Of a DNA stretch of 64,000 nucleotides, positions 1 to 64,000 are shown piece after piece. The stretch spans positions 1-64,000 of IMG/VR virus record IMGVR_UViG_3300010430_000024; one strand, given 5' to 3'. The stretch is from a virus. The stretch's first letter is position 1; each line of letters opens with the position of its first letter. The notes below the pieces were generated by a model. It worked only from the letters and a program-made list of their open reading frames with translations. It had not been told where the DNA came from and made no database searches. Made by a program: the position numbers and the translations under genes.

Positions 1-3000
1 AAGTCACTAGAGTTCGGGAACGTAACCCAGTCGCCAGTTCCATCGAGCAACAACGACGTGCTACCGAATTTTGTCTGGGCTGTGTCAAGTTGAGCATTAG
101 CTACAAAGGTAGCTACGCGAGCGCCATCATCTATTGACGTATAGGTTGTTGCAGCATCCGTACCATCAAAATCTGCTAACAGTGAAACACTAGCCCAGTC
201 TGAATCTTCAGCTGGATATGCTTCTGTTGGTGCGGTGAAGTTTGCGGTGTATCGAGCTACGCCTTTCGTTACGCGAATATTGTCCAACCAACCATTAAAG
301 TCTTGTACTAAACTGGGCGCAAAGATGCCTCCGATTGTGAATGGCTGGGTTACCGTAAATATAGTGCCAGTGTCTGCTATCTCAGTTCCTAACTGGACTC
401 CATCAACAAAGTGATACAGGAAACCACCAGTCCTAGTAGCAGCAAGGTGATACCACTGCTCGCCAACGGGGTTCCATGCTTGGTCCCTTGAAACGACATC
501 CGCGCCAGTTGTTGAATATCCAAATCGCAGATTATTATTTGTAATCGCAAACGACCACGAGGCTTGACTGCCCGTAGATAGGTACTTATTAAAGAACTGA
601 TGATCGCCAGTGCCGGGGTCGCCGTTAAAACGCACATGACATTCAACCGTGAAGTCACCACTTCCCAAATCCATATCTGTTGATTGCGGGAACTGGATGT
701 AATCATCAGTGCCATCAAACAACGCTGACGCTGTGCCAAACTTAAATTGCGCCGTATCAATTTGCGCTTGATTGAAAAAAGACGATACCAATTCTGGGTG
801 GGCTTGATCTATGGCAGCTGTCGCTGTGTCGGCACCCTCAAAATCCAACAGTATGGAGACGCTACTCCAGTCGGAGTCTCCTGCGGCTACCCCCGGAACA
901 AGAGCTGCCACCTCATTGGCATCTATGTTGATGGCTGCTACAACACTGAGAGACACATCGCTTTGAAAAGAAGCCTCACCAGCGACATCCAAAACGTCAT
1001 CAAAATCAACCGCACCAGTAACACCAAGAGTGGTGTTAAATGTACCTGCCGCATCGACGTTCAGTGTGCTATCGAAGTCAACCGCACCCTGTGCGTTCAG
1101 TGTGTCGGAAAGTACAACTGCACCATCAACATCCAGCGTACCCGCAATAGTCGCATCACCCTCGATACTCGTGAGTGCTGACGTGATCTTTGTTATCAGT
1201 CCGTCAATCTGCGTAGTGTAAGCAGGATCGCCAACATAGAACGTCGTGGGGTCGTTCTGAACAGTCTTGGTATACTCGCAAATCTTTGGGTCAGTGGAAG
1301 AGTCACGTGAGATGAAAATCCTGTTTCCGTCTTGCGATATATGTATTTGATTCCAGAGACCAAACCCAGAATCTGTCTGGACATTCCTACTACCAGTCCA
1401 TGTGATTGTCGTGACATCGAAAGGCACGGTCATTTTCGCGATATAGAAAATGGTGGTGTACAGCGCAATAAGCGTCAGTCCATCTTCTGAAATAGTAAAG
1501 TCATCTATCACATTGCCCGGAGCGCCAGACATGTTGTCGTAACGCTGATTGGACGCAAGTGTATAGCTGGTAATATCGTAGGCAGTGCTGAGGTCGAACA
1601 TCCTCAACTCATAGATGCTGCCAGCCGCTTCACCAACACCGCAGAGCTTGGTGCCATCGCGTGACATCCAGTACCCACTCTCACCTACAGTCGGGAAACC
1701 AAGAGCCGAATTAAGCACCGTAGCATTTGCTGCCACAGAGCCGTTAATCACGTACGCCGAGGAACTGGTATAAGTCTCAACGCTATTACCAGAAGCCAGC
1801 TGAACCATGTACTGAAGGCCGCTTTCAATCCACCTCCCTGTGTACCAAGGATTGGTTAAGGAGTCAGCTGCCCCGTCGCTTGTCGCATTCGAGAAATCAT
1901 ATGCAGTGGTCAGCGTGTAGCTACGCATAACATCTTCGGTGTTATTGCCCATGATGCAATGAAGCCCATCATCGGACAGGTCAAATACATCTATACCATT
2001 GGCTACGTCCTGCGCGATGCCTGTAGATTCAAGTGCCGCTGTGTCATGGGTAACTGCTACGTATGTCCAATCAGTGTCTGGGTCGGTTCCCCAGATGCTC
2101 GAAATAGTAGCGAAGTCGCCAGCAAATATAAGCATCTCCACATCTTCTGCGGCAGGATTCTCCCAATTGATACCAACGTCATTTTTCAGCCCTACGAGCG
2201 TACCGTCGATGTCTGTTCTGTACGCTGGGTCACCCATAGTCCAAGCTGTAGCGCCCGGTCCACCCTCTACGCCGCCTGCTGAAAGCCATAGGTTCGTGTC
2301 ATTGTTCGCTGAGTTGTTGTCCCAGCGCTGCTGCAAGATCAGGACGGTACTATCAGGTGATACGTCAAACCCTTCCGTATTGCCACCAGCGCCAGTTCTG
2401 GTATTGACTATCCCAATAGCACCGAACGAAAGGGTGGTTATATCGAAGGGTGTGGTGGCAACATACTCATCCATCTTCGTGGCATGTAAGACGTACAGCA
2501 ACAAACCATCAGGTGACCACAAAAACTCAGTAATGTTTGTGCCACTGACAATTTCATCATTAGTCTCCGTGCCAGTGCTTAGGTCGAACGGAGCTGTCAT
2601 GGTGATTTCTTTAATGCTCGGACCGACGTTGTACCATAGGGTCAACCCGTCATCAGAGACAGTTACACCTTTAGGTGTTCCAACGACAGAGAACCCATAG
2701 TTTTTTGTTGCTAAATCACCGGATACGGGATTCCATGCAGTACCTGTGTTGCGGCGTTCTTGTATTTCAAGCGTGGTTCCACCAACCGCCATATAGACAG
2801 ACCTGCCTTCATCAGCAAAGCAAAAGCCCCACGTGTCAGACTCATTTAATACTTGTACTGGACTAGCGTTCTCCGGTCTGTAGGGAACGCTATATGTGAC
2901 CCCGGCTCGCCATATGCCACCAGCAGCAGCATTATTCAAGCAAGCTGTATACCCGGCAGTGCCGTCACCATTGAATTTGAAACCAGATGTTTCTGTCTGC

Positions 3001-4577
3001 GGAAATTCAGTGCTGCTGTCCCAACTAAAGGTACTAATAGCAGGCCAACTACCAATAACTGCTGGCAGGTCTCCGAAAATAAGTAACTCAATGTCATCAC
3101 CAGTAGAATTTTCCCAGTCGATGCCAATGGAATTCTTGAGTCCTATGAGGGTGCCATCGATATCTGTTCTGTACGCTGGGTCGCCAACAGTAAATCCTGC
3201 CGCTCCAGCTCCAAAACCGAACGCCTCAGTGGGTGGAGTAAAGTTCGCTGTATATCTGGCAGATTTAGTTATCCTGAGATCATCTATCCAACCATTATGG
3301 TATTCAGCTAACCCTGACCCGGTAGAGGCGACACCAATGTAAAACAGCCCCGTAGTGGCATGAAGGGAATCTGTTGATATATTGACTGTAGCACCCTGCT
3401 GAACTCCATCAACAAACAACCTCAGATCAGCGCCAGATCGACATGCAGCAATGTGATACCACTGATCATCGTCAGGGAACCATGAGCGAGTAGTATTGGT
3501 AGTTGAGGTGCCATTTGTTGAATAAATAAAACGCAAAGTTGCATCATGAAAACCAAACAAATAGGATCGTTGGCTTACCCCATTAGCGTCCCAAAAACCA
3601 CATAGCGTATGCTTTGACCCACCACCGGGAACTAACTCGAAACGTATCCAGCCTTCGATTGTAAAATCACCATCCGCAAGTTGCAGACCTGCGTCATTCG
3701 GGATAGTGATGTACCCCGGACCCGGTGACCCACCAACCTCATCAAAGAATGCTGAAGCGGTGCCATACTTGATAATTGAAGTATCGAGAGATACATCATC
3801 AACAAAAGTTAAGGTGTAATTATTAACAGATAGGTCGGGTGCTGTAGTCGCCCCATTGTCTCCATCAAACGGAACGAGAAGCGCAACATTAGCGTAATCA
3901 GGATCGCTGCCAGTTGTTTCCGAAAATACTACGAACTCTATAGAGTCGAAAGTCTCATTCTGCCAGTTGATTGAGTAATCGTTTGCTAGTTGTAGATACC
4001 CCTCGTACGGGTTCCACTTCAGCAGGCTTGCGGTGTCGTGCCAGTTCTCGCCGTCATCGTTATACAGCATGTCGAAAGCTGTCTGCGTGGTGAGGTCTGT
4101 GTCGGTAAGCTCAAGAAGAGTATCAACGCCACCACCAATAGAACCTACATCCTGCGATTCCCATCGGTTGTTTGCTTCGACCCACGTGAGTACCTGATCG
4201 TCTGTTGGGGTTGGCACATGGACATCAGTCAGTTCGCCAAGGGCTAATGACCCACCAGCTGTTCCGGGTAAGAACTCATCACCATCCCAGATAAGACTCT
4301 GACCAACAGAGGGTGAGCCATTAACGTCAGTAAGGTCGAAAATGCTTGACGGCACACTCAGGTCGGTGATGTCAGCTTCAACATGCGTGTGAATTATCGG
4401 CGCATAGATAGCGTCAAGGTCGTCGGCAAACTCAGTGTCAGGAATAACGGATTCTTCGTTTTCCAACGACTGAAAACGATATTCGAGAGCAGCCACAAGC
4501 TGCCGCATGTCATACGGCTTGATGGGTTCCTCTATCCGAAAGGAAGGAAACGCTACTCGCTGTTTGTTCCGACTCAT
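1..4577 (-). CDS. Large modular tail fibre / receptor-binding protein (>1500 aa, LamG-like and beta-propeller-like repeats); 3' end outside window
   Basis: Absent from the ORF track, apparently because it has no stop inside the window. ATG at 4577 overlaps the TGA of the upstream gene (ATGA) and reads MSRNKQRVAFPSFRIEEPIKPYDMRQLV. The same frame reads SLLLDGTGDWVTFPNSSD at the left edge. Frame was spot-checked, not read at every codon. Confidence 0.85.
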   Translation of the reverse strand, partial: MSRNKQRVAFPSFRIEEPIKPYDMRQLVAALEYRFQSLENEESVIPDTEFADDLDAIYAPIIHTHVEADITDLSVPSSIFDLTDVNGSPSVGQSLIWDGDEFLPGTAGGSLALGELTDVHVPTPTDDQVLTWVEANNRWESQDVGSIGGGVDTLLELTDTDLTTQTAFDMLYNDDGENWHDTASLLKWNPYEGYLQLANDYSINWQNETFDSIEFVVFSETTGSDPDYANVALLVPFDGDNGATTAPDLSVNNYTLTFVDDVSLDTSIIKYGTASAFFDEVGGSPGPGYITIPNDAGLQLADGDFTIEGWIRFELVPGGGSKHTLCGFWDANGVSQRSYLFGFHDATLRFIYSTNGTSTTNTTRSWFPDDDQWYHIAACRSGADLRLFVDGVQQGATVNISTDSLHATTGLFYIGVASTGSGLAEYHNGWIDDLRITKSARYTANFTPPTEAFGFGAGAAGFTVGDPAYRTDIDGTLIGLKNSIGIDWENSTGDDIELLIFGDLPAVIGSWPAISTFSWDSSTEFPQTETSGFKFNGDGTAGYTACLNNAAAGGIWRAGVTYSVPYRPENASPVQVLNESDTWGFCFADEGRSVYMAVGGTTLEIQERRNTGTAWNPVSGDLATKNYGFSVVGTPKGVTVSDDGLTLWYNVGPSIKEITMTAPFDLSTGTETNDEIVSGTNITEFLWSPDGLLLYVLHATKMDEYVATTPFDITTLSFGAIGIVNTRTGAGGNTEGFDVSPDSTVLILQQRWDNNSANNDTNLWLSAGGVEGGPGATAWTMGDPAYRTDIDGTLVGLKNDVGINWENPAAEDVEMLIFAGDFATISSIWGTDPDTDWTYVAVTHDTAALESTGIAQDVANGIDVFDLSDDGLHCIMGNNTEDVMRSYTLTTAYDFSNATSDGAADSLTNPWYTGRWIESGLQYMVQLASGNSVETYTSSSAYVINGSVAANATVLNSALGFPTVGESGYWMSRDGTKLCGVGEAAGSIYELRMFDLSTAYDITSYTLASNQRYDNMSGAPGNVIDDFTISEDGLTLIALYTTIFYIAKMTVPFDVTTITWTGSRNVQTDSGFGLWNQIHISQDGNRIFISRDSSTDPKICEYTKTVQNDPTTFYVGDPAYTTQIDGLITKITSALTSIEGDATIAGTLDVDGAVVLSDTLNAQGAVDFDSTLNVDAAGTFNTTLGVTGAVDFDDVLDVAGEASFQSDVSLSVVAAINIDANEVAALVPGVAAGDSDWSSVSILLDFEGADTATAAIDQAHPELVSSFFNQAQIDTAQFKFGTASALFDGTDDYIQFPQSTDMDLGSGDFTVECHVRFNGDPGTGDHQFFNKYLSTGSQASWSFAITNNNLRFGYSTTGADVVSRDQAWNPVGEQWYHLAATRTGGFLYHFVDGVQLGTEIADTGTIFTVTQPFTIGGIFAPSLVQDFNGWLDNIRVTKGVARYTANFTAPTEAYPAEDSDWASVSLLADFDGTDAATTYTSIDDGARVATFVANAQLDTAQTKFGSTSLLLDGTGDWVTFPNSSD

Positions 4578-7081
4578 CCGCGCTTACCGTGTGGTCCTGC
4601 TCTTCCCCTCCAGTTGCCCATGCGCCACTTGTCTCCGGTATCGTTCGATGAGACCTTGATCGCGACCTGCCGCGCACGAATTCTGGTTGACACTTTCCTT
4701 GTGTTGCCGTCCACCGTGTATGGTCCCTTCGTTATCCTGTCAGCCGCTGGGTATTTGCGTCCTGTCAGGTTCACATCGACGCTTCCTTCGAGCGTCAGGA
4801 AGTCTGGGATTAACTGGTCTACGTGCATTAACTCTTCACCAGCATTCGGTATCTCCATATCGAATGACTCGATATAGCTTGACATCGCTACACCGTCAGC
4901 ATCGGTTCCGGTCTCATGCTCGTACAGGTAACCATCAGCGCTGGTTGCGTAGGCTTTCTCGAACTGTGGTGATCGATCTGCCCATGCTGTACGAGCCAAC
5001 ATGCCAGTAGCCCATGTACCTTCTTCGTAGTTGAACGCCACGTAACGATTCACTTCAATTGGGCTGATGTCAAAGTCCTGTGCAGTTAGTACGCCCACCG
5101 GACCAACCGCAAAGTTGTAGAAGCGAATTGAGTTTTCAGCCGTTACCGCTGGCTCCATATGAAGCCCAGCAGAACCACCTGTGTACAGCAACAACTCAGC
5201 AGCAGACAGAGCGATTTGCCATACCTGAGTACCATCGAGCCACAAGGTGAGGTTTGGCGTATCGAACTGCGCCGTTAAGTTGTACTTCGTTTCCGCTGCC
5301 GCTGCCGATCCAGATACCGCAGTGAATGTGTACGTACCCGGATCATTGTCCAAGACGCTCTTCACACCACTCGCGTTCTTCTTCCTGACGCGAATCGTAT
5401 CAGTGAAGATGTCAGCCTCAATGTAGATGCCCTGAGCATCATCAGAGGTGGTATCTGGGGTGCCTGTGATCTCGGTACGCAGGAACATCATGCCAGACCA
5501 CCGAGTAGCAACTTGTCCTGCCTCAAACGCGAACTCTACACCCCACTCACATTCTGTCGGGGTCAGAATCGGTTCATCGTTGGTCAGGATGTAATCGTAC
5601 TCGTAACCATTGTCAGCCGTGTTTGTTACCGTCGTGAAGCCAGCCGATGAATTGAATTCGTATTCATAGCCAATCACTCCAGCACCACTAGGCGTAGCAA
5701 GAGAGAAACCTGATGGGATTCTCAGGTCGAATGGATGCTGCGCATAAGCCAGCGGGTCGTACGATGGATAGAAGAACCAGACCTCATTGAACTCACGATT
5801 CAGACCACCGTAAACCTTGTCTCGCTGATCGACGTTGATGAAGTCGTACACCCAGTTGCGAACGTCACACGGCAGCACCTTGACGATACCGTCATAGATA
5901 TAGAAGTCAGACTCAGCCATGAAGATCACGCGAGCGTCAATCGGTACTGCTGCGTTCGGACCCAGTATCGAGACGTTCTCACCAACCGTATTCAAGCCGA
6001 AGACATCAAAACCACCGAAGAACGGTAATGTGTGTACGCTGACATCCGTGAAAACGAGCGTCTCAAGCCGTGAGCGTACGCCTGTGACGATTTTAGAGCC
6101 TGAGTATAGTCTTAGGTCACCTGATGTGTTGGTGCTGGTAGGCACCCAATCATTCAGGTCTTCGGTCGAACACCACCTGATCAACATTGGATCAAATGCG
6201 AGGTTGAAGAAATCGTAAGCACCCAGAGCGATCACGTGTCGATCTCGCTGCGAGACGATCATAGCCTCATTATTGGGTGGCGCATCACCGCCAAACGGAG
6301 AGGCTCTTGTGCCAGTACCCTTGGATCGATCCCACCAGTACATCTGTCCACCACGTGGGCAGCACAGTAAGTCTTCGCCCCATGTATCAAGAGACCATGT
6401 GCGGATTGGCAGCACCAGCGTTGATCCTGTCCGGGCATCACCGTAGCCTTCGCGCCCGTACGGACCTGTGCCATAACCTGTAGCCGTGACAGCTGTCTCT
6501 GCCCCTACAGTGATTTGGTACTCAGCCCTGACCGCTGTGCCGCCTTCATTTGCGCCGCCAGTTGCTGCTGTACCAGAATGAGTTATATCGTAAGTGTTCG
6601 GTCCAGTGACAGCATCAACCGTGTACTCACCCTCAAAATCGAGACCACTGGATGCACCGACAATCGTGTTCGTGAATTCCACGTAGTCGCCAAGCTGCGC
6701 TCCATGGTTCGCATCAGTAACCTCTATACGTGACAAGCCAGTGAATGTCTCAAAAGGACCGAGACCACCATTAGCAGGCTCTGAGACGTGCCTCAATGGA
6801 GTGATGTCGTAATAGGTGCCGTCCTGCCATACATACAGCTTGGTATCAGTAGCGACGGCTGACCAGCGTTTAGCATCCAGTGAGGACCAATCCAGCAGGC
6901 GACGACAGATGCCAATGAACTGCGGCGAATCAACCTGCACCCAGCCACCTATCTTCTCAGCCAGACCCTTACGAAAACGCACCTTGTCCATCGAGTACCA
7001 GCGACCCACAGCGCCGCGCTCTGACTGCTCTGTGTACTGACCAGCACTGATGGGTAAATTAAAGATCGCCTTCTGTGTCAT
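4574..7081 (-). CDS. Tail tubular/nozzle (DNA stabilisation-type) protein with inserted domain
   Basis: 835 aa. N-terminal DKVRFRKGLAEKIGGW and motifs WSLDTWGEDL, IRWCSTED and EVWFFYPS are typical of this podophage family. Tail-module position. Confidence 0.75.
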   Translation of the reverse strand: MTQKAIFNLPISAGQYTEQSERGAVGRWYSMDKVRFRKGLAEKIGGWVQVDSPQFIGICRRLLDWSSLDAKRWSAVATDTKLYVWQDGTYYDITPLRHVSEPANGGLGPFETFTGLSRIEVTDANHGAQLGDYVEFTNTIVGASSGLDFEGEYTVDAVTGPNTYDITHSGTAATGGANEGGTAVRAEYQITVGAETAVTATGYGTGPYGREGYGDARTGSTLVLPIRTWSLDTWGEDLLCCPRGGQMYWWDRSKGTGTRASPFGGDAPPNNEAMIVSQRDRHVIALGAYDFFNLAFDPMLIRWCSTEDLNDWVPTSTNTSGDLRLYSGSKIVTGVRSRLETLVFTDVSVHTLPFFGGFDVFGLNTVGENVSILGPNAAVPIDARVIFMAESDFYIYDGIVKVLPCDVRNWVYDFINVDQRDKVYGGLNREFNEVWFFYPSYDPLAYAQHPFDLRIPSGFSLATPSGAGVIGYEYEFNSSAGFTTVTNTADNGYEYDYILTNDEPILTPTECEWGVEFAFEAGQVATRWSGMMFLRTEITGTPDTTSDDAQGIYIEADIFTDTIRVRKKNASGVKSVLDNDPGTYTFTAVSGSAAAAETKYNLTAQFDTPNLTLWLDGTQVWQIALSAAELLLYTGGSAGLHMEPAVTAENSIRFYNFAVGPVGVLTAQDFDISPIEVNRYVAFNYEEGTWATGMLARTAWADRSPQFEKAYATSADGYLYEHETGTDADGVAMSSYIESFDMEIPNAGEELMHVDQLIPDFLTLEGSVDVNLTGRKYPAADRITKGPYTVDGNTRKVSTRIRARQVAIKVSSNDTGDKWRMGNWRGRAGPHGKRG

Positions 7082-8298
7082 TACGGCTCGAACTCAATTC
7101 CTGTAAGTAGCAAACCAGATGCCTGTGCTATTGGGGTAGGCTCAGCGCCTGAGTGACCACCAGTCCTGCCTATCTGGATCAACCCTGAAGCTGAACCAAT
7201 TGATGCTGTTGTGCCAAGTTTGAAGCTCTCACCTACAGTCAGGTCATACCAAGTATCAGACGCACCCGGATCAACTGTCCAGCCGGGTGATCCACCCTCG
7301 GTGTTCGATGGTGCAAAGACAAAGTAATTACCGGGCGTGAACGAGTTACCAACCCACCATGCTGTGGAGTAATCTACATCGCCTCCTGAGTGCTGCCTTC
7401 GGAAGACACCAGTACTCAGAAGTATAAAGCCAACCTCATCAGATGTTGCAGTCATGGTGAATCCAGTTTCTGAGATTTCACTAAACAGCACCAGCTTGCC
7501 GTCAGTCTCACCTTTGATTCGACCCTCTGATCGAAGTGTTGCTTCACTCTTCGCGCCACTGAAAGTAGCGCTCGCTCCATTTGTTGGGGCAAAGGAAGAG
7601 CCACCATCACCACCAGCACCACCATTGCCTTGTTGATTGATTCCAAATCTATTGGTAGATGGGTTGGCGAACTGACCGTATATCCCGGCGTAGCCCCAGT
7701 CGCCACCATCACCGCCATCATTGGTAGCTGCGGTGCCGCCATTGCCACCATTGCCTATTGCAAGCTGACTGCCAGCTGATCCTGCTGCCCCTAACGGAGA
7801 GCCTGTCGGAGAACCCGCAGCGCCACCACTAGCGTCACCCCAACCGACACCACCACCGCCGCCACCGCCCGGAGTGCCACCAGCGCCAGTATCGTTGTAA
7901 GAGCCACCACCGCCGCCACCGCCACCGCCGAAGAGAAAGCCATTATCAACATCAATCGAAACATCAAAAGTGTCGGACTGGATGGCATGTCCACCCGATC
8001 CTCCAGCATTGCCATGAGTGCCTGTCGCACCGTTGTCGTCACCTCCAGAGCCACCAGCACCACCTGTTCCTATAAAGCGCCCACTGTTGATTGCAGTAAA
8101 CTGGAAAGTGCTACCCGCAGCAAAGTCGGTCGTAATGATAATTTCTGCAACATCGGCATCGTCTGCTATGAGTGTGACCTCAACAGGCTCAGATGGAGAG
8201 CCTAGATATACCCACAGGTCACCAATGTAAGTGTCACTGGTGAAATCAATAGTGAACGCACCACCGCCACCGAAAAGAGAGAGAGGCTTTTTCCACAT
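7081..8298 (-). CDS. Glycine-rich fibre-tip adhesin (gp38-like)
   Basis: Likely start MWKKPLSLF at 8298 overlapping the previous stop. Multiple poly-Gly tracts (GFLFGGGGGGGGG, PGGGGGGG). Confidence 0.65.
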   Translation of the reverse strand: MWKKPLSLFGGGGAFTIDFTSDTYIGDLWVYLGSPSEPVEVTLIADDADVAEIIITTDFAAGSTFQFTAINSGRFIGTGGAGGSGGDDNGATGTHGNAGGSGGHAIQSDTFDVSIDVDNGFLFGGGGGGGGGSYNDTGAGGTPGGGGGGGVGWGDASGGAAGSPTGSPLGAAGSAGSQLAIGNGGNGGTAATNDGGDGGDWGYAGIYGQFANPSTNRFGINQQGNGGAGGDGGSSFAPTNGASATFSGAKSEATLRSEGRIKGETDGKLVLFSEISETGFTMTATSDEVGFILLSTGVFRRQHSGGDVDYSTAWWVGNSFTPGNYFVFAPSNTEGGSPGWTVDPGASDTWYDLTVGESFKLGTTASIGSASGLIQIGRTGGHSGAEPTPIAQASGLLLTGIEFEP

Positions 8299-9161
8299 TA
8301 GACCGAAGCCAGTCCTTTGATTATCGACACCACCCACCGTGCGCCACCGATATCATCGAGACCAGTTACGTACTCAAAGCCAAGGTAATCAATCGACCCG
8401 AAGGCAGTTGACAATACAGGTGCGCCACCAGACGCAAGGAACGTGTTGGACGCGAATGTAATGGCATGTGGTGCGCCAGTACCCTGCTCGACAATCAAGC
8501 TGAATGTCTGCCCGTTAGTCGCATTGGTTGGAGCTGTCAAATTAAACGCAGCTGTCGTCAGGTGATAGAAAGCGTTCGAGTCAGCACAGTCAACATTGAC
8601 GTTGCCAGTATCAATCAGGAGTGCTGTACGATCAGTTACCTGACCCTTGGTGAAGGTCTGTGCAACATTCTTCTGCGCGAACTCAGTATCCGCAATACCA
8701 TTCAGCAAAACTGAGTCAGCGGCCAAAGTCGCATTCGCTGCGGTCACTGCCGTTGCTGCGGATGCTGCCTGCACATCAGTACCATCACAGTAAACCCACT
8801 GACCCTCACCAGCGATGATTGTTGGTCCTATGCCTGCAACCGTCTTCACCATGACATCACCATCGGACGTGTTCGCAACCAGATAGACCTTACTGCGAGT
8901 CGGCACAATGATGTTACGCGACCCACCGGGCGAGCCGTTCAAATCAAGGATCATGTAACGAGCGCCAGTCGCGGCAGTAGGACCACCAGCAGTGTCATCC
9001 AGCGTGTAATCCTGTGCGACGGTTATATCGACAACAGCCGTACCAGCAATACTGTCTTCCAGAAGCTGGAGAGCGCTGTCATTAAGAACGGTTCCCCATG
9101 TGTCTGGGTTCTCATCCAGAGCCTGTAGGGTCATCCTGAGTAATGGGCTAATGGTAGACAT
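8298..9161 (-). CDS. Tail fibre / tail-associated structural protein
   Basis: 287 aa. N-terminal ENPDTWGTVLN motif, C-terminal TAPTNATNGQTFSLIVEQ beta domain, tail-module synteny. Confidence 0.65.
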   Translation of the reverse strand: MSTISPLLRMTLQALDENPDTWGTVLNDSALQLLEDSIAGTAVVDITVAQDYTLDDTAGGPTAATGARYMILDLNGSPGGSRNIIVPTRSKVYLVANTSDGDVMVKTVAGIGPTIIAGEGQWVYCDGTDVQAASAATAVTAANATLAADSVLLNGIADTEFAQKNVAQTFTKGQVTDRTALLIDTGNVNVDCADSNAFYHLTTAAFNLTAPTNATNGQTFSLIVEQGTGAPHAITFASNTFLASGGAPVLSTAFGSIDYLGFEYVTGLDDIGGARWVVSIIKGLASV

Positions 9162-9164
9162 TTC

Positions 9165-9824
9165 TTACCTCTGGTTAGTCGGTGACGCTGGCACTTCCAT
9201 CGGTGTCAGGTTGTATCGTTGGTTGAGTAACTCGTAAGTCTCTCTCTTTGCCAGCGGCAGAGAGTCGGTGTAATCCGTCTTCCATATCTCAACGCGATCA
9301 TCAGCCTTCAGGAACTTCTCTGACTCAGCAAGACATGCCTTGAAGAGTAGATCATCCTGATGCAGTGACAGCCACGTGGTGTCCTGTCCAACAGAGAGGC
9401 TCTCTGGGCGTGTTACGCCACGAGCGTTAAGGGTGTAAGTGCCGTCAGGGATCGGGGATAGAAGCCAGTCAGTCTCAGTCTGTTCAGAATAGTATTTAGG
9501 TGGAGCTGTGGACCCAATCACCTGATGATCCCTGACGAAATCGGTTGAACGCAATTCGAGAAAAGTTCTCACGCCTGCGCTGTCGTAATAAATTGATTGT
9601 GTCACCACCAACTCAGTATCGGTGACTGGCTTTGTTGCGGTCTCAACACCCGGCGAGGTAGCTGCCGTTCCCTCTGACGTAAAGATGGACAGGTCGAGAT
9701 CGCGCCATAAACGCATCTCACCAAGATTGATCAGATCATCAATCGACCCTGCGAACTCAAGGTCGTCGTCTTCCATCCACGACTGAAGATTGGCTGAGAG
9801 TTCTGCATATGTTTTGTTGCTCAA
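9165..9824 (-). CDS. Head-tail adaptor / tail tubular protein A-like
   Basis: 219 aa. TYAEL at the N terminus, PKYY...LSPIPD and TTWLS...DLLFKACL motifs; synteny. Confidence 0.65.
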   Translation of the reverse strand: MSNKTYAELSANLQSWMEDDDLEFAGSIDDLINLGEMRLWRDLDLSIFTSEGTAATSPGVETATKPVTDTELVVTQSIYYDSAGVRTFLELRSTDFVRDHQVIGSTAPPKYYSEQTETDWLLSPIPDGTYTLNARGVTRPESLSVGQDTTWLSLHQDDLLFKACLAESEKFLKADDRVEIWKTDYTDSLPLAKRETYELLNQRYNLTPMEVPASPTNQR

Positions 9825-10423
9825 GGTGCCGCTCCATATATCTGCACAGAGGTGATTGCATGATCCCAGAAGGTCGCGTCAGCCTGTGGTGTGATGTAGA
9901 ACGTGCCACCGTTTGTCTGGAAGTCTGACCCTGCGAACAATGGGATAACGAAGTTGAAGTGCTGTGTAACACCAGCGCCCTTGGCAAACACAGCGGTCTG
10001 CGCATAAATAATAGGGAATGAACCACCACCGACATCAAGCTCGAACTCGAACAGATTCTGCGAAGCTACTGTTGATTCAGCCGACATAGCAACACGCACC
10101 ATACCGAAGTTATTCAGACCGTTCGGGATCAGTTTGTTCGTTGTTACATCCCAGAAATGCCCAGCACCACCGTGACCCGTCTCCGGGTGACCGAAGTCAC
10201 CACCAGCGCCATCAATGGTCATCTGCGTTCGAGCCGCTGCCAAGATCGTGCGCGGCGAGCCTACCGTGTAGGTGCCATCCAAGTGGAAGTCCCACCCCTG
10301 ATTTGCAAGGTATCGAGAGCTGACAGTAAAGTCCCGCATGTCCTGCGGTGTGATTGAAGCTGGTCCCTGCCCATCAGCGAAGATGGCTTGCAGTTCAGCT
10401 TCTGTTCTTACGGTGTCTACCAT
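9821..10423 (-). CDS. Putative virion structural protein
   Basis: 200 aa ORF coupled to its neighbours; ITPQDMRD N-terminal motif. Confidence 0.55.
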   Translation of the reverse strand: MVDTVRTEAELQAIFADGQGPASITPQDMRDFTVSSRYLANQGWDFHLDGTYTVGSPRTILAAARTQMTIDGAGGDFGHPETGHGGAGHFWDVTTNKLIPNGLNNFGMVRVAMSAESTVASQNLFEFELDVGGGSFPIIYAQTAVFAKGAGVTQHFNFVIPLFAGSDFQTNGGTFYITPQADATFWDHAITSVQIYGAAP

Positions 10424-10977
10424 TAGTCGAACTCCGCGCTAAAGTCTGAAGTGAATACATTGTCGTACGTGTATCCAAGATAATAATCATTGCCAGCCGC
10501 AGCAACACCATCAAACACTACATTGAACGGCACGGTAAATGACGGACAGTCTGCCTCGGTTCTTGTCATGGACACAAACCAGCTCATATCGTCACGCTGA
10601 ATGTACACACACTCACCAAAGATAAACGTCATTGCCTGATCGAGCACGATATGCCTCTCACCGCCAACGAGAGCCTCTGTGATCGTCCCTGTCGCTGGAT
10701 ACAGTATGTTCGGTTCAGGTGGGCAGGAATTCAGCCCAGTGCCGTCTGGTAACCCGTAGCCATCCTCGATAGATATCTCTGGTGCAGGTCTGTACAGGGC
10801 TATAGGATCAGTCACCGTGACTGGTATCTCTTGAGGGTGTTTCGGCTCCCACCAATCAGGATGCACCAGCAAGCCGGGAACGTGACCGTCCTCGACCAGA
10901 TCGCGGTACATCATCTTCTGTCCTGAGCGCTGACACTCAGCAACAGCGTTATGACCCTTGGCGTAAGTCTTGCTCAT
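10423..10977 (-). CDS. Conserved phage protein (CxxxG...WEPKHPQ) with C-terminal extension
   Basis: 184 aa coupled ORF in the head-tail region. Confidence 0.55.
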   Translation of the reverse strand: MSKTYAKGHNAVAECQRSGQKMMYRDLVEDGHVPGLLVHPDWWEPKHPQEIPVTVTDPIALYRPAPEISIEDGYGLPDGTGLNSCPPEPNILYPATGTITEALVGGERHIVLDQAMTFIFGECVYIQRDDMSWFVSMTRTEADCPSFTVPFNVVFDGVAAAGNDYYLGYTYDNVFTSDFSAEFD

Positions 10978-11702
10978 CGATAATGTCTCGCACTCCCTCT
11001 CCTTCGCCTGCTGCCAGACGTTGGAACGATGCGTACATCACCACGCTCGCGAACAGCATTTTGAGCCTTGAAGAATGCGTTCTCTGCTTTGCCGTATAGC
11101 GCCTGTTCGAGTTCAGGTGGCGCGAACTTCTCAGCCAGACGAAACGCCAGACCGTAAGCGAAAGCATCGTACATTTGGTAAGGGATGTCAGCGGTATCAG
11201 CTGCGGTATCCGAGTCCTCGAATTTACGCACAGTGTCGAACACCAGTATGTCGGTCGAGTTCTCAGGAGTAGTCCAGAGCGTCATGGTAATGCCATCGCG
11301 CCCCTTGTCGATAAATACCCTGTCAGGTCGTCCCTCAATGTCTTTCTCAGGGATGTCGAGGTACTCACTGCGAGGCATGAATGTGACAGGCGTGTCTACG
11401 CCATTACGGCGCAACGCCACATCAATAATGTCGATGATGTTTGTACCACTGACATCGAGATCGAAGTCCGTACCAGCAACGTAAGAAGCCTGACTCTCAA
11501 CAAGAGTCATGGTCTCCTGCACGATACGGAAATCGTGATAGTCCTCAGTCGCCCATGCAGCCAACATGAAACGCATGGAGCGCCGAGCAGATAGAATGTG
11601 CCTGCCAGTAATCTTGGCAGGGTCTATCCGCGCACGCTCCATGGCCTCATCGACCAGCTCAGCGAGATCGGGATTAAAAATGTACGTCCCTGATGTCGCC
11701 AT
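10974..11702 (-). CDS. Head-tail connector/adaptor protein
   Basis: 242 aa. MATSGTY..., SARRS..., EYLDIP.K...GRP and LA..LA.K.AP motifs typical of the family. Confidence 0.7.
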   Translation of the reverse strand: MATSGTYIFNPDLAELVDEAMERARIDPAKITGRHILSARRSMRFMLAAWATEDYHDFRIVQETMTLVESQASYVAGTDFDLDVSGTNIIDIIDVALRRNGVDTPVTFMPRSEYLDIPEKDIEGRPDRVFIDKGRDGITMTLWTTPENSTDILVFDTVRKFEDSDTAADTADIPYQMYDAFAYGLAFRLAEKFAPPELEQALYGKAENAFFKAQNAVRERGDVRIVPTSGSRRRRGSARHYR

Positions 11703-11706
11703 GAGC

Positions 11707-12084
11707 TTATCCTTGCTGAATAGTGTACGTTACAGAGCCAGTGCCAGCCGTGATGTTGATACGAATAGCAAACATCGGTTTATCCGAGATAGCAACGGAA
11801 GCATCAGCACTGCCACTCGCGATCTCGTTATCCCAGTCAGCACTCGCTGGAGCAACATACCTGTCATTCGGATTGCCTGCATTGCCACCACCGACATTAA
11901 CTGCTGCAAGAGCAGTCGCGTCATACATGATGTTTTGAGAGGTAGAGTCAACCGTGAAGGTGACTGTGCCATTCGCAACAACATGTATCCTCATGTCATC
12001 GAGTGCTGTCTCAACAACTACATAGGTCGCGCCTGTACCTGCTGGCGTAGTGCCAGTGATTGGGCGTTTACGAAGGTGTCCCAT
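11707..12084 (-). CDS. Small virion structural protein
   Basis: 125 aa beta-rich ORF in the structural operon. Confidence 0.55.
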   Translation of the reverse strand: MGHLRKRPITGTTPAGTGATYVVVETALDDMRIHVVANGTVTFTVDSTSQNIMYDATALAAVNVGGGNAGNPNDRYVAPASADWDNEIASGSADASVAISDKPMFAIRINITAGTGSVTYTIQQG

Positions 12085-12095
12085 AAGTCACCCCC

Positions 12096-12566
12096 TTAGT
12101 TGTTTACAGAGCCATCATCATCGAACGTGTAGGTGATGAATATGTCGAACGTGCCGCCAGTAGCATTCGTGCCACCACCGTCACTAACGGTGATCTCTGC
12201 CAACTCGGTGTTTGGCACACCAAGTAACACGCCACCACCAGTGCCCATGATCGCGGTAATGCTTGCCGTGATATCAACACCATCAACGAGACCGTCATCG
12301 TCGGGCGTACCCAACTCAAGACCTACATCAAGCAGCGGGTTAGTACCGCCAGTCGCCGCACTGAACACATCAACCTTCAGCGGGATCGCATTGATTGGCA
12401 AAAACTTGCCAGTCAGTATTCCTGCTGCGGCGAGAGTTGCGTCAATGCCTCTAATTGCCAATACAACCGGAACTACAGCAACTGCTGGTGCCGGGGTTTT
12501 ACTGCTGCTTGCCTCTGTTGCGCCACTGGCTCTCCAGTAGCCTTTAATTGTACTTCTGATACCCAT
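12096..12566 (-). CDS. Putative capsid decoration protein
   Basis: 156 aa Ala/Gly/Thr-rich ORF directly after the capsid gene. Confidence 0.55.
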   Translation of the reverse strand: MGIRSTIKGYWRASGATEASSSKTPAPAVAVVPVVLAIRGIDATLAAAGILTGKFLPINAIPLKVDVFSAATGGTNPLLDVGLELGTPDDDGLVDGVDITASITAIMGTGGGVLLGVPNTELAEITVSDGGGTNATGGTFDIFITYTFDDDGSVNN

Positions 12567-12603
12567 CTGTCTGTCTCCAGTCCACTAAGTGGTCGTCAGG
12601 GTG

Positions 12604-12628
12604 AAAGGCAGGGACCGAAGTCCCTGCC
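12604..12628 (-). terminator. Intrinsic terminator after the major capsid gene
   Basis: Minus strand GGCAGGGAC-TTCG-GTCCCTGCC followed by TTT. Confidence 0.7.
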
Positions 12629-12639
12629 AATCAGGTTGC

Positions 12640-13554
12640 TTATGCGCTTCCAGAACTTCCGAATGCGCCTCGGTAGTCAGACCAACCGAACGTGTAGCGT
12701 TCACGCGCTTTGTAACGCATGTTGCCAGTCTCGAAGTCGCCTTCAAGACCACGTTGGATGTTCTTCCTGACCATGTGCTTCAAGCCATCCGGGCAGTCAG
12801 TAATCAAAGTCCACGCACTGGGGTCCGTGAGACGATGATTCTTATGCGATCCACCGGGGATCATGCCCATCTTCTTCACGGCATTGATATCGTTGTCTGC
12901 CGTACCGGGACGGTAAGGAGACATCAACAGCCGCTCAGCGACAAAGCATAGGTCGGTTGGGATGATTAACTTGGTAGCTCGAACAGCGATAGGGATCGAA
13001 CGCTCGTCCACGAACTTGCTGATGGCGATCAGAGCTTCCTCAAGAGAGGTCTCCGACAGGTCAGCCTGTGTCGTAAACGTGTTCGCCTGCGTGCCACCGC
13101 CGAAGAGCGGATGCGCCGTCGAGAACAACTCAACTCCGTCACCGCCCGGATAGGCAGAGTCGTAGCCGTTGTTCAAGGTAGCCGCACCTTTAACTTCCTT
13201 GGTGTGCTGCATTGAGCGTGCAAGTGCCTTGGAGTACTTAGAGCCGAACGATCCATACAGACCATCTTCCTCAGCTTCTTCCGTCAGGGAGAAGGCAAGG
13301 GCAATAGTCTCGTGGACATATCGTGACGTGAATGCTTCGCCGCCCTGATCATAACTGACCGGAGCACCTTCAGGCTTAACTGGAGCACCAGCCAGACCTG
13401 CAAGCAACACATCCTCTTCATACGCTTTAGTGGAATTCTCTACCGCATAGATAGGTCTCCACTCCTGCTCGTACCTACGAAACTCCAGCCCGAAGACGGT
13501 GTTCAAGCCTTCTTGCAAGAGCTTACGAAAACGAGCGCGATTCATGATAGCCAT
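12640..13554 (-). CDS. Major capsid protein (HK97 fold)
   Basis: 304 aa. KLLQEGLNTVFGLE, ETIALAFSLTEEAEEDGLY, ALARSMQHTKEVK and GDFETGNMRYKARERY motifs. Confidence 0.9.
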   Translation of the reverse strand: MAIMNRARFRKLLQEGLNTVFGLEFRRYEQEWRPIYAVENSTKAYEEDVLLAGLAGAPVKPEGAPVSYDQGGEAFTSRYVHETIALAFSLTEEAEEDGLYGSFGSKYSKALARSMQHTKEVKGAATLNNGYDSAYPGGDGVELFSTAHPLFGGGTQANTFTTQADLSETSLEEALIAISKFVDERSIPIAVRATKLIIPTDLCFVAERLLMSPYRPGTADNDINAVKKMGMIPGGSHKNHRLTDPSAWTLITDCPDGLKHMVRKNIQRGLEGDFETGNMRYKARERYTFGWSDYRGAFGSSGSA

Positions 13555-13566
13555 TATTACGCTCCT

Positions 13567-14157
13567 TTACGTAGTAGGTTTAGCAGCTTCAAGCACTGCT
13601 TCGTTGAAGATGACTTCGACCTTGGCGTTCGCACCAATTTCGGCAGGGAAAATGCCGTCAGGTGCGGTAGCTAGACCGAGAGTCAGGAACTGACCAGTTG
13701 CGCCGTACGTCGAATCCAACTGTTGACCGGAGACACCAGTAGCAGCATTACCTGCCGTAACGTCTTCCATGTCAGCAGCCAGACCAATATTCGCAGCAGC
13801 GATGGTCAGGGCTTGTACTGCGTAAACGATGCCGGGGTCGGTATAGACGAACGCCTCAGCAGCTACACTGCCAAGAGTTGCCGTACCGGAAGCCCATTGC
13901 TTTTTCCACTGCACGTCGCCTGCTGCATCTGTGTACTGGCAACCCGCGAATACTCCTAGAACTACCGGAGATGGGGTGCCCTGTGCACCTACGGCAACAT
14001 CGATGTTCTTACTGGTGCCAGTAAGAATAACAACGTCACCAAGGAAGATGTCGGACGCGAGAGCAGAAGCAATAGTAAAACCGCCATCGTAACGCACAGT
14101 GCCACCCTTGAGGTGGCGAACGGGACTAAACCCGCTTTTTGCGTCGAGATTTGCCAT
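13567..14157 (-). CDS. Capsid-associated (cement/auxiliary) protein
   Basis: 196 aa. MANLDAKSGFSPV..., IFLGD.V and GVFAGCQYTD motifs; immediately upstream of the capsid gene. Confidence 0.65.
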   Translation of the reverse strand: MANLDAKSGFSPVRHLKGGTVRYDGGFTIASALASDIFLGDVVILTGTSKNIDVAVGAQGTPSPVVLGVFAGCQYTDAAGDVQWKKQWASGTATLGSVAAEAFVYTDPGIVYAVQALTIAAANIGLAADMEDVTAGNAATGVSGQQLDSTYGATGQFLTLGLATAPDGIFPAEIGANAKVEVIFNEAVLEAAKPTT

Positions 14158-14168
14158 TGAACATTCCT

Positions 14169-14729
14169 TTATTCATCGTCAGCCACCCTAACGGGTTGTA
14201 CCCGTCTTGCTGGGTGGGACACCGATGTTTTATGCTCTGAAATAATCGGATGCCCCGCTATCTGGGCCGACTCAAGGTCATGTTCAACGCTTAGCATCTG
14301 GTTCGCAGTATCGCGCCTGATGGTTTCTTTGCGATTCTCAAGGACACGTGAGTCGATCTCCATCAAGATGAGATCATCCACCACAATCATCCCCTCATTT
14401 GAATTCGCGAAGGTGGCATAAATGCGCCAGTCTTCAGGCAACGAATCAGGTGACCGAGGTCTCCATCCTTCGCGCCATGCACGGTTCAAATTTTTGGGAT
14501 CATCCGCACCGAATAGTGACTTCCTGACCCAGCGTTGAGTCATTCCATCCTGAGCAGGTGGTGCGTCGAGCGAACTCGGTCGCACCCACTGGGCCTCAGT
14601 TTGTTGGTGGGTGGCATCGTACTCCGACATCTCGTCCACACGAGACTCGTGTCCATGGTCAACGCCATGGGTGGTAACAGCTGGCTTAGGTGCTACCTTT
14701 TTGCTTACTTTCTTTTTGCTGGCAGTCAT
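14169..14729 (-). CDS. Conserved head-module protein
   Basis: 186 aa. WVRPSSLDAPPA..G...RWVR...D.KN.....REGW motif; lies between scaffold and capsid. Confidence 0.65.
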   Translation of the reverse strand: MTASKKKVSKKVAPKPAVTTHGVDHGHESRVDEMSEYDATHQQTEAQWVRPSSLDAPPAQDGMTQRWVRKSLFGADDPKNLNRAWREGWRPRSPDSLPEDWRIYATFANSNEGMIVVDDLILMEIDSRVLENRKETIRRDTANQMLSVEHDLESAQIAGHPIISEHKTSVSHPARRVQPVRVADDE

Positions 14730-15781
14730 CGGTTTTCTCCTTGCTCGGCTTCTCGCTTATTACGTGCAAACTCTCTCAAGACCTCTGGGTCGTTCGGGTC
14801 AAGATTAAATTGCCGCATAGTCGCAAAATCCTCCGCATCAAGATTAACCTTACTGCTGCTGGATCGCTGGTGGCGTGTTTCATTGCCGCCGACTGGAGCT
14901 ACAACAGGTTTGCCTCGTCGTCTCTCGGTGTCAGTGTCGCTCTCGGCACCAGCATCCAAATCATCATACAGTTCCGGTGCCTTCTCCTGAATTCGCTTGT
15001 TGAGTTCTTTGAAGTACTCAGGCGTATTAGGATCGTAACCGTCTGCATAAACCTCTTTATCAAGGCGATTGGCAAGACGGGTCTGTCGTTCAAACCCGTC
15101 TTGTTTGTACCAATCACCTTGGTCTTCCATCCACTTCGACGTTTCCGTATCTGTGGCTTTCCGACTCGTTGGTGTAACTCTATCATCAAACGGTTGTACA
15201 TTACCATCTGGTGATAGATTGTCTAGGTTGGTTTCAGCCATCACTTTGTCAGCTTTCAGATCAGTAAGCCGCGTCGTGAGACGCACCTGATCGTCTGTCT
15301 TACCGTCCTCAATAGCTTGTTTGAGATCGGCCTGAGTCTGCGTGATAGCCGAACCAGCCTGTTCGACAGTTCTCTGGAAGGCTTTCTTGTCTCGGTCATG
15401 GGAGTCTTTAGCAAGCCTGTTCGCCTGCTCTTCCCAGTAATCGCCGCGCTGCTTTTCCTTAGCCGTTGCTCGTGTAGCGCGTTGAATCCGAGCCTTCACC
15501 TTCTTCGAGTATCCGTCATCGTCACTGTCACTACTTGCAGTCTGCTTCTTGCTGTCTTGCTTATCGGCTGCTGAATCATCTACTGAGTCATCAACGTCTG
15601 CGGATCGCAATCCATCAAGCTGCTGGCTGTCGTCGTTTACGTCACTAACGTCTGCCGATTGTGCATCGGGAGATAGTTGAATGCCGTCGTCTTTCGTGTC
15701 AGCGTCCAAGTCCACAGTAACAGGTTCTTTCTCCTGCATACCGTGTAAGTCTTCAAAAACTATTTCATTTTCAGTGCCCAT
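14726..15781 (-). CDS. Capsid scaffolding protein
   Basis: 351 aa. Acidic N terminus, YSKKVKARI coiled coil, position after the portal. Confidence 0.7.
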   Translation of the reverse strand: MGTENEIVFEDLHGMQEKEPVTVDLDADTKDDGIQLSPDAQSADVSDVNDDSQQLDGLRSADVDDSVDDSAADKQDSKKQTASSDSDDDGYSKKVKARIQRATRATAKEKQRGDYWEEQANRLAKDSHDRDKKAFQRTVEQAGSAITQTQADLKQAIEDGKTDDQVRLTTRLTDLKADKVMAETNLDNLSPDGNVQPFDDRVTPTSRKATDTETSKWMEDQGDWYKQDGFERQTRLANRLDKEVYADGYDPNTPEYFKELNKRIQEKAPELYDDLDAGAESDTDTERRRGKPVVAPVGGNETRHQRSSSSKVNLDAEDFATMRQFNLDPNDPEVLREFARNKREAEQGENR

Positions 15782-15793
15782 TATTCACCCCTG

Positions 15794-16192
15794 CTAAATG
15801 TGTGCGCGGAACTGAGTCGGGTCTTTAACGATAGCCATAACGCCATCGTCATTCATCGATAAGTACTTCACGCCGTTTTTCATGTGGACCTTCTGCCCAC
15901 CGTAAGTGCCAAACACTATCCAGTCACCAACCTTCGGCTTTGGATCAACGTCTGCCAGATTGATACCCGAACGAGTGACAGCCTTGTAGCAAAGATTACC
16001 CATCGCTACGATCTGTCCGACGTACGTCAGGTACTCTTCTGACTCGCGTGCAGTCTCAGCGTAGACAATCCCACCAGCTGATTCCTTTGGTGGCTCGTAC
16101 GGTCTGACAATCAAGCGCCATCCAATCGGTGTGAGCGGCAGCTCTGCCTCGACCTTTGGAGCTACAAAAGAAACCTCACCCATTGTCGTCAC
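15794..16192 (-). CDS. groES: GroES/Cpn10-like co-chaperonin
   Basis: PIGWRLIVRP...SAGGIVY...GQIVAMG...KVGDWIVFGTYGG...MNDDGVMA matches the Cpn10 pattern. Confidence 0.85.
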   Translation of the reverse strand: MTTMGEVSFVAPKVEAELPLTPIGWRLIVRPYEPPKESAGGIVYAETARESEEYLTYVGQIVAMGNLCYKAVTRSGINLADVDPKPKVGDWIVFGTYGGQKVHMKNGVKYLSMNDDGVMAIVKDPTQFRAHI

Positions 16193-16415
16193 CCGTCATC
16201 TCTGGAAGGTCACTATCGTCTGCTGCCTCAATCATCTTGTTGAGTAAGTCCTTGGATATCTTGACGGTCTGCTCCATGCCCTGAATGCGACCGCACGCTC
16301 GGTTGTACGCCTCCATATTTGGTAGCGAACCCTTCGCTATCGTGACGGACTGTTCGACCACTGACTGCTTGATGATCGTTTCGAGGTTCTTTATGAAATG
16401 TCTAACTTGTTGCAT
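16176..16415 (-). CDS. Conserved small phage protein
   Basis: 79 aa; Y...CGRIQG motif; lies between portal and GroES. Confidence 0.55.
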   Translation of the reverse strand: MQQVRHFIKNLETIIKQSVVEQSVTIAKGSLPNMEAYNRACGRIQGMEQTVKISKDLLNKMIEAADDSDLPEMTGDDNG

Positions 16416-16561
16416 CTAACTTTCTCCTTGCTACGCCTGCCAGTTTATCGAGCAGTGTTTGATATGACGCGCCAGTCTCCTGTGCGGAACGGGCGAATTG
16501 TCGAGGGGATACACCACGAACGCCTCTCTTACGGAGGAACTCGCGTGCTGCACGCACTTCT

Positions 16562-18994
16562 TTAGGTTTTGGTTGTGCCACTCGGTCGTGCCTTTTTCTG
16601 TGTCGCAGCTTTTGCCGCTGCCAGCTTATCTTCTCTTGCGATCTTTGCTTCGTTAGCTCTTGCTTCACGAGCCTCCTTCCTGTTCGCCATGAAGTCATCG
16701 CGCTGCTCTTTGCTCATCGCAGCAGCCTCTTGACGCTCTATATCTGCGAGGGTGGCTTCATCCTGCCGTGCCATCAATCTGTCGTGGGCATCGTCCAGTC
16801 TCGCCTGCTCGCGTTCATGCACTTCATCGTCAGGGTCCATGCTGTCGTCAGGGTCCATGATCTGTATCTGCGGAACCTGAGCCGCTGCCTGTGCGATCTG
16901 CTGCTCCAGCTCTGGTGGCATTGGCTGCTCTGGACCAAACTGTCCGGGTTGCGGCAACTGGTTACCCAGCATCCGTTGCATTTCCACGAAGTACTTGAAT
17001 GAGTAATGCTGTGCCATGTGCGCCTGCATGATCGGACCCAGCTGCTCCAGTGCCTCTGGTTGCAGACCATTGACAAAGTTCATGTGCACCTTGATGTGTG
17101 CGTCATGGTCTTGGTCGATGAACGGTTGGGCACTCTGCCCTTGCAGCATGTCCATGTTCTCCATCACAGGGTCTTTGCGCTGTGGCTGGTTCTTCTGCAA
17201 CACACCGTCTGGATCAGGGATGCGAATAGCCTTCAGGAAGCGCTCTTCGACCTCCATGCGGTTGTACAGGTCAGGCGCTTGTGTTGCCCTCTCGATGAGA
17301 GCTTGTCCCTGAGCGATCCTCTGAGTGCTTGAGAAGATGTTCGGATCACTGATGGGAATAACATCGACCCTGCCGTCGTAGTCATTACGGAGCACTACAG
17401 ACTCAGGGTCTTCAACCTTGTAAGGGTACTGGTCCGGTAGGAATTCATAGTTTAGCTCAGCACGTAGTTTGAACTCTTCTGCCGCCGCCATATGTAGACG
17501 GCGATGGATGGCAGACAAGGGCTTACTGCCCTGCTCTATGAGTGCGATGGTTGTACCCACCGGACCAGTGTTCGATGCCTCACCTGTCAGCACTTCTGTT
17601 GAGCTGCTGAACGATTTGCCTGCCTCAAGCAGAACCTCGAACAGTTTAGCCAGTGCTGGCGATGGGTCTTTGAATGGTGGCGTGTAGAAGGCGCGTGCCA
17701 ACTCTTCAGCCGACATGTTCACTTCTTTGTACAGTCCCGGCGTGATGTGCTCGTCACCGGGCTTCAGCTTAGCGTCATTGGAGACGTAGCCACCCTGCAT
17801 GTTGGCGAACGCAGCAGAGTCGAGAAGCGCCCTGATGGTCGCTGACGTAGCCTCAGCCACGCTGCCGATGAGGTGCAGCAAACCAAAGCCGTAGAAGCCC
17901 AGACCCGGAAGATATTTGTAGTGCGTGAACCAGATGCGCTTTTGCATCAGCTCGTCATCTTCCCTCCAGTTGCGACGGATGGATAACACCTCACGTGTCT
18001 CACGCTCGATGGTGACGATGTACGGCAGTGGTGACTGCTTGCCGTAGCGCTCTTGGTCAGTATCTACCATCAAGTCGCAGTGACACTCAAGCACGGTGTA
18101 CACGTTGTCATCGGTGTGCGTGTCAGGAGACCGTGAGTCAGCAATGTCCTCATGCTCTCGGATGCGGTCATCACCAGTGTCTGTTGCATACGGTGTCAGG
18201 TCAGGTAGCTCCAGCGCCTCCCAGAACCCTGACTCGAACAGCTTCTTCATCTCTGTCGAGTTCTTGAACATCCGATGCGTGTAGCGTGGTGAACTCGCAA
18301 GGTCGGTGGCGATGTACGGCACGATGAAATCAGACGATGGGATGTAGCGACTCACCACCATGTTGCTGAGGCTGTCCCAGTACGTTTTCTTGAACGCTGA
18401 TCCACCCAGTGGCAGATAGAACAACATCGAATCGACCTGCCAGAAGTAGCTGCGATCCTGATCAAGAATCTGGTAGTTCATGTGGTTCTTGATGCGGTCG
18501 GCTTGATCCTCTGTTTCGCGAGTCATCTCACCCACGACCTTGGTCTTCACTGGTCCTTCTGATGGGAATATCTCTTCGATGGCACGCGCCTGAAATTGCA
18601 CCACAGCTTCACCAATGAGCGGATACGTCACTGCACTGGCACCATCGAATGGCAGCTCTTCACCGGGGATGTTGTTCAGACCCAACAGCTCCATGGCTTG
18701 ATCCATGCGTTGCTCCCAGTCCTTACGAGACTCGATGTCGGTCTCCACCCACTCGATCACATCGTTAGCCAGCTTCTGAAGCTCGGTGCGGGACAAGTCG
18801 TACATGATGTTAGCTGCGTGCTCATCACTGTCGTCTTGCGACATACGGCTCATACCGGGATTGAAGTCTACCGTGGCGCTGTTGCCGCGACGTGTTATCT
18901 GTGCGCCGCCAACCTCACCAGAGAATCCCTCATCAGGCATCTCTGGCATCTCAGGACTACGCCCGTAATCAATATCGTCTGGTCGTGTTGCCAT
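16562..18994 (-). CDS. Portal protein
   Basis: 810 aa. DIESRKDWE, EAVVQFQARA, LPLGGSAFKK, YLPGLGFYGFGLLH and PVGTTIALIE motifs; follows terL. Confidence 0.9.
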   Translation of the reverse strand: MATRPDDIDYGRSPEMPEMPDEGFSGEVGGAQITRRGNSATVDFNPGMSRMSQDDSDEHAANIMYDLSRTELQKLANDVIEWVETDIESRKDWEQRMDQAMELLGLNNIPGEELPFDGASAVTYPLIGEAVVQFQARAIEEIFPSEGPVKTKVVGEMTRETEDQADRIKNHMNYQILDQDRSYFWQVDSMLFYLPLGGSAFKKTYWDSLSNMVVSRYIPSSDFIVPYIATDLASSPRYTHRMFKNSTEMKKLFESGFWEALELPDLTPYATDTGDDRIREHEDIADSRSPDTHTDDNVYTVLECHCDLMVDTDQERYGKQSPLPYIVTIERETREVLSIRRNWREDDELMQKRIWFTHYKYLPGLGFYGFGLLHLIGSVAEATSATIRALLDSAAFANMQGGYVSNDAKLKPGDEHITPGLYKEVNMSAEELARAFYTPPFKDPSPALAKLFEVLLEAGKSFSSSTEVLTGEASNTGPVGTTIALIEQGSKPLSAIHRRLHMAAAEEFKLRAELNYEFLPDQYPYKVEDPESVVLRNDYDGRVDVIPISDPNIFSSTQRIAQGQALIERATQAPDLYNRMEVEERFLKAIRIPDPDGVLQKNQPQRKDPVMENMDMLQGQSAQPFIDQDHDAHIKVHMNFVNGLQPEALEQLGPIMQAHMAQHYSFKYFVEMQRMLGNQLPQPGQFGPEQPMPPELEQQIAQAAAQVPQIQIMDPDDSMDPDDEVHEREQARLDDAHDRLMARQDEATLADIERQEAAAMSKEQRDDFMANRKEAREARANEAKIAREDKLAAAKAATQKKARPSGTTKT

Positions 18995-18996
18995 GG

Positions 18997-20652
18997 TTAT
19001 CCTCTTTGACCTCCGTACATGCGAACAGGCTTGTTCACATGATTCATCAGGTTGTCGTTGTCATCATCATCGTCCAAGAAGTCAGCACTCCACTTCTTCC
19101 TCAACCACAGCATTGCCATGGTGCAGGTGTCTACCAAGTCGTCATGATCATCTGCCGGGAAGTTACCACACTGGGAAATCACTTCGCTTGCCCAGTTGCG
19201 CTTCACGTAGAAGACGCAACCACGCTCTAACACAAGAGACGCAGCGTGCGCTCGCACGAACTTCGAGTCAGTGACTTTGATTCGCGCTACGGGGAGGTTC
19301 GCACGCCGCATTTCCTGCGCCAAAGAGTGACCGGATGCCTTCTTCTCGATCAGCACCTTATCGGGTTTCCATAGCTCAGCAGCCTGCATTGCATTGTCAC
19401 GCAACTCAGGGAACTCCATGCGTTTGTTCAGTCGCTCCAGCATGATCAGGCACAGTCGTGTCTGTCCTTTGTATTGTGCTGTCCACGGCAACTTCGGATT
19501 GAGCCGCTCTTCGTACTCGAACACGCCCCACGTGGTCCGGGCACTGTAGTCATGCTCTTCATCCTCTTCAAATGCGGTGTCGTATGACTGGATGATCATG
19601 GACAGCTCTGGCAACTCTGGCTCTACCCACTCGCGCCAGTGATGCTCTTTCATGATGTTGCCGCCCTTGGCTGACGGGTTCTGCTGAATCTGTGACTCGA
19701 AGCCTCGCTCGGTCAGCTCCATGGAGAGCTTCGCCATCTCTTCAGGACCGAAGCGATCCTCTTGCAGTAGGTCGTTCTCCACCTTACGTGGATCAGTGAA
19801 GATCAACTGCTCTTTGCGTAGCGGCGCTATGTGATCACCAAAGGTCCAGATTTCAGGATCAGCAGGGATGACTCTCTTGCTCTCCTTCTTCGCCTTGGTG
19901 ATGCAGCGAGTCTTCGGCATGAAGTAACCGGGAAGGTTGAGGTGCACCCACCCACCAGTTGAGAGTACATGCCCCGGAAGGTCTTGGTGATGACCCCGCT
20001 GTGCGATGATCACGCGACCGAGCTTCTTCATGTCGTTGCCACGTGTTGACATGGTGTCTCGCCACCAGTCGATTACGCCTGCGCGGATCGTGTCGGAGTT
20101 GATCTCTTTCATGTTGTGAGCGTCATCCACTACGATGCGATCACCACCCTCACCCGTTGCAGTACCACCTACTGATGTCGCCAGTCGGTAGCCGTAGTAA
20201 TCGTTATCGAACCTGCCCTTCTGGTTGAGGTCGCTCGACAACTGATAGCAATCCCCGAAACGCTCCTGATACCAAGGCGACTGTATTAAGCGGCGACACT
20301 TCACGCTGTCTCGAATCGTCAGGGACGATGCGTACGTTGCAAACAGCCACTGTGTTGATGGGTTCCATGTCCATTCCCAAGCAGGCCACATGACAGCCAC
20401 GACCGTGGACTTCGAGTGTCGTGGTGGGATGTTGATCACGAGGTCATCGATATCACCCAGTGATACATACGTGAGGTGCTCACAGATGGCATCGATGTGC
20501 CAGCCGCTCTTGAATTCCTTGCCCGGTTCAACCACGTGCCATGCTTCAGCGACGAACCTCTTCAGGTCTCGCTTCATCTCTTCAGCCTGTGCCCACGTCC
20601 ACAGTCGTGAGGCTGAGTGCTGGTCTATATCTTGTGGGAGAATTTCAATCAT
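18997..20652 (-). CDS. terL: Terminase large subunit
   Basis: INIPPRHSKS Walker A, IVVDD Walker B, QQNP, SYDTAF and HDDLVD nuclease motifs. Confidence 0.95.
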   Translation of the reverse strand: MIEILPQDIDQHSASRLWTWAQAEEMKRDLKRFVAEAWHVVEPGKEFKSGWHIDAICEHLTYVSLGDIDDLVINIPPRHSKSTVVAVMWPAWEWTWNPSTQWLFATYASSLTIRDSVKCRRLIQSPWYQERFGDCYQLSSDLNQKGRFDNDYYGYRLATSVGGTATGEGGDRIVVDDAHNMKEINSDTIRAGVIDWWRDTMSTRGNDMKKLGRVIIAQRGHHQDLPGHVLSTGGWVHLNLPGYFMPKTRCITKAKKESKRVIPADPEIWTFGDHIAPLRKEQLIFTDPRKVENDLLQEDRFGPEEMAKLSMELTERGFESQIQQNPSAKGGNIMKEHHWREWVEPELPELSMIIQSYDTAFEEDEEHDYSARTTWGVFEYEERLNPKLPWTAQYKGQTRLCLIMLERLNKRMEFPELRDNAMQAAELWKPDKVLIEKKASGHSLAQEMRRANLPVARIKVTDSKFVRAHAASLVLERGCVFYVKRNWASEVISQCGNFPADDHDDLVDTCTMAMLWLRKKWSADFLDDDDDNDNLMNHVNKPVRMYGGQRG

Positions 20653-21455
20653 GTTCGCAAACTGAAGAACTTCGCGACCGTCAACAGACGACGCACGACG
20701 AACTCTCCGAATGAACTGGTAACTGTGTGAGCTGAGATCAGGGCATCCCAGACGGCTGCTGCCTGAGCATCTGCTGTGGTCTGTGCAAGGATCGCTGCGA
20801 TGTCAGCTTCGAGATCAGGTAAGCCTGCAATCGTTCCTGATGACGATAGCGTCACCACCACCTGCGTGAAGGCAGTCGGTGAGATTGCATTGGTGGGAAC
20901 CAAGAGCGTGTCCAGCCCTACCACGTTGCCACCCTGTACCGTCATCTGCTCGACATTGAAGACGTGATAGAAGTCACCGAACTGGAAAGAGTTGTCGATG
21001 CCGTTCACCAGCGTCTTCGTGGTCAGTGTGTTCAGGTCATCAACTGCTATGACATCAGCGATGCTTCGGTCTGTGAAGTTGATCACCAGTGAGCCACGAT
21101 CAACACCAGCAGTAACGAAGTCAGCTGCCGTATCAACGAAGGTGATCTCTCCCTGTAGTGTTGGTGCGCCTGATGCGGTGGTTACCGTACCAGTCTCAGC
21201 AGGTGTGGTACGTGCCTCGAATGCCAGCTTCAGGTCTTGCTCTGACAGGGTGATGTCAACCAGCTTGCCACCACCAAGGTCATCCTTGCCGCCTGCGCTA
21301 ATCAGGAATGGGTGCGACATAGCCTGAAAGGATGACTCGAACGGACGTGTGGTATCGACGTAATCCTGCACCAGCAATTCTACTGATGGTGAGGCGACCT
21401 CTGCGACCCTTGGGGATCGTCTTAGATCATACGTTACGTCCGTTCGTGTGGTCAT
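20649..21455 (-). CDS. Putative virion structural protein
   Basis: 268 aa Thr/Val-rich; shares a DTAADFVTAGV-like module with the 851-aa protein (DSTADFVTDGV). Confidence 0.5.
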   Translation of the reverse strand: MTTRTDVTYDLRRSPRVAEVASPSVELLVQDYVDTTRPFESSFQAMSHPFLISAGGKDDLGGGKLVDITLSEQDLKLAFEARTTPAETGTVTTASGAPTLQGEITFVDTAADFVTAGVDRGSLVINFTDRSIADVIAVDDLNTLTTKTLVNGIDNSFQFGDFYHVFNVEQMTVQGGNVVGLDTLLVPTNAISPTAFTQVVVTLSSSGTIAGLPDLEADIAAILAQTTADAQAAAVWDALISAHTVTSSFGEFVVRRLLTVAKFFSLRT

Positions 21456-22015
21456 GATCCTTCTGCTACTGCTCCCAGTTTTGCCAGCTCTTTGTCACGC
21501 TGCCTGCACAGTGCTAAGCACTCACTGAACTCCTTGATGCTCGCGTCCTCTGCAACGATGACTGCCTTGCAACGCTCGATGCCCTCATTGTTCTGGATGA
21601 TCTGCTTCCTCATGGCCTTCACGTCGTATGGTGGGAACTTCTTCTTCAGCTCTCTGATGCCATCGTCACGAACCTGTGCCGTTATACCGTTAGAGCCTTG
21701 TCCTTTTTCCAGCTTGTAAATCTCATCATCACGGTGCTGGCACATCCTGATCTGACCGTCGTACTCACTGGTCATTGTGTTGAGCTGACTCATGGTCGTC
21801 TGCATTCGCTTCTTGTTGTCTTCGCACTCATGGATGCGAGAGACCAAGTAGTCAATGCGGTGTGTCGGGTACTCCGCATTGACTGTCTCGATTGCATGTA
21901 ACCGTTCAGCCTTAATGGCCTCTGGCAACTGTGCCTTCGCCTCATTACCCAGACCAAGGGGCAGCTCATCAATCCTCTGCCCCTTGATGCGGATACTATC
22001 TACGCCTTTACTCAT
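21452..22015 (-). CDS. Hypothetical coiled-coil protein
   Basis: 187 aa coupled ORF. Confidence 0.55.
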   Translation of the reverse strand: MSKGVDSIRIKGQRIDELPLGLGNEAKAQLPEAIKAERLHAIETVNAEYPTHRIDYLVSRIHECEDNKKRMQTTMSQLNTMTSEYDGQIRMCQHRDDEIYKLEKGQGSNGITAQVRDDGIRELKKKFPPYDVKAMRKQIIQNNEGIERCKAVIVAEDASIKEFSECLALCRQRDKELAKLGAVAEGS

Positions 22016-22030
22016 ACCCCTGTCTCCTGA

Positions 22031-24586
22031 TTACGTGGCGATTGTGTCTAGCTGCCTTACAACGGTCACTGCACCACCACTGGCTGTTACTTCTGCGTTC
22101 TGCGTGAATGGCAGGATCACCTTGCCCTGCCTGACGTTCACTACAGTGTCGAACACTGTTGATTGTACGAACGTGTTACTGGTCGTCGCACCTGTTGCTT
22201 CTACATCGAGAATCAAGTCGTACACAGTGTCGCTCGTGTCGTATGCCTGAATCGTCTCGTTGATGGTGTACGCCTCGCCAGAATCAGCGAGACCTCCAGC
22301 ACCGTATACCAGCCTGATCACCAGCGTGTTGAGGTCAGTCCTGCTCACCACTTCAAAGGTTGAGCTGCCAACAGACGCGAAGTGAATCAACATGCCCGGA
22401 TTCACACCGTCAGTTACAAAGTCAGCAGTCGAGTCTTCGAGCAACGTATCTGTCGTACCTGTCGTGGTTGAGCTTGGAGTGACCGGATGCAAGACGAATG
22501 AACCACCTGCGCCTGTCACCCTGCTGTCGTACTCGTAGCGATGCTCTTCCTGCTCATCAACTGCGACCACTCGAACGTAACCAGCGGTTGGCACTTCGGT
22601 ATCGACCGTGCCAGTGATCAGCAGAGTCGTTGCAGATATTCCCGTCGCTGCCATGCCACCGAACTGATCCTTATCGATGATGCCATCAACACCTGTGTCG
22701 CGAGCCACCAGCACCCTGTCGAGGGCCGCTGTATTCGAGACGATGAATGACACGGTATTCGGGCTAACCCGTTGCGTACCGTTGTCATCGATCAGCGTGT
22801 ATGCCTGCGTGTCGTTGTCGTGCTGTCCTGTGTACAGGATGCCGCGACTTCCGAACAACTGAGTACCTGTGAACGTGCCGAATGGTGAGCCTTTGTTACT
22901 CGATGGGAAGTTCTGAATTGCCCCACCAGCGCCACCAGTGTCTGCATTAACCGTGTCACCACCAGTCGTATCAGTCAGCAGGTCATTGTCAGCGATGCCA
23001 TCAAGTGACGTTTGCTGATCGGTGACCATGATGTAGTTCTGCAACGTGCCTTCACCTGCTGCTGTTGCATTCACACCAAGCACTCGTGCTGTGTAGCCAC
23101 CCTGCCCGGTGATGTCATCACCCTGAGTGAATGTGCCTGACTCAGTGACGGTCCAGACCTGCGCCTCGATGCCGTGATACTGCTCACCATCAACAGAGCA
23201 AGCCACCGTGTCCCAGAACGTGTTGTCCTGTCCACGTCGCGTCACATACTTGATGCGCTCGTAGACATCGGCTACTGCGACACCGTTGGCACCCGGACCC
23301 TGTGCATCAATCGTCACCGAGTACGGCTCGGTTGTGCCTGATCCATCATGGTCGGACAGCACATGACCGATGGTAATAGTCACTGTGCCACCGTTGCCTG
23401 CACCCGTCTCAGTCGGTCCACCTACATTCGCTGTCGGTGCGCCGTTGATCGTGCCGTTACGGTTGGCACTGGTGAAGGTGTCAGTCGTGGCAAATGGTGT
23501 GAGGTCTCCTACCTCGTAGTACTCGAACGTACCAGTTGCACCTGAGTCATTGACTGCGGTGACAACGTACGCGCCACCCTCCTTACTGCCAGTCGTGTTG
23601 TCCAGTACATCACCGACAAGCATCGCTGTACCCGTACCTGACTGCCACACACCAGCCCAGTAGCCAGTGGTGTTGTTGATGTCAGGACTGGATGCCAGCG
23701 GCAGAGCTGAAAAGCCACCTGCTGCGACGTTCAGTCGGAAGTTGTCGTACAGGGATGTATACCTGCGAGCGAAGACCTCCAAGTCCTCGTCAGCGATGTC
23801 AACACCCTGTGTTCTGGTACGGACCAGAATGGAGATGATGCCCAGTGCGAGGGTTGGATCGGTTGCCCACCACTGGAACACATTGGTCGCTGAGTCTGCC
23901 AGCTTGATGCGGTTCTGCACCACGTACACCTCGGTAGCTGTTGGAACGCTACCAATCGCCTGAATGGCTGTGTACTTGGTGATGCCGTCAGTCTCACCAG
24001 CGTCTGGTGTGTTCGAGCCTGTACCAGCTGGTGTATCACCTGTGCAACTGATCGTGCCAGTCGTGTCATCGAATGAATCACCCGTTCCCGGTGTCGAGTC
24101 ATCGGGCCTGATCCAGCACACGTTGGTGCCGTCAGGTTCGACCTCGAAGTCGAGTAGCGTACCAGTGTCGCCTGACACTGATGCCACTACCTGCTTGCCG
24201 ATGTCACCAGCCACGAAGTCCGTGACGATGGTGTACGGTTTGCGAATCACGCCGTTGCCGTTGGTGTCTGGCAAGATGACGTTGGTCCAGTCGGCTGTGA
24301 TCGTTCCTTCTTTCAGGAACTCGGTTGACGAACGTGGGATGAAGTACTTGTTCTCCATCGTGAATGCGTTCGGTGTGGTCGGCAGCATGGGGTTTGTGAA
24401 TCCCATGGCCTGAAACGCATCAGCCTCATCAGCAACGGCTGAGTAAAGCTGGAGCGTCGTATAGACGGTTGTGCCTGCGCCTGATGCACGACGTATCATT
24501 CTCATGCCAGCATTTGCGTCAGCACCTACCGTCTCGTCATCAAAGAGGATTTCAAAGTCACCTCCGAGAATGCTGAGTGTAGTCAT
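22031..24586 (-). CDS. Large acidic Thr/Gly-rich putative virion appendage protein
   Basis: 851 aa with RBS; beta-rich composition; KGSPFGTFTG...FGSRG motif. Confidence 0.6.
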   Translation of the reverse strand: MTTLSILGGDFEILFDDETVGADANAGMRMIRRASGAGTTVYTTLQLYSAVADEADAFQAMGFTNPMLPTTPNAFTMENKYFIPRSSTEFLKEGTITADWTNVILPDTNGNGVIRKPYTIVTDFVAGDIGKQVVASVSGDTGTLLDFEVEPDGTNVCWIRPDDSTPGTGDSFDDTTGTISCTGDTPAGTGSNTPDAGETDGITKYTAIQAIGSVPTATEVYVVQNRIKLADSATNVFQWWATDPTLALGIISILVRTRTQGVDIADEDLEVFARRYTSLYDNFRLNVAAGGFSALPLASSPDINNTTGYWAGVWQSGTGTAMLVGDVLDNTTGSKEGGAYVVTAVNDSGATGTFEYYEVGDLTPFATTDTFTSANRNGTINGAPTANVGGPTETGAGNGGTVTITIGHVLSDHDGSGTTEPYSVTIDAQGPGANGVAVADVYERIKYVTRRGQDNTFWDTVACSVDGEQYHGIEAQVWTVTESGTFTQGDDITGQGGYTARVLGVNATAAGEGTLQNYIMVTDQQTSLDGIADNDLLTDTTGGDTVNADTGGAGGAIQNFPSSNKGSPFGTFTGTQLFGSRGILYTGQHDNDTQAYTLIDDNGTQRVSPNTVSFIVSNTAALDRVLVARDTGVDGIIDKDQFGGMAATGISATTLLITGTVDTEVPTAGYVRVVAVDEQEEHRYEYDSRVTGAGGSFVLHPVTPSSTTTGTTDTLLEDSTADFVTDGVNPGMLIHFASVGSSTFEVVSRTDLNTLVIRLVYGAGGLADSGEAYTINETIQAYDTSDTVYDLILDVEATGATTSNTFVQSTVFDTVVNVRQGKVILPFTQNAEVTASGGAVTVVRQLDTIAT

Positions 24587-24598
24587 TGCGTGTTACTC

Positions 24599-26728
24599 CT
24601 AATCATTTAGTGGATCGAACTTTGCGATGGAGTCCACGGCTTGAGAAAGAGTAGCGGTAAGACCTGATGATGTAATGGTGCGAACAAGTTCGCCCGTTGG
24701 TGGTATGGGGAGATAGCGCGTCACATCTAGCGTGGCACTTCTGCCCAAGGCTTGGTTCGGAGACGATACCGAACCCACCAGCGCCCGTACAAAGAAGAAC
24801 GGACCCTGTGAATTGATGGTCGTGGTAGCCCAGTCACCCGGTGCGGTCCACGACACGATGTTTGATCCTGACACACTGAACGACGATGTGCCATCCGTCA
24901 CGCCAGTCAGTGCTGTCCATGCACCGTTCCAATACTGCCACGTGATGGTGAAGCCTGAGCCTACATCACTGACATACTGCTTCAGTCGCGTGAACTCTTC
25001 CGAGTGACCGTACAGGTACGCATCACCGTTCACTGCTGTGGCTGGAGTCAGTGTCATGTCATCCACGGCATTGCTATTGGATACGGTTGTCTCATCGGTG
25101 AACGCTCCACCATCATCAGCGATGGCAGCGTTACACAGTCCTTGGTTACGCGCCCTGACAAGAACGTCGATTCCAGCACCAAAGGCTGCTTCGTAGTTGA
25201 ATGTGGTGTCGGTCACTTTGCCAGTCGAGTCAGCCAGTCCTTCGAGCAACACATCACCGATAGTTACTGTGCCTAGTGTTTCGTTGGCAATCATGGTCGC
25301 TGCTGTGCCTTCCGCAAGACCATCGATGGTGATCGTGACAGCGTTGTTGATGGTCGGTGCTGTGCCTGAGTCCCTGATGGTGGGCGTAGCACCACCGTTC
25401 TGGATATTGATCGTTACAGCCGCATTAACTGAGATGTACACCTCTGCGTCTGTCGTGGCATCAGCGCCATAGCCGCTGTATGTGAAGTTGTCAAAGTCAT
25501 AGGTGCCTGTCACGCTGATCTCGATGGCGTGACCTGTGCCGTCACTGTTGAACACAGCGCCAGCCACATTGTTACTGTCGCCACTGGTATCCAGTAGCAC
25601 CGCACCGTTGGCATCGGTCGTACCGTTGTACGTCAGGTCCGACATGTTCATGCCGTTCCATATCATCTGGTCACAGTTGTTGAACGTGATCGAATCAGCG
25701 TTCTTGGATGCGTCAACACCCGGCCATGTGATTGCACCGAAGTCCACGAATGAGCTGCCATCAAGAGTGATCTCATCAAAGTCTGCGTTGTCGAAGTAGA
25801 ACTGACAGCGTGTACCAATGCTCTGGTTGGTAACACGTGTCTGCCTGAAGATGTTGGTGCCAGTGGCGTTACCTACCACTCGCATCGGGAAGTGATTGGC
25901 ACCCACTGCGTGTCCACCACCATTGTCACCCACATACAGCCATGTCTCATCAGTGCCAGCGAATGCTGTAGTTGCAGTGCCTGCGTCTCCCCACTCTGTA
26001 GGCACGAAGATATAGTACGTTGAGCCAATGGGGTTCGAGAACATACCAGCACCGACCGTGATGTCATCACCCACCAAGTCAGTCATAGTCTCTGGCGTAC
26101 CTGATGTGCCTCCAGAGATGGTTGCACAGTAACCTGTGGTCGCGCTGGTGCTGTTGGCAAGGTAGTAGATGCCATCGAAGAAGGTGTTCGGGATCGTACC
26201 CTGTCCCTTAATCAGATGGATTGAGCCGTAACCCACCTGCTTGATGATGGTCTGATCAAGCGTGGCTTCAGTACCTGCGTGAGTGTAGAAGTCCACGTTA
26301 TCGGTGCCGGGTGCTGCCACGATAACTGACACATCCAGCTTCATGGTTGAGTACTTCTTCTCGTACGGTAAACCAATAACATCATAGCCAGCCACTGCAT
26401 ACCCGATGACATGGGTGCTGGTGCCATCTGCTGTGTCAGCGAGAACAACCTGAGCGCCGAGTCCTGCAAAATTATCGTGCAGGTTGTCCTTGATCATCAG
26501 GTAGATGGTGGAGTCGGACAGATCAAGGTTGAACGTCGAACCAGCAGCGTCCTGATCGTATGCCAGATACTCCTGTGCGTTGGTAACCTGAAACTGCAAC
26601 GCATTGGTGCCTTCGATGACAACACCAGACTCTGCTGTGTTCGACTGCGGGTCAGCGTTACTGTCCGATGCTACATCAGCAACAGCTTCACAATCTTGGA
26701 GTTGGGTTCTGTTATCAGCGAGTGCCAT
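24599..26728 (-). CDS. Large acidic putative virion protein, possible beta-helix segment
   Basis: 709 aa. Asn/Thr/Asp-rich repeats (GHAIEISVTGTYDFDNFTYSGY). Confidence 0.55.
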   Translation of the reverse strand: MALADNRTQLQDCEAVADVASDSNADPQSNTAESGVVIEGTNALQFQVTNAQEYLAYDQDAAGSTFNLDLSDSTIYLMIKDNLHDNFAGLGAQVVLADTADGTSTHVIGYAVAGYDVIGLPYEKKYSTMKLDVSVIVAAPGTDNVDFYTHAGTEATLDQTIIKQVGYGSIHLIKGQGTIPNTFFDGIYYLANSTSATTGYCATISGGTSGTPETMTDLVGDDITVGAGMFSNPIGSTYYIFVPTEWGDAGTATTAFAGTDETWLYVGDNGGGHAVGANHFPMRVVGNATGTNIFRQTRVTNQSIGTRCQFYFDNADFDEITLDGSSFVDFGAITWPGVDASKNADSITFNNCDQMIWNGMNMSDLTYNGTTDANGAVLLDTSGDSNNVAGAVFNSDGTGHAIEISVTGTYDFDNFTYSGYGADATTDAEVYISVNAAVTINIQNGGATPTIRDSGTAPTINNAVTITIDGLAEGTAATMIANETLGTVTIGDVLLEGLADSTGKVTDTTFNYEAAFGAGIDVLVRARNQGLCNAAIADDGGAFTDETTVSNSNAVDDMTLTPATAVNGDAYLYGHSEEFTRLKQYVSDVGSGFTITWQYWNGAWTALTGVTDGTSSFSVSGSNIVSWTAPGDWATTTINSQGPFFFVRALVGSVSSPNQALGRSATLDVTRYLPIPPTGELVRTITSSGLTATLSQAVDSIAKFDPLND

Positions 26729-27139
26729 CTACTGACCCCACCTGACTGCTAACGCGATGGCTGCTGCATTGCATCCATAGAGGTGAGCCTTGGTTGGTCC
26801 AGCCTCAGTGCTGATGCTGTAGGTCTCATTGACTCGTGCGTGTTCCATGTTGTTCATAGCAGTGTTGCCCACCACGATCACGATGTCCTCATCCTGTGGT
26901 ATGGCAGACACCGGGTTGTAACCTGTTGGCTCAAGGAAGACTCGTGTACCCGGACCAGCACTAAGCAGTGCCGTCATCATGTTGTCGCACTGCATGAAGG
27001 CGTAGTTATCCATCGACTCAACCACAGGCGTGAAGATGAAGTTGTCAACCTTGAATGATCCCTTCAGTTGTCGCCACAGCTGCCACTCCACTTCAGGTGG
27101 CATCTGCGTGGTCTCCCATCGTGCGACGACCGTGATCAC
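26729..27139 (-). CDS. SPOUT (SpoU/TrmH/TrmL-like) RNA methyltransferase-like protein
   Basis: RVFLEPTG...DIVIVVGN...YSIST...LYGCNAAAIAL resembles the SPOUT trefoil-knot motifs; GTG start. Confidence 0.45.
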   Translation of the reverse strand: MITVVARWETTQMPPEVEWQLWRQLKGSFKVDNFIFTPVVESMDNYAFMQCDNMMTALLSAGPGTRVFLEPTGYNPVSAIPQDEDIVIVVGNTAMNNMEHARVNETYSISTEAGPTKAHLYGCNAAAIALAVRWGQ

Positions 27140-27318
27140 CTATTCAGGTCATCCGACATTGGCTTGCGTGCCTTCGGTCTATTGCGACCGGGATGTGCTC
27201 CACCCGGACCTGAATCACCCGGCTTGCCCGGTGTGGTTATCTTCTTCGGCTTTGTCTTTGCTCGCTCTGGTTTAGCCCAGTCGCGCCGCTGTCTGCTCAT
27301 GTTGCTCATCTGCTGCTC

Positions 27319-27939
27319 CTATGAGTACGACAGGCTTAGCCTGTTGTCCCAGATGTTATCGAAGTTATCGTTGCCATCAGCAAACACGATAGCGATGTCA
27401 CCGTCTGACTGCATGGTCAGTCGTGAGATGCGCCATGATGCTGCTGATGTGAGTACACCGGGGAGTGCGTCACCACGGTAGGTCACCTCTGGAAATACAG
27501 AGGGGTCAATGGTGTCTGATCGAGTTGTTAGTGCCAAGCTGCCCGGACTCCCTTGCAAGACCCATGACCCAGTGACCTTGAGATAGATGTCACCGTTGTC
27601 TGCGTCAGTGTAGACATCTCCATCGCTACCCAGACCAGCGCCCGGTGCGCCGTTGCCAACGTAGTGAGTATTGCCATCAGCGCCGTCCTGACCACTAACT
27701 CCTGCTGGACCAGCCGCACCATCAGCACCATCTTCTCCCTGCTCACCCTGTGGGCCGCGTGGTGGCGTGTCTGATATGAGACCTTCTTCGTACCCTTCCT
27801 CATAGGCTGTCCACGAGCCACGGACCACTGATGCGTCGTAAGGGTTGTCGCGAGGACGACCAAACAAGGCATCGTTGAAGCCGTGGTCGAATGCGATCTT
27901 GCGTTGTCCAGAATATGCCAATGACTGTTCCCAATACAC
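27319..27939 (-). CDS. Collagen-repeat protein with RMF-like N terminus
   Basis: Gly-X-Y run (GPQGEQGEDGADGAAGPAG). N terminus AFDHGFND...DNPY...AYEEGYEEG. C terminus WRISRL...FDNIWDNRLSLSY. Confidence 0.6.
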   Translation of the reverse strand: MYWEQSLAYSGQRKIAFDHGFNDALFGRPRDNPYDASVVRGSWTAYEEGYEEGLISDTPPRGPQGEQGEDGADGAAGPAGVSGQDGADGNTHYVGNGAPGAGLGSDGDVYTDADNGDIYLKVTGSWVLQGSPGSLALTTRSDTIDPSVFPEVTYRGDALPGVLTSAASWRISRLTMQSDGDIAIVFADGNDNFDNIWDNRLSLSYS

Positions 27940-28217
27940 ATAGGGCAGCGGTTAAGCTGCCCCTGTTTGTTTGAGTCGCCACCTGTGGCAGGGACTAGGT
28001 GTTGATGGCTCAGCACCGTGCGCTATTCGTTACTGATTACTGACCGCGCTTGATCGCCATCGTTGTGAATCTTATACCATCAGCTGCTAATCAGCCAGTC
28101 TTCTTCTTTGACTTCTTCTTGGTCTTCTTTTTGGTGGTAGCCGTACCAGCTGATTGCTTAGCACGCAGCTCTTGGAGTTTGCGCCTCTGCGCCATGAAGG
28201 GTGTCTCGCTCATAGTG

Positions 28218-28532
28218 TTAGTTCCATGTGATTAGCCCCTGTCGTAGATCATCGACCTCTTGCGCGGTCAATCCGAATGGTTCAGTTGTATTCCACGAGT
28301 GGTGGCGCAGCTCGAAGTGAGTGCCACAGTTGACGACCATGATGCTGTCACCCTCGTTCGGGCACAGTCGGTACACATCCACAGTGCCCGTCAGCTCATC
28401 GATTCCATCTTTGTTGCTCATGCGGTGCCTCGTCATACTATGCACCCCTGCAACGCCACTGTAACGCTTAGACGGGACAATGCAACTCCATATCGTCTTC
28501 AGTACCAACCTTACACCAACCATTATCTCCAT
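28218..28532 (-). CDS. Hypothetical protein
   Basis: ORF in a coupled string; true start uncertain. Confidence 0.4.
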   Translation of the reverse strand: MEIMVGVRLVLKTIWSCIVPSKRYSGVAGVHSMTRHRMSNKDGIDELTGTVDVYRLCPNEGDSIMVVNCGTHFELRHHSWNTTEPFGLTAQEVDDLRQGLITWN

Positions 28533-29044
28533 CCCTTGAGACCGTCCTCATCTTCTCGTATGCGCTCTCTTGGTGTGTAGGCTGTCGAGTAGTAGTCAGG
28601 CTCGTACACCTTGTCAGCAACGATCACATCATCTCCCAGTGAGTTCACGCAGCTCCAGTACTCACGCTGCTGAGTGCTCTGTGAGCATTGCTGCTCTAAG
28701 GGGCTTTTGGTCCTATCCTGTGCCAGTGTTCCCTCAGTGAGGTGCTCTGGGTTCTCTATACGGTATCCTGATGCCAGTGACACCATGTTAGGTGTGTCTG
28801 CTTGCATAGGGGCTAGGGCTTTACTTGCGTGTCTTGCCAACCAACTGTAGAACTTCTTGATTGTGACCGTCTCATACTCAGGACCAATGTACCTGATGTT
28901 GTTGCCCATGATCTCGAAGATTGATGGACCATAGAACTGCTTGCCACTGGGTATCGAGATCATCTTCTGTCCCGGTATCCACAGTCCAGCTGCGGTCATC
29001 ACACCACCTGCCATCAGTCCCTTCAGTAAGTCTCGTCTGTTCAT
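28523..29044 (-). CDS. Twin-arginine-leader protein carrying a domain similar to the N terminus of the 851-aa protein
   Basis: MNRRDLLKGL leader; PMQADTPN...EHLTEGTL versus PMLPTTPN...EFLKEGTI. Confidence 0.65.
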   Translation of the reverse strand: MNRRDLLKGLMAGGVMTAAGLWIPGQKMISIPSGKQFYGPSIFEIMGNNIRYIGPEYETVTIKKFYSWLARHASKALAPMQADTPNMVSLASGYRIENPEHLTEGTLAQDRTKSPLEQQCSQSTQQREYWSCVNSLGDDVIVADKVYEPDYYSTAYTPRERIREDEDGLKGWR

Positions 29045-29224
29045 TCCATAAATTCCCGGTACATCCTGTCCAGCAACTCCTGATCACTCTCCCTCCAGAT
29101 GAAGGGCTTTGTGTACGGTGCGCCAGTGATCTTGATGTGCATCTCCTTGGCTGTCTCGATCATGGCGTGCTTCATCGCGTCCTTGATCCGCATCTCTTCG
29201 TATCCGTGGTTACCGTTCACCATG

Positions 29225-29467
29225 TTATTCCATCACCCTCATTCCAACTACTTCTCGTGTCTCCATCATGGACTTAGCTAATGCCTTCGCATAGCGGTCG
29301 CTGATATCACCGTACAGACCCTCATCGATCTCTTCCTCGGTGATTGTGTACGCCAGCTTCACGCTTTTACGACCGAACTCTGGGAACTTCGGTGCCAGCT
29401 TTGATGCCATGGCGACCGTGGCAACACCTGCCACCAGTCCCTGCATAAATTTGCGTCTACTTAGCAT
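29225..29467 (-). CDS. Twin-arginine-leader miniprotein carrying a major-capsid fragment
   Basis: MLSRRKFM leader; 20 of 41 residues identical, ungapped, to the capsid protein in this window. Confidence 0.75.
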   Translation of the reverse strand: MLSRRKFMQGLVAGVATVAMASKLAPKFPEFGRKSVKLAYTITEEEIDEGLYGDISDRYAKALAKSMMETREVVGMRVME

Positions 29468-29723
29468 ACGTCCAGTCTTCTGCCATCAGGTCACCCTGAG
29501 ATGCCAGCCACGGCACAATGGTCCCTTGAGCGTTACGGATATCTATGTGTGGCAGGTAATTGATCACAGTGCCCTCTGGGTAGATGCCAAGCAGTGGTGG
29601 TCTGTCCACCGTGAACGTACTGCCCGGCACAAGAAAGATGAACTGGTCTGCACCATTCCATCCCTCTCTGGTCATCCTGTTGCCTTCTTTGATCTCAAAT
29701 AGTGCGTCTGAAAAATCCATCAT
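29457..29723 (-). CDS. DUF2829 / Tad2-like signalling-molecule sponge
   Basis: MDFSDAL..IK.G..MTR.GWNG..QFIFL...VPWLASQGDLMAEDW is the DUF2829 signature. Confidence 0.8.
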   Translation of the reverse strand: MMDFSDALFEIKEGNRMTREGWNGADQFIFLVPGSTFTVDRPPLLGIYPEGTVINYLPHIDIRNAQGTIVPWLASQGDLMAEDWTYAK

Positions 29724-29884
29724 CTTTCTCCACTTTGGTAGCTCTATCAATTACTGCAATCGTCTCTGCTGATATACCACGCATCCTAACGAACTGTGAC
29801 ATCTCCTTGAGTGCTTCGGCCTGTTCCCTAACCAAAGGACGTGAGGCTTTCACCTCATTGCGTAGCTCTCGCTCGCTCATCTTG

Positions 29885-30271
29885 TCAGGGTTCTTCATGC
29901 GCCTCTCTCCTTGCCTCAATCATTGGTCCGATGTTGCCCTTGCCGACGACTTCCGTGTACCGCATAGTCCTCCCCGAAGCGTGATCAAGCACTTCGTTGC
30001 GCTCTGCGTGGTACGTTCGCACTCTTCCTGCATCCTTACGACGCGCATTAGGTCTCTCGTAGTGGGAGAGTAATCGAGCAGCCAGATGATTGAACGCAGT
30101 TCTCTGATTTGTGACACGGCTTTTGCTGGCTGTTCCAATAGCTGTGATACCAGTGTCACGATGCGTGATTCGGCAGCAGTTTTCGTGTTTATTTCTGTGT
30201 TGTCCACCGCTTCCCTCCCCGGAGTACCACTCCAGTTTGAAATCTTTTTTTGTGAGGTGTAGCTCATCCAT
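29885..30271 (-). CDS. Stand-alone GGQ release-factor-domain (peptidyl-tRNA hydrolase-like) protein
   Basis: GSGGQHRNK.ENCCRITH..TGI...SRVTNQ..A and VRTYH...V.DH..G. Confidence 0.85.
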   Translation of the reverse strand: MDELHLTKKDFKLEWYSGEGSGGQHRNKHENCCRITHRDTGITAIGTASKSRVTNQRTAFNHLAARLLSHYERPNARRKDAGRVRTYHAERNEVLDHASGRTMRYTEVVGKGNIGPMIEARREAHEEP

Positions 30272-30678
30272 TAGTCAATCGTCACACTCAGGTCATCAAT
30301 GCCTGCTGGTGCTGCCAGCAGGGTGCCAGTTACCACAGCATCGACTGAGCGCCTGTCTGCTGTGTCCACAACTGTAGCCTTGAACGCATAGGTGCCTGCG
30401 GTTAGGTTGTCCACCACGAACGTCTGAGGGACATCTGAGGCAACTACGACAACAGGGCTATAGTTCGCCCCACCATCAGCACTCATGCTGATCTCAGTTC
30501 CCATGATCTCGCTCACGTCCAATGCTACGCCGTCTTCGCGAGTCGTTGGTAGTGTCCAGTTCAGTGTCGCTCTTCCCATCTCAATCTCCAGTGTCATGTT
30601 ACTGACAGGCATCGGCCTGTCGTTGATAAGTCCCAGCAGCCTCAATAGCCACCGAACAAGTTTTAGCCACCAGCTCAT
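30271..30678 (-). CDS. Fibronectin type III-like protein
   Basis: ATLNWTLPTTREDG...VDNLTAGTYAFKATVVDT...S...APA pattern. Confidence 0.7.
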   Translation of the reverse strand: MSWWLKLVRWLLRLLGLINDRPMPVSNMTLEIEMGRATLNWTLPTTREDGVALDVSEIMGTEISMSADGGANYSPVVVVASDVPQTFVVDNLTAGTYAFKATVVDTADRRSVDAVVTGTLLAAPAGIDDLSVTID

Positions 30679-31229
30679 GCGCAGTCAGCGACTACCAGTG
30701 GCTTGGGTATTACTCCCGATGACCAGCTCACACTGGTTGTCGGAACTGCATATTTTCCATTTACATTCTGGTTGACGATGCACTCAACATCAGCACTGAC
30801 CGTGCCTACTGGCAGCAACCAAAATCCATTCGCAATCGATACAGGCTGGTACACCATCGCACCCATTGCTGCGGTGAACGTGGTGACCGTTTTCTCTGCC
30901 TTGCCTGAAACTCGCGACTCTTCGCCGTCTGTCGTGTACGACGTTGCCACGTACTGGTAATCACCGGGGAGTTTTCCATTTAAGGTCACTGTCGTGGTCG
31001 CTGGATCGTCAATTTCAGCCACTAACTGCCATATTCGGGTGCCAGCCAGAGTGGTCAGCGGTCCAGCATCAGTGCATTGTTCCTGCCCTGTTGGGTTGGT
31101 CCAGTCCAGTATCACGTCATCAGCAAGTGCTTCCTTGACGCAGTACGCAAAATACAACACCACTCCCACGGCAATCAGGGTTGGAAACCATAGGCTGTCG
31201 AAGAACTTTTTCATGAGCTGCACTGGCAC
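30675..31229 (-). CDS. Secreted/membrane-anchored FN3-like protein
   Basis: N-terminal hydrophobic segment, ALA|D cleavage-like site, VILDWTNP and PGDYQYVATSY...ES. Confidence 0.6.
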   Translation of the reverse strand: MPVQLMKKFFDSLWFPTLIAVGVVLYFAYCVKEALADDVILDWTNPTGQEQCTDAGPLTTLAGTRIWQLVAEIDDPATTTVTLNGKLPGDYQYVATSYTTDGEESRVSGKAEKTVTTFTAAMGAMVYQPVSIANGFWLLPVGTVSADVECIVNQNVNGKYAVPTTSVSWSSGVIPKPLVVADCA

Positions 31230-31665
31230 TCATCAATCCTCAGATCGAGGAACACTGCATCCCATGTGGTCACTGGTGTATCGCAGAACTTGTTGTAGCT
31301 GGCTGCTTCGTTGTGTGCCATGAACCACACCATCAACACCAAGAATGAAATCATGCCAGCAAACATCAGCGGCACCAGTATTCTGTCATCACTTAGTCTC
31401 ATTTCGGCACCTCCAAGCACTGAGCCACAAGCGCATACTTGTAGGTCTGTTTCGCCTTCGGGTTTGCTTCAGTCAGGCTCTCTGCTGCTGCCTGACAATC
31501 CTCCATCGTCTTGAAGCCCTCGATCCTCTGTGGATCGGTTACGCCGTTGTTCACCATCACCCAGAACAGCAGTATTACTTTCATCCTCTTCCCCTGTTGA
31601 CAACAGACAGCACTCCGCTTCGTCACATGCGTCACTACACGGAATGCTACCCGTTGCGTAACACA

Positions 31666-32376
31666 TTAGCTGTGATCAGCCTCTGTGGTGTCGCTGTTTA
31701 GGACCACCGAGGATGCAGACTTCAGAGTTTCTTCTGGGTCTACACTGTCAGGGTCCAGTCCAGCATCGTGGTAGAACGACTGTGTTGCTCCTGCTGCCCC
31801 ACCAACGGACGTATTGCAAGCGTACGTCGATGTTGCCTGTGCAAGATTCATCATAGCCGCGCCTCTCAAATTACTTGAGAAGTTCGCCACGTTGCCAATG
31901 CCAAAGTCATAGCCAGCGTTCCACGCTTGTTCACCTTCACCGAGGTATACAAACGTCCAGCCTCTCTTCTTCTCCAGCCTTTTGACCATGTTCTTGATGC
32001 GTTCCTGATTGTATTGACTCGAAGCGTTCTCGTAGCCATCAGTGTGAACAACGAACAGGACCTTAGCTTCTTTCGGAAGACGCTCTTTTGTCTTCTTGAT
32101 CAGCATACCCATTGCGTCGTAAAGCGGAGTACCACCACAAGGCTGGTACTGATCCATCGTCAGCGCGTAGCACTCTTTCACCTTACGGTTTTTGAATACC
32201 TTGCGAAGATATGGAATACCCGGACGTGCATCAAATTTGTAGAGCGAGATAAAGCATCGCTTCGTCTCTTTCTTCAGGTTTGAAACATAGTCGTTGAAGG
32301 AGTCAATCACAGATTTGCGATGACACCCCATGGAACCGCTTTCATCAAGCAGCATTACTACATGCGTTTTTTGCAT
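31666..32376 (-). CDS. von Willebrand factor A domain protein
   Basis: VVMLLDESGSM (MIDAS), GGTPLYDA, TDGYENAS and WTFVYLG. Confidence 0.9.
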   Translation of the reverse strand: MQKTHVVMLLDESGSMGCHRKSVIDSFNDYVSNLKKETKRCFISLYKFDARPGIPYLRKVFKNRKVKECYALTMDQYQPCGGTPLYDAMGMLIKKTKERLPKEAKVLFVVHTDGYENASSQYNQERIKNMVKRLEKKRGWTFVYLGEGEQAWNAGYDFGIGNVANFSSNLRGAAMMNLAQATSTYACNTSVGGAAGATQSFYHDAGLDPDSVDPEETLKSASSVVLNSDTTEADHS

Positions 32377-32707
32377 GGTCATCTCCAGACAGAGACAGCT
32401 TGAACGCTGCCTCAATAGTTGGCAGAGAAGTTATGGCCTCTGCCGTGCCATATCTCTTGACCATCCTACAGACCTCACTGAAGTCCGACATCCGCGTGAA
32501 TCTGTCGTGACTACAACACGACTGCCAGTCTCTTCCCCTGCAAATCTGGTACGCCAGTTGCGACCGTCTTGCAGCAGCACGCACGACCGTTTTCCGGTGG
32601 TGCTGAAGATTCCATTTCGCCATGCCATGGAGCTTGCTTTCTTCCTTTCGGATGGTCCTCGCCTCATCAGCGAGGTTCTTGATTTTGATCTTGAGTTCAA
32701 TGCTCAT
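32345..32707 (-). CDS. Hypothetical phage protein
   Basis: 120 aa. LKIKIKNLADEARTIRKEE...HR..VVR..AR...LAY. Confidence 0.6.
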   Translation of the reverse strand: MSIELKIKIKNLADEARTIRKEESKLHGMAKWNLQHHRKTVVRAAARRSQLAYQICRGRDWQSCCSHDRFTRMSDFSEVCRMVKRYGTAEAITSLPTIEAAFKLSLSGDDHAKNACSNAA

Positions 32708-32931
32708 TTTAATGTCCCTTGATAGATTAAAGTTTTTAGCGTTTTTCTTTAATCTGGGACGGGCGGCGCTCTACATTCAGTTCATCTCTGTATCCTCAGT
32801 TGTAAGTACCGCCGATAAGGGGTGCACTACCACCCCTCATCGACTTGAGGGCATCATCACCCCCTTACGGACATTCTATTTTTTTCTCGGAGCTGAATGT
32901 CTAAGGCGCTCCACTTCGGTGTACACGGATT

Positions 32932-33007
32932 TGGACCCGCTGCCGGGAGTCGAACCCGGTCTCTCCGCTTTGAAAGGCGTTGACACTCCACAGTGCCTTC
33001 AGCGAGT
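32932..33007 (-). tRNA. Atypical tRNA-like gene, Glu(TTC)-like with an 8-nt anticodon loop
   Basis: Acceptor CTCGCTG/CAGCGGG-T-CCA; T arm CCGGG-TTCGACT-CCCGG; D arm GGCACT-GTGG-AGTGTC; anticodon arm CGC-CTTTCAAA-GCG. Confidence 0.65.
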
Positions 33008-33058
33008 TAATGTACTTTGTACTTTACCACATAGTGTGAACTAATTCACACTATCTGA

Positions 33059-33370
33059 TCATTGTCCTGCCATGATCCTGAGTATCTCTTTGGTGTCCTC
33101 TTCGACAAGTTCAACCTGCTCACTGACACGTCCGATCTCAGTCCTCGCTCCAGTGATTGCGTTCGTGTTCGTTTGGATTGCGCCAGTCATCTGCACGATG
33201 GCTGGTTGCTCCAGTGTCTGTGTCTTGATGGCTTTGGATATCTTCGCATCCAACCATAGCTCGCTGTAGCCAAACATCAGCCCAACAACCACACCATAAA
33301 TAGGCCAACCCTTGATCATCATCTTGATGATCTCAGCCAGCCTGTCTACTGCTTGATCTTCGTTGCTCAT
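33059..33370 (-). CDS. Membrane-anchored coiled-coil protein
   Basis: 103 aa; one TM segment followed by heptads. Confidence 0.55.
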   Translation of the reverse strand: MSNEDQAVDRLAEIIKMMIKGWPIYGVVVGLMFGYSELWLDAKISKAIKTQTLEQPAIVQMTGAIQTNTNAITGARTEIGRVSEQVELVEEDTKEILRIMAGQ

Positions 33371-34302
33371 TCATCAGGTTCCTTGTCTTCCCCTTTGTTA
33401 TAACGAGCATCGAGACGGCGCTTAAATTGTGCGCGGATATCGGATTGCTTTTTCTCTTCAGCTTCCTGCGCGGCCCGAAGAGCTGCCGCTTCCTGCTTTA
33501 GTCGATCAATGTCTTCATCGTCAGTCTCGTGCTTTGCTATCTCCAGCTTCAGCTCTTCAATTAAGCTCTGCTGTTGGGAGTGACGATACTCACCAAGCTC
33601 GACAGCTTCCTCAAACTCTTCTTTCTGCACTGCTTGTGCCATTAGGTCACTGTACTCAGCCTCATCTATCTGGATCATCCCAGTAGGCACTGGTGCTGGT
33701 TGGATGGGTTCGGGTTCAGGGGCGATGGTCGGCATCTCTATGCGCCGACTCCCACCAAACTCAAACCCAAAGCTACCTCGTACTGCTGTCTCGTCACCAG
33801 CTCTACCGACTGATAGTGTCAGTGCAGAGTTGCGTTCGTTATCGAACATGTACGCATAGCCAACACCAACACCTGTCGTGTTGTTGATTTTTGCCCCACT
33901 AAAGGTAATGCGCTGAGTCTGGTCCTGCGGCAAAAATACCTGCATGGCTGTCTGTGCTGCTAACGCATCACGTGCTGACTGAATCCATTTATTGTGGATG
34001 TTGAATGTGTTGTTGGTGTTAGTGATCCACTCTGTTGGAACCACACCATCCTTGCCGTCAATGCCGTCGCGTCCGTCTTTACCATCAATGCCATCAATAC
34101 CGTCAATGCCGTCGCGTCCGTCCTGCCCATCAGCACCATCAGCACCATCAGCGCCATCCTCGCCTTCATAGCCGCAACCATGCTCCAAGAATCGTGGGTG
34201 GTCACACTCTTCCCAGTCTGTTGCGTACGCTGCTGACGTGGTAAACATAAACCACGCAACCAACATCAACGCGCCGAGACTAAGCCCCGTCGTCGTCTTC
34301 AT
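33367..34302 (-). CDS. Signal peptide + collagen-like repeats + YadA-type trimeric autotransporter anchor + C-terminal coiled coil
   Basis: GADGADGQDGRDGIDG repeats; ALAAQTAM...GVGVGYAY...LTLSVG...VRGSFGFEF. Start uncertain (34302-34365). Confidence 0.6.
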   Translation of the reverse strand: MKTTTGLSLGALMLVAWFMFTTSAAYATDWEECDHPRFLEHGCGYEGEDGADGADGADGQDGRDGIDGIDGIDGKDGRDGIDGKDGVVPTEWITNTNNTFNIHNKWIQSARDALAAQTAMQVFLPQDQTQRITFSGAKINNTTGVGVGYAYMFDNERNSALTLSVGRAGDETAVRGSFGFEFGGSRRIEMPTIAPEPEPIQPAPVPTGMIQIDEAEYSDLMAQAVQKEEFEEAVELGEYRHSQQQSLIEELKLEIAKHETDDEDIDRLKQEAAALRAAQEAEEKKQSDIRAQFKRRLDARYNKGEDKEPDE

Positions 34303-34419
34303 CAATCCCGTCATCATCAAAGTCCTCGTCGTATTGATAGCACTGTGCAGTCGCCAGCACCTCAATAAGTTTCTCCAACGCTGGGCTTACCTCCAGCTTT
34401 ATCGTTATCGTCACATCGC

Positions 34420-34656
34420 TCATACGAGACGTTCCTGAACGCCTTCATACTGAAGGTGGTTGTCCACCTTCTCGCGACTCACGAACTCGTGCTTCCACAG
34501 TTTCCTCAGCGCCTTCTGGGCTGAGCTGTAGCTCGTCCGATACCTTGTCGTCGCTCCCCGTATGGTCAACTTCATACCGGGCGTTAAGTCCTGAATAATC
34601 TGATCCTCTATCGCCATCAGTCCATCCTCCGATGCTTGATTCTGGCAGCTGCACAA
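34420..34656 (-). CDS. Small winged-helix-like protein
   Basis: LTIR......TSYSSAQKALRKL....FVSREK. Confidence 0.45.
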   Translation of the reverse strand: MCSCQNQASEDGLMAIEDQIIQDLTPGMKLTIRGATTRYRTSYSSAQKALRKLWKHEFVSREKVDNHLQYEGVQERLV

Positions 34657-34974
34657 AGCGGTAAAACTCCAGCAGTGGCAGGGTTATAAATTTGCGCTCG
34701 CCACTGGTTAGTTCAACCCTGACCCATAAAATCTGAGGGTTCGGCACAGCGCCCTTTGGATATACCAAGTCGCAGGATGTCACCTGCTCAGCACCAAAGG
34801 CTTGGTGCCGACATAACTCGTCAAGTTTGATTGTGTACCCGGTCAAGGATGCCCACCAGTGAACGCTGTCATCAGCGCTGGAACAAATATCATGCCCAGT
34901 ATCAACAATACTAAGCCAGCAATGAGCCACTTAAATCCTGTTCGCATAGTTTTTCTCCTGATAAACCAGTGTAC

Positions 34975-35214
34975 TTAGTTTGGCACGACTATTCCAGATG
35001 GCTTGTCCTTGACCTGCTCCTTGAGTGCCGCTCTGGCTTCATCCTCGAACGTGCTTCGCAGGATCGTCAGGAACTTGTACACCGTGTACTGAGCCTCGGT
35101 CAGGTCTTCCACGTCCTCTGGTAAAAGCTCTCCCTCTGGTAACCCAAAGTCAGCGCCATACTCCAGAGCGTCCTGCCCCTCTACATCCTTCACCATCAAA
35201 TAACATTCAGCCAC
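34975..35214 (-). CDS. Hypothetical acidic protein
   Basis: 79 aa, overlapping the terS stop. Confidence 0.5.
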   Translation of the reverse strand: MAECYLMVKDVEGQDALEYGADFGLPEGELLPEDVEDLTEAQYTVYKFLTILRSTFEDEARAALKEQVKDKPSGIVVPN

Positions 35215-35824
35215 TCTTCACCTCTTTGTAGTTTCCTTCGATTGGTGTTGGTTCTGACATGACACCAATCACCGCTGTTCGTAATTTGTCCAGCTGGGCT
35301 GGTGAGGCATTCTTGAATGGATTCTGCTGGTTGCCCACCAACTTCAGCTTGTCATCGAAGATGCCGAAGTGTCTGCCCATGTTCTCCAGTGCCTTCGATT
35401 TGTCTGCCAGCACATACGTGTAGTGCTTGACCCAAATCTTCTGCGGCTTGCCGTCCTCAATGATTGTGATGTCGTGCAGGTTGTATGTGACCTTTTCCAC
35501 GATGGCTCGCTGATCGACTGTCAGCTCATCTGGTGATTTATAGACGAACTCTCCGGGGCAATATTCATCTTCCTTCAGGAAGTCCACCCGGTCGGTGAAT
35601 GCAATCTTCGAGAACTCGTTGATAACATCAGCGGCTGACTTCTCCACTCTCTCATTGACTCTTGCCCTGAGCCGTTTGATCTCAGCGACAATCTCAGGAT
35701 CATCCAGTAAACGATATGCACGCTGCGTAGCGTACTTCTCAGAAAACCCTGCCGCCTTCGCCGCCTGAGTCACGTTGGGGTCTTTCGCATAGAACTGGCA
35801 GAACAATAGTCGTCTTGGTGTCAT
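35207..35824 (-). CDS. terS: Terminase small subunit
   Basis: FCQFY...NVTQAAKAAGFSEKYA...AYRLL..PEI, VINEFSKIAF and DKSKALENMGRHFGIF. Confidence 0.9.
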   Translation of the reverse strand: MTPRRLLFCQFYAKDPNVTQAAKAAGFSEKYATQRAYRLLDDPEIVAEIKRLRARVNERVEKSAADVINEFSKIAFTDRVDFLKEDEYCPGEFVYKSPDELTVDQRAIVEKVTYNLHDITIIEDGKPQKIWVKHYTYVLADKSKALENMGRHFGIFDDKLKLVGNQQNPFKNASPAQLDKLRTAVIGVMSEPTPIEGNYKEVKSG

Positions 35825-35895
35825 GCCTATAGTGTACCTAACCCATTGATAGAGATAAAGTTACCACTGAGTGTGAAATAAATAACAGAAAGGGG

Positions 35896-35923
35896 TTGAC
35901 ATTCCTGTGGAAGTGGTTACAAT
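35896..35923 (+). promoter_or_regulatory. Sigma70-type promoter for tRNA-Tyr and the early operon
   Basis: TTGACA-16 nt-TACAAT, 9 nt before the tRNA. Confidence 0.75.
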
Positions 35924-35932
35924 GCGCAGCAT

Positions 35933-36016
35933 GGAAGCGTTGAGCAACTGGTCGCTCAGCAGACTGTAAATCTGTGCCCTCTGGGATTGTAGGTTCGAAC
36001 CCTACCGCTTCCACCA
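35933..36016 (+). tRNA. tRNA-Tyr(GTA)
   Basis: GGAAGCG/CGCTTCC-A-CCA acceptor; GCAGA-CTGTAAA-TCTGT anticodon arm; long variable arm; GTAGG-TTCGAAC-CCTAC. Confidence 0.92.
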
Positions 36017-36027
36017 AACATAGAGAC

Positions 36028-36123
36028 AGTTGGTCTCGCCGGGTGTACTCCTACCTACTCATAAAAGGAGCCGGGAAGTCTGGGTCAGCCAGAACGTACC
36101 TCCGCGATAGAGGCGAGACCGAT
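36028..36123 (+). ncRNA. Unassigned structured RNA A (multibranch)
   Basis: Closing stem TTGGTCTCGCC/GGCGAGACCGA; internal hairpins CTCCT/AGGAG and TCTGG/CCAGA. Confidence 0.45.
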
Positions 36124-36130
36124 TTTATTT

Positions 36131-36206
36131 TGGGGAGATGTTACTACGTTAGCATCCTCGCGATGGGCGCGGCTCTTGATGCCTCAGCCAAACGAACGTC
36201 TCCCCA
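36131..36206 (+). ncRNA. Unassigned structured RNA B (possible pseudoknot)
   Basis: Closing stem TGGGGAGATGTT/AACGTCTCCCCA followed by a T run; interleaved GCATC/GATGC and GGCT/AGCC. Confidence 0.45.
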
Positions 36207-36252
36207 CTTTTTATATGCCAGCGTTGCGCTGGTTGCTTAACAGGAGAATGTC

Positions 36253-36852
36253 ATGTTGACAGAAGACGACAGGAATAACATAAGGGTTCGCTTTACGAAC
36301 CGATTCAGGGATAAATCCTTTGAGGGTGACCTTCAAGCGGATGTGAACGAAACAGCAGAACTCATTCAGCTGGATCGACGCATCAAGAACCTTGAGGCTG
36401 ACCTGTGGGATGCCCAGCAAGAGAAACACATCGTTAGGCGAGCACACTCTACCGTAATCAATGAAGAGCGTGTCCGAGTTGCCAAAGCTAATCTTGGTGT
36501 TCGCGTTTTCACTGAATCTTTGATTAACGAAGTTCATGCGCGTGCCCAGCAAGTGAAGAAGCTGCGCGGCGAGGACTTGGGCTGGAGAAGCAGGCACGGT
36601 GGTCAGTACCCCACCATTCGTCAGTTCGTAAAAAGCGGTACGTATGGTAACGGCTACCACAATGATCGTGACTTTCACCCCTTGTTTGTAGAGACCCAAT
36701 TGCTGGGCGCTGCCCTCGGAGTAATCAGCCAGAGCACCGCAAAGAAAGATGCCGATCTGTACGATAGGGTTTACACGCACTACACAAAGGTTCGTGCAGA
36801 ACACATCGACATTGGTCAGCCTGTAGACCGTAAGGAGAATGACAATGCCTAG
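36253..36852 (+). CDS. Hypothetical early protein
   Basis: 199 aa with AGGAG RBS. Confidence 0.65.
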   Translation: MLTEDDRNNIRVRFTNRFRDKSFEGDLQADVNETAELIQLDRRIKNLEADLWDAQQEKHIVRRAHSTVINEERVRVAKANLGVRVFTESLINEVHARAQQVKKLRGEDLGWRSRHGGQYPTIRQFVKSGTYGNGYHNDRDFHPLFVETQLLGAALGVISQSTAKKDADLYDRVYTHYTKVRAEHIDIGQPVDRKENDNA

Positions 36853-37489
36853 AGTAACGCACGTAAAAGCAGCACGAAAAGACAACCCTGTCGCGAAGAA
36901 GGGAGAATCATATTACTGGTGGAAGTTCAGGTACGGTGGCAAGCGCTACTCCCTGACTTACCCGAAGGCTTCACAGCTCACCCAGTCAGCCTACTTCGGC
37001 ACGGTGTATTCCATGCAGGAAGAGGTCGAGGCTTGGGAAGGCGAGGACGTGCTTTCGTTCGAGGGGCTGAAGGAAGACATCTTGGGTCAAGTTGAAGAGC
37101 TGCGTGAAGAGACGCAGAGCAGCTTGGACAATATGCCTGACCAGTTGCAGTACTCACCGACAGGCGAGCTGTTACAGGAGCGTGTAGACGCTCTTGATAG
37201 CGCTGAGTCTGACATAGAGTGCATTGATGAGCCTGATGACGCTGAAGAGTTCGACCGTGAAGAGTTCGACCGTGAAGAGTTCGATGGCAGCGATATCGAT
37301 GATGAAGATGATCGACTCGAAGCTGAAGAGGAACACGACGAAGAACAGGACGAGCTGGAGCGTCAGCACGATCAAGAACAGAGTGATCTTGAGGGTGAGC
37401 ACAACGACGAACAGGAGTCTATCTTTAGGGACTGGATAGAAAACGCTAAGTCTGAGCTGACTGATGCACTGGATGGAGCAATCGTATGA
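36839..37489 (+). CDS. Hypothetical early protein with highly acidic insert
   Basis: 216 aa; KGESYYWWKFRYGG N-terminal domain; EEFDR repeats. Confidence 0.7.
   Translation: MTMPRVTHVKAARKDNPVAKKGESYYWWKFRYGGKRYSLTYPKASQLTQSAYFGTVYSMQEEVEAWEGEDVLSFEGLKEDILGQVEELREETQSSLDNMPDQLQYSPTGELLQERVDALDSAESDIECIDEPDDAEEFDREEFDREEFDGSDIDDEDDRLEAEEEHDEEQDELERQHDQEQSDLEGEHNDEQESIFRDWIENAKSELTDALDGAIV
37243..37284 (+). repeat. 15-bp in-frame tandem repeat (~2.8 copies)
   Basis: TGAAGAGTTCGACCG repeated. Confidence 0.85.
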
Positions 37490-37653
37490 TGACACTTGAG
37501 AGCATGACAAACGAAGACCTGCGCTGGTTCATTATGCGAGCTAAGCAGAACGTAAAGACCAACCCAAAGAATGGGTGGGAGCGCAGGTTGCGTGAATTGC
37601 GTCAGGAGCAGAAACGAAGAGTGATTTCGTAGCGACTCCACTGGAGGTGGGGC

Positions 37654-37682
37654 TTGACACCACCTCCAGAGTCAGGTATACT
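37654..37682 (+). promoter_or_regulatory. Sigma70-type promoter with -35 box inside an inverted repeat
   Basis: TTGACA-17 nt-TATACT; CTGGAGGTGG/CCACCTCCAG flanks the -35 box. Confidence 0.7.
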
Positions 37683-37693
37683 GTCTGTTGTAA

Positions 37694-37981
37694 ATGGAGA
37701 AAGCTATGTACCAACTGATGGATTACTTTTCAGACCACGGTCACAAGACCGTGTTGGTCGGCCCAAAGGGCAGGAAGCTGATGCCCATCCTTGTGATGGA
37801 GTCCAGCGGCCTGACAGTAAAGAAGGTTCCTCTCACTGAAGAGCGCTTCCTTACTGAGATACCTCTGCCCCCAAGGTCAAGAGGAATTAGCACCGTCGCC
37901 AAAAGATTCAAGGCGTTCGGTAACAGAAATGGAATGACTAAAGCAGCCAAGTCTTTCCTGAAAAACGTATCGGCTGCATAA
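37694..37981 (+). CDS. Hypothetical early protein
   Basis: 95 aa downstream of the promoter. Confidence 0.6.
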   Translation: MEKAMYQLMDYFSDHGHKTVLVGPKGRKLMPILVMESSGLTVKKVPLTEERFLTEIPLPPRSRGISTVAKRFKAFGNRNGMTKAAKSFLKNVSAA

Positions 37982-37994
37982 CTGGAGAAACACA

Positions 37995-38216
37995 ATGTCA
38001 CTTATTACTTTAACGGCAATAGCAAAAGTCCTGAAAGAATCAGGCGTAACTGCTGACGACATCCTTGGTGAGGCTGGTTTGTCTCGCGAAGAAGCTGTCG
38101 CAGCTCTGTCCGAAGAGCTTGGCATCAAGGCACCTGAAGGTGCTGTCGAGGTCACTGACGCTGAGGTCAGAACAGTTCGTGAAGCTCTCGCCATTCAGAC
38201 GCGAATCTTCTCCTAA
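37995..38216 (+). CDS. Hypothetical early protein
   Basis: 73 aa with GGAG RBS. Confidence 0.6.
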   Translation: MSLITLTAIAKVLKESGVTADDILGEAGLSREEAVAALSEELGIKAPEGAVEVTDAEVRTVREALAIQTRIFS

Positions 38217-38221
38217 CTTGA

Positions 38222-38241
38222 TGGGGAGGTTCGCCTCCCCA
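38222..38241 (+). terminator. Hairpin/terminator copy 1
   Basis: GGGGAGG-TTCG-CCTCCCC; identical core at 39907-39924. Confidence 0.6.
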
Positions 38242-38446
38242 CTCTTTAAAGGGTGAGACATGAGTGATCCAACACTTGAAGACACATGGACAGTTTTCTG
38301 TCCACATTGCGGCGCTGATCCTATGGAGGTTTGCAAACCTATGGGGCATGGCTCAGATATGTCATCCCATTCTCTGCGGTGGAAGGCGCTGAAAAGGCAA
38401 CGCATAGCCGCTGCTGATAAGGAGGTGAGTGATGCAGGAGACGATT

Positions 38447-38686
38447 ATGAACGACTGTAAATGGTATGGAATGCACCAACGCGATAACCGCATCTGGCTG
38501 AAGCGCTTCATGAAGCACTTCGGATTGACCAGACCGCACATCGCCGCATTCGTAGAGGTAAACATCAGCACCGTAGATCGATGGCTGACACCAGAGGACG
38601 CAAAGAGCCACAGAGCCATGCCCAACATGGCACGAAAGCTGCTGTTCTCTTTGGTCGAAACTGGAGACATCAAAGAAAAGACTTGA
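38447..38686 (+). CDS. Small HTH DNA-binding protein
   Basis: LKRFMKHFGLTRPHIAAFVEVNISTVDRWL. Confidence 0.7.
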   Translation: MNDCKWYGMHQRDNRIWLKRFMKHFGLTRPHIAAFVEVNISTVDRWLTPEDAKSHRAMPNMARKLLFSLVETGDIKEKT

Positions 38687-38710
38687 CTTCCAATGGAAGT
38701 TACCTATAAT
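38683..38710 (+). promoter_or_regulatory. Sigma70-type promoter with palindrome in the spacer
   Basis: TTGACT-16 nt-TATAAT; ACTTCC-AAT-GGAAGT. Confidence 0.75.
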
Positions 38711-38754
38711 ACGCACATCAAGTCCGGTTGTCGGGCTTGCAATTGGAGAAAATT

Positions 38755-39900
38755 ATGAAACGTGGAATGTCACTTGAGAACCTTCTTACCACAGTAGTCG
38801 AGCAAAACAAGGTTAAGCGTGATTTCGTAGCTAACACCGGAGAGTCTATCTCCATGGTCGCCGCTACCGACATGCCTAACAAGGTTGCCTTGGTACTACT
38901 CAAGGAAGGTGCCTCTGAGCTGGAACGATTCTCGATCTCTGAGAATTGCCACCGTCAAATCGCAGGTCGTCTTCGGATTCCTCTGAAGCACTACTTTCGT
39001 ATGCTGGAAGATTACCGTGACCTGATCATCAATGAGGTCAATGCAATCTTCAAGCAGGAACCCCAGACACGCTTGCTGCGTACACTGGATGGAAAGGCTC
39101 GTGCCTTCTTGTCCGATAAGTACAAGGTTCTGGACAACGATCAGGTTCTGGAGCAGGTCTTGCCTCCCATAGTAAAAGGCGATATCCCTTCTCAGTTGCT
39201 GTCAGCTAACATCACAGAGAACAACATGTACATGAAAGTACTGTTCACTGATGACTCGCTGGCGCAGGACATCGGAGAGCTGGCTCGACCCTCTAACCAC
39301 ATTGGTGGTCAGGACAACGGTCAGACTCGCGACATCGTTCGCCCCGGTGCCATCATCAAGAACTCTGAGACTGGTATGGGTTCAATGGTCACTGAAGGGT
39401 TCTTCTACCGGGACTACTGCCTTAATGGTTGCGTCTACGGTGTGTCGAACATCTTCTCGACTAAGCGCATCCACCTTGGTGGAAAGCTGGTTGCTAATGG
39501 CGACTTCGAGGTCTTCTCGGACGAGACAAAACGCAAGCAGAATGAGCTGGTCATCGCTGAAGTTACTGACACGATGAAAGCCCTGACCAACCCAGAGAAC
39601 GTCCAGAAGATGGGCGATGCTTTGAGAGCTACCAAGGAAGGTACGCAGGTCGAAAATGCTTTCGCAGCTGTTGACCAGTTGGCGAAGGAAGTAGACATCC
39701 GTGACGGTGAGAAGGAGAGCGTGATCTCGAACTTCTTGCAGGATGGCGACTTCAGTCGATGGGGTATGTTGAACGCAGTCACCAAGATCGCTAACACCGA
39801 TGCTGTTGACTACGAGCGAGCTTGCGAGCTGGAGAACATCGGCTCACAACTGATCGACATGCAGATGTCTCAGTGGAACCGCATCGCGGTAGCCGCGTAA
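38755..39900 (+). CDS. DUF932-like phage protein
   Basis: LLRTLDGKARAFLSDKY..LDN, IKNSETG.GS and R..CLNG motifs. Confidence 0.7.
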   Translation: MKRGMSLENLLTTVVEQNKVKRDFVANTGESISMVAATDMPNKVALVLLKEGASELERFSISENCHRQIAGRLRIPLKHYFRMLEDYRDLIINEVNAIFKQEPQTRLLRTLDGKARAFLSDKYKVLDNDQVLEQVLPPIVKGDIPSQLLSANITENNMYMKVLFTDDSLAQDIGELARPSNHIGGQDNGQTRDIVRPGAIIKNSETGMGSMVTEGFFYRDYCLNGCVYGVSNIFSTKRIHLGGKLVANGDFEVFSDETKRKQNELVIAEVTDTMKALTNPENVQKMGDALRATKEGTQVENAFAAVDQLAKEVDIRDGEKESVISNFLQDGDFSRWGMLNAVTKIANTDAVDYERACELENIGSQLIDMQMSQWNRIAVAA

Positions 39901-39906
39901 CTGGGT

Positions 39907-39924
39907 GGGGAGGTTCGCCTCCCC
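39907..39924 (+). terminator. Hairpin/terminator copy 2
   Basis: GGGGAGG-TTCG-CCTCCCC followed by TTT. Confidence 0.6.
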
Positions 39925-39943
39925 TTTCCCTTTGGAGACGATC

Positions 39944-40960
39944 ATGAAGAAGCACCCCAAACCCGGATACCTCGGACCAGCGTTCCATCGCTATCTCGAA
40001 TACCTTGAGACGGTGGAGCACGCTGTCGTCACAGGCAAGCAGCCTAAGAAGTTTCGCAACACCACCATCACAGTGAACAACCGTCTCTGGGATTGCGGTG
40101 ATGAGGAACAGTTCGGTGAGATGATCAAGGATGCCTTTCCGGTTGATGCTGTGCTCGCTGGTGTCGTCAGGTCATCAGTCAAGTACAAGCTCACCGTTGA
40201 TACGTTCGTCCAGCTGGGCGACACATACGGGCACGAGCTTCTCAATATCTCACGCACCACACCCGTTCACCTGCCACACGAGTGGTGCACTATTATTGTT
40301 GAGGGGTTCGGCAACGACGACATCATTCTGGTTGCTCAGCGACAGACAGCAGACAACCACAAGTCTTACCCGGAGCTGGAGCTTGAGCCTGATGAACCAT
40401 TCATCTGTCTCAACATCGGAGCATATCGCTCTCGTGGCGTTGAGCTGGAGGACGGCACCACGTCACAGAACAACAAGCTAAGCTACTTCCCGGTGGAGAT
40501 ACACATGCGTGAAGGTGTTGTCGAGAAAGGCAACAAGGTTCTATACGCCATGGCAGGCAAGGCTGAACCCACCAAGCAAGGTCAGAAGATCATGGACCTC
40601 CTGTACAGGACGTTCCTGATCTGGCATCACCAGTTTCACCTTCAATCTTTACTGCGCAGTAAGAGCATCCCCGGAGCAAAGGCTTCACCCGGAAGGATGT
40701 TCCGCAGGACACAGCTGCGCAAACGAATCGATCACCCTCAGTTTGAACACACGATCATACAAGTGGAGATGGACTCACCTGAGCCATCACAGACTGGGCG
40801 CTCGATGTTCCAGCCGCACAAGCGGCTACACCAAGTCCGAGGCTTCTGGAGGCACTACAAGAAGACAGGGCGTAAAGTATGGGTCAAGCCTCACTGGCGC
40901 GGAGATGAAAAGCTCGGTGTCGTGAAGCGAGACTTTGAAATGATAATGCACGACCACTAG
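39944..40960 (+). CDS. Hypothetical protein with C-terminal HxVRGxWR...WVKPHWRG motif
   Basis: 338 aa from the RBS-supported ATG. Confidence 0.65.
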   Translation: MKKHPKPGYLGPAFHRYLEYLETVEHAVVTGKQPKKFRNTTITVNNRLWDCGDEEQFGEMIKDAFPVDAVLAGVVRSSVKYKLTVDTFVQLGDTYGHELLNISRTTPVHLPHEWCTIIVEGFGNDDIILVAQRQTADNHKSYPELELEPDEPFICLNIGAYRSRGVELEDGTTSQNNKLSYFPVEIHMREGVVEKGNKVLYAMAGKAEPTKQGQKIMDLLYRTFLIWHHQFHLQSLLRSKSIPGAKASPGRMFRRTQLRKRIDHPQFEHTIIQVEMDSPEPSQTGRSMFQPHKRLHQVRGFWRHYKKTGRKVWVKPHWRGDEKLGVVKRDFEMIMHDH

Positions 40961-40969
40961 GAGAAAACT

Positions 40970-41512
40970 ATGTCGTTATCACAAAAGCAGTATGCAACAA
41001 ACCTGCTGGACCGACTCATCAGTCTTGATGATCAGGTCACTGGAGCGTTCTATGAGATGGGTCAGATTCTGTCTGCCATCGAACACGGAAAGCTCTGGGA
41101 GATGCTTGGCTATGAGTCGTTCGCTCATCTCGTTGAAGAAGAGATGTCGTTCACCTCTGGCACCGCTGGTAAGTACTACCACACCTACCGTCACTTCAAG
41201 CGTCTGGGCTACAACAAGACAGAAGCTCTGGAGTTGATTCGCAGCTTCAGCTTCACCCGCGTAGCGGAGTGGGCTGCTAAAGCGAAGGTCAAGGTCAGCA
41301 AGCGAGCGGTCGGTAATGCGATCAAGAAGATTCTGGAGAACAAACACCAGATCAACTTCACCGTCAACAAGGACCAGTACGAGATGGTCAATCGAGTGCT
41401 ACGCGCCCATGGTGCAGAGCAAAGCGACAGTGGTCGCTGGCTGTACAGCACGGATGCCTTCGTTGATGCAATGAAGGTTGCTGATCGACCGAAGCTCAAA
41501 GCAGTGAGCTAA
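40970..41512 (+). CDS. Hypothetical protein
   Basis: 180 aa; YEMG..L..I....LW..LGY.SF motif. Confidence 0.65.
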   Translation: MSLSQKQYATNLLDRLISLDDQVTGAFYEMGQILSAIEHGKLWEMLGYESFAHLVEEEMSFTSGTAGKYYHTYRHFKRLGYNKTEALELIRSFSFTRVAEWAAKAKVKVSKRAVGNAIKKILENKHQINFTVNKDQYEMVNRVLRAHGAEQSDSGRWLYSTDAFVDAMKVADRPKLKAVS

Positions 41513-41513
41513 T

Positions 41514-41546
41514 AAAAAAGGGACCACCAGAATAGGTGGTCCCTTT
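41514..41546. terminator. Terminator between convergent operons, probably bidirectional
   Basis: AAAAAAGGGACCACC-AGAATA-GGTGGTCCCTTT. Confidence 0.75.
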
Positions 41547-41596
41547 CCATTGCACTTTGGAGAATAACAATGTGCCCCATTAGGAAGGCACAACCA

Positions 41597-41956
41597 CTAT
41601 CTCACAATCTCAATCTCAATTCCATTCTCAGCCTCAACCATGGCGATCTTCAAGGTGCCCAGTGGCGTGTCAAAGCCCTTCACATCTTCGTAGCGCATCC
41701 TTCGCTCTTCGTTGTCCCAGTACTTGAAGTCCACCACGTAGTAACGCTGCCGCTTGTTCCTGCCCATCACTGGCTTGCCACCACAGGCGAGGTTCATCTT
41801 TACCTGACACTGTAGCTCGCGAATCACTCCAGCCTTCTCCATGAGAGCCAGTTCCTGATAGCGCTCGAACTCCCTGATGGAGTCGAACGTCATGCCACCC
41901 CATTCGACCTTTTTGTTTCGGTACTTGGCTGGCTTTTTCGGTTTGTCTCTTCCCAC
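41597..41956 (-). CDS. DUF1064-type PD-(D/E)xK nuclease
   Basis: KYRNKK....G.TFDS..E..RY.EL...YVVDF.Y...EDVKG; probable GTG start at 41956. Confidence 0.8.
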   Translation of the reverse strand: MGRDKPKKPAKYRNKKVEWGGMTFDSIREFERYQELALMEKAGVIRELQCQVKMNLACGGKPVMGRNKRQRYYVVDFKYWDNEERRMRYEDVKGFDTPLGTLKIAMVEAENGIEIEIVR

Positions 41957-42282
41957 CGTACTGCCTCTGCGAAGATGTTGTATGGAAGCTGGTCGTTTAC
42001 CCATATCAGATGATCCCATTGTCTGCCGAATTGTGATTCCCATGTCTCTACTCCCATGCCTGAGTCGATGCCCATGTCGCCTATGTGATAGTCGTCCTTC
42101 AGTGGTATCTGAAGGAACGGGTTTTGTTTCTGTGCGACACCAACGTGCCAACCCATCTCCTTCATGGACCCACCATGACAGTGATGCAAAGTTATGAATG
42201 GACTACGTGAGACCGCACAACGCAGCTCACGCAGGCTCTTCTCGTGTTTGCTCACCGCTATCTGTTGGTGGAGTGTTGTCAA
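41890..42282 (-). CDS. Ref/DUF968-like HNH-type nuclease
   Basis: LRELRCAVS...LHH...IPL...H.G..GI....WE..FG pattern. Confidence 0.6.
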   Translation of the reverse strand: MTTLHQQIAVSKHEKSLRELRCAVSRSPFITLHHCHGGSMKEMGWHVGVAQKQNPFLQIPLKDDYHIGDMGIDSGMGVETWESQFGRQWDHLIWVNDQLPYNIFAEAVRWEETNRKSQPSTETKRSNGVA

Positions 42283-42763
42283 ACAGCACCTGTATAGGTT
42301 TTAGACTTTCAACTGGAAGGCTCAACCTTGGTCCATACCCAAAGTCACGTGTCTCGCTTTTTTTCGCGAACTCTTTTCGATGGATGCACCCAAGTATCTT
42401 TACCTTTGTTGGCGATAGTGCCTGACAACAAATGCCAACCGGAGCAGTGAAGCACTCCATGTTGTCCATCAGGTAGTGCGGGTTTGGTCCGGTGAACGCT
42501 ATCGTCTTTACATGGCAAGGCCACCCATTGATAACAATGTCTATACCATCGTCTCCACCGACATGGACATCCATATTTAGCGGCACATCGTACTCCTTGT
42601 GCAGCGCGAACTCACCCATGCTACCGAGATACTGTAGCTCAAACTCACCACGATCTTTTGCGTATTTTTTACTCTTCACCCGCAGCGCTCGCTTCACACA
42701 CCTCTGCCGCTCTGAGAACAGCGCTATGAACTGAAGATCAAACGCCGTCAGGTCAACTATCAA
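42227..42763 (-). CDS. Hypothetical protein with PD-(D/E)xK-like motif
   Basis: G.MGE.A...DDGID......HVKT. Confidence 0.5.
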   Translation of the reverse strand: MIVDLTAFDLQFIALFSERQRCVKRALRVKSKKYAKDRGEFELQYLGSMGEFALHKEYDVPLNMDVHVGGDDGIDIVINGWPCHVKTIAFTGPNPHYLMDNMECFTAPVGICCQALSPTKVKILGCIHRKEFAKKSETRDFGYGPRLSLPVESLKPIQVLFDNTPPTDSGEQTREEPA

Positions 42764-43443
42764 AACGGTGCCTCATAAACTTCGCTGTACCACTTCTGAT
42801 ACGGCTCCAGTATGTCCTGAACAAAACGGTTAGCCACAATGCTGTCGTGGTCAAGGTCAGCCCTACTGTTGATACCCAGTTCCTGATACATCCATAGCTT
42901 CGCAACATCTTCTCCCATGACTGGCGTTGACAGTATGTCGTCCTTCTTGTTGACCCACTCCCAGAACTCAGCGCTGCGACAGAACATAGCGGCGACATTC
43001 GATAGCTTCTGCTTCCCAGTGTCGTGCTGCTTCTCCACCCTGTCACGCATCTTGGGGTCGATCACCTCCTGATCGTCGTCCAGCTCGAACAGGGAGATCA
43101 GCAGGGCCGTCTTCCTGTTCATCCCCTCGAACGGATGACCCATGCCATCGTTGGCGATCCAGAACTTCGCGGTATGTCCGTTCTGCTGGCTGTCGTTCCA
43201 GCCTGCCAGCATCACCTCATCTTCGTACAAGGCGTGTCTGACTGCTCCTGCCGTGTGGCACGCCATCATGAACCGAGTCCCGGCCTTACCCTTGCGGCGC
43301 TTTGTGTACGCATGGAATGGGTTCCGCTTGTCCTCGGCCTTGTCGTTCATCGGTAGCTTGAACGTCACCGTAGAGCCTGTCTCGTCGCCCCACGCGGCAC
43401 TGTGCATTGTTACCTGTGCGCTGTATGAAATCATGGTGCCCAC
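42760..43443 (-). CDS. Hypothetical replication-module protein
   Basis: 227 aa; C-terminal GINSRADLD motif. Confidence 0.6.
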   Translation of the reverse strand: MGTMISYSAQVTMHSAAWGDETGSTVTFKLPMNDKAEDKRNPFHAYTKRRKGKAGTRFMMACHTAGAVRHALYEDEVMLAGWNDSQQNGHTAKFWIANDGMGHPFEGMNRKTALLISLFELDDDQEVIDPKMRDRVEKQHDTGKQKLSNVAAMFCRSAEFWEWVNKKDDILSTPVMGEDVAKLWMYQELGINSRADLDHDSIVANRFVQDILEPYQKWYSEVYEAPF

Positions 43444-44384
43444 CTCATTAGTGCTGCTGGTCGCAACCCCTCCATGTCCTCATGGAGAGAGTCAACCATA
43501 TCTGTGTCTATTGCCTCTGGCATTATCACGACGGTCTCGACCTTCAGCTTCTGCTTCATGGTCTTGGCGCAGGTAAAGGCAGCAGCCTGACCAGTGAACG
43601 ATGCGTCGTTGTCTGCCGCGATGATCACCTTCGTCACATGCCGTGGGATCGACTTGAACTCTGCCAGCCCGTGTGCGCTGATCGTCGCCCATGCTGGATG
43701 ACCAGTGAGCGACCATGCTGCCAGTGCGGTCTCGATTCCTTCTGCCAGCACGAGCGTATCCTCCGGCTCACCAAGGCGCACACAGGCTCCTGTGATGCTC
43801 TCCAGAGTGGGCATGATCTTCTTCTCTTTGCCGTCTGGTGTCAGGTATGTGCGGTGTATTGATACTGGCTCGCCCTTCGGGTTGCGGATAAGTCCCAGCA
43901 TCGCGTTGTAGGTTCCTTTGTGCGCCTTGCCGTCATACAGGTCCAACTTCTCGATGCCCCTGATATCCTTGCCAACCTGATCAACGATCTCCGATGGGAT
44001 GCCACGACCAACCAGATAGTTATAGGCATAGAATGGCTCATTCGCGTTTGACCATGTGACGTTCAGGTTTTTCCTGCGCCTGTCGATATCAACGTCAGGC
44101 TTGAATGGCTTCTCTTCGACGTTATTCACAACCTCATCCACACGCCGTGCGGCTTCGGAAAAGTCGATGCCCAGCGTTTCCATGATGAGCTTAAACCCAT
44201 CTCCTGTACCACAGTGATTGCAGAACCAGTCACCATCGTTCCGATTGTTATCGAACCTGTAACGGTCAGTGCCTCCGCATATAGGACATGATGTGTGCCG
44301 TCTACTGACGGCTGATTCACCAACAAGTTGTGTGATGATGCCATCCCACTTACCCTTGGCTGCTTGCTTGGTTGTCATTCTCAT
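43431..44384 (-). CDS. DNA primase (Zn-binding + TOPRIM)
   Basis: HTSCPICGGTDRYRFD...WFCNHCGTGDG; AEGIETALA; IIAADND. Confidence 0.9.
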   Translation of the reverse strand: MRMTTKQAAKGKWDGIITQLVGESAVSRRHTSCPICGGTDRYRFDNNRNDGDWFCNHCGTGDGFKLIMETLGIDFSEAARRVDEVVNNVEEKPFKPDVDIDRRRKNLNVTWSNANEPFYAYNYLVGRGIPSEIVDQVGKDIRGIEKLDLYDGKAHKGTYNAMLGLIRNPKGEPVSIHRTYLTPDGKEKKIMPTLESITGACVRLGEPEDTLVLAEGIETALAAWSLTGHPAWATISAHGLAEFKSIPRHVTKVIIAADNDASFTGQAAAFTCAKTMKQKLKVETVVIMPEAIDTDMVDSLHEDMEGLRPAALMRWAP

Positions 44385-45909
44385 TCTGTTTCTCCATCGC
44401 TTTTGCGTATCTTATATCCATGCCCCGGCACCATGACTTCACCTCTGGTGCTGGTTCTTCGAGCGGCACTTTTGAAAAGTCATTGTCAGGCCACACGCCC
44501 ATTTTCTTTTTGTATTTATGTGCCGCCCAGCCCTCTACTTTTTTCACCTTCGGCTTCTTTGTTCCAATCGCCAGTAGCGACCTGTACCACAGCTCACGTT
44601 CCTCTGGTGTGAACTTACGCTCCTTGGCTGTGCGTCGTGATTCTGCTCTGACCTCCATCAGGTCACCAGAGCGTGACTCTACGTACCTGCCCTTCTTCTC
44701 TGGGATATGACCACAGGTCGGACACGGCAGTTGCCGGGTGTACACCGTCGCACACATGACGCATGTGATAGGCTTCTTGTCATCTAAATCCTTTTGTCGT
44801 TCAGCTGGAGTTGATATGAGAGCGCGACCCTCTTCGAGCAGCCACCTGTGGTTATCTTGGATGAAACCGTGTTCGTAGACGTTACCGCTATGGTCGATGA
44901 TGCGGGAGTCTTTCTTGTTTGTGGATTCGCAAGTTCGGAGCGTCCTACCGCCCATCTGAATATAGAGGCCCAAGTGCTTTGTCGGACGAGCGAGAACACA
45001 GGCACTCAGGCTGGGTTCATCGAACCCCTCGGTGAGTACCCCGTAGTTGCAGACAACCTGTACCTTGCCTACCTTCAGGTCGTACACCAGCTGCTTCCGT
45101 TCAGGCAGCGGCGTATCTCCATCCACGTGCGCCACCGCAACCCCTGCTTTATGGAACTCGTCGCGCAAGTTAATCGAATGTTTGACCCCGCTCGCAAACA
45201 CTACAGTTGGCCTGTCATGAGCAAGCCTGTACCAGTGTTCAACAATGTCACCAACCAATGAGCGCTGATTCATTTTCGCTTCGAGGTCAGCCGGGTCATA
45301 GTCACCACCACGAACCTTCACTCCAGTCAGGTCGAGAATGGTCGGCGCGAAGGTGATGGGTTGAACCAGATACCCGTTGTCGATCATCCACTGGGTACTG
45401 GGACCGAGCACCATGTAATCGTACACGTGACCCAGACCCTTGCCGTCTCCGCGAATGGGTGTAGCGGTCAATCCTATAACGACACTTTCACCGTAGTGGT
45501 TGATGAGTGTGATGTAGGTCGGTGCGAGAGAGCGGTGAGCTTCATCAACGATAACTATGTCAGAGTCAGGGAAGGGCAGCTTGTCCGTTGTGATACATCT
45601 GGCAGCGATAGTCTGGACACTGGCGACTTGGCAATCCGCTGCGCCATATGGATATTCGCCAGCCATGAGAATCCCATGGTCCACTCCGAAGTTTTCGAGC
45701 TTGTCAGCACACTGGTAAATAAGCTCGCGGCGATGGGCGAGGAACTGGGAACGACGACCCTTCTGCGCGGCAAGTTTTACGATCTGTGCTGCTATGACAG
45801 TCTTGCCCCCACCAGTAGGGACGACCACGAGAATCTTCCGGTGTCCAGCGGCAATCGCCTGTCTCACCTGATTGATGATGTCGTTCTGGTAGTCGCGAAG
45901 GACGAACAC
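44350..45909 (-). CDS. Superfamily 2 (DExH) helicase
   Basis: LRDYQ, PTGGGKT, DEAH, LTATP, EGFD, QMGGR and a C-terminal Zn finger. Confidence 0.92.
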   Translation of the reverse strand: MFVLRDYQNDIINQVRQAIAAGHRKILVVVPTGGGKTVIAAQIVKLAAQKGRRSQFLAHRRELIYQCADKLENFGVDHGILMAGEYPYGAADCQVASVQTIAARCITTDKLPFPDSDIVIVDEAHRSLAPTYITLINHYGESVVIGLTATPIRGDGKGLGHVYDYMVLGPSTQWMIDNGYLVQPITFAPTILDLTGVKVRGGDYDPADLEAKMNQRSLVGDIVEHWYRLAHDRPTVVFASGVKHSINLRDEFHKAGVAVAHVDGDTPLPERKQLVYDLKVGKVQVVCNYGVLTEGFDEPSLSACVLARPTKHLGLYIQMGGRTLRTCESTNKKDSRIIDHSGNVYEHGFIQDNHRWLLEEGRALISTPAERQKDLDDKKPITCVMCATVYTRQLPCPTCGHIPEKKGRYVESRSGDLMEVRAESRRTAKERKFTPEERELWYRSLLAIGTKKPKVKKVEGWAAHKYKKKMGVWPDNDFSKVPLEEPAPEVKSWCRGMDIRYAKAMEKQNENDNQASSQG

Positions 45910-46298
45910 TAAAACGTATCCTCTGATTTACGCGCACGGTAAGCTCGCTTCTGTTCTGCCCAGTGTGCGCGTAACGACTCCATGTTTTTCGCATTCGCAT
46001 ACTTCTCGTAGTTGGTAATTCTCCAGCCCCACTCTCGATGCTCATCCAACCGCACGATGCGACGACCATCCTGACCATCGGTTCTACTTGTCGGGTCATC
46101 TTCCTCAAGGGCTTTGATGCCCTTCTCAAATATCTCTTTGGGGATTGTGGTGCGATGAGATAGTGCGGTCGGGGTCATGTCCACGATGCCGTGCTTGTCT
46201 GCAAAGGTGATTAGAACCATGAAGGTGACGACTGCTTCCCAGCGAGTCTCTACCAGTGAGCCGTCGAACATCGACTCCCAAACTTTCCCGTATGCCAT
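45909..46298 (-). CDS. Replication-initiator-like N-terminal domain protein
   Basis: YGKVWESMFDGSL...ADKHGIV...D..SRT..QDGRRI....GW.ITNYEKY...QKRAYR. Confidence 0.55.
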   Translation of the reverse strand: MAYGKVWESMFDGSLVETRWEAVVTFMVLITFADKHGIVDMTPTALSHRTTIPKEIFEKGIKALEEDDPTSRTDGQDGRRIVRLDEHREWGWRITNYEKYANAKNMESLRAHWAEQKRAYRARKSEDTF

Positions 46299-46350
46299 TG
46301 CTTCCCTTCTTAGTATTAACAGTATTGCTAATCATTGGTGGGTAGGGTTT

Positions 46351-46432
46351 ATCTACATCTACATCTACATCTATATCTACATGTACAAATGTCCGTAGAC
46401 AGTCCACAGACAATAGCAACTGTCCATAGACA
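46351..46432. repeat. Candidate replication-origin repeats
   Basis: ATCTAC x5 (one variant) at 46351-46380; GTCCRYAGACA x3 at 46391, 46402 and 46422. Confidence 0.55.
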
Positions 46433-46434
46433 GG

Positions 46435-46689
46435 TCAAGCAGGAAAGATGTCGGTAATACTGAGGGGATAGTCGTTGCGGCTTGCGATCTCGATGATCTT
46501 GAGTGCGGCTGGTCCACGTGGTTTTGACTTGCCTGCCTCCCAGACCCGGAGCGTGTCGATCTTGGCTTCTATCAGGTCAGCAAACTCTGGTCGGTCCATT
46601 CTGAGTTCTTCACGGAAGCGTCGAATCACATTCTGGTGGGGAGGTGTCGCGTCCGGTCTCTCGTTGGGACCAAAGGAATTTGCCATCAC
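46435..46689 (-). CDS. XRE/Cro-like HTH regulator
   Basis: IRRFREELRMDRPEFADLIEAKIDTLRVWEAGKSKP. Confidence 0.85.
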   Translation of the reverse strand: MMANSFGPNERPDATPPHQNVIRRFREELRMDRPEFADLIEAKIDTLRVWEAGKSKPRGPAALKIIEIASRNDYPLSITDIFPA

Positions 46690-46739
46690 GGTGTTCTCGT
46701 TTGTGTTATCAGGAAGGGTGATTATCTTACCACTGAGTG

Positions 46740-46767
46740 TTGACTTTCACCAGCGCGAGAGTATCAT
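46740..46767 (+). promoter_or_regulatory. Promoter of the Y-RNA array
   Basis: TTGACT-16 nt-TATCAT; predicted +1 coincides with G46774, the start of unit 1. Confidence 0.7.
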
Positions 46768-46773
46768 GCTTTC

Positions 46774-46866
46774 GCCTGAGCCGAATGCTCGTCGGTTATC
46801 CGAGCCAAACCTTCGGACGTAACCGCGAAAGCGGTCGTCAATCCGACAGCAACAACATGTTCAGGC
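46774..46866 (+). ncRNA. Y-like RNA unit 1
   Basis: GCCTGAGC(C)GA / CATGTTCAGGC stem; GTCGG-TTATC...CCGAC; internal CCGC-GAAA-GCGG hairpin. Confidence 0.75.
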
Positions 46867-46869
46867 TAA

Positions 46870-46969
46870 GCGGGATGCCAGTGGTGGCATTGCTCCATCG
46901 TCTACACCATGCTCGACAGCGAGCCGACTGAGGATGGTTATCATAGTTCGATTCTATAATCCCGCTCCA
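46870..46969 (+). ncRNA. Unit 2: tRNA-ended RNA with a permuted Ro-binding helix replacing the anticodon arm
   Basis: GCGGGAT/ATCCCGC-T-CCA; D arm GCC-AGTGGT-GGC; T arm ATAG-TTCGATT-CTAT; CATGCTCG-ACAG-CGAGCCGA followed by GGTTATC. Confidence 0.75.
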
Positions 46970-47008
46970 ATTTTGACACGTTGCGAAGCGACGTGGTGAT
47001 ACAAGTTT

Positions 47009-47090
47009 TGTGGACCGAAGATCAATCGTTATCTGTTGAGTGCGAAAAGCGCTTCTTGGAAATACCTCGGTTGCTCATACCATGTCCACA
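47009..47090 (+). ncRNA. Y-like RNA unit 3
   Basis: TGTGGAC(C)GA / CATGTCCACA; CAATCG-TTATC...CGGTTG. Confidence 0.75.
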
Positions 47091-47099
47091 TTTAAGTTT

Positions 47100-47180
47100 T
47101 GCGAGCCGATGAGTAAGAGCGTTACCCAACCTGTTAAGTTGATGGCGAAAGCCACACCGCTCTCTCGCAACATGTTCGCA
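47100..47180 (+). ncRNA. Y-like RNA unit 4 with Asn-type anticodon hairpin
   Basis: TGCGAGC(C)GA / CATGTTCGCA; AGAGCG-TTACC...CGCTCT; CAAC-CTGTTAA-GTTG. Confidence 0.75.
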
Positions 47181-47188
47181 TTTAAGTT

Positions 47189-47335
47189 TTTAGGACCGGA
47201 TGGATTGAAGGTTATCTTCTGAAAAGAGTAGGTCACTGGTTCGATTCCAGTTGCGCACCCTACAATGGTGCGTATAGCTCAGCTGGCAGAGCAACTTGCC
47301 GTAAGGCATCTCCTTCGCCAACAACATGTCCTAAA
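47189..47335 (+). ncRNA. yrlA: YrlA-type Y RNA (permuted tRNA-like domain), unit 5
   Basis: TTTAGGAC(C)GG / CATGTCCTAAA; T arm ACTGG-TTCGATT-CCAGT; loop-closed acceptor TGCGCACC/GGTGCGTA; D arm GCTC-AGCTGGCA-GAGC; adjacent to Ro60. Confidence 0.88.
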
Positions 47336-47341
47336 TTTAGT

Positions 47342-47369
47342 TTGACTTCCTATGTCAGTTGTGTACAAT
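47342..47369 (+). promoter_or_regulatory. Promoter for the Ro60 leader/mRNA
   Basis: TTGACT-16 nt-TACAAT. Confidence 0.7.
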
Positions 47370-47477
47370 CGCCTTTCGGTTGTTCAACAACATGCTCGAC
47401 AGCCCCACAACCGGGCGCAGCTGCGTAGCTGCTTTTATTCGAGCCGAGGAAGAATCGTTATCTATGATGAAGAGGCG
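47370..47477 (+). ncRNA. Unit 6: circularly permuted Y-like element in the Ro leader
   Basis: 3'-type strand CAACAACATGCTCGA precedes 5'-type strand TCGAGCCGA...AATCGTTATC. Confidence 0.65.
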
Positions 47478-47535
47478 TTTGAGGCTCAGTCGGTGAATAG
47501 ACTTCTCAAAGGAGGACACCACTGAGCCGAGCCAA

Positions 47536-47571
47536 TTTTTGTATGCTCGTGATGGACGAGCCGAACAGGGG
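47536..47571 (+). promoter_or_regulatory. Unit 7: minimal Ro-binding hairpin overlapping the Ro60 ribosome-binding site
   Basis: TTTTGT-ATGCTCGT-GATGG-ACGAGCCGA-ACAGGGG, 6 nt before ATG 47578. Confidence 0.6.
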
Positions 47572-47577
47572 AAAAAG

Positions 47578-49209
47578 ATGGACTATTCAAAGCACGTAAA
47601 TACTCGCGCCACCTCACAGCGTGAGCGCACTCCCGGCAGGACTGATGAAGTCAAGAACAGCGAAGGTGGATTCGTCCATGCTGTTAGTGATTGGGATCGT
47701 CTTGACCGCTTCCTGATTCTGGGTTCTGAAGGTGGAACCTTTTACATCAGCGAGAGCAACCTGACCAAGGACAATGCTGAAGGCACCATCCGACTAATCA
47801 AACAGGATGGACTTCGTGTCGTTAATACGGTTGTCGAAATCTCACAGGCTGGTCGTTCGCATAAGAACGATGCTGCCCTGTTTGTACTCGCTATGTGCGC
47901 GAAGCTGGGCAATGAGCAGACTCGTAAGCTGGCACTTGGCGTATTGCCCAAGGTCGCTCGAACGGGTACTCACTTGTTTCAGTTCGCAACCTTCATTGAA
48001 GCCTTCGGTGGTTGGGGCCGCGCAACTAAGCGTGCCTTCCAGCGTTGGTACAATGAGCGGGACAACGACAAGCTGGCTTACCAGCTGTTGAAGTACCGTC
48101 AGCGTGATGGTTGGACTCACCGTGACATCATGCGTCTGGCTCACCCGGTTACGACCGATGACCAGAAGCGTGCGATGTTCGATGTGACGACTCACCCAGA
48201 GAAGCTGGATAACGTAGACGTTCGTGCCGAGCTGCCTGAGATTTATCAGGGCTATCACATGGCGCGTGACGACATGCCCAGCGCTGACAGGGTTGAGCTT
48301 CTGAAAGACTTCAACCTGTCGTGGGAAATGCTACCGACTGAGTGGCTGAAGGATGAAGCTGTGAACACGCAGCTGCTCCAGAAGATGCCGCTCATGGCTA
48401 CCATTCGTCAGCTCGGTAAGATGACTGCGAACGGTACGCTGAAGCCGATGGACATGAACACCAAGCTGGTGTTGGAGCGTCTGATGGATGACGAGCAGAT
48501 CAAGCGCTCACGCATTCACCCGATGCACTACTTGCTGGCGTTGAAGAACTACTCAGCTGGTCACGGCTTCCGTGGCGGCATGACTTGGAACTCTGACCCA
48601 CGTGTGATCTCTGCACTGGATAAGGGATTCGAGAAGTCGTTCGCGAATGTCGAGCCTACTGGTAAGGCGTTCATGCTCGGTGTCGATGTCTCAAGCTCGA
48701 TGCGATGTGCGGTCTCTGGATCGAACATCAGTTGTGCAGAGGCTGCTGGTGCCATGGCAATGGTGATCGCTCGTACTGAGCCTGTTCACTTCGTCCACGG
48801 CTTTACCAGTGGATCGAGTCGCGGCTACAGCTATCGTCAGTCCAATGTTGAGGGCTTCGTTGATCTCGGCATTGGCTCGAACGACTCAATGGCAAGCGTG
48901 ATGAGTAAGGTGCAGAACCGAAACTTTGGTGGCACCGACTGCGCAGTTCCGATGTTGTACGCCTCGGCAAACAACATCATGGTTGACACCTTCGTGGTGT
49001 TGACTGATTCGGAAACGTGGGCTGGTGACATCAAGCCAGCTCAGGCTTTGCAGTCATACCGTCAGACCCATAACCCGAACGCTAAGCTCGTGGTTGTTGG
49101 CATGACTTCAAATGGATTCAGCATTGCTGATCCGAACGATGCTGGCATGTTGGATGTGGTCGGCTTCGACGCTAACGTACTCCCCGTTATCGCGGAGTTC
49201 AGTAGATAA
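47578..49209 (+). CDS. rsr: Ro60 / Rsr (TROVE + vWA) RNA-binding protein
   Basis: NSEGGF...RLDRFLILGSEGGTFY, GWGR...WY, KYRQRDGWTHRD..RLAHP, IHP, DVSSSM, GGTDCA.PM, TDSETW and SIADPNDAGMLDVVGFD. Confidence 0.96.
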   Translation: MDYSKHVNTRATSQRERTPGRTDEVKNSEGGFVHAVSDWDRLDRFLILGSEGGTFYISESNLTKDNAEGTIRLIKQDGLRVVNTVVEISQAGRSHKNDAALFVLAMCAKLGNEQTRKLALGVLPKVARTGTHLFQFATFIEAFGGWGRATKRAFQRWYNERDNDKLAYQLLKYRQRDGWTHRDIMRLAHPVTTDDQKRAMFDVTTHPEKLDNVDVRAELPEIYQGYHMARDDMPSADRVELLKDFNLSWEMLPTEWLKDEAVNTQLLQKMPLMATIRQLGKMTANGTLKPMDMNTKLVLERLMDDEQIKRSRIHPMHYLLALKNYSAGHGFRGGMTWNSDPRVISALDKGFEKSFANVEPTGKAFMLGVDVSSSMRCAVSGSNISCAEAAGAMAMVIARTEPVHFVHGFTSGSSRGYSYRQSNVEGFVDLGIGSNDSMASVMSKVQNRNFGGTDCAVPMLYASANNIMVDTFVVLTDSETWAGDIKPAQALQSYRQTHNPNAKLVVVGMTSNGFSIADPNDAGMLDVVGFDANVLPVIAEFSR

Positions 49210-49228
49210 CATCCTTTATCACTGGGTG

Positions 49229-49256
49229 TTGATTTGTCAGCACCCAGTGGTATACT
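49229..49256 (+). promoter_or_regulatory. Promoter embedded in an inverted repeat after Ro60
   Basis: TTGATT-16 nt-TATACT; TATCACTGGGTGTTGA/TCAGCACCCAGTGGTA. Confidence 0.6.
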
Positions 49257-49260
49257 TAGG

Positions 49261-49390
49261 ATGTGTGAGTGAAGCTGGACAGGCACCTATTAAGGTACAC
49301 GAGTCCGGGTCTGACTGGGGAGCATTCCCCTATTAGGTGAGCGGTTGAAAGTATCGCTGTAAAGCAGGTTGGATTCCTGCCCTCGCACAT
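49261..49390 (+). ncRNA. tRNA-like RNA with expanded anticodon arm
   Basis: ATGTGTGAG/CTCGCACAT; T arm GCAGG-TTGGATT-CCTGC; variable arm AGCGGT/ATCGCT; CACCTA/TAGGTG enclosing two hairpins. Confidence 0.6.
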
Positions 49391-49438
49391 TTTATCCGTA
49401 TGCACTGGTTGTCAGTGCATCACAATTAGGAGAACAGC

Positions 49439-50383
49439 ATGTCCCTTACAAAGGCGCAGCTCGAAGAACGACGAACAGGGGTAGGTGGCTCAGACGCAGC
49501 GACCGTACTCGATATCAATCCATACACCACCGCTTATGAACTCTATCTCGATAAGCTGGGTGAAGCCCCACCAGAAGACGAAGACTTTCTCAAGGAAGCA
49601 CGCTACTGGGGTTCCGTTTTGGAACAGCCTGTCTGCGACCGTTATGCGGAAGAGACTGGCTACAAAGTCCAGAAAGCCAACCAACTTATTCGCTCGAAAA
49701 AGCACCCGTTTATGATCGCCAACATCGACCGCAAGGTGGTGGGCGAAGATCGTAAGATTGGGTTCGAGGCAAAGACCGCAGCTCGACCAGATGGCTGGGG
49801 TGACTCTGGCTCAAACGAGATACCTCCGTACATCATGCTCCAGTGTCAACACTACCTCGCTGTCACTGGATACGACTGCTGGGACCTCGCTGTACTCATC
49901 GGTAACCGCGACTATCGCATGTACCGAATCAACCCCATTGAATCGATCATCACTGACCTCATAGAGGCAGAGGAAGAGTTTTGGGATCAAGTACAGGCGA
50001 AGGTGGCACCAGAGCCGAAATGGCAGTCAGCGGCAACCACGCGGCTGCTCAAGAACATGTACCCCGGCACCAACGGTCAGGTAGTACGCTTGCCAGAGGT
50101 CGCTCAAAAATATCAGGACGTAATGAAAGATGCCCAAGAACAAAAGAAGTTATTCGACGGTGTTATCGACGGCTGCAAGAACCGGATTGCTATGCTCCTT
50201 GGCGAAGCCGCAGTCGGCATCCTCCCCGACCAGACCGCATTTACCCGTAAGGAACAAACACGGAAAGAATTCACGGTTGCAGAGAATACTTACGTTGTCA
50301 CAAGGCACGCCACAAAGTTACCAGTCGCGGCTGTTAAAGCTATCGAAGAAGGAACAGTAATCCAGATCGAGGCACCGTCATGA
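49439..50383 (+). CDS. YqaJ-like (lambda Exo family) exonuclease
   Basis: RRTGVGGSDAA, WG..LE, HPFMIANIDR, FEAKT and Y.LQCQHY. Confidence 0.92.
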   Translation: MSLTKAQLEERRTGVGGSDAATVLDINPYTTAYELYLDKLGEAPPEDEDFLKEARYWGSVLEQPVCDRYAEETGYKVQKANQLIRSKKHPFMIANIDRKVVGEDRKIGFEAKTAARPDGWGDSGSNEIPPYIMLQCQHYLAVTGYDCWDLAVLIGNRDYRMYRINPIESIITDLIEAEEEFWDQVQAKVAPEPKWQSAATTRLLKNMYPGTNGQVVRLPEVAQKYQDVMKDAQEQKKLFDGVIDGCKNRIAMLLGEAAVGILPDQTAFTRKEQTRKEFTVAENTYVVTRHATKLPVAAVKAIEEGTVIQIEAPS

Positions 50384-50691
50384 GCCAACGATTCGCGATT
50401 ACGATTAACGATGACGGCACCGTCGAATGGCACGGAGTGGACGCTGGCAAGACCACAGTGCTGGCAATGAATGAAGAGAAGAGGCTCATCGTGCTGCACA
50501 CGGCTGGAAGTTACTGGTCGGATAATGGTGGCAGGCATTACGGTGAAGCAAGAGTCGCTGTGCACGAGTTTGAATATGCAAAGCGCTCTAATCCGTTCAA
50601 TGAACCGAACCCAAGAGAATTATTTTTAACTGAATTGTTTGGCGTGATGGACTGGAAACCACGCGGCAATAACTGGAGACCAAAACAATGA
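50380..50691 (+). CDS. Hypothetical protein
   Basis: 103 aa, coupled on both sides. Confidence 0.55.
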   Translation: MSQRFAITINDDGTVEWHGVDAGKTTVLAMNEEKRLIVLHTAGSYWSDNGGRHYGEARVAVHEFEYAKRSNPFNEPNPRELFLTELFGVMDWKPRGNNWRPKQ

Positions 50692-51611
50692 CAACGAAGA
50701 AAGCAGCTAAGAAAAAAGCGAAGAAGAAAACGTCGCGTGCACGTACACCAGCGAAGCGTAAAGAGGTGATCGACACATCCACAGGTGAGGTCGTAGTGAC
50801 TCAGGCTGAGGCCGAAGAGTCGTTGACTCAGGCTGCTGGTAAGGCGCTTGCCAGTGACCCTGCGTTCGCCAAGTACGAACTCGCTAAGCGTGTTGCTCAG
50901 TCGCTGGCGAACTCTAACCTTGTGCCATCGGATTACCGTGGCAAACCCAACGATGTCTTTGTTGCAATCAACATGGGATCAGAGCTTGGCATGGAGCCGT
51001 TTCAGGCTATCCAGTCCATAGCTGTGATCGAAGGAAAGCCCTGTCTGTATGGCGACGGCTTGATTGGGGTAGTGAGAGCCTCCCCGAAATGTCTCTGGAT
51101 TGAGGAAACCCTTTCTGAGGATGGTAAAACAGCAACCTGTCGCACACAGCGCGACGGTGATCCTAATCCGGTGACAGCGCAGTACTCCATGACTGACGCT
51201 ATGCAGGCAGGCATTGACTCGAAGTTCAACTGGAAGAAGCACCCGAAGAGGATGCTCCAGATGCGTGCTCGTGCGTACTGCCTGCGTGATGCTTACCCCG
51301 ACCTACTCAAAGGTCTGGGTGTCGTTGAAGAGAGGCAGGACCATGACGACACACCTCCACCAGTGACTGAATACACGCTGCCTGAGCAGCAGAACAACGA
51401 GCAGCTTGAGAAGGCCAAGGATGTCTTTGGTGAAGGCGTTGAGGTGTGTCCTACGCTGTCCGAGGTCGAGCGTGCGATACATCAGTCTGACTCCATGGAG
51501 GACCTGCTGGCTGCTGGTCAGAAAGCCAAGCTATTAACGCCAGAGGAACAGAGCACTGCTCGCATCACGTACAAGAAGATGAGGGCTGTTCTGCTGGAGG
51601 ATCAGCAATGA
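50688..51611 (+). CDS. recT: RecT/Red-beta-like single-strand annealing protein
   Basis: LVP.DYRGKP..V..AI..G.ELG..P.QAIQSIAVI.GKP.LYGD; W...PKRML..RAR..CLRDAYPD.L.G. Confidence 0.85.
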   Translation: MTTKKAAKKKAKKKTSRARTPAKRKEVIDTSTGEVVVTQAEAEESLTQAAGKALASDPAFAKYELAKRVAQSLANSNLVPSDYRGKPNDVFVAINMGSELGMEPFQAIQSIAVIEGKPCLYGDGLIGVVRASPKCLWIEETLSEDGKTATCRTQRDGDPNPVTAQYSMTDAMQAGIDSKFNWKKHPKRMLQMRARAYCLRDAYPDLLKGLGVVEERQDHDDTPPPVTEYTLPEQQNNEQLEKAKDVFGEGVEVCPTLSEVERAIHQSDSMEDLLAAGQKAKLLTPEEQSTARITYKKMRAVLLEDQQ

Positions 51612-51862
51612 GTAAGCGAGACAAATATCCCCGCATCAATAGCGAGCGAAAAAAGGGTCCGGGTGCGTCATGCCAGCCTTGTGAAGAGCTAGGACTCGAA
51701 ACTGGAGCAACTCACGATGTCTGCATGGAGTTCACATACATGCGCGGAGAAGATGAGTTCACCAGAGTGTGTGAGATTCATCTGAAGGAGATTCGCGAAC
51801 TGGTCCACCCGGCTCGCCGCAGCAAGCAGTGGCCTTTGTGGTTTCAGGGAGTATGGAAATGA
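51608..51862 (+). CDS. Small Cys/His hypothetical protein
   Basis: CQPC...CEIH; coupled ORF. Confidence 0.5.
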   Translation: MSKRDKYPRINSERKKGPGASCQPCEELGLETGATHDVCMEFTYMRGEDEFTRVCEIHLKEIRELVHPARRSKQWPLWFQGVWK

Positions 51863-52013
51863 ACTGGCGAAAAATTAAATGCTTCTTTGGTTTCCATGCG
51901 GTGGACACCGCGAAAGATGATGGAAGCATAATCACTCAGAGCTGTTTGTACTGTGACCGACTGGTCAGGATGTATGAGCGCGACAACGAAAACGTAATCA
52001 GGAGAGTAAGATA

Positions 52014-52439
52014 ATGGCACGCGGAATCAATAAAGTAATAGCAATCGGTAACCTTGGTCAGGACCCTGAGACACGCTACGTGCCTTCAGGTGCTGCGGTA
52101 ACCAACTTCAGTATGGCAGTCAGCGAGTCGTGGAAAGACAAGCAGACAGGCGAACAGAAGGAGCGTACCGAGTGGATCAATGTCGAGGTATGGGGAAAGC
52201 TGGCAGAGATATGCGCCCAGTACCTGACCAAAGGATCGCAGTGCTACATCGAGGGCAAGCTACAGACTGACTCATGGGACGACAAAGAGACAGGGCAGAA
52301 GCGCTACAAGACCAAGGTCCGGGCAGATAATGTGCAGTTCCTCAGCAGCAAGGGTGATCGACCACCGCAGCAGGATGGTGGAAACAAAGCACCACCTCAG
52401 CCGGGTCCTGACGACTTCGATGATGACATTCCCTTTTAG
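52014..52439 (+). CDS. ssb: Single-stranded DNA-binding protein
   Basis: [19 protein letters not shown]; C-terminal DDFDDDIPF. Confidence 0.97.
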
Positions 52440-52463
52440 TGGTAATACTTTCACACTTAGTGT

Positions 52464-52492
52464 TAGACTTCCTGTGGCAGGTATGGTAAAAT
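52464..52492 (+). promoter_or_regulatory. Sigma70-type promoter
   Basis: TAGACT-17 nt-TAAAAT with extended TG. Confidence 0.65.
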
Positions 52493-52514
52493 ACCTGCTA
52501 ACAGGAGAAAGACA

Positions 52515-53285
52515 ATGAATAAATTAGTGATACACCCGAAGGACAAGAGTACCGACTTCTTGAAGCCGATATACCACGGTCGTAACGATACGACTGTGAT
52601 CACTGGCGGCTGCACGAAGAAGGACGTAGAGGATGCCATCAAAGAGCACGACCACATTATCATGCTCGGACACGGTACACCGCAGGGACTTCTTGCGATG
52701 AACCAGTTCAATGGCAAGGTAGCACCACGAGCCGCATACAAGCCTGTGGTTAAGCCAAGCACAGCTATCCGTAAGTCTACGACTGGATTACCCCTCAAAA
52801 GGGATGACATCAAGGACTTCTACACGCCGAGCCAGATCATCCAAGATGAAGATGACTGGTTCGCTAACCGACAGGTTGGTGGTGGTAGCTATGGTGGCTA
52901 TTCAAGCACCCTGACAACCAGCTACGTCATCGATGATGAAACGGCTGATCTGTTGCGCGAGAAGAAGCTGACTACGATCTGGTGTAATGCCGATCAGTAC
53001 ATAGAGTGGAATGAGCTGGAAGGTTTCTACACCGGAATGTTCATCAGTGAGGAAGGTGAGGCTAGGATGATTGGCACTGCCGACACCGACAAATGGCAGG
53101 TTGAGGAAAGCAACTACGCTTTCGTCAGCATTGTTCGCAGGTTCCTCGACCACTCGGCAGAGAAGTTACACGCTGCCCTGACGCTGGAGTACGGAGAGAT
53201 GGCTGATCGTAACGCCGTCGCAAAGTACAACCTGCATCGGCTGTACACACGCAGCAATGCAAACGCCAAATTGCATCTCGCGTGA
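52515..53285 (+). CDS. Hypothetical protein, possible caspase/CHAT-like His-Cys fold
   Basis: IIMLGHG and TIWCNA motifs. Confidence 0.5.
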   Translation: MNKLVIHPKDKSTDFLKPIYHGRNDTTVITGGCTKKDVEDAIKEHDHIIMLGHGTPQGLLAMNQFNGKVAPRAAYKPVVKPSTAIRKSTTGLPLKRDDIKDFYTPSQIIQDEDDWFANRQVGGGSYGGYSSTLTTSYVIDDETADLLREKKLTTIWCNADQYIEWNELEGFYTGMFISEEGEARMIGTADTDKWQVEESNYAFVSIVRRFLDHSAEKLHAALTLEYGEMADRNAVAKYNLHRLYTRSNANAKLHLA

Positions 53286-53453
53286 GGTACGGGGTCATGA
53301 TCTTTGTGTCTCTGTCCCTACTGGCAATAGTGGCGTTCACCGTTAAGGTGTTCGTCACTGCCAGCTCTGCATATGAAGACAAGATCGAGCGCCTGTGTGC
53401 GCCGAAACAAGAAAGCAAATGGGCATACCTTGCCCCACCAATGGAGAAAAATA

Positions 53454-53855
53454 ATGTTTGGATTGAATCAGAAGCATCTCGCAAAGAGATGTGCAAATCT
53501 CGAAGAGAGGGTGACGGAGCTACTGACAGTTCGCGATAGACTGAGTGACGAGAACCACCAGCTGGTAACCGAGAATAAAAGTCTCGCCCAGACCAAGCAA
53601 ATGGATGAAGAGATGATCGCGCACAAGCTCAAGATGCGTGAAGAGTCTGTCGTCCTGAATGCCGACAAGAAAGTATCTGAAGCAGTACGTAAAGCTGCCA
53701 AAGAAAAAGATGAAGGCATAGCTGCGACCAAGGATGAATACCGTGACAAACTGGAGAGCCAGCTGGAGAAACGCGGCGACGAGATGAAGGAAATTCAGAT
53801 TGAAATTCTTAATCGTTTGCCTGACGTGAGTCTGGCGATCAAACAGAAAAGCTGA
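53454..53855 (+). CDS. Coiled-coil hypothetical protein
   Basis: RBS-supported ATG; heptad-rich. Confidence 0.6.
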   Translation: MFGLNQKHLAKRCANLEERVTELLTVRDRLSDENHQLVTENKSLAQTKQMDEEMIAHKLKMREESVVLNADKKVSEAVRKAAKEKDEGIAATKDEYRDKLESQLEKRGDEMKEIQIEILNRLPDVSLAIKQKS

Positions 53856-54478
53856 TGGGTGTTCTGCGTCCCGGCGCACACATTGCCATGAACGGGAAAA
53901 CCATGGACCCGGAGTCAGCCAGACGGTTGGCTTCGGGATTCTGGAAGCACGAGTGGTCTCCCCTTGACGACATCACAACGTGGGTCTGCGACAAGCGCAA
54001 ACTGCACGAAGAAGTGCAGAGGTTAGGACAGGACCATCGGATATGGGAGAAGTTCGCACGTGACCCGACAGCCTTTCTCGATGCTCGCTTCGGTGAGGGA
54101 ACAGGCGAGGCGTATCGACACTCAGGTCAGGACCGAGTAGCAATGCGGTTCGATCCATTCATGAATGAGAGAAATAAAATGGCACTAGGATATATTCACA
54201 ACACAGGCTTCACCACCGCCACAGGCACAGCCACCAACATCACTACCACAAGCAATACAGACTCGTGGATCATGGAGCACCAGCAGGAACAGCGCATCTA
54301 TGAGCAGCAACAGCGCGTACGCAAGAAGCGAATGCAGGAGAAAGAATCCATCCGCTTCAAGCCGAACTCTCTGGTCAGGAACCTACCCTTCGTCCATGGT
54401 GGCGACAGCTTACTGGCAACCCTGCAACGTGACTTCGATCACTGGGCAAAACCACAAATGAGGTTACTCAATGGATAA
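53855..54478 (+). CDS. Hypothetical protein
   Basis: 207 aa coupled ORF. Confidence 0.5.
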   Translation: MGVLRPGAHIAMNGKTMDPESARRLASGFWKHEWSPLDDITTWVCDKRKLHEEVQRLGQDHRIWEKFARDPTAFLDARFGEGTGEAYRHSGQDRVAMRFDPFMNERNKMALGYIHNTGFTTATGTATNITTTSNTDSWIMEHQQEQRIYEQQQRVRKKRMQEKESIRFKPNSLVRNLPFVHGGDSLLATLQRDFDHWAKPQMRLLNG

Positions 54479-54884
54479 CACACAAGCACAACAGGTATAT
54501 GGTCTCGACTCTGCCGAGTGGCTCAGCCGATGGGATGACAACAAGATCGTCTGGTCCGTAGAGATGGGTGGACTCGGACCCGGTTACGAGCAGGCAATCC
54601 AAACCGCTGTAGCAGAATTCCTGCGCATCATCGTCGCTGAAAACTTTGATCACCACACATGGGGTGACAAGGATGTCTGGGCTAAAGATCGTGACAAGAT
54701 CAACGAGCTGGCACATAAGAACGAAACGATCTCAGGGATGGGATTGAGTGGCGCTCAGGCTGGCGCAGCGCTCAGCGTTGCCACACAGTTCTATATGCGA
54801 GACCCATGGGTAGCGCTCAACGATACCGCAATCAGGGACCGTCTCATACAGGTCCAGAAGGAGTTTCCCAATGGTGGTGTATGA
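54471..54884 (+). CDS. Hypothetical protein
   Basis: 137 aa; W...WD....VWSVEMGGLGPGYEQAIQ. Confidence 0.6.
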   Translation: MDNTQAQQVYGLDSAEWLSRWDDNKIVWSVEMGGLGPGYEQAIQTAVAEFLRIIVAENFDHHTWGDKDVWAKDRDKINELAHKNETISGMGLSGAQAGAALSVATQFYMRDPWVALNDTAIRDRLIQVQKEFPNGGV

Positions 54885-55350
54885 ATCACTACAGAGACTC
54901 TCTCTTGACGTTGGTGATGAGGTTGTCGCAGCAACCCTTTTCAGGGATTACGTGATGGTGTTCACGCGAATGGGGCGCGTCTACAGGGTGAGGCATGATG
55001 GCTGACTTCATTCACCTGACCAACATCATTCAGGGTGAGGTACTCAGGATCAGGGAGCGTAGGCCGCTGGAGCAGCAACCAGAGCTACTCTTAGAGCTGA
55101 TCGACTACCTGAACGACCAAACCACAGCTGTGACAATGACGCGCCTGAAGGTCGCTGAGGAACTCTCAGAGGCTTGATCTGTCAGTTATATTCACATAAG
55201 GTGTGAATATGAACACGTTGACTGAGAAAGTTTTACCGCTCTACGAGAAGGTTATCCATATAGCCTTTGGGTGCGGTTGTGTCCAGACGTTTTCCCCGAA
55301 CCAGATGACGGCTCAGCGCTGCCCAACCCATGGCGACAGCATGATCTCGT

Positions 55351-55677
55351 CTACTGAGGAACTTCAGCGGGTGCCGTCAGTTCACCAGCATCAGCCTTGT
55401 CATTGTTAGCCTGATCCAGAGCGTCGTACAGGTCGAAGATCAGGTCGAACAGGTCATCGACCGTGAATTCCTCATCAAGCCCAGCAGGGTAGGCTACAGG
55501 GGCTGTCAGGTTAGCTGGCAGTTCCTTGTAGACCTCGACCTGTTCAATTACTGTCTGCGTCTCCGTTACTACCCGGACCTCTGGATCGCTGGCGCAGCTG
55601 GTCAGCAGTAGCGGGACAGAAAAAATCAACCCGCAAACCAGCAAGGTCCTTGCAGTCAGCATTCTCATCTTGTTCAT
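55351..55677 (-). CDS. o-spanin (Rz1-like) lipoprotein
   Basis: Lipobox LTSC; Pro-containing segment; overlaps the i-spanin 3' end. Confidence 0.75.
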   Translation of the reverse strand: MNKMRMLTARTLLVCGLIFSVPLLLTSCASDPEVRVVTETQTVIEQVEVYKELPANLTAPVAYPAGLDEEFTVDDLFDLIFDLYDALDQANNDKADAGELTAPAEVPQ

Positions 55678-55984
55678 CTTCTCTTGCTTCCCTTAGTATG
55701 TCGTTCTCTGCTCTCGCTGCCAGTAGGTCTGCCTCGCGTTCAACCAGTATCCTCTCGCGCTTCACTGTGTCTACACGTCGATCTTCAATCATGATGTCAA
55801 TGCGTTTTCGCAAACTATTGATCGTGACCAAGTTCGTTTTGTTTGCGTCAGCAGCCTCGATGGTCTCTGCTGCCTGAGCCTCCAGCTTGGCTTCCAGCTC
55901 ACCGTTGCGGGTAATGGATGACTTCAGCTGCCACCCCATAACAATGATCACCAGAGCAGCCCCACCAAGTACGTATGGATTCAT
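55544..55984 (-). CDS. i-spanin (Rz-like)
   Basis: N-terminal TM segment, coiled coil, C-terminal Cys. Confidence 0.75.
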   Translation of the reverse strand: MNPYVLGGAALVIIVMGWQLKSSITRNGELEAKLEAQAAETIEAADANKTNLVTINSLRKRIDIMIEDRRVDTVKRERILVEREADLLAARAENDILREAREDEQDENADCKDLAGLRVDFFCPATADQLRQRSRGPGSNGDADSN

Positions 55985-56232
55985 GGGATAACCTCGTGTT
56001 CTCTTTTCTCAAGCAAAGAAACCCGATCCTGCAAGTCACCAAGCTGGCGAGCAAGGTCGCTATGAATCAGCATCGGCTCTTCAGCTGCTGCCTTCAGGTA
56101 CGCAAGCTCTACTCGCATCTCAGCCACAGCCACAGCTGTACTCTGGGTGGTGTTACCAACCCACAGCAACAAAGCAACCAGCAGTAACACAAGTACTGTC
56201 TGTGCGTGTCGTTCAAGTACATTCGATGGCAT
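55981..56232 (-). CDS. Membrane protein of the lysis cassette
   Basis: One TM segment (VLVLLLVALLLWV) plus coiled coil. Confidence 0.55.
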   Translation of the reverse strand: MPSNVLERHAQTVLVLLLVALLLWVGNTTQSTAVAVAEMRVELAYLKAAAEEPMLIHSDLARQLGDLQDRVSLLEKREHEVIP

Positions 56233-56249
56233 ACTCACATTATCACCAC

Positions 56250-56537
56250 TCAATGCCCCACTCCTTGGTGCGAAGAGCCATTCCAATAGCTCTGTGTCAG
56301 GTCTTTCAGAATCTTCGATAAGATGCCCAGTATGATAGCAGGAAACCCAGCGACTGCTGCTGCCGCCACTGATCCTACGATCTGATCATCTGGCAAGGTG
56401 TTCCAGTCAAACGCAATGAACCACTTCACAATAAAGAACCATGCGTACATAAAGAACGAATAGTAAGCAGCCAGCACCAACCTCGGAATGACGCGGTAAC
56501 TGTTGAGCAGCACCGCACCTCTGTCCCACCTATCCAT
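56250..56537 (-). CDS. Holin-like membrane protein
   Basis: Two TM segments, R.IPR motif, next to the endolysin. Confidence 0.6.
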   Translation of the reverse strand: MDRWDRGAVLLNSYRVIPRLVLAAYYSFFMYAWFFIVKWFIAFDWNTLPDDQIVGSVAAAAVAGFPAIILGILSKILKDLTQSYWNGSSHQGVGH

Positions 56538-56970
56538 TGAACGGACCCCTGTACTCAAAGTGTGGAAGGTCATCGAAATTCTGATCATCGATGATCACGT
56601 TGTCCTCATCCCAATTTCCACCCCACCTGATGTCATGACCCAGTGCCCTGCCCGTACCAATGATCAGCCCAGCAAGATAGATGAAACGCTTAGCGTCGTT
56701 CCAGTCGATAGGATACGGCGCTACATCGACAGCCTCTGACAGCCAGCCCTCCATTTCAGTTCCACCACGATTCATCGGTGCATTGTGTTTCGACTTGCCG
56801 GGACCGAGTTTGGTTTTGTTCTTGCGCAGCAGCTCTCCCTGCCTCTCCCACGAACGACGACCCTCAAGTACCGAGTTATCGAACTCCTTGACCACGACCT
56901 CCAGCGTCTCAACAAGCTGTGGACAAACTGTGTCTAACTGTGCGCGTGATGCACTTCCGTACGATGCCAT
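56530..56970 (-). CDS. Endolysin, M15 family peptidase
   Basis: EGRRS..RQ, SKHN, AVD.APYP, RWGGNW and D.PHFE. Confidence 0.9.
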   Translation of the reverse strand: MASYGSASRAQLDTVCPQLVETLEVVVKEFDNSVLEGRRSWERQGELLRKNKTKLGPGKSKHNAPMNRGGTEMEGWLSEAVDVAPYPIDWNDAKRFIYLAGLIIGTGRALGHDIRWGGNWDEDNVIIDDQNFDDLPHFEYRGPFNG

Positions 56971-56972
56971 GA

Positions 56973-59900
56973 CTATTCCCTCGTTTTTACCAGTGATGCA
57001 AGATTCGGCACGGACATGTCGTTCGACACCATCTCCAACAGCTCAGCAGTAGTTGGTGCATCCTCTTGAATGCGCCTCATGTACGCGACCGAGTTATCCA
57101 CACCCCACTCGTCAATCAGGTCGATCACCTGACTTGTCTCGATAGGCTCATCAGTGATCGGGTTGTACTCACCACCCGGTCGCAATTTCCAAGCCTCCTT
57201 GAATAACGTGTTGCGTGTCTCTTCAAGAGTGTCAATTTCCTTCTGCTTCCTATCTCTGAACTCACCATCAGTTTCGCCTTTTTCTTTCTCTTTGTTGATG
57301 GTGATCTGCATGATCGCAGTGTTCACGTTTTGAATGTTCTCGCGAACATTCTCCAGCGAACTTGCTGCACGAATATATGGAGCATTATCGGTATGGGTCT
57401 TGAGATATTCCTCGACGTTACCTTGCTTCTCATGGAACGAGAGCGACCCTTGAATCGCAGTAACCTTGTCGAGCATCTCATAAACCTCAGTCTCGTACTT
57501 GGTGTTGCGTGGTGGATTGTCACCACGGTTGAATCGACCAAGCACAGCATAGTCCTGAGTTTCAGGAGATGGTGGCAGCGGGTAGTCAAGCATCCGCTCA
57601 ACTCCCCAGTCAGCAGCCTGAAGGACGTAACGCCCAATGGTTCCTGTGTACCCCGCATACAGGTTCTGTAGGTGCATTGGAGACCTGATCTTGCCGCTTA
57701 TTGTATCCAGCCCTTCTGGCAGTCGCTTCGCCAACTCAATCATCATCGGACTGGTACGATAGTTGTACTGGTCAGGAGGAAGCCGCTTGCCTTGGTAGTA
57801 GCTGACAATCGGTCTACCCCTGAAGTAGTTCATGTTGTTATTCATTTCACGGATTGGCGCGATTGTCTGCGGGATCGGACTCATGGCAAACGTCTGTGCC
57901 ATCATGTGAGCGAACTCTTTCATCAACGTCTTGCCAGCATCAGTCTCTTGGTCATACCTATAGTTGAAGAACATCTCTGGGATGGTGTTGAAGATAGCGC
58001 CAACCTCGAATGGTTTTGGCAGACGGTAATGCGTATCGCCAACCCACCAGTGGTAGTAAGCGTGTCGGTCCCATGGCTGTAGGCTCTTGTAACGCTCATC
58101 GTCTTTGAACGCTCCGTACAGAGCCAGACCAGCAAGGCTGATCGCTAAACCCTTAATGGTGAACGCTATTGGGTGCTCCCTTGCGCCTCTTCCGAGACGG
58201 TACATGCCCTGTGCGCGAGCATTCATAAACGGCACCGTCTGAATCAGGAATTGAACCACAGGCCAATCGCCTCCCATGGAGAAGTCCATCAGGTCCTTCG
58301 CCTCGTAAGCAGCTCGCTTCTTCGATTTGCCTGCGGCGATGGCAGCATTGTAAACAGCCATACGGTTCGAGTTCTCAATCGATGAGCCGAGGTGCATCCA
58401 TGCCCTGATAAGTTTCTTCGGTGAGTCAAGCACTGAGCCAACAAAGCCCTTATTCTTCATTGCCTCCTTCAGCATCTTCCTCGTCTGTTGAGGATCACCA
58501 CCAGTGATGTATCCATTTTCAAACGCTGCTCCTGCGCCCACCAAGGTACGCATGGTCTCGTCTTCCATGAGCGCCTGACCGAAGCCCTTGATCGCAGAAA
58601 GTACAGGTAGGTTGCCCTTATCCCTGCCGATAACAAACGCTGATCCGGTATCACGAATGAAGTTCGACAGCATGAACGAAGGATCGATTGTGATCAGCGT
58701 CGTCAGTAGTCGCTTAGGTGCACGGAACAGGTTGATCCACTCACCAAAGTGCTTCTTGTTGATCGCGCTGAGGGAGCGATACAGAAGCATGTCGTCGGTG
58801 TAGTAGTACTCACGTTTGCCGTCGCGCATGACGCTAACGATACCGTCACCCTGCGGTGCCTTGAGCGCGAACATCTTCGCCATTCCAGTGAGTGCTTTCT
58901 CTGGGAGATCGTTCATGTGGATGCCAGCCTGATCTTCAGGAACGATCACGCCCTTCTCGATCAGCACCTTTTTCAGCTGCGCCATCGGGATCATCTCTGG
59001 CTTCCAGTCCAACGGCTTCTTCGAGATGATGCCAGAGCCACGCAGCGCATCAATCGATTCGAGTGCAGCGTTGTTCTTCACGGATGCGTCCACCAGCTTG
59101 GTGACGTTCATCATGATGTTGCCAATGATGTCGCTGACGTTCTCTTTCCCACCACGCAGACGACGAATCGGTGCACGCTGATTCGCAATACCGGATGTTG
59201 GTGACATGCCAGAACCAGAAAGCCTGTTGTCGTCAACACGATAGAACGGCACGTAATCAGCGCTCTCCCACGTCGGTCTGGTCTCTGCATCTATGATGCC
59301 TGACGCTTCACCAAAGTCGAGCATCTTCTTATTGAATGCAGCGTAGTCTTTTGCTACGCGCTCGAAGTGTGGGAACTTGTCGCCCAGTGCGACCATCGCC
59401 TTGAGTTCGTTCGCGCCGAATAGATGCTCACGGCCTGTTCGCGAAACTTTGTCAAGCGATTTGGCAGCATCAGCCATGATCTTCTGACGTGCGTTAGCCT
59501 CTCCCTGCTTCTTCAAAGCAAGCTCGGTCAGCTTGTCCATGATCGCGTTGGCTTCAGCTTCAGTCTTAATGCCCTTGCCTTTGAGGTAGGCCCAGCCCAT
59601 CTTGTATTTCACATAGATGTTTTCGCTGGTGTTCCGGGTATCGGGTTCACGCCAATTCCAAATCTTCCACCGATGTGTTCCAGCTTTGGCGCGTTTACCG
59701 CCAGCCTGCTTTTTCACGTGCGGGAGAAACTCATTGTCCCAGTACTCTTGCTCCACCTTGGATAGAGCGGCTCGCTCATCCTTAGTTATATGGTCTGGCT
59801 TCACTTCCCAGTGGCGCAGAAGTTCTTTATCTGCTTGCAGTGCCAGAAGAGCCATGATGTTGTCGTTCTCATTGCCGTGATCTACTCCGCTAGATTCGAT

Positions 59901-62900
59901 CATTGCTTGAACGGCATCATCAACTCTCTTCTTCTGTTCAGGTGGTAGGTTGCCGTAACCCTCCAACATCAGAGACTTGCCACGCTTGCCTGCCATGTAC
60001 AGACCCCACGTGTCCGGGTCGCCCAGTATTGGCTGAAGAATCTCAAGCAAGCCCTTGCCCTCGTTCTGCACAATGCCGTCCTTCCAGACAGGGTTTCCGT
60101 AGTACAGGACAGCCTTCATCATTGAGTCCAGTGATGTCGTCAGGCGAGCGCTTATGTACGCACCATCACTCTCACCAGCAGCATTGAGTGCTCGCCTCAG
60201 TCCATAGAACTGATCGACCATACCCTGCCGCATCTCTGCGCCCAGACCTTCGCGGAACTCAGCAGCACGTTGCGTTAATGTCTTCGGCTGGTAGCCAACT
60301 TTTTTCGCAGCGGTCTTCAGCTTCGGGTCTGTCTTTGGGCTGTAATGGAACGGAGCAACCGGACCACTAAACTCTTCACGCATCTTCTCGTTGATCGGGA
60401 AGTACATGACCCTCACACCCTCGCGATCAGAGCCGTAGTTCTCATCGATGTACACATCAAGACGCGATTGAGCATAGCTCTGCTCAGTGAATACGTCCTG
60501 CACAACTGGACCCTTCTTGTCACTCATGACAACCCAACCGTGCATCTCACCAGTAAGCTCAGTGACGTGCAACTTGCCATGATCATCAGCAATCTGCTTG
60601 TCCCGATTCGGTGACTTCCGCGTGAACTGACCTTCTTCTTTTGTGGCCTTGTTCATATCGTTTGCTTTCACATACGTGTCGCTGATATGCACGCCGTACT
60701 TCTTCAGTTCCTTGTTCCACATTCGCACAGTGATGTCTTCGTACGACTGCCTTGCGCCAGCCAGCTTCGGTCGCCCGTACGTCTCTGAGTAACTACCAAC
60801 TTGGTCACCGACCATGACGTTGATTAAGCCACCAGCCATCTCTTCATCAATCAACCCTTGACTGATGACTTCACCTAAAGGTTCCCCAGTCGGTGGCATC
60901 TCATCGCTCGGTCGGCTCGTTCTTCTTCTGCGTGGACGATTTCGTTGCTCTATGTCCTGAGTAATCAGATCATTGATTGCGGCCTCGTCGTTAGCAAAAC
61001 CGATGAAGCCATTGTCGGACCTTCGGTGCACCGCAGTTGTGGTCTCATTTGTTGTCGAGAGAATGTAATCGTCACGACTTATATTGCCGTCTTCGTCTAC
61101 TTCTGGCGCAGCAGGCAGCTCTGGTGTTGGTATCTTGCCGCTCTCCTGCTGATAAATCAGTTTGGCAACATCAGCTCCAAGCACAGGCACCATGCTACTG
61201 CGTGATACCACTATCGGTTTTGCTGCCTCTGGGTAACGAATGACATAGACCTCCTGCTCTTCGCCACGGATGCCTACGTTCTCTTTGCTCCATGAGATTC
61301 GTTTGGTTGGTTGAACACCACTCAAACCCATCCCACCACGAGTTGCAGATGACAGTCCGTTGTTCCACATCACGCCACCCAACCCACGACGCACTGCGTC
61401 AGCGATCAGGTACTTGAGTGCCAGCGGTCTCCACTGGTCATCCTTCGAGACTGGACTATCCTTATGAACTTGTCCGTAGTTCAGGCGTTTCTTTACTACA
61501 ACAAATCGCTCGAACACCTTGTCCATCTTCTGCGACTCATCGCTCATCATAGCCATGTTCTCGACCATGTTGCCCTTTACGATGTCCCAGTTCGGACCTG
61601 CCGCCCCTTCTTCTTCGGTTGCAGGTTCAGGAGTAGCTGGTGCCTCTGGTCCGAATGCCGCACCAACTGGTGGGGAAAGCTCTTCTTGTTCGTAGTAGTT
61701 CTTGATGGCATCAGAAAAGTTCCTCTTAGCGTCATCAAGATCAGACTCGTAATCGTGCTCTTCGCCATCGATCATCATGTCATAGGCATCACCAGCTTCC
61801 TTGGCAATGATCATTATCTCTACGTAGTTAGTCGGGTCACCATCCTCATCCCAGCTGACTGGGAGGCTACCTATAACCAGCGCAGTCGGACCCCTCTCGT
61901 GCCACTCTTCCCGAATTTGCTCATCAGCCTGTTCACGATATGCGTCGTCGTCGTACATGACATCTCTGCGATAGTCTTCGCGAGCTTCTGAAAGCGCTTC
62001 TTCAGCATCGGAGTTATCCACATCACCGTCTGCATCGATCTCAACCGCATCACGGTAGGTTTCGCCCTGCCTGCTGACACCTTCGTGATATTGTTCGAGG
62101 TTGTCCCAATCGTCCTCGCCCATGTTGTCGTAAGCGTACTGGATGATGTCACTGAGGTGCTCGCCATCGTCGTTCATCTCATAGTCGTAATACGACTCGA
62201 CACCATGATCGCGCATCGTAGAGGTTGCCTCACCATCCACATCTTCTTCCTCGAAGTTGAATAGCGATTCAAGTTCATCCCAGTCGTAGTCCTGCTCACC
62301 GACAAGCGACAGTCCAGACTCGTTGCGACGATGAGTGTCAAGAGAGATGCGACGTTTCTCTGCTGCGTGGTTCTCCATCCATGTCTTAACCAGTTTAGGC
62401 ATCAGGTCTTTTGCTTTTTCTACATCAGCTTTACTGCCTAACACCTTGACATCAATAAAGTCATCACCTGCTCTGACGGCATCCAGTATCAGCGTGCCCG
62501 GTGCAATATCACTGTGTCGGCTGACTCGACTTGGCGAGATAATTTCTTTCATCAATGAGATTGCGTCGTACCCAGTTCTCATTGCGGTGTTGGCATCATT
62601 GAGCACTACGTTCGGGATGCGTACCGTCGCCTGCTCGCGAGTGCCTAGCCCGGACAATAGCTCAGCTATTCGGTTGGTATCAGCGCCCGTCCTGCCGTAG
62701 AGAGTTTCAAGGAACGGCTTCAGCCTGTAGCCAATCATCGGCATCCGCAACCCTTCGTCGTAGTTGCTGCTGCTGGCTATGCGATCCATGTTCTGACCGA
62801 AGTTTCTCTTCAGGACATTGACAGCATCAACCAGCGCTTTCTGAGTGGAAGCATAACGAAGATCGTTGTGAATGGAATCAATAACCTTGTTCAGCTCACC

Positions 62901-64000
62901 TCTCATTGAGATAGCAATTCGGTTCATTGCTTTGCCGTCGAGGTACTCAAAGCCACGAGCATCCATCGACCCTGCGATCTCAGCATCAGTGATCTCTGTA
63001 ATTGTTTCCTCTACGCCATCACGAGCATCGCTGAGCATCTCTTTAATCTTGTCGAGTTCCTCAACAGTATGGGTCTTCCAGACCTCTCTCTTCTGGTCTG
63101 CGGATAAGTCTTCCCATACGTCACCAGTTTGCGTAACCGCACGTTCACGCAGAGAACTAAAGGCTGTTCCAGTCATGCCCTCGGTTGATCCATCTGGCAA
63201 ATTCAGGATAGGTTTAAGGGTGTCATTCACGACCTGCCAAATGTCCTGACTCACGCCACGACCGAACTGATCGCCCACCATGTTAAGGAGGTTGCGTTTC
63301 TCGGTGTACTCCTGATCGACCTCAGCCTTCTCGTTGCCACTTGCGAAGCCCTTGCGTAACTTCTGCAACCAGTCAGACTGGAGTTCGATGAGCGACAACA
63401 GCTTGCCCTTCATCCTTTCATTCGGAAACTCCAGCTCTGGCATTCCATCAAACTCAAGCAACTCGGCAACGCCAGTACGGATGTGCATGAGGTTCGCTTC
63501 ATAATGCCCGGTGTAGCCCATCTCGCCACCACGACCTTCACTCTTGATCAGGGCAACACGAAAGTCCTGCGTGTAACGCGAACCCTGTGGCGACCACTCA
63601 GAATACTCAGTGGTATGAGCTGCCCAATCAAACCAGCGATCCAAGTCCTTGTCGTAACCGATGTTAAAGCCTTTGGCGCGGGTCTTCTCACGCTCAGCTT
63701 TGATCATCTCCTTCTGTTCATCAGTTAGATTGTCTATCTCTTCGTCGGTCAGCTTGCCAAACAATCTGTCCAGCGCATCCGTGTAACTCATGCGCTGGTA
63801 ATCACCTTGCTGGTCAGCGTAAATGCGGTACGCATTTTCAGACAACATGTGAGCCTGCATCAGCTCTTTGGTTAGTTGAGTCTTCTTCGGGTTTAGCTTC
63901 TGCGTCATGATCTCGGTAATCCGAGTACGCATCATTTCAGGGGTGGCTTCATTGACTCGCGGTCGATATTCCTCGCCCTGCATTTCCTTGAGCGGCCCAA
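56973..64000 (-). CDS. Giant internal virion/ejection (large polyvalent, LPD38-like) protein; 5' end probably outside window
   Basis: >=2336 aa; LIELQSDW, DYVPFYR, NFIRDT, PFMNARAQG and RLPKPFEVG motifs. Confidence 0.75.
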   Translation of the reverse strand, partial: GPLKEMQGEEYRPRVNEATPEMMRTRITEIMTQKLNPKKTQLTKELMQAHMLSENAYRIYADQQGDYQRMSYTDALDRLFGKLTDEEIDNLTDEQKEMIKAEREKTRAKGFNIGYDKDLDRWFDWAAHTTEYSEWSPQGSRYTQDFRVALIKSEGRGGEMGYTGHYEANLMHIRTGVAELLEFDGMPELEFPNERMKGKLLSLIELQSDWLQKLRKGFASGNEKAEVDQEYTEKRNLLNMVGDQFGRGVSQDIWQVVNDTLKPILNLPDGSTEGMTGTAFSSLRERAVTQTGDVWEDLSADQKREVWKTHTVEELDKIKEMLSDARDGVEETITEITDAEIAGSMDARGFEYLDGKAMNRIAISMRGELNKVIDSIHNDLRYASTQKALVDAVNVLKRNFGQNMDRIASSSNYDEGLRMPMIGYRLKPFLETLYGRTGADTNRIAELLSGLGTREQATVRIPNVVLNDANTAMRTGYDAISLMKEIISPSRVSRHSDIAPGTLILDAVRAGDDFIDVKVLGSKADVEKAKDLMPKLVKTWMENHAAEKRRISLDTHRRNESGLSLVGEQDYDWDELESLFNFEEEDVDGEATSTMRDHGVESYYDYEMNDDGEHLSDIIQYAYDNMGEDDWDNLEQYHEGVSRQGETYRDAVEIDADGDVDNSDAEEALSEAREDYRRDVMYDDDAYREQADEQIREEWHERGPTALVIGSLPVSWDEDGDPTNYVEIMIIAKEAGDAYDMMIDGEEHDYESDLDDAKRNFSDAIKNYYEQEELSPPVGAAFGPEAPATPEPATEEEGAAGPNWDIVKGNMVENMAMMSDESQKMDKVFERFVVVKKRLNYGQVHKDSPVSKDDQWRPLALKYLIADAVRRGLGGVMWNNGLSSATRGGMGLSGVQPTKRISWSKENVGIRGEEQEVYVIRYPEAAKPIVVSRSSMVPVLGADVAKLIYQQESGKIPTPELPAAPEVDEDGNISRDDYILSTTNETTTAVHRRSDNGFIGFANDEAAINDLITQDIEQRNRPRRRRTSRPSDEMPPTGEPLGEVISQGLIDEEMAGGLINVMVGDQVGSYSETYGRPKLAGARQSYEDITVRMWNKELKKYGVHISDTYVKANDMNKATKEEGQFTRKSPNRDKQIADDHGKLHVTELTGEMHGWVVMSDKKGPVVQDVFTEQSYAQSRLDVYIDENYGSDREGVRVMYFPINEKMREEFSGPVAPFHYSPKTDPKLKTAAKKVGYQPKTLTQRAAEFREGLGAEMRQGMVDQFYGLRRALNAAGESDGAYISARLTTSLDSMMKAVLYYGNPVWKDGIVQNEGKGLLEILQPILGDPDTWGLYMAGKRGKSLMLEGYGNLPPEQKKRVDDAVQAMIESSGVDHGNENDNIMALLALQADKELLRHWEVKPDHITKDERAALSKVEQEYWDNEFLPHVKKQAGGKRAKAGTHRWKIWNWREPDTRNTSENIYVKYKMGWAYLKGKGIKTEAEANAIMDKLTELALKKQGEANARQKIMADAAKSLDKVSRTGREHLFGANELKAMVALGDKFPHFERVAKDYAAFNKKMLDFGEASGIIDAETRPTWESADYVPFYRVDDNRLSGSGMSPTSGIANQRAPIRRLRGGKENVSDIIGNIMMNVTKLVDASVKNNAALESIDALRGSGIISKKPLDWKPEMIPMAQLKKVLIEKGVIVPEDQAGIHMNDLPEKALTGMAKMFALKAPQGDGIVSVMRDGKREYYYTDDMLLYRSLSAINKKHFGEWINLFRAPKRLLTTLITIDPSFMLSNFIRDTGSAFVIGRDKGNLPVLSAIKGFGQALMEDETMRTLVGAGAAFENGYITGGDPQQTRKMLKEAMKNKGFVGSVLDSPKKLIRAWMHLGSSIENSNRMAVYNAAIAAGKSKKRAAYEAKDLMDFSMGGDWPVVQFLIQTVPFMNARAQGMYRLGRGAREHPIAFTIKGLAISLAGLALYGAFKDDERYKSLQPWDRHAYYHWWVGDTHYRLPKPFEVGAIFNTIPEMFFNYRYDQETDAGKTLMKEFAHMMAQTFAMSPIPQTIAPIREMNNNMNYFRGRPIVSYYQGKRLPPDQYNYRTSPMMIELAKRLPEGLDTISGKIRSPMHLQNLYAGYTGTIGRYVLQAADWGVERMLDYPLPPSPETQDYAVLGRFNRGDNPPRNTKYETEVYEMLDKVTAIQGSLSFHEKQGNVEEYLKTHTDNAPYIRAASSLENVRENIQNVNTAIMQITINKEKEKGETDGEFRDRKQKEIDTLEETRNTLFKEAWKLRPGGEYNPITDEPIETSQVIDLIDEWGVDNSVAYMRRIQEDAPTTAELLEMVSNDMSVPNLASLVKTRE

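What the first reader, a model, noticed from the sequence alone, without database searches (positions are those of the whole stretch)
47536..47580. Ro-binding hairpin over the Ro60 ribosome-binding site: candidate translational autoregulation
Seen: ATGCTCGT-GATGG-ACGAGCCGA reproduces the bulged helix in permuted form, and its lower stem (TTTTGT/ACAGGG) sequesters the AGGGG purine run 6 nt before the ATG. Inference: free Ro binds its own leader and represses translation, matching Ro level to Y RNA supply, as in ribosomal-protein operator mimicry.
Basis: partly seen in the sequence, partly recalled or inferred. Interest (0 to 1): 0.8.

Follow-up and report, generated by a model that had tools for sequence, protein, structure and literature searches.

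The report
Y-RNA-like hairpin guarding Ro60 start
Just in front of a phage's Ro60 gene sits a small, unusually conserved RNA hairpin that copies the docking site Ro60 uses on its partner Y RNAs, so the protein probably senses and limits its own synthesis, although no experiment has shown this yet.

Summary
The hairpin is at 47544-47563: U.G pair, 6-bp stem, 5-nt loop and bulged C47562. It sits 4 nt before the AGGGG Shine-Dalgarno of a true Ro60 gene (ATG 47578). An array of Y-RNA-like units with the same bulged helix lies upstream.

- **Conservation:** the 21 nt at 47543-47563 are the longest invariant run in a 2.25-kb alignment of 7 related loci.
- **Covariation:** two further relatives keep the hairpin with compensatory stem changes. 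All 49 cells are paired.
- **A second Ro60 clade:** 7 of 8 leaders carry the same design 10-16 nt before the start codon, and the Shine-Dalgarno often overlaps the CCG. Shuffled leaders give 0.15.

The lower stem that hides the Shine-Dalgarno is specific to this window and not conserved. The hairpin is also not general across rsr leaders (4 of 186 distant loci against 1.85 expected). The TTG at 47539 is not the start codon.

Ro binding and feedback are inferred, not shown. My best reading is a Ro-binding operator that blocks the ribosome by its bulk (0.45). The main rivals are a protective hairpin at the mRNA 5' end and an extra Ro site belonging to the upstream RNA.

My paper searches found no report of Ro autoregulation. 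I did not test that note.

The parts
47536..47543 (+). U-rich spacer before the hairpin. In this window it forms the 5' half of a weak lower stem with the Shine-Dalgarno.
   Evidence: An A/U-rich spacer is present in all relatives, but the pairing is not conserved.
47544..47563 (+). Core hairpin: U47544.G47563, stem 47545-47550 with 47556-47561, loop 47551-47555, bulged C47562. It is the Y-RNA Ro-site helix with the strands in reverse order.
   Evidence: -9.1 kcal/mol; 49 of 49 cells paired; 2 pairs changed on both sides; 47543-47563 is the longest invariant run; an environmental variant contig shows no change in 47542-47574.
47560..47565 (+). GCCGAA on the 3' arm. It matches the GNCGAA core of the published bacterial Y-RNA motif.
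   Evidence: The motif is read from Chen et al. 2014, section 6. Only 6 of 20 leader hairpins keep GCCGAA.
47567..47571 (+). Shine-Dalgarno-like AGGGG, 6 nt before the ATG and 3 nt after the Ro-site motif.
   Evidence: A purine run stands at this place in all 10 clade-1 leaders.
47578..49209 (+). rsr / Ro60 gene (543 aa).
   Evidence: The N-terminus aligns from residue 1 in the relatives.
46774..46866 (+). Y-RNA-like unit 1. Its termini pair in an 8-bp stem with a bulged C.
   Evidence: The stem covaries in the relatives.
47009..47090 (+). Y-RNA-like unit (82 nt).
47100..47180 (+). Y-RNA-like unit (81 nt).
47189..47335 (+). YrlA-type unit with a tRNA-like domain.
   Evidence: Rfam YrlA at 47205-47321: 36.4 bits (gathering score 69), E 5.9e-6. 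Stem. Homologous units in relatives score 36-47 bits.
47390..47447 (+). Second reverse-order helix: 47394-47399 pairs with 47439-47444, around a 39-nt insert with two small hairpins. Its 3' arm opens a further Y-like unit body.
   Evidence: It is conserved in L178.
46909..46927 (+). Junction hairpin of the same design (5-bp stem, ACAG loop, bulged C46925).
   Evidence: Model R1 gives 14.5 bits. Counterparts in L100 and L101 score 17.8 and 13.3 bits.
46740..46767 (+). Promoter-like site P1 before the RNA array.
   Evidence: 10 of 12 matches. The same hexamers stand in L178.
47342..47369 (+). Promoter-like site P2 inside the array.
   Evidence: 10 of 12 matches. It is conserved in L178.

Best explanation
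The hairpin is a cis-acting element of the rsr mRNA leader. It imitates the bulged helix through which Ro60 holds its Y RNAs. The two strands come in reverse order and the helix is closed by a loop where a Y RNA has its termini.

Proposed mechanism: Ro60 that is not occupied by Y RNA binds this site. The site ends 3-4 nt before the Shine-Dalgarno, and in the second clade it overlaps it. Bound Ro60 then keeps the 30S subunit off by its bulk, so Ro60 synthesis follows the supply of Y RNA.

Shown here: the structure, its conservation and covariation, its likeness to the neighbouring Y-RNA helices on both strands, and its fixed place at the ribosome-binding site in two Ro60 clades.

Inferred: that Ro60 binds it, and that binding represses. 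RNA-only hiding of the Shine-Dalgarno is not part of the conserved design.
For: 1. Conservation. 47543-47563 (21 nt) is the longest invariant run in a 2.25-kb alignment of 7 loci whose coding DNA is 73-79% identical to the window's. The exact 21-mer occurs in 7 viral contigs, and all 7 are rsr leaders.
2. Structure. On alignment A4, 49 of 49 cells are paired. Two pairs change on both sides and four on one side through wobble pairs. One of 500 shuffles reaches this. Slid registers pair at most 60.5% of cells. G.U pairs place the structure on the rsr sense strand.
3. The strict descriptor (Y, stem of at least 5 bp closed by G-C, bulged C, G) is met in 9 of 9 close leaders, against 0.06 +/- 0.24 in shuffles. 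L103, with only 44 nt upstream, also has it.
4. A second Ro60 clade, about 45% identical, has it in 7 of 8 leaders, 10-16 nt before the start. Shuffles give 0.15 +/- 0.40, with a maximum of 2 in 1000. In 4 of these 7 the Shine-Dalgarno GGAGG begins at the G of CCG. A third pair, L077 and L234, has it 40-50 nt upstream.
5. Likeness to Y RNAs. The clean array units share a stem, then C-C-G-purine on the 5' strand, and AACAYG plus the stem on the 3' strand. The leader hairpin keeps C-C-G, and A-Y-G in 11 of 20 leaders.
6. Published work, as read. The bacterial motif GNCGAA(N0-1)G resembles GGUCCGA, and Ro60 contacts mainly that strand (Chen 2014, section 6). Ro60 recognises a bulged helix (PMC12135203, passages).
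7. Specificity. Model R1 finds one match at E <= 1 in the whole 73.6-kb virus record, and it is the leader.
Against: - No binding or expression data exist. No RNA run was listed.
- The base after CCG is a purine in 25 of 25 clean Y-RNA units. It is C or U in 7 of 20 leader hairpins, including 6 of the 10 in the window's own clade. Many copies therefore depart from the Y-RNA consensus at a position that may matter.
- The element is not general. Among distant rsr leaders, 4 of 186 meet the strict descriptor against 1.85 +/- 1.32 in shuffles and 3-4 in controls. A relaxed descriptor gives 12 of 184 against 8.6 +/- 2.7. L009 and L010 lack it.
- In L077 and L234 the hairpin lies 40-50 nt from the start, too far for simple steric blockage.
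- Whether Ro60 accepts the helix with its strands in reverse order is unknown.
- The loop is invariant in 8 of 10 close leaders, which a Ro site alone does not explain.
Confidence: 0.45

Rival explanations
1. The hairpin protects the mRNA 5' end or marks a processing boundary. The rsr message is cut out of a long precursor that carries Y RNAs or tRNAs. The hairpin then sits at the new 5' end and shields it from 5'-end-dependent RNases. Ro60 either plays no part, or binds and raises stability rather than repressing.
For: The hairpin directly follows a Y-RNA or tRNA-like 3' end after a short A/U-rich spacer in clade 1. In clade 2 it follows a tRNA or tRNA-like end within a few nt, and rsr lies inside tRNA arrays. 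M. smegmatis YrlA and YrlB lie upstream of rsr and are processed from one precursor (Chen 2014, passage). The Shine-Dalgarno stays mostly unpaired in the relatives.
Against: A generic protective stem needs no bulged C, no Y.G pair and no AYG or CCG flanks. These stay fixed while the stem changes. In L234 no tRNA or Y RNA is seen in the roughly 230 nt read upstream of the hairpin. The fixed 10-17 nt to the start in 17 of 20 leaders points to the initiation region.
Confidence: 0.2
2. The hairpin is an extra Ro60-binding module of the upstream small RNA. It belongs to the last Y RNA or tRNA-like RNA as a 3' extension, or is released as a tiny Y RNA of its own. It gives a second docking site and does not act on rsr translation.
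For: It lies next to the YrlA-type unit or a tRNA in both clades. In the window, its 5' arm could also close the unit that begins at 47439. A phage Y-like RNA with two CGAA motifs binds Ro60 in more than one stoichiometry (PMC12135203, section 17).
Against: The spacing to the Shine-Dalgarno and ATG is conserved, and the Shine-Dalgarno overlaps the motif in clade 2. In the fold of the transcript predicted from P2, the hairpin forms on its own. In L019 its arms cannot pair with the neighbouring unit, by inspection of the sequences.
Confidence: 0.15
3. The hairpin is a by-product of the tandem array. The 3' strand of one unit happens to lie next to a leftover 5' strand, and the pairing has no function.
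For: Junctions with the same strand order occur inside the arrays: 46909-46927 and 47390-47447, with counterparts in relatives.
Against: It is the best-conserved 21 nt of the locus. Its stem covaries. It recurs in a distant clade.
Confidence: 0.05
4. The inverted repeat is a DNA operator, or the RNA is the target of another phage or host protein, not of Ro60.
For: The invariant loop and the inverted repeat would suit a sequence-specific binder.
Against: G.U pairs in L019 and L103 would be mismatches in DNA or on the other strand. The flanks match the Y-RNA helix.
Confidence: 0.04
5. The stretch is coding: rsr starts at TTG 47539.
For: The frame is open from 47539.
Against: The TTG is absent in relatives. 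The distance from hairpin to ATG is 13-17 nt, so the frame is not kept. The Ro60 N-terminus aligns from the ATG.
Confidence: 0.01

Closest known systems
Ro60-binding bulged helix of Y RNAs (animal Y RNAs; bacterial YrlA/YrlB, Rfam RF02553)
   Same: A stem closed by G-C next to a bulged C, followed by a G paired to U or C. It carries GCCGAA, which matches the published GNCGAA core. The same helix closes the Y-RNA-like units 100-800 nt upstream.
   Different: The strands are in reverse order. A 5-nt loop closes the side where a Y RNA has its termini. There is no internal loop and no tRNA-like domain. It lies in an mRNA leader. Rfam gives no match. 7 of 20 copies carry a pyrimidine where the Y RNAs carry a purine.
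E. coli thrS operator and ribosomal-protein leaders (translational feedback by mimicry of the protein's RNA ligand).
   Same: A copy of the protein's natural RNA ligand sits just 5' of, or over, the Shine-Dalgarno of the protein's own gene. This would let free protein compete with the ribosome.
   Different: Binding and repression are proven for those systems and only inferred here. Ro60 is a ring protein of RNA quality control, not a translation factor.
MS2 coat-protein operator hairpin (recalled from general knowledge)
   Same: A small phage hairpin with a bulged base at a ribosome-binding site, recognised by a phage protein.
   Different: The MS2 hairpin holds the start codon of another gene (the replicase). 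Here the hairpin lies upstream of the protein's own start.
Yrl1/Yrl2 upstream of the Ro60 gene of Thermus phage phiLo (PMC12135203)
   Same: Phage-encoded Ro60 ligands with a CGAA motif lie just upstream of the Ro60 gene, and gel-shift assays show that they bind.
   Different: They are described as canonical Y-like RNAs with a 5'-3' terminal stem. In the passages and section I read, no link to the ribosome-binding site or to feedback is made.

Membership tests
Y RNA / YrlA (Rfam RF02553) | The Ro site lies in a long stem formed by the RNA's own 5' and 3' termini | tested here: not met
   The 3'-strand motif comes first and the stem is capped by a 5-nt loop on the terminal side.
Y RNA / YrlA (Rfam RF02553) | 5'-strand motif GNCGAA(N0-1)G (Chen 2014, section 6) | tested here: inconclusive
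   The window has GCCGAA followed by CAG. 6 of 20 leader hairpins keep GCCGAA, 6 have GCCGGN, and 7 have a pyrimidine after CCG.
Y RNA / YrlA (Rfam RF02553) | tRNA-like domain (T and D arms) | tested here: not met
   The element is 27 nt. The tRNA-like domain is in the separate unit at 47189-47335.
Y RNA / YrlA (Rfam RF02553) | Match to the Rfam covariance model | tested here: not met
   No Rfam match covers 47540-47566, even at E up to 10.
Autoregulatory translational operator by ligand mimicry | Lies in the leader of the binding protein's own gene, at or next to the Shine-Dalgarno | tested here: met
   The G of CCG is 10-17 nt before the start in 17 of 20 leaders. It overlaps GGAGG in 4 of 7 clade-2 leaders.
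Autoregulatory translational operator by ligand mimicry | Resembles the protein's natural RNA ligand | tested here: met
   It shares the bulged helix and its flanks with the Y-RNA units of the same loci.
Autoregulatory translational operator by ligand mimicry | The protein binds the leader and lowers translation | not testable with these tools
   No RNA-protein prediction or assay is available. No RNA run was listed.
Intrinsic terminator / attenuator | A G+C-rich stem followed by a U tract | tested here: not met
   The scan lists no terminator at 47545-47561, and the stem is followed by CGAACAGGGG.
5'-terminal stabiliser hairpin | Sits within a few nt of the mature mRNA 5' end | not testable with these tools
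   No transcript ends are available.
Ro60 / TROVE protein (the downstream gene) | TROVE and vWA domains; similarity to solved Ro60 structures | tested here: met
   Pfam 6.4e-39 and 5.4e-60. PDB 9nen 6.7e-117, 1yvp 6.5e-115, 2nvo 3.5e-107.

The most novel reading that the evidence does not exclude
The rsr message is itself a Y-RNA-like ligand of Ro60. The leader helix, together with the tRNA or tRNA-like module just before it, would form a circularly permuted Y RNA built into the mRNA. Bound Ro60 would then do more than block the ribosome. It could hand its own message to the exonuclease partner. Alternatively, the 3'-strand motif that is shared in some loci (L085, and possibly the window's unit starting at 47439) could toggle between closing the last Y RNA and closing the leader hairpin. 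That would couple Ro60 synthesis to Y-RNA folding or processing.
Probability: 0.12. Interest if true: 0.8.

Novelty: new variant of a known kind. Interest (0 to 1): 0.62.

Why it matters
Ro60 and Y RNAs depend on each other, but how a cell or phage matches their amounts is not settled. A conserved copy of the Y-RNA docking helix at the ribosome-binding site of rsr gives a concrete feedback model that is cheap to test. It is present in a marine-sediment phage lineage and again in a distant, tRNA-array-linked Ro60 clade. It would also add Ro60 to the classic set of RNA-binding proteins that control their own translation by ligand mimicry. A 27-nt hairpin that binds Ro60 would further define a minimal binding site with reversed strand order, useful for structural work.

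Tried and rejected
- **Lower stem hiding the Shine-Dalgarno.** It forms only in the window's own predicted folds. It is not in the consensus structure. P(unpaired) of positions -15 to -5 is 0.45 in the window and 0.56-0.80 in nine clade-1 relatives.
- **TTG 47539 as start codon.** Rejected.
- **Enrichment across all distant rsr leaders.** Not significant: 8 of 116 against 13.6 expected; 4 of 186 against 1.85 +/- 1.32; relaxed descriptor 12 of 184 against 8.6 +/- 2.7.
- **Covariance model R1 as a detector in GC-rich bacteria.** Hits of about 20 bits occur by chance. Of the 5 genome hits I looked at, 4 lie in what look like protein-coding stretches (one reads like a response-regulator motif) and the fifth is the L234 leader. 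The model scores of L214, L234 and L077 are therefore weak evidence on their own.
- **Expression data.** No RNA holder was listed. The contigs laid are DNA and show no transcript ends.
- **Phage GenBank collection.** It holds only coding similarity to Ro-like genes of actinobacteriophages, at 64-72% identity. Nothing resembles the leader.
- **Small ORFs.** Pfam finds nothing for 46435-46689(-), 46126-46419(-) or 49112-49336(+).
- **Earlier notes of this scan.** Searches by place and by sequence returned nothing.
- **Literature.** The Annual Review on bacterial Ro60 (PMC10870794) is not held. It may bear on novelty.
- **Protein-RNA complex prediction.** The tools do not offer it, and I did not attempt it.
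Full report
**Context**

The window is the first 64,000 bases of a 73,646-base virus record. Around the finding lie phage replication and recombination genes: primase, helicase, a YqaJ exonuclease and a RecT-like gene. The ORF from ATG 47578 to 49209 is a true Ro60. Pfam gives TROVE at 6.4e-39 and vWA_Ro60 at 5.4e-60. It matches solved Ro60 structures: 9nen 6.7e-117, 1yvp 6.5e-115, 2nvo 3.5e-107.

The 800 bases before the ORF are non-coding. A promoter-like site stands at 46740-46767, and a second at 47342-47369. Four units in this stretch have termini that pair in a stem with a bulged C: 46774-46866, 47009-47090, 47100-47180 and 47189-47335. The last unit holds a tRNA-like domain. It matches Rfam YrlA below the curated threshold: 36.4 bits against 69, E 5.9e-6. 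The homologous units of relatives score 36-47 bits. GAGCCGA occurs 14 times in the window (8.6 +/- 2.9 expected), and 6 of these lie on the + strand in 46778-47564.

**The observation**

- U47544 pairs with G47563.
- GCUCGU (47545-47550) pairs with ACGAGC (47556-47561).
- The loop is GAUGG (47551-47555), and C47562 is bulged.
- AGGGG follows at 47567-47571, and the ATG lies 6 nt further on.

The helix has the design of the array units, but with the 3'-strand motif first. Thermodynamics alone do not set it apart. The 56-nt stretch has z = -1.07, and the 27-nt core has -9.1 kcal/mol and z = -2.64.

**Close relatives**

A search with the Ro60 protein found loci at 70-81% protein identity in viral, metagenome and genome collections. 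One lies on a contig binned with a Desulfuromonadales MAG (L178).

In an alignment of the leader, the 21 nt at 47543-47563 are identical in 7 of 7 sequences, while the flanks differ and carry indels. In a 2.25-kb alignment of 7 loci (coding DNA 73-79% identical to the window), this block is the longest invariant run. The next longest is 16 nt. The exact 21-mer occurs in 7 viral contigs, and all 7 are rsr leaders.

A contig from a public sediment run, under 90% alike over 401 nt, differs at 47537, 47541 and 47575 and has an insertion after 47576. It shows no change in 47542-47574.

Two more distant relatives, L019 and L103 (70-71% identity), have different stems and loops but the same design. 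On the register-true alignment A4, 49 of 49 cells pair. Two pairs change on both sides (U-A to C-G) and four change on one side through wobble pairs. One of 500 shuffles reaches this, and slid registers pair at most 60.5% of cells. The wobble pairs place the structure on the rsr sense strand.

A strict descriptor asks for a pyrimidine, a stem of at least 5 bp closed by G-C, a loop of 3-8 nt, a bulged C and then a G. It is met in 9 of 9 close leaders that have 70 nt upstream, against 0.06 +/- 0.24 in shuffles. L103 meets it too.

**Not coding**

The TTG at 47539 is absent in relatives. The distance from the G of CCG to the ATG is 13-17 nt among the ten close leaders, so no reading frame is kept. 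The Ro60 proteins align from residue 1 at the ATG.

**The lower stem**

The pairing of the U run with the Shine-Dalgarno appears in the window's own predicted folds. RNAalifold keeps only the 6-bp upper hairpin. The mean probability that positions -15 to -5 are unpaired is 0.45 in the window and 0.56-0.80 in nine close relatives. RNA-only sequestration is therefore not a conserved feature.

**Distant loci**

Taken together, distant rsr leaders show no enrichment.
- 8 of 116 against 13.6 expected.
- 4 of 186 against 1.85 +/- 1.32.
- A relaxed descriptor gives 12 of 184 against 8.6 +/- 2.7.
- L009 and L010 have a Y-RNA 3' strand next to the ribosome-binding site and no hairpin.

A covariance model built from A4 gave three non-training hits above 20 bits: L077 24.7, L214 22.3 and L234 20.5. 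All three lie within 75 nt upstream of rsr. Hits of about 20 bits also arise by chance in GC-rich genomes, in what look like protein-coding stretches. These scores alone are therefore weak.

The Ro60 tree is more telling. It holds 196 proteins after identical proteins and truncated ORFs were dropped. The strict hits cluster on it.
- The window's clade has 10 of 11 leaves. The exception, L108, shows a possible long-loop variant.
- A second clade, about 45% identical, has 8 flagged leaves. One of them, L059, is a false hit on a T-arm. That leaves 7 of 8.
- The pair L077 and L234 forms a third group.

For the second clade, shuffles of the same leaders give 0.15 +/- 0.40, with a maximum of 2 in 1000. 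Its stems differ from one another: pairs 3, 5 and 6 take the forms U-A/C-G, G-C/A-U and U-A/C-G/G-C over all 20 leaders. The G of CCG lies 10-16 nt before the start. In 4 of the 7, GGAGG begins at that G. These loci sit inside tRNA arrays. One of the seven, L214, lies in a genome flagged as unpublished. The count would be 6 of 7 without it.

**Likeness to the Ro site**

In the 25 clean array units of the close loci, the 5' strand reads stem, C, C, G, purine. The 3' strand reads AACAYG followed by the stem. The leader hairpins keep C-C-G and the pyrimidine paired to the G, but these were required by the descriptor. An A stands before that pyrimidine in 11 of 20.

Chen et al. 2014 (section 6 read) give the bacterial motif GNCGAA(N0-1)G. 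They liken it to the GGUCCGA contacted by Xenopus Ro60 and note that Ro60 mainly touches that strand. The window has GCCGAA. Only 6 of 20 leaders keep it. Seven carry C or U after CCG, a base never seen at that place in the 25 units. This counts against full equivalence, or points to a weaker site.

**Mechanism**

The evidence shows a conserved sense-strand hairpin with Ro-site features, fixed at the initiation region of rsr in two clades. I infer that Ro60 binds it and hinders 30S binding by its bulk. In logic this resembles the thrS operator and the ribosomal-protein leaders, which I cite from recall.

The main rival is a protective hairpin at a processed 5' end. This would suit a message cut out of a Y-RNA or tRNA precursor. 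It does not explain the fixed bulge and flanks. A second rival treats the hairpin as an extra Ro60 site of the upstream RNA. In the window, the fold of the transcript predicted from the second promoter forms both reverse-order helices on their own.

**Novelty**

Three full-text searches found no paper that reports Ro60 or Rsr autoregulation through its own leader (I saw listings and abstract starts only). The phage phiLo paper describes canonical Y-like RNAs upstream of its Ro60 gene. In the passages and in section 17, which I read, it makes no link to the ribosome-binding site. The Annual Review on bacterial Ro60 is not held. I did not test that note.

Noticed in passing
window 46774-47335 and 47439-47535: A tandem array of at least four Y-RNA-like units, plus a fifth unit body, lies before rsr. 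Each unit has a stem, CCG and a GTTAYC-type motif. The stems covary across relatives. Only one unit (47205-47321) matches Rfam YrlA, and it does so below the gathering score.
   Followed up: partly
window 47390-47447; L178 about 760-815: A second reverse-order helix lies just after the conserved promoter-like site P2. It encloses a conserved insert with the hairpin GCAGCUGCGUAGCUGC. In the window a U run follows, so one search lists it as terminator-like. L178 has no U run there.
   Followed up: partly
window 46909-46927 and 46787-46806: Further junction hairpins place a 3'-strand motif directly before a 5'-strand motif with the same CUCG/CGAG stem. The first has counterparts in L100 and L101. 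The second has CCA instead of CCG.
   Followed up: partly
L214, L246, L085, L230, L241 (whole loci): In the second Ro60 clade, rsr lies inside dense same-strand tRNA arrays, with 3-9 Rfam tRNA matches per 4-kb locus. In L214 a tRNA ends 2 nt before the leader hairpin.
   Followed up: no
L077 1464-1500; L234 1154-1200: A 4-codon mini-ORF with its own Shine-Dalgarno lies between the hairpin and the rsr start. It overlaps the rsr Shine-Dalgarno and is kept in both loci, with different start and stop codons.
   Followed up: no
L085 about 1280-1490: The 3'-strand motif of the leader hairpin can pair either with an upstream GGGCCGA strand, which would close a Y-like RNA, or with the downstream strand that carries the Shine-Dalgarno. 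The two folds exclude each other.
   Followed up: no
window 46351-46392: A 12-nt unit (ATCTACATCTAC type) is repeated three times in the divergent intergenic region before the RNA array.
   Followed up: no
window 32932-33006 and 35933-36016: ARAGORN reports a tRNA with an undetermined anticodon on the - strand and a tRNA-Tyr on the + strand. Rfam confirms only the second.
   Followed up: no
L178 (genome contigs) and runs X1-X20: A near relative (80% Ro60 identity, identical hairpin) lies on a 7.2-kb contig binned with a Desulfuromonadales MAG. The listed DNA runs that hold parts of the stretch are mostly marine sediment metagenomes, and most hold only small shares.
   Followed up: no
L261 1501-1528 (- strand): Model R1 hit a coding stretch that reads like a response-regulator receiver motif. 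This shows that hairpin-like strings can arise by chance inside GC-rich genes.
   Followed up: yes
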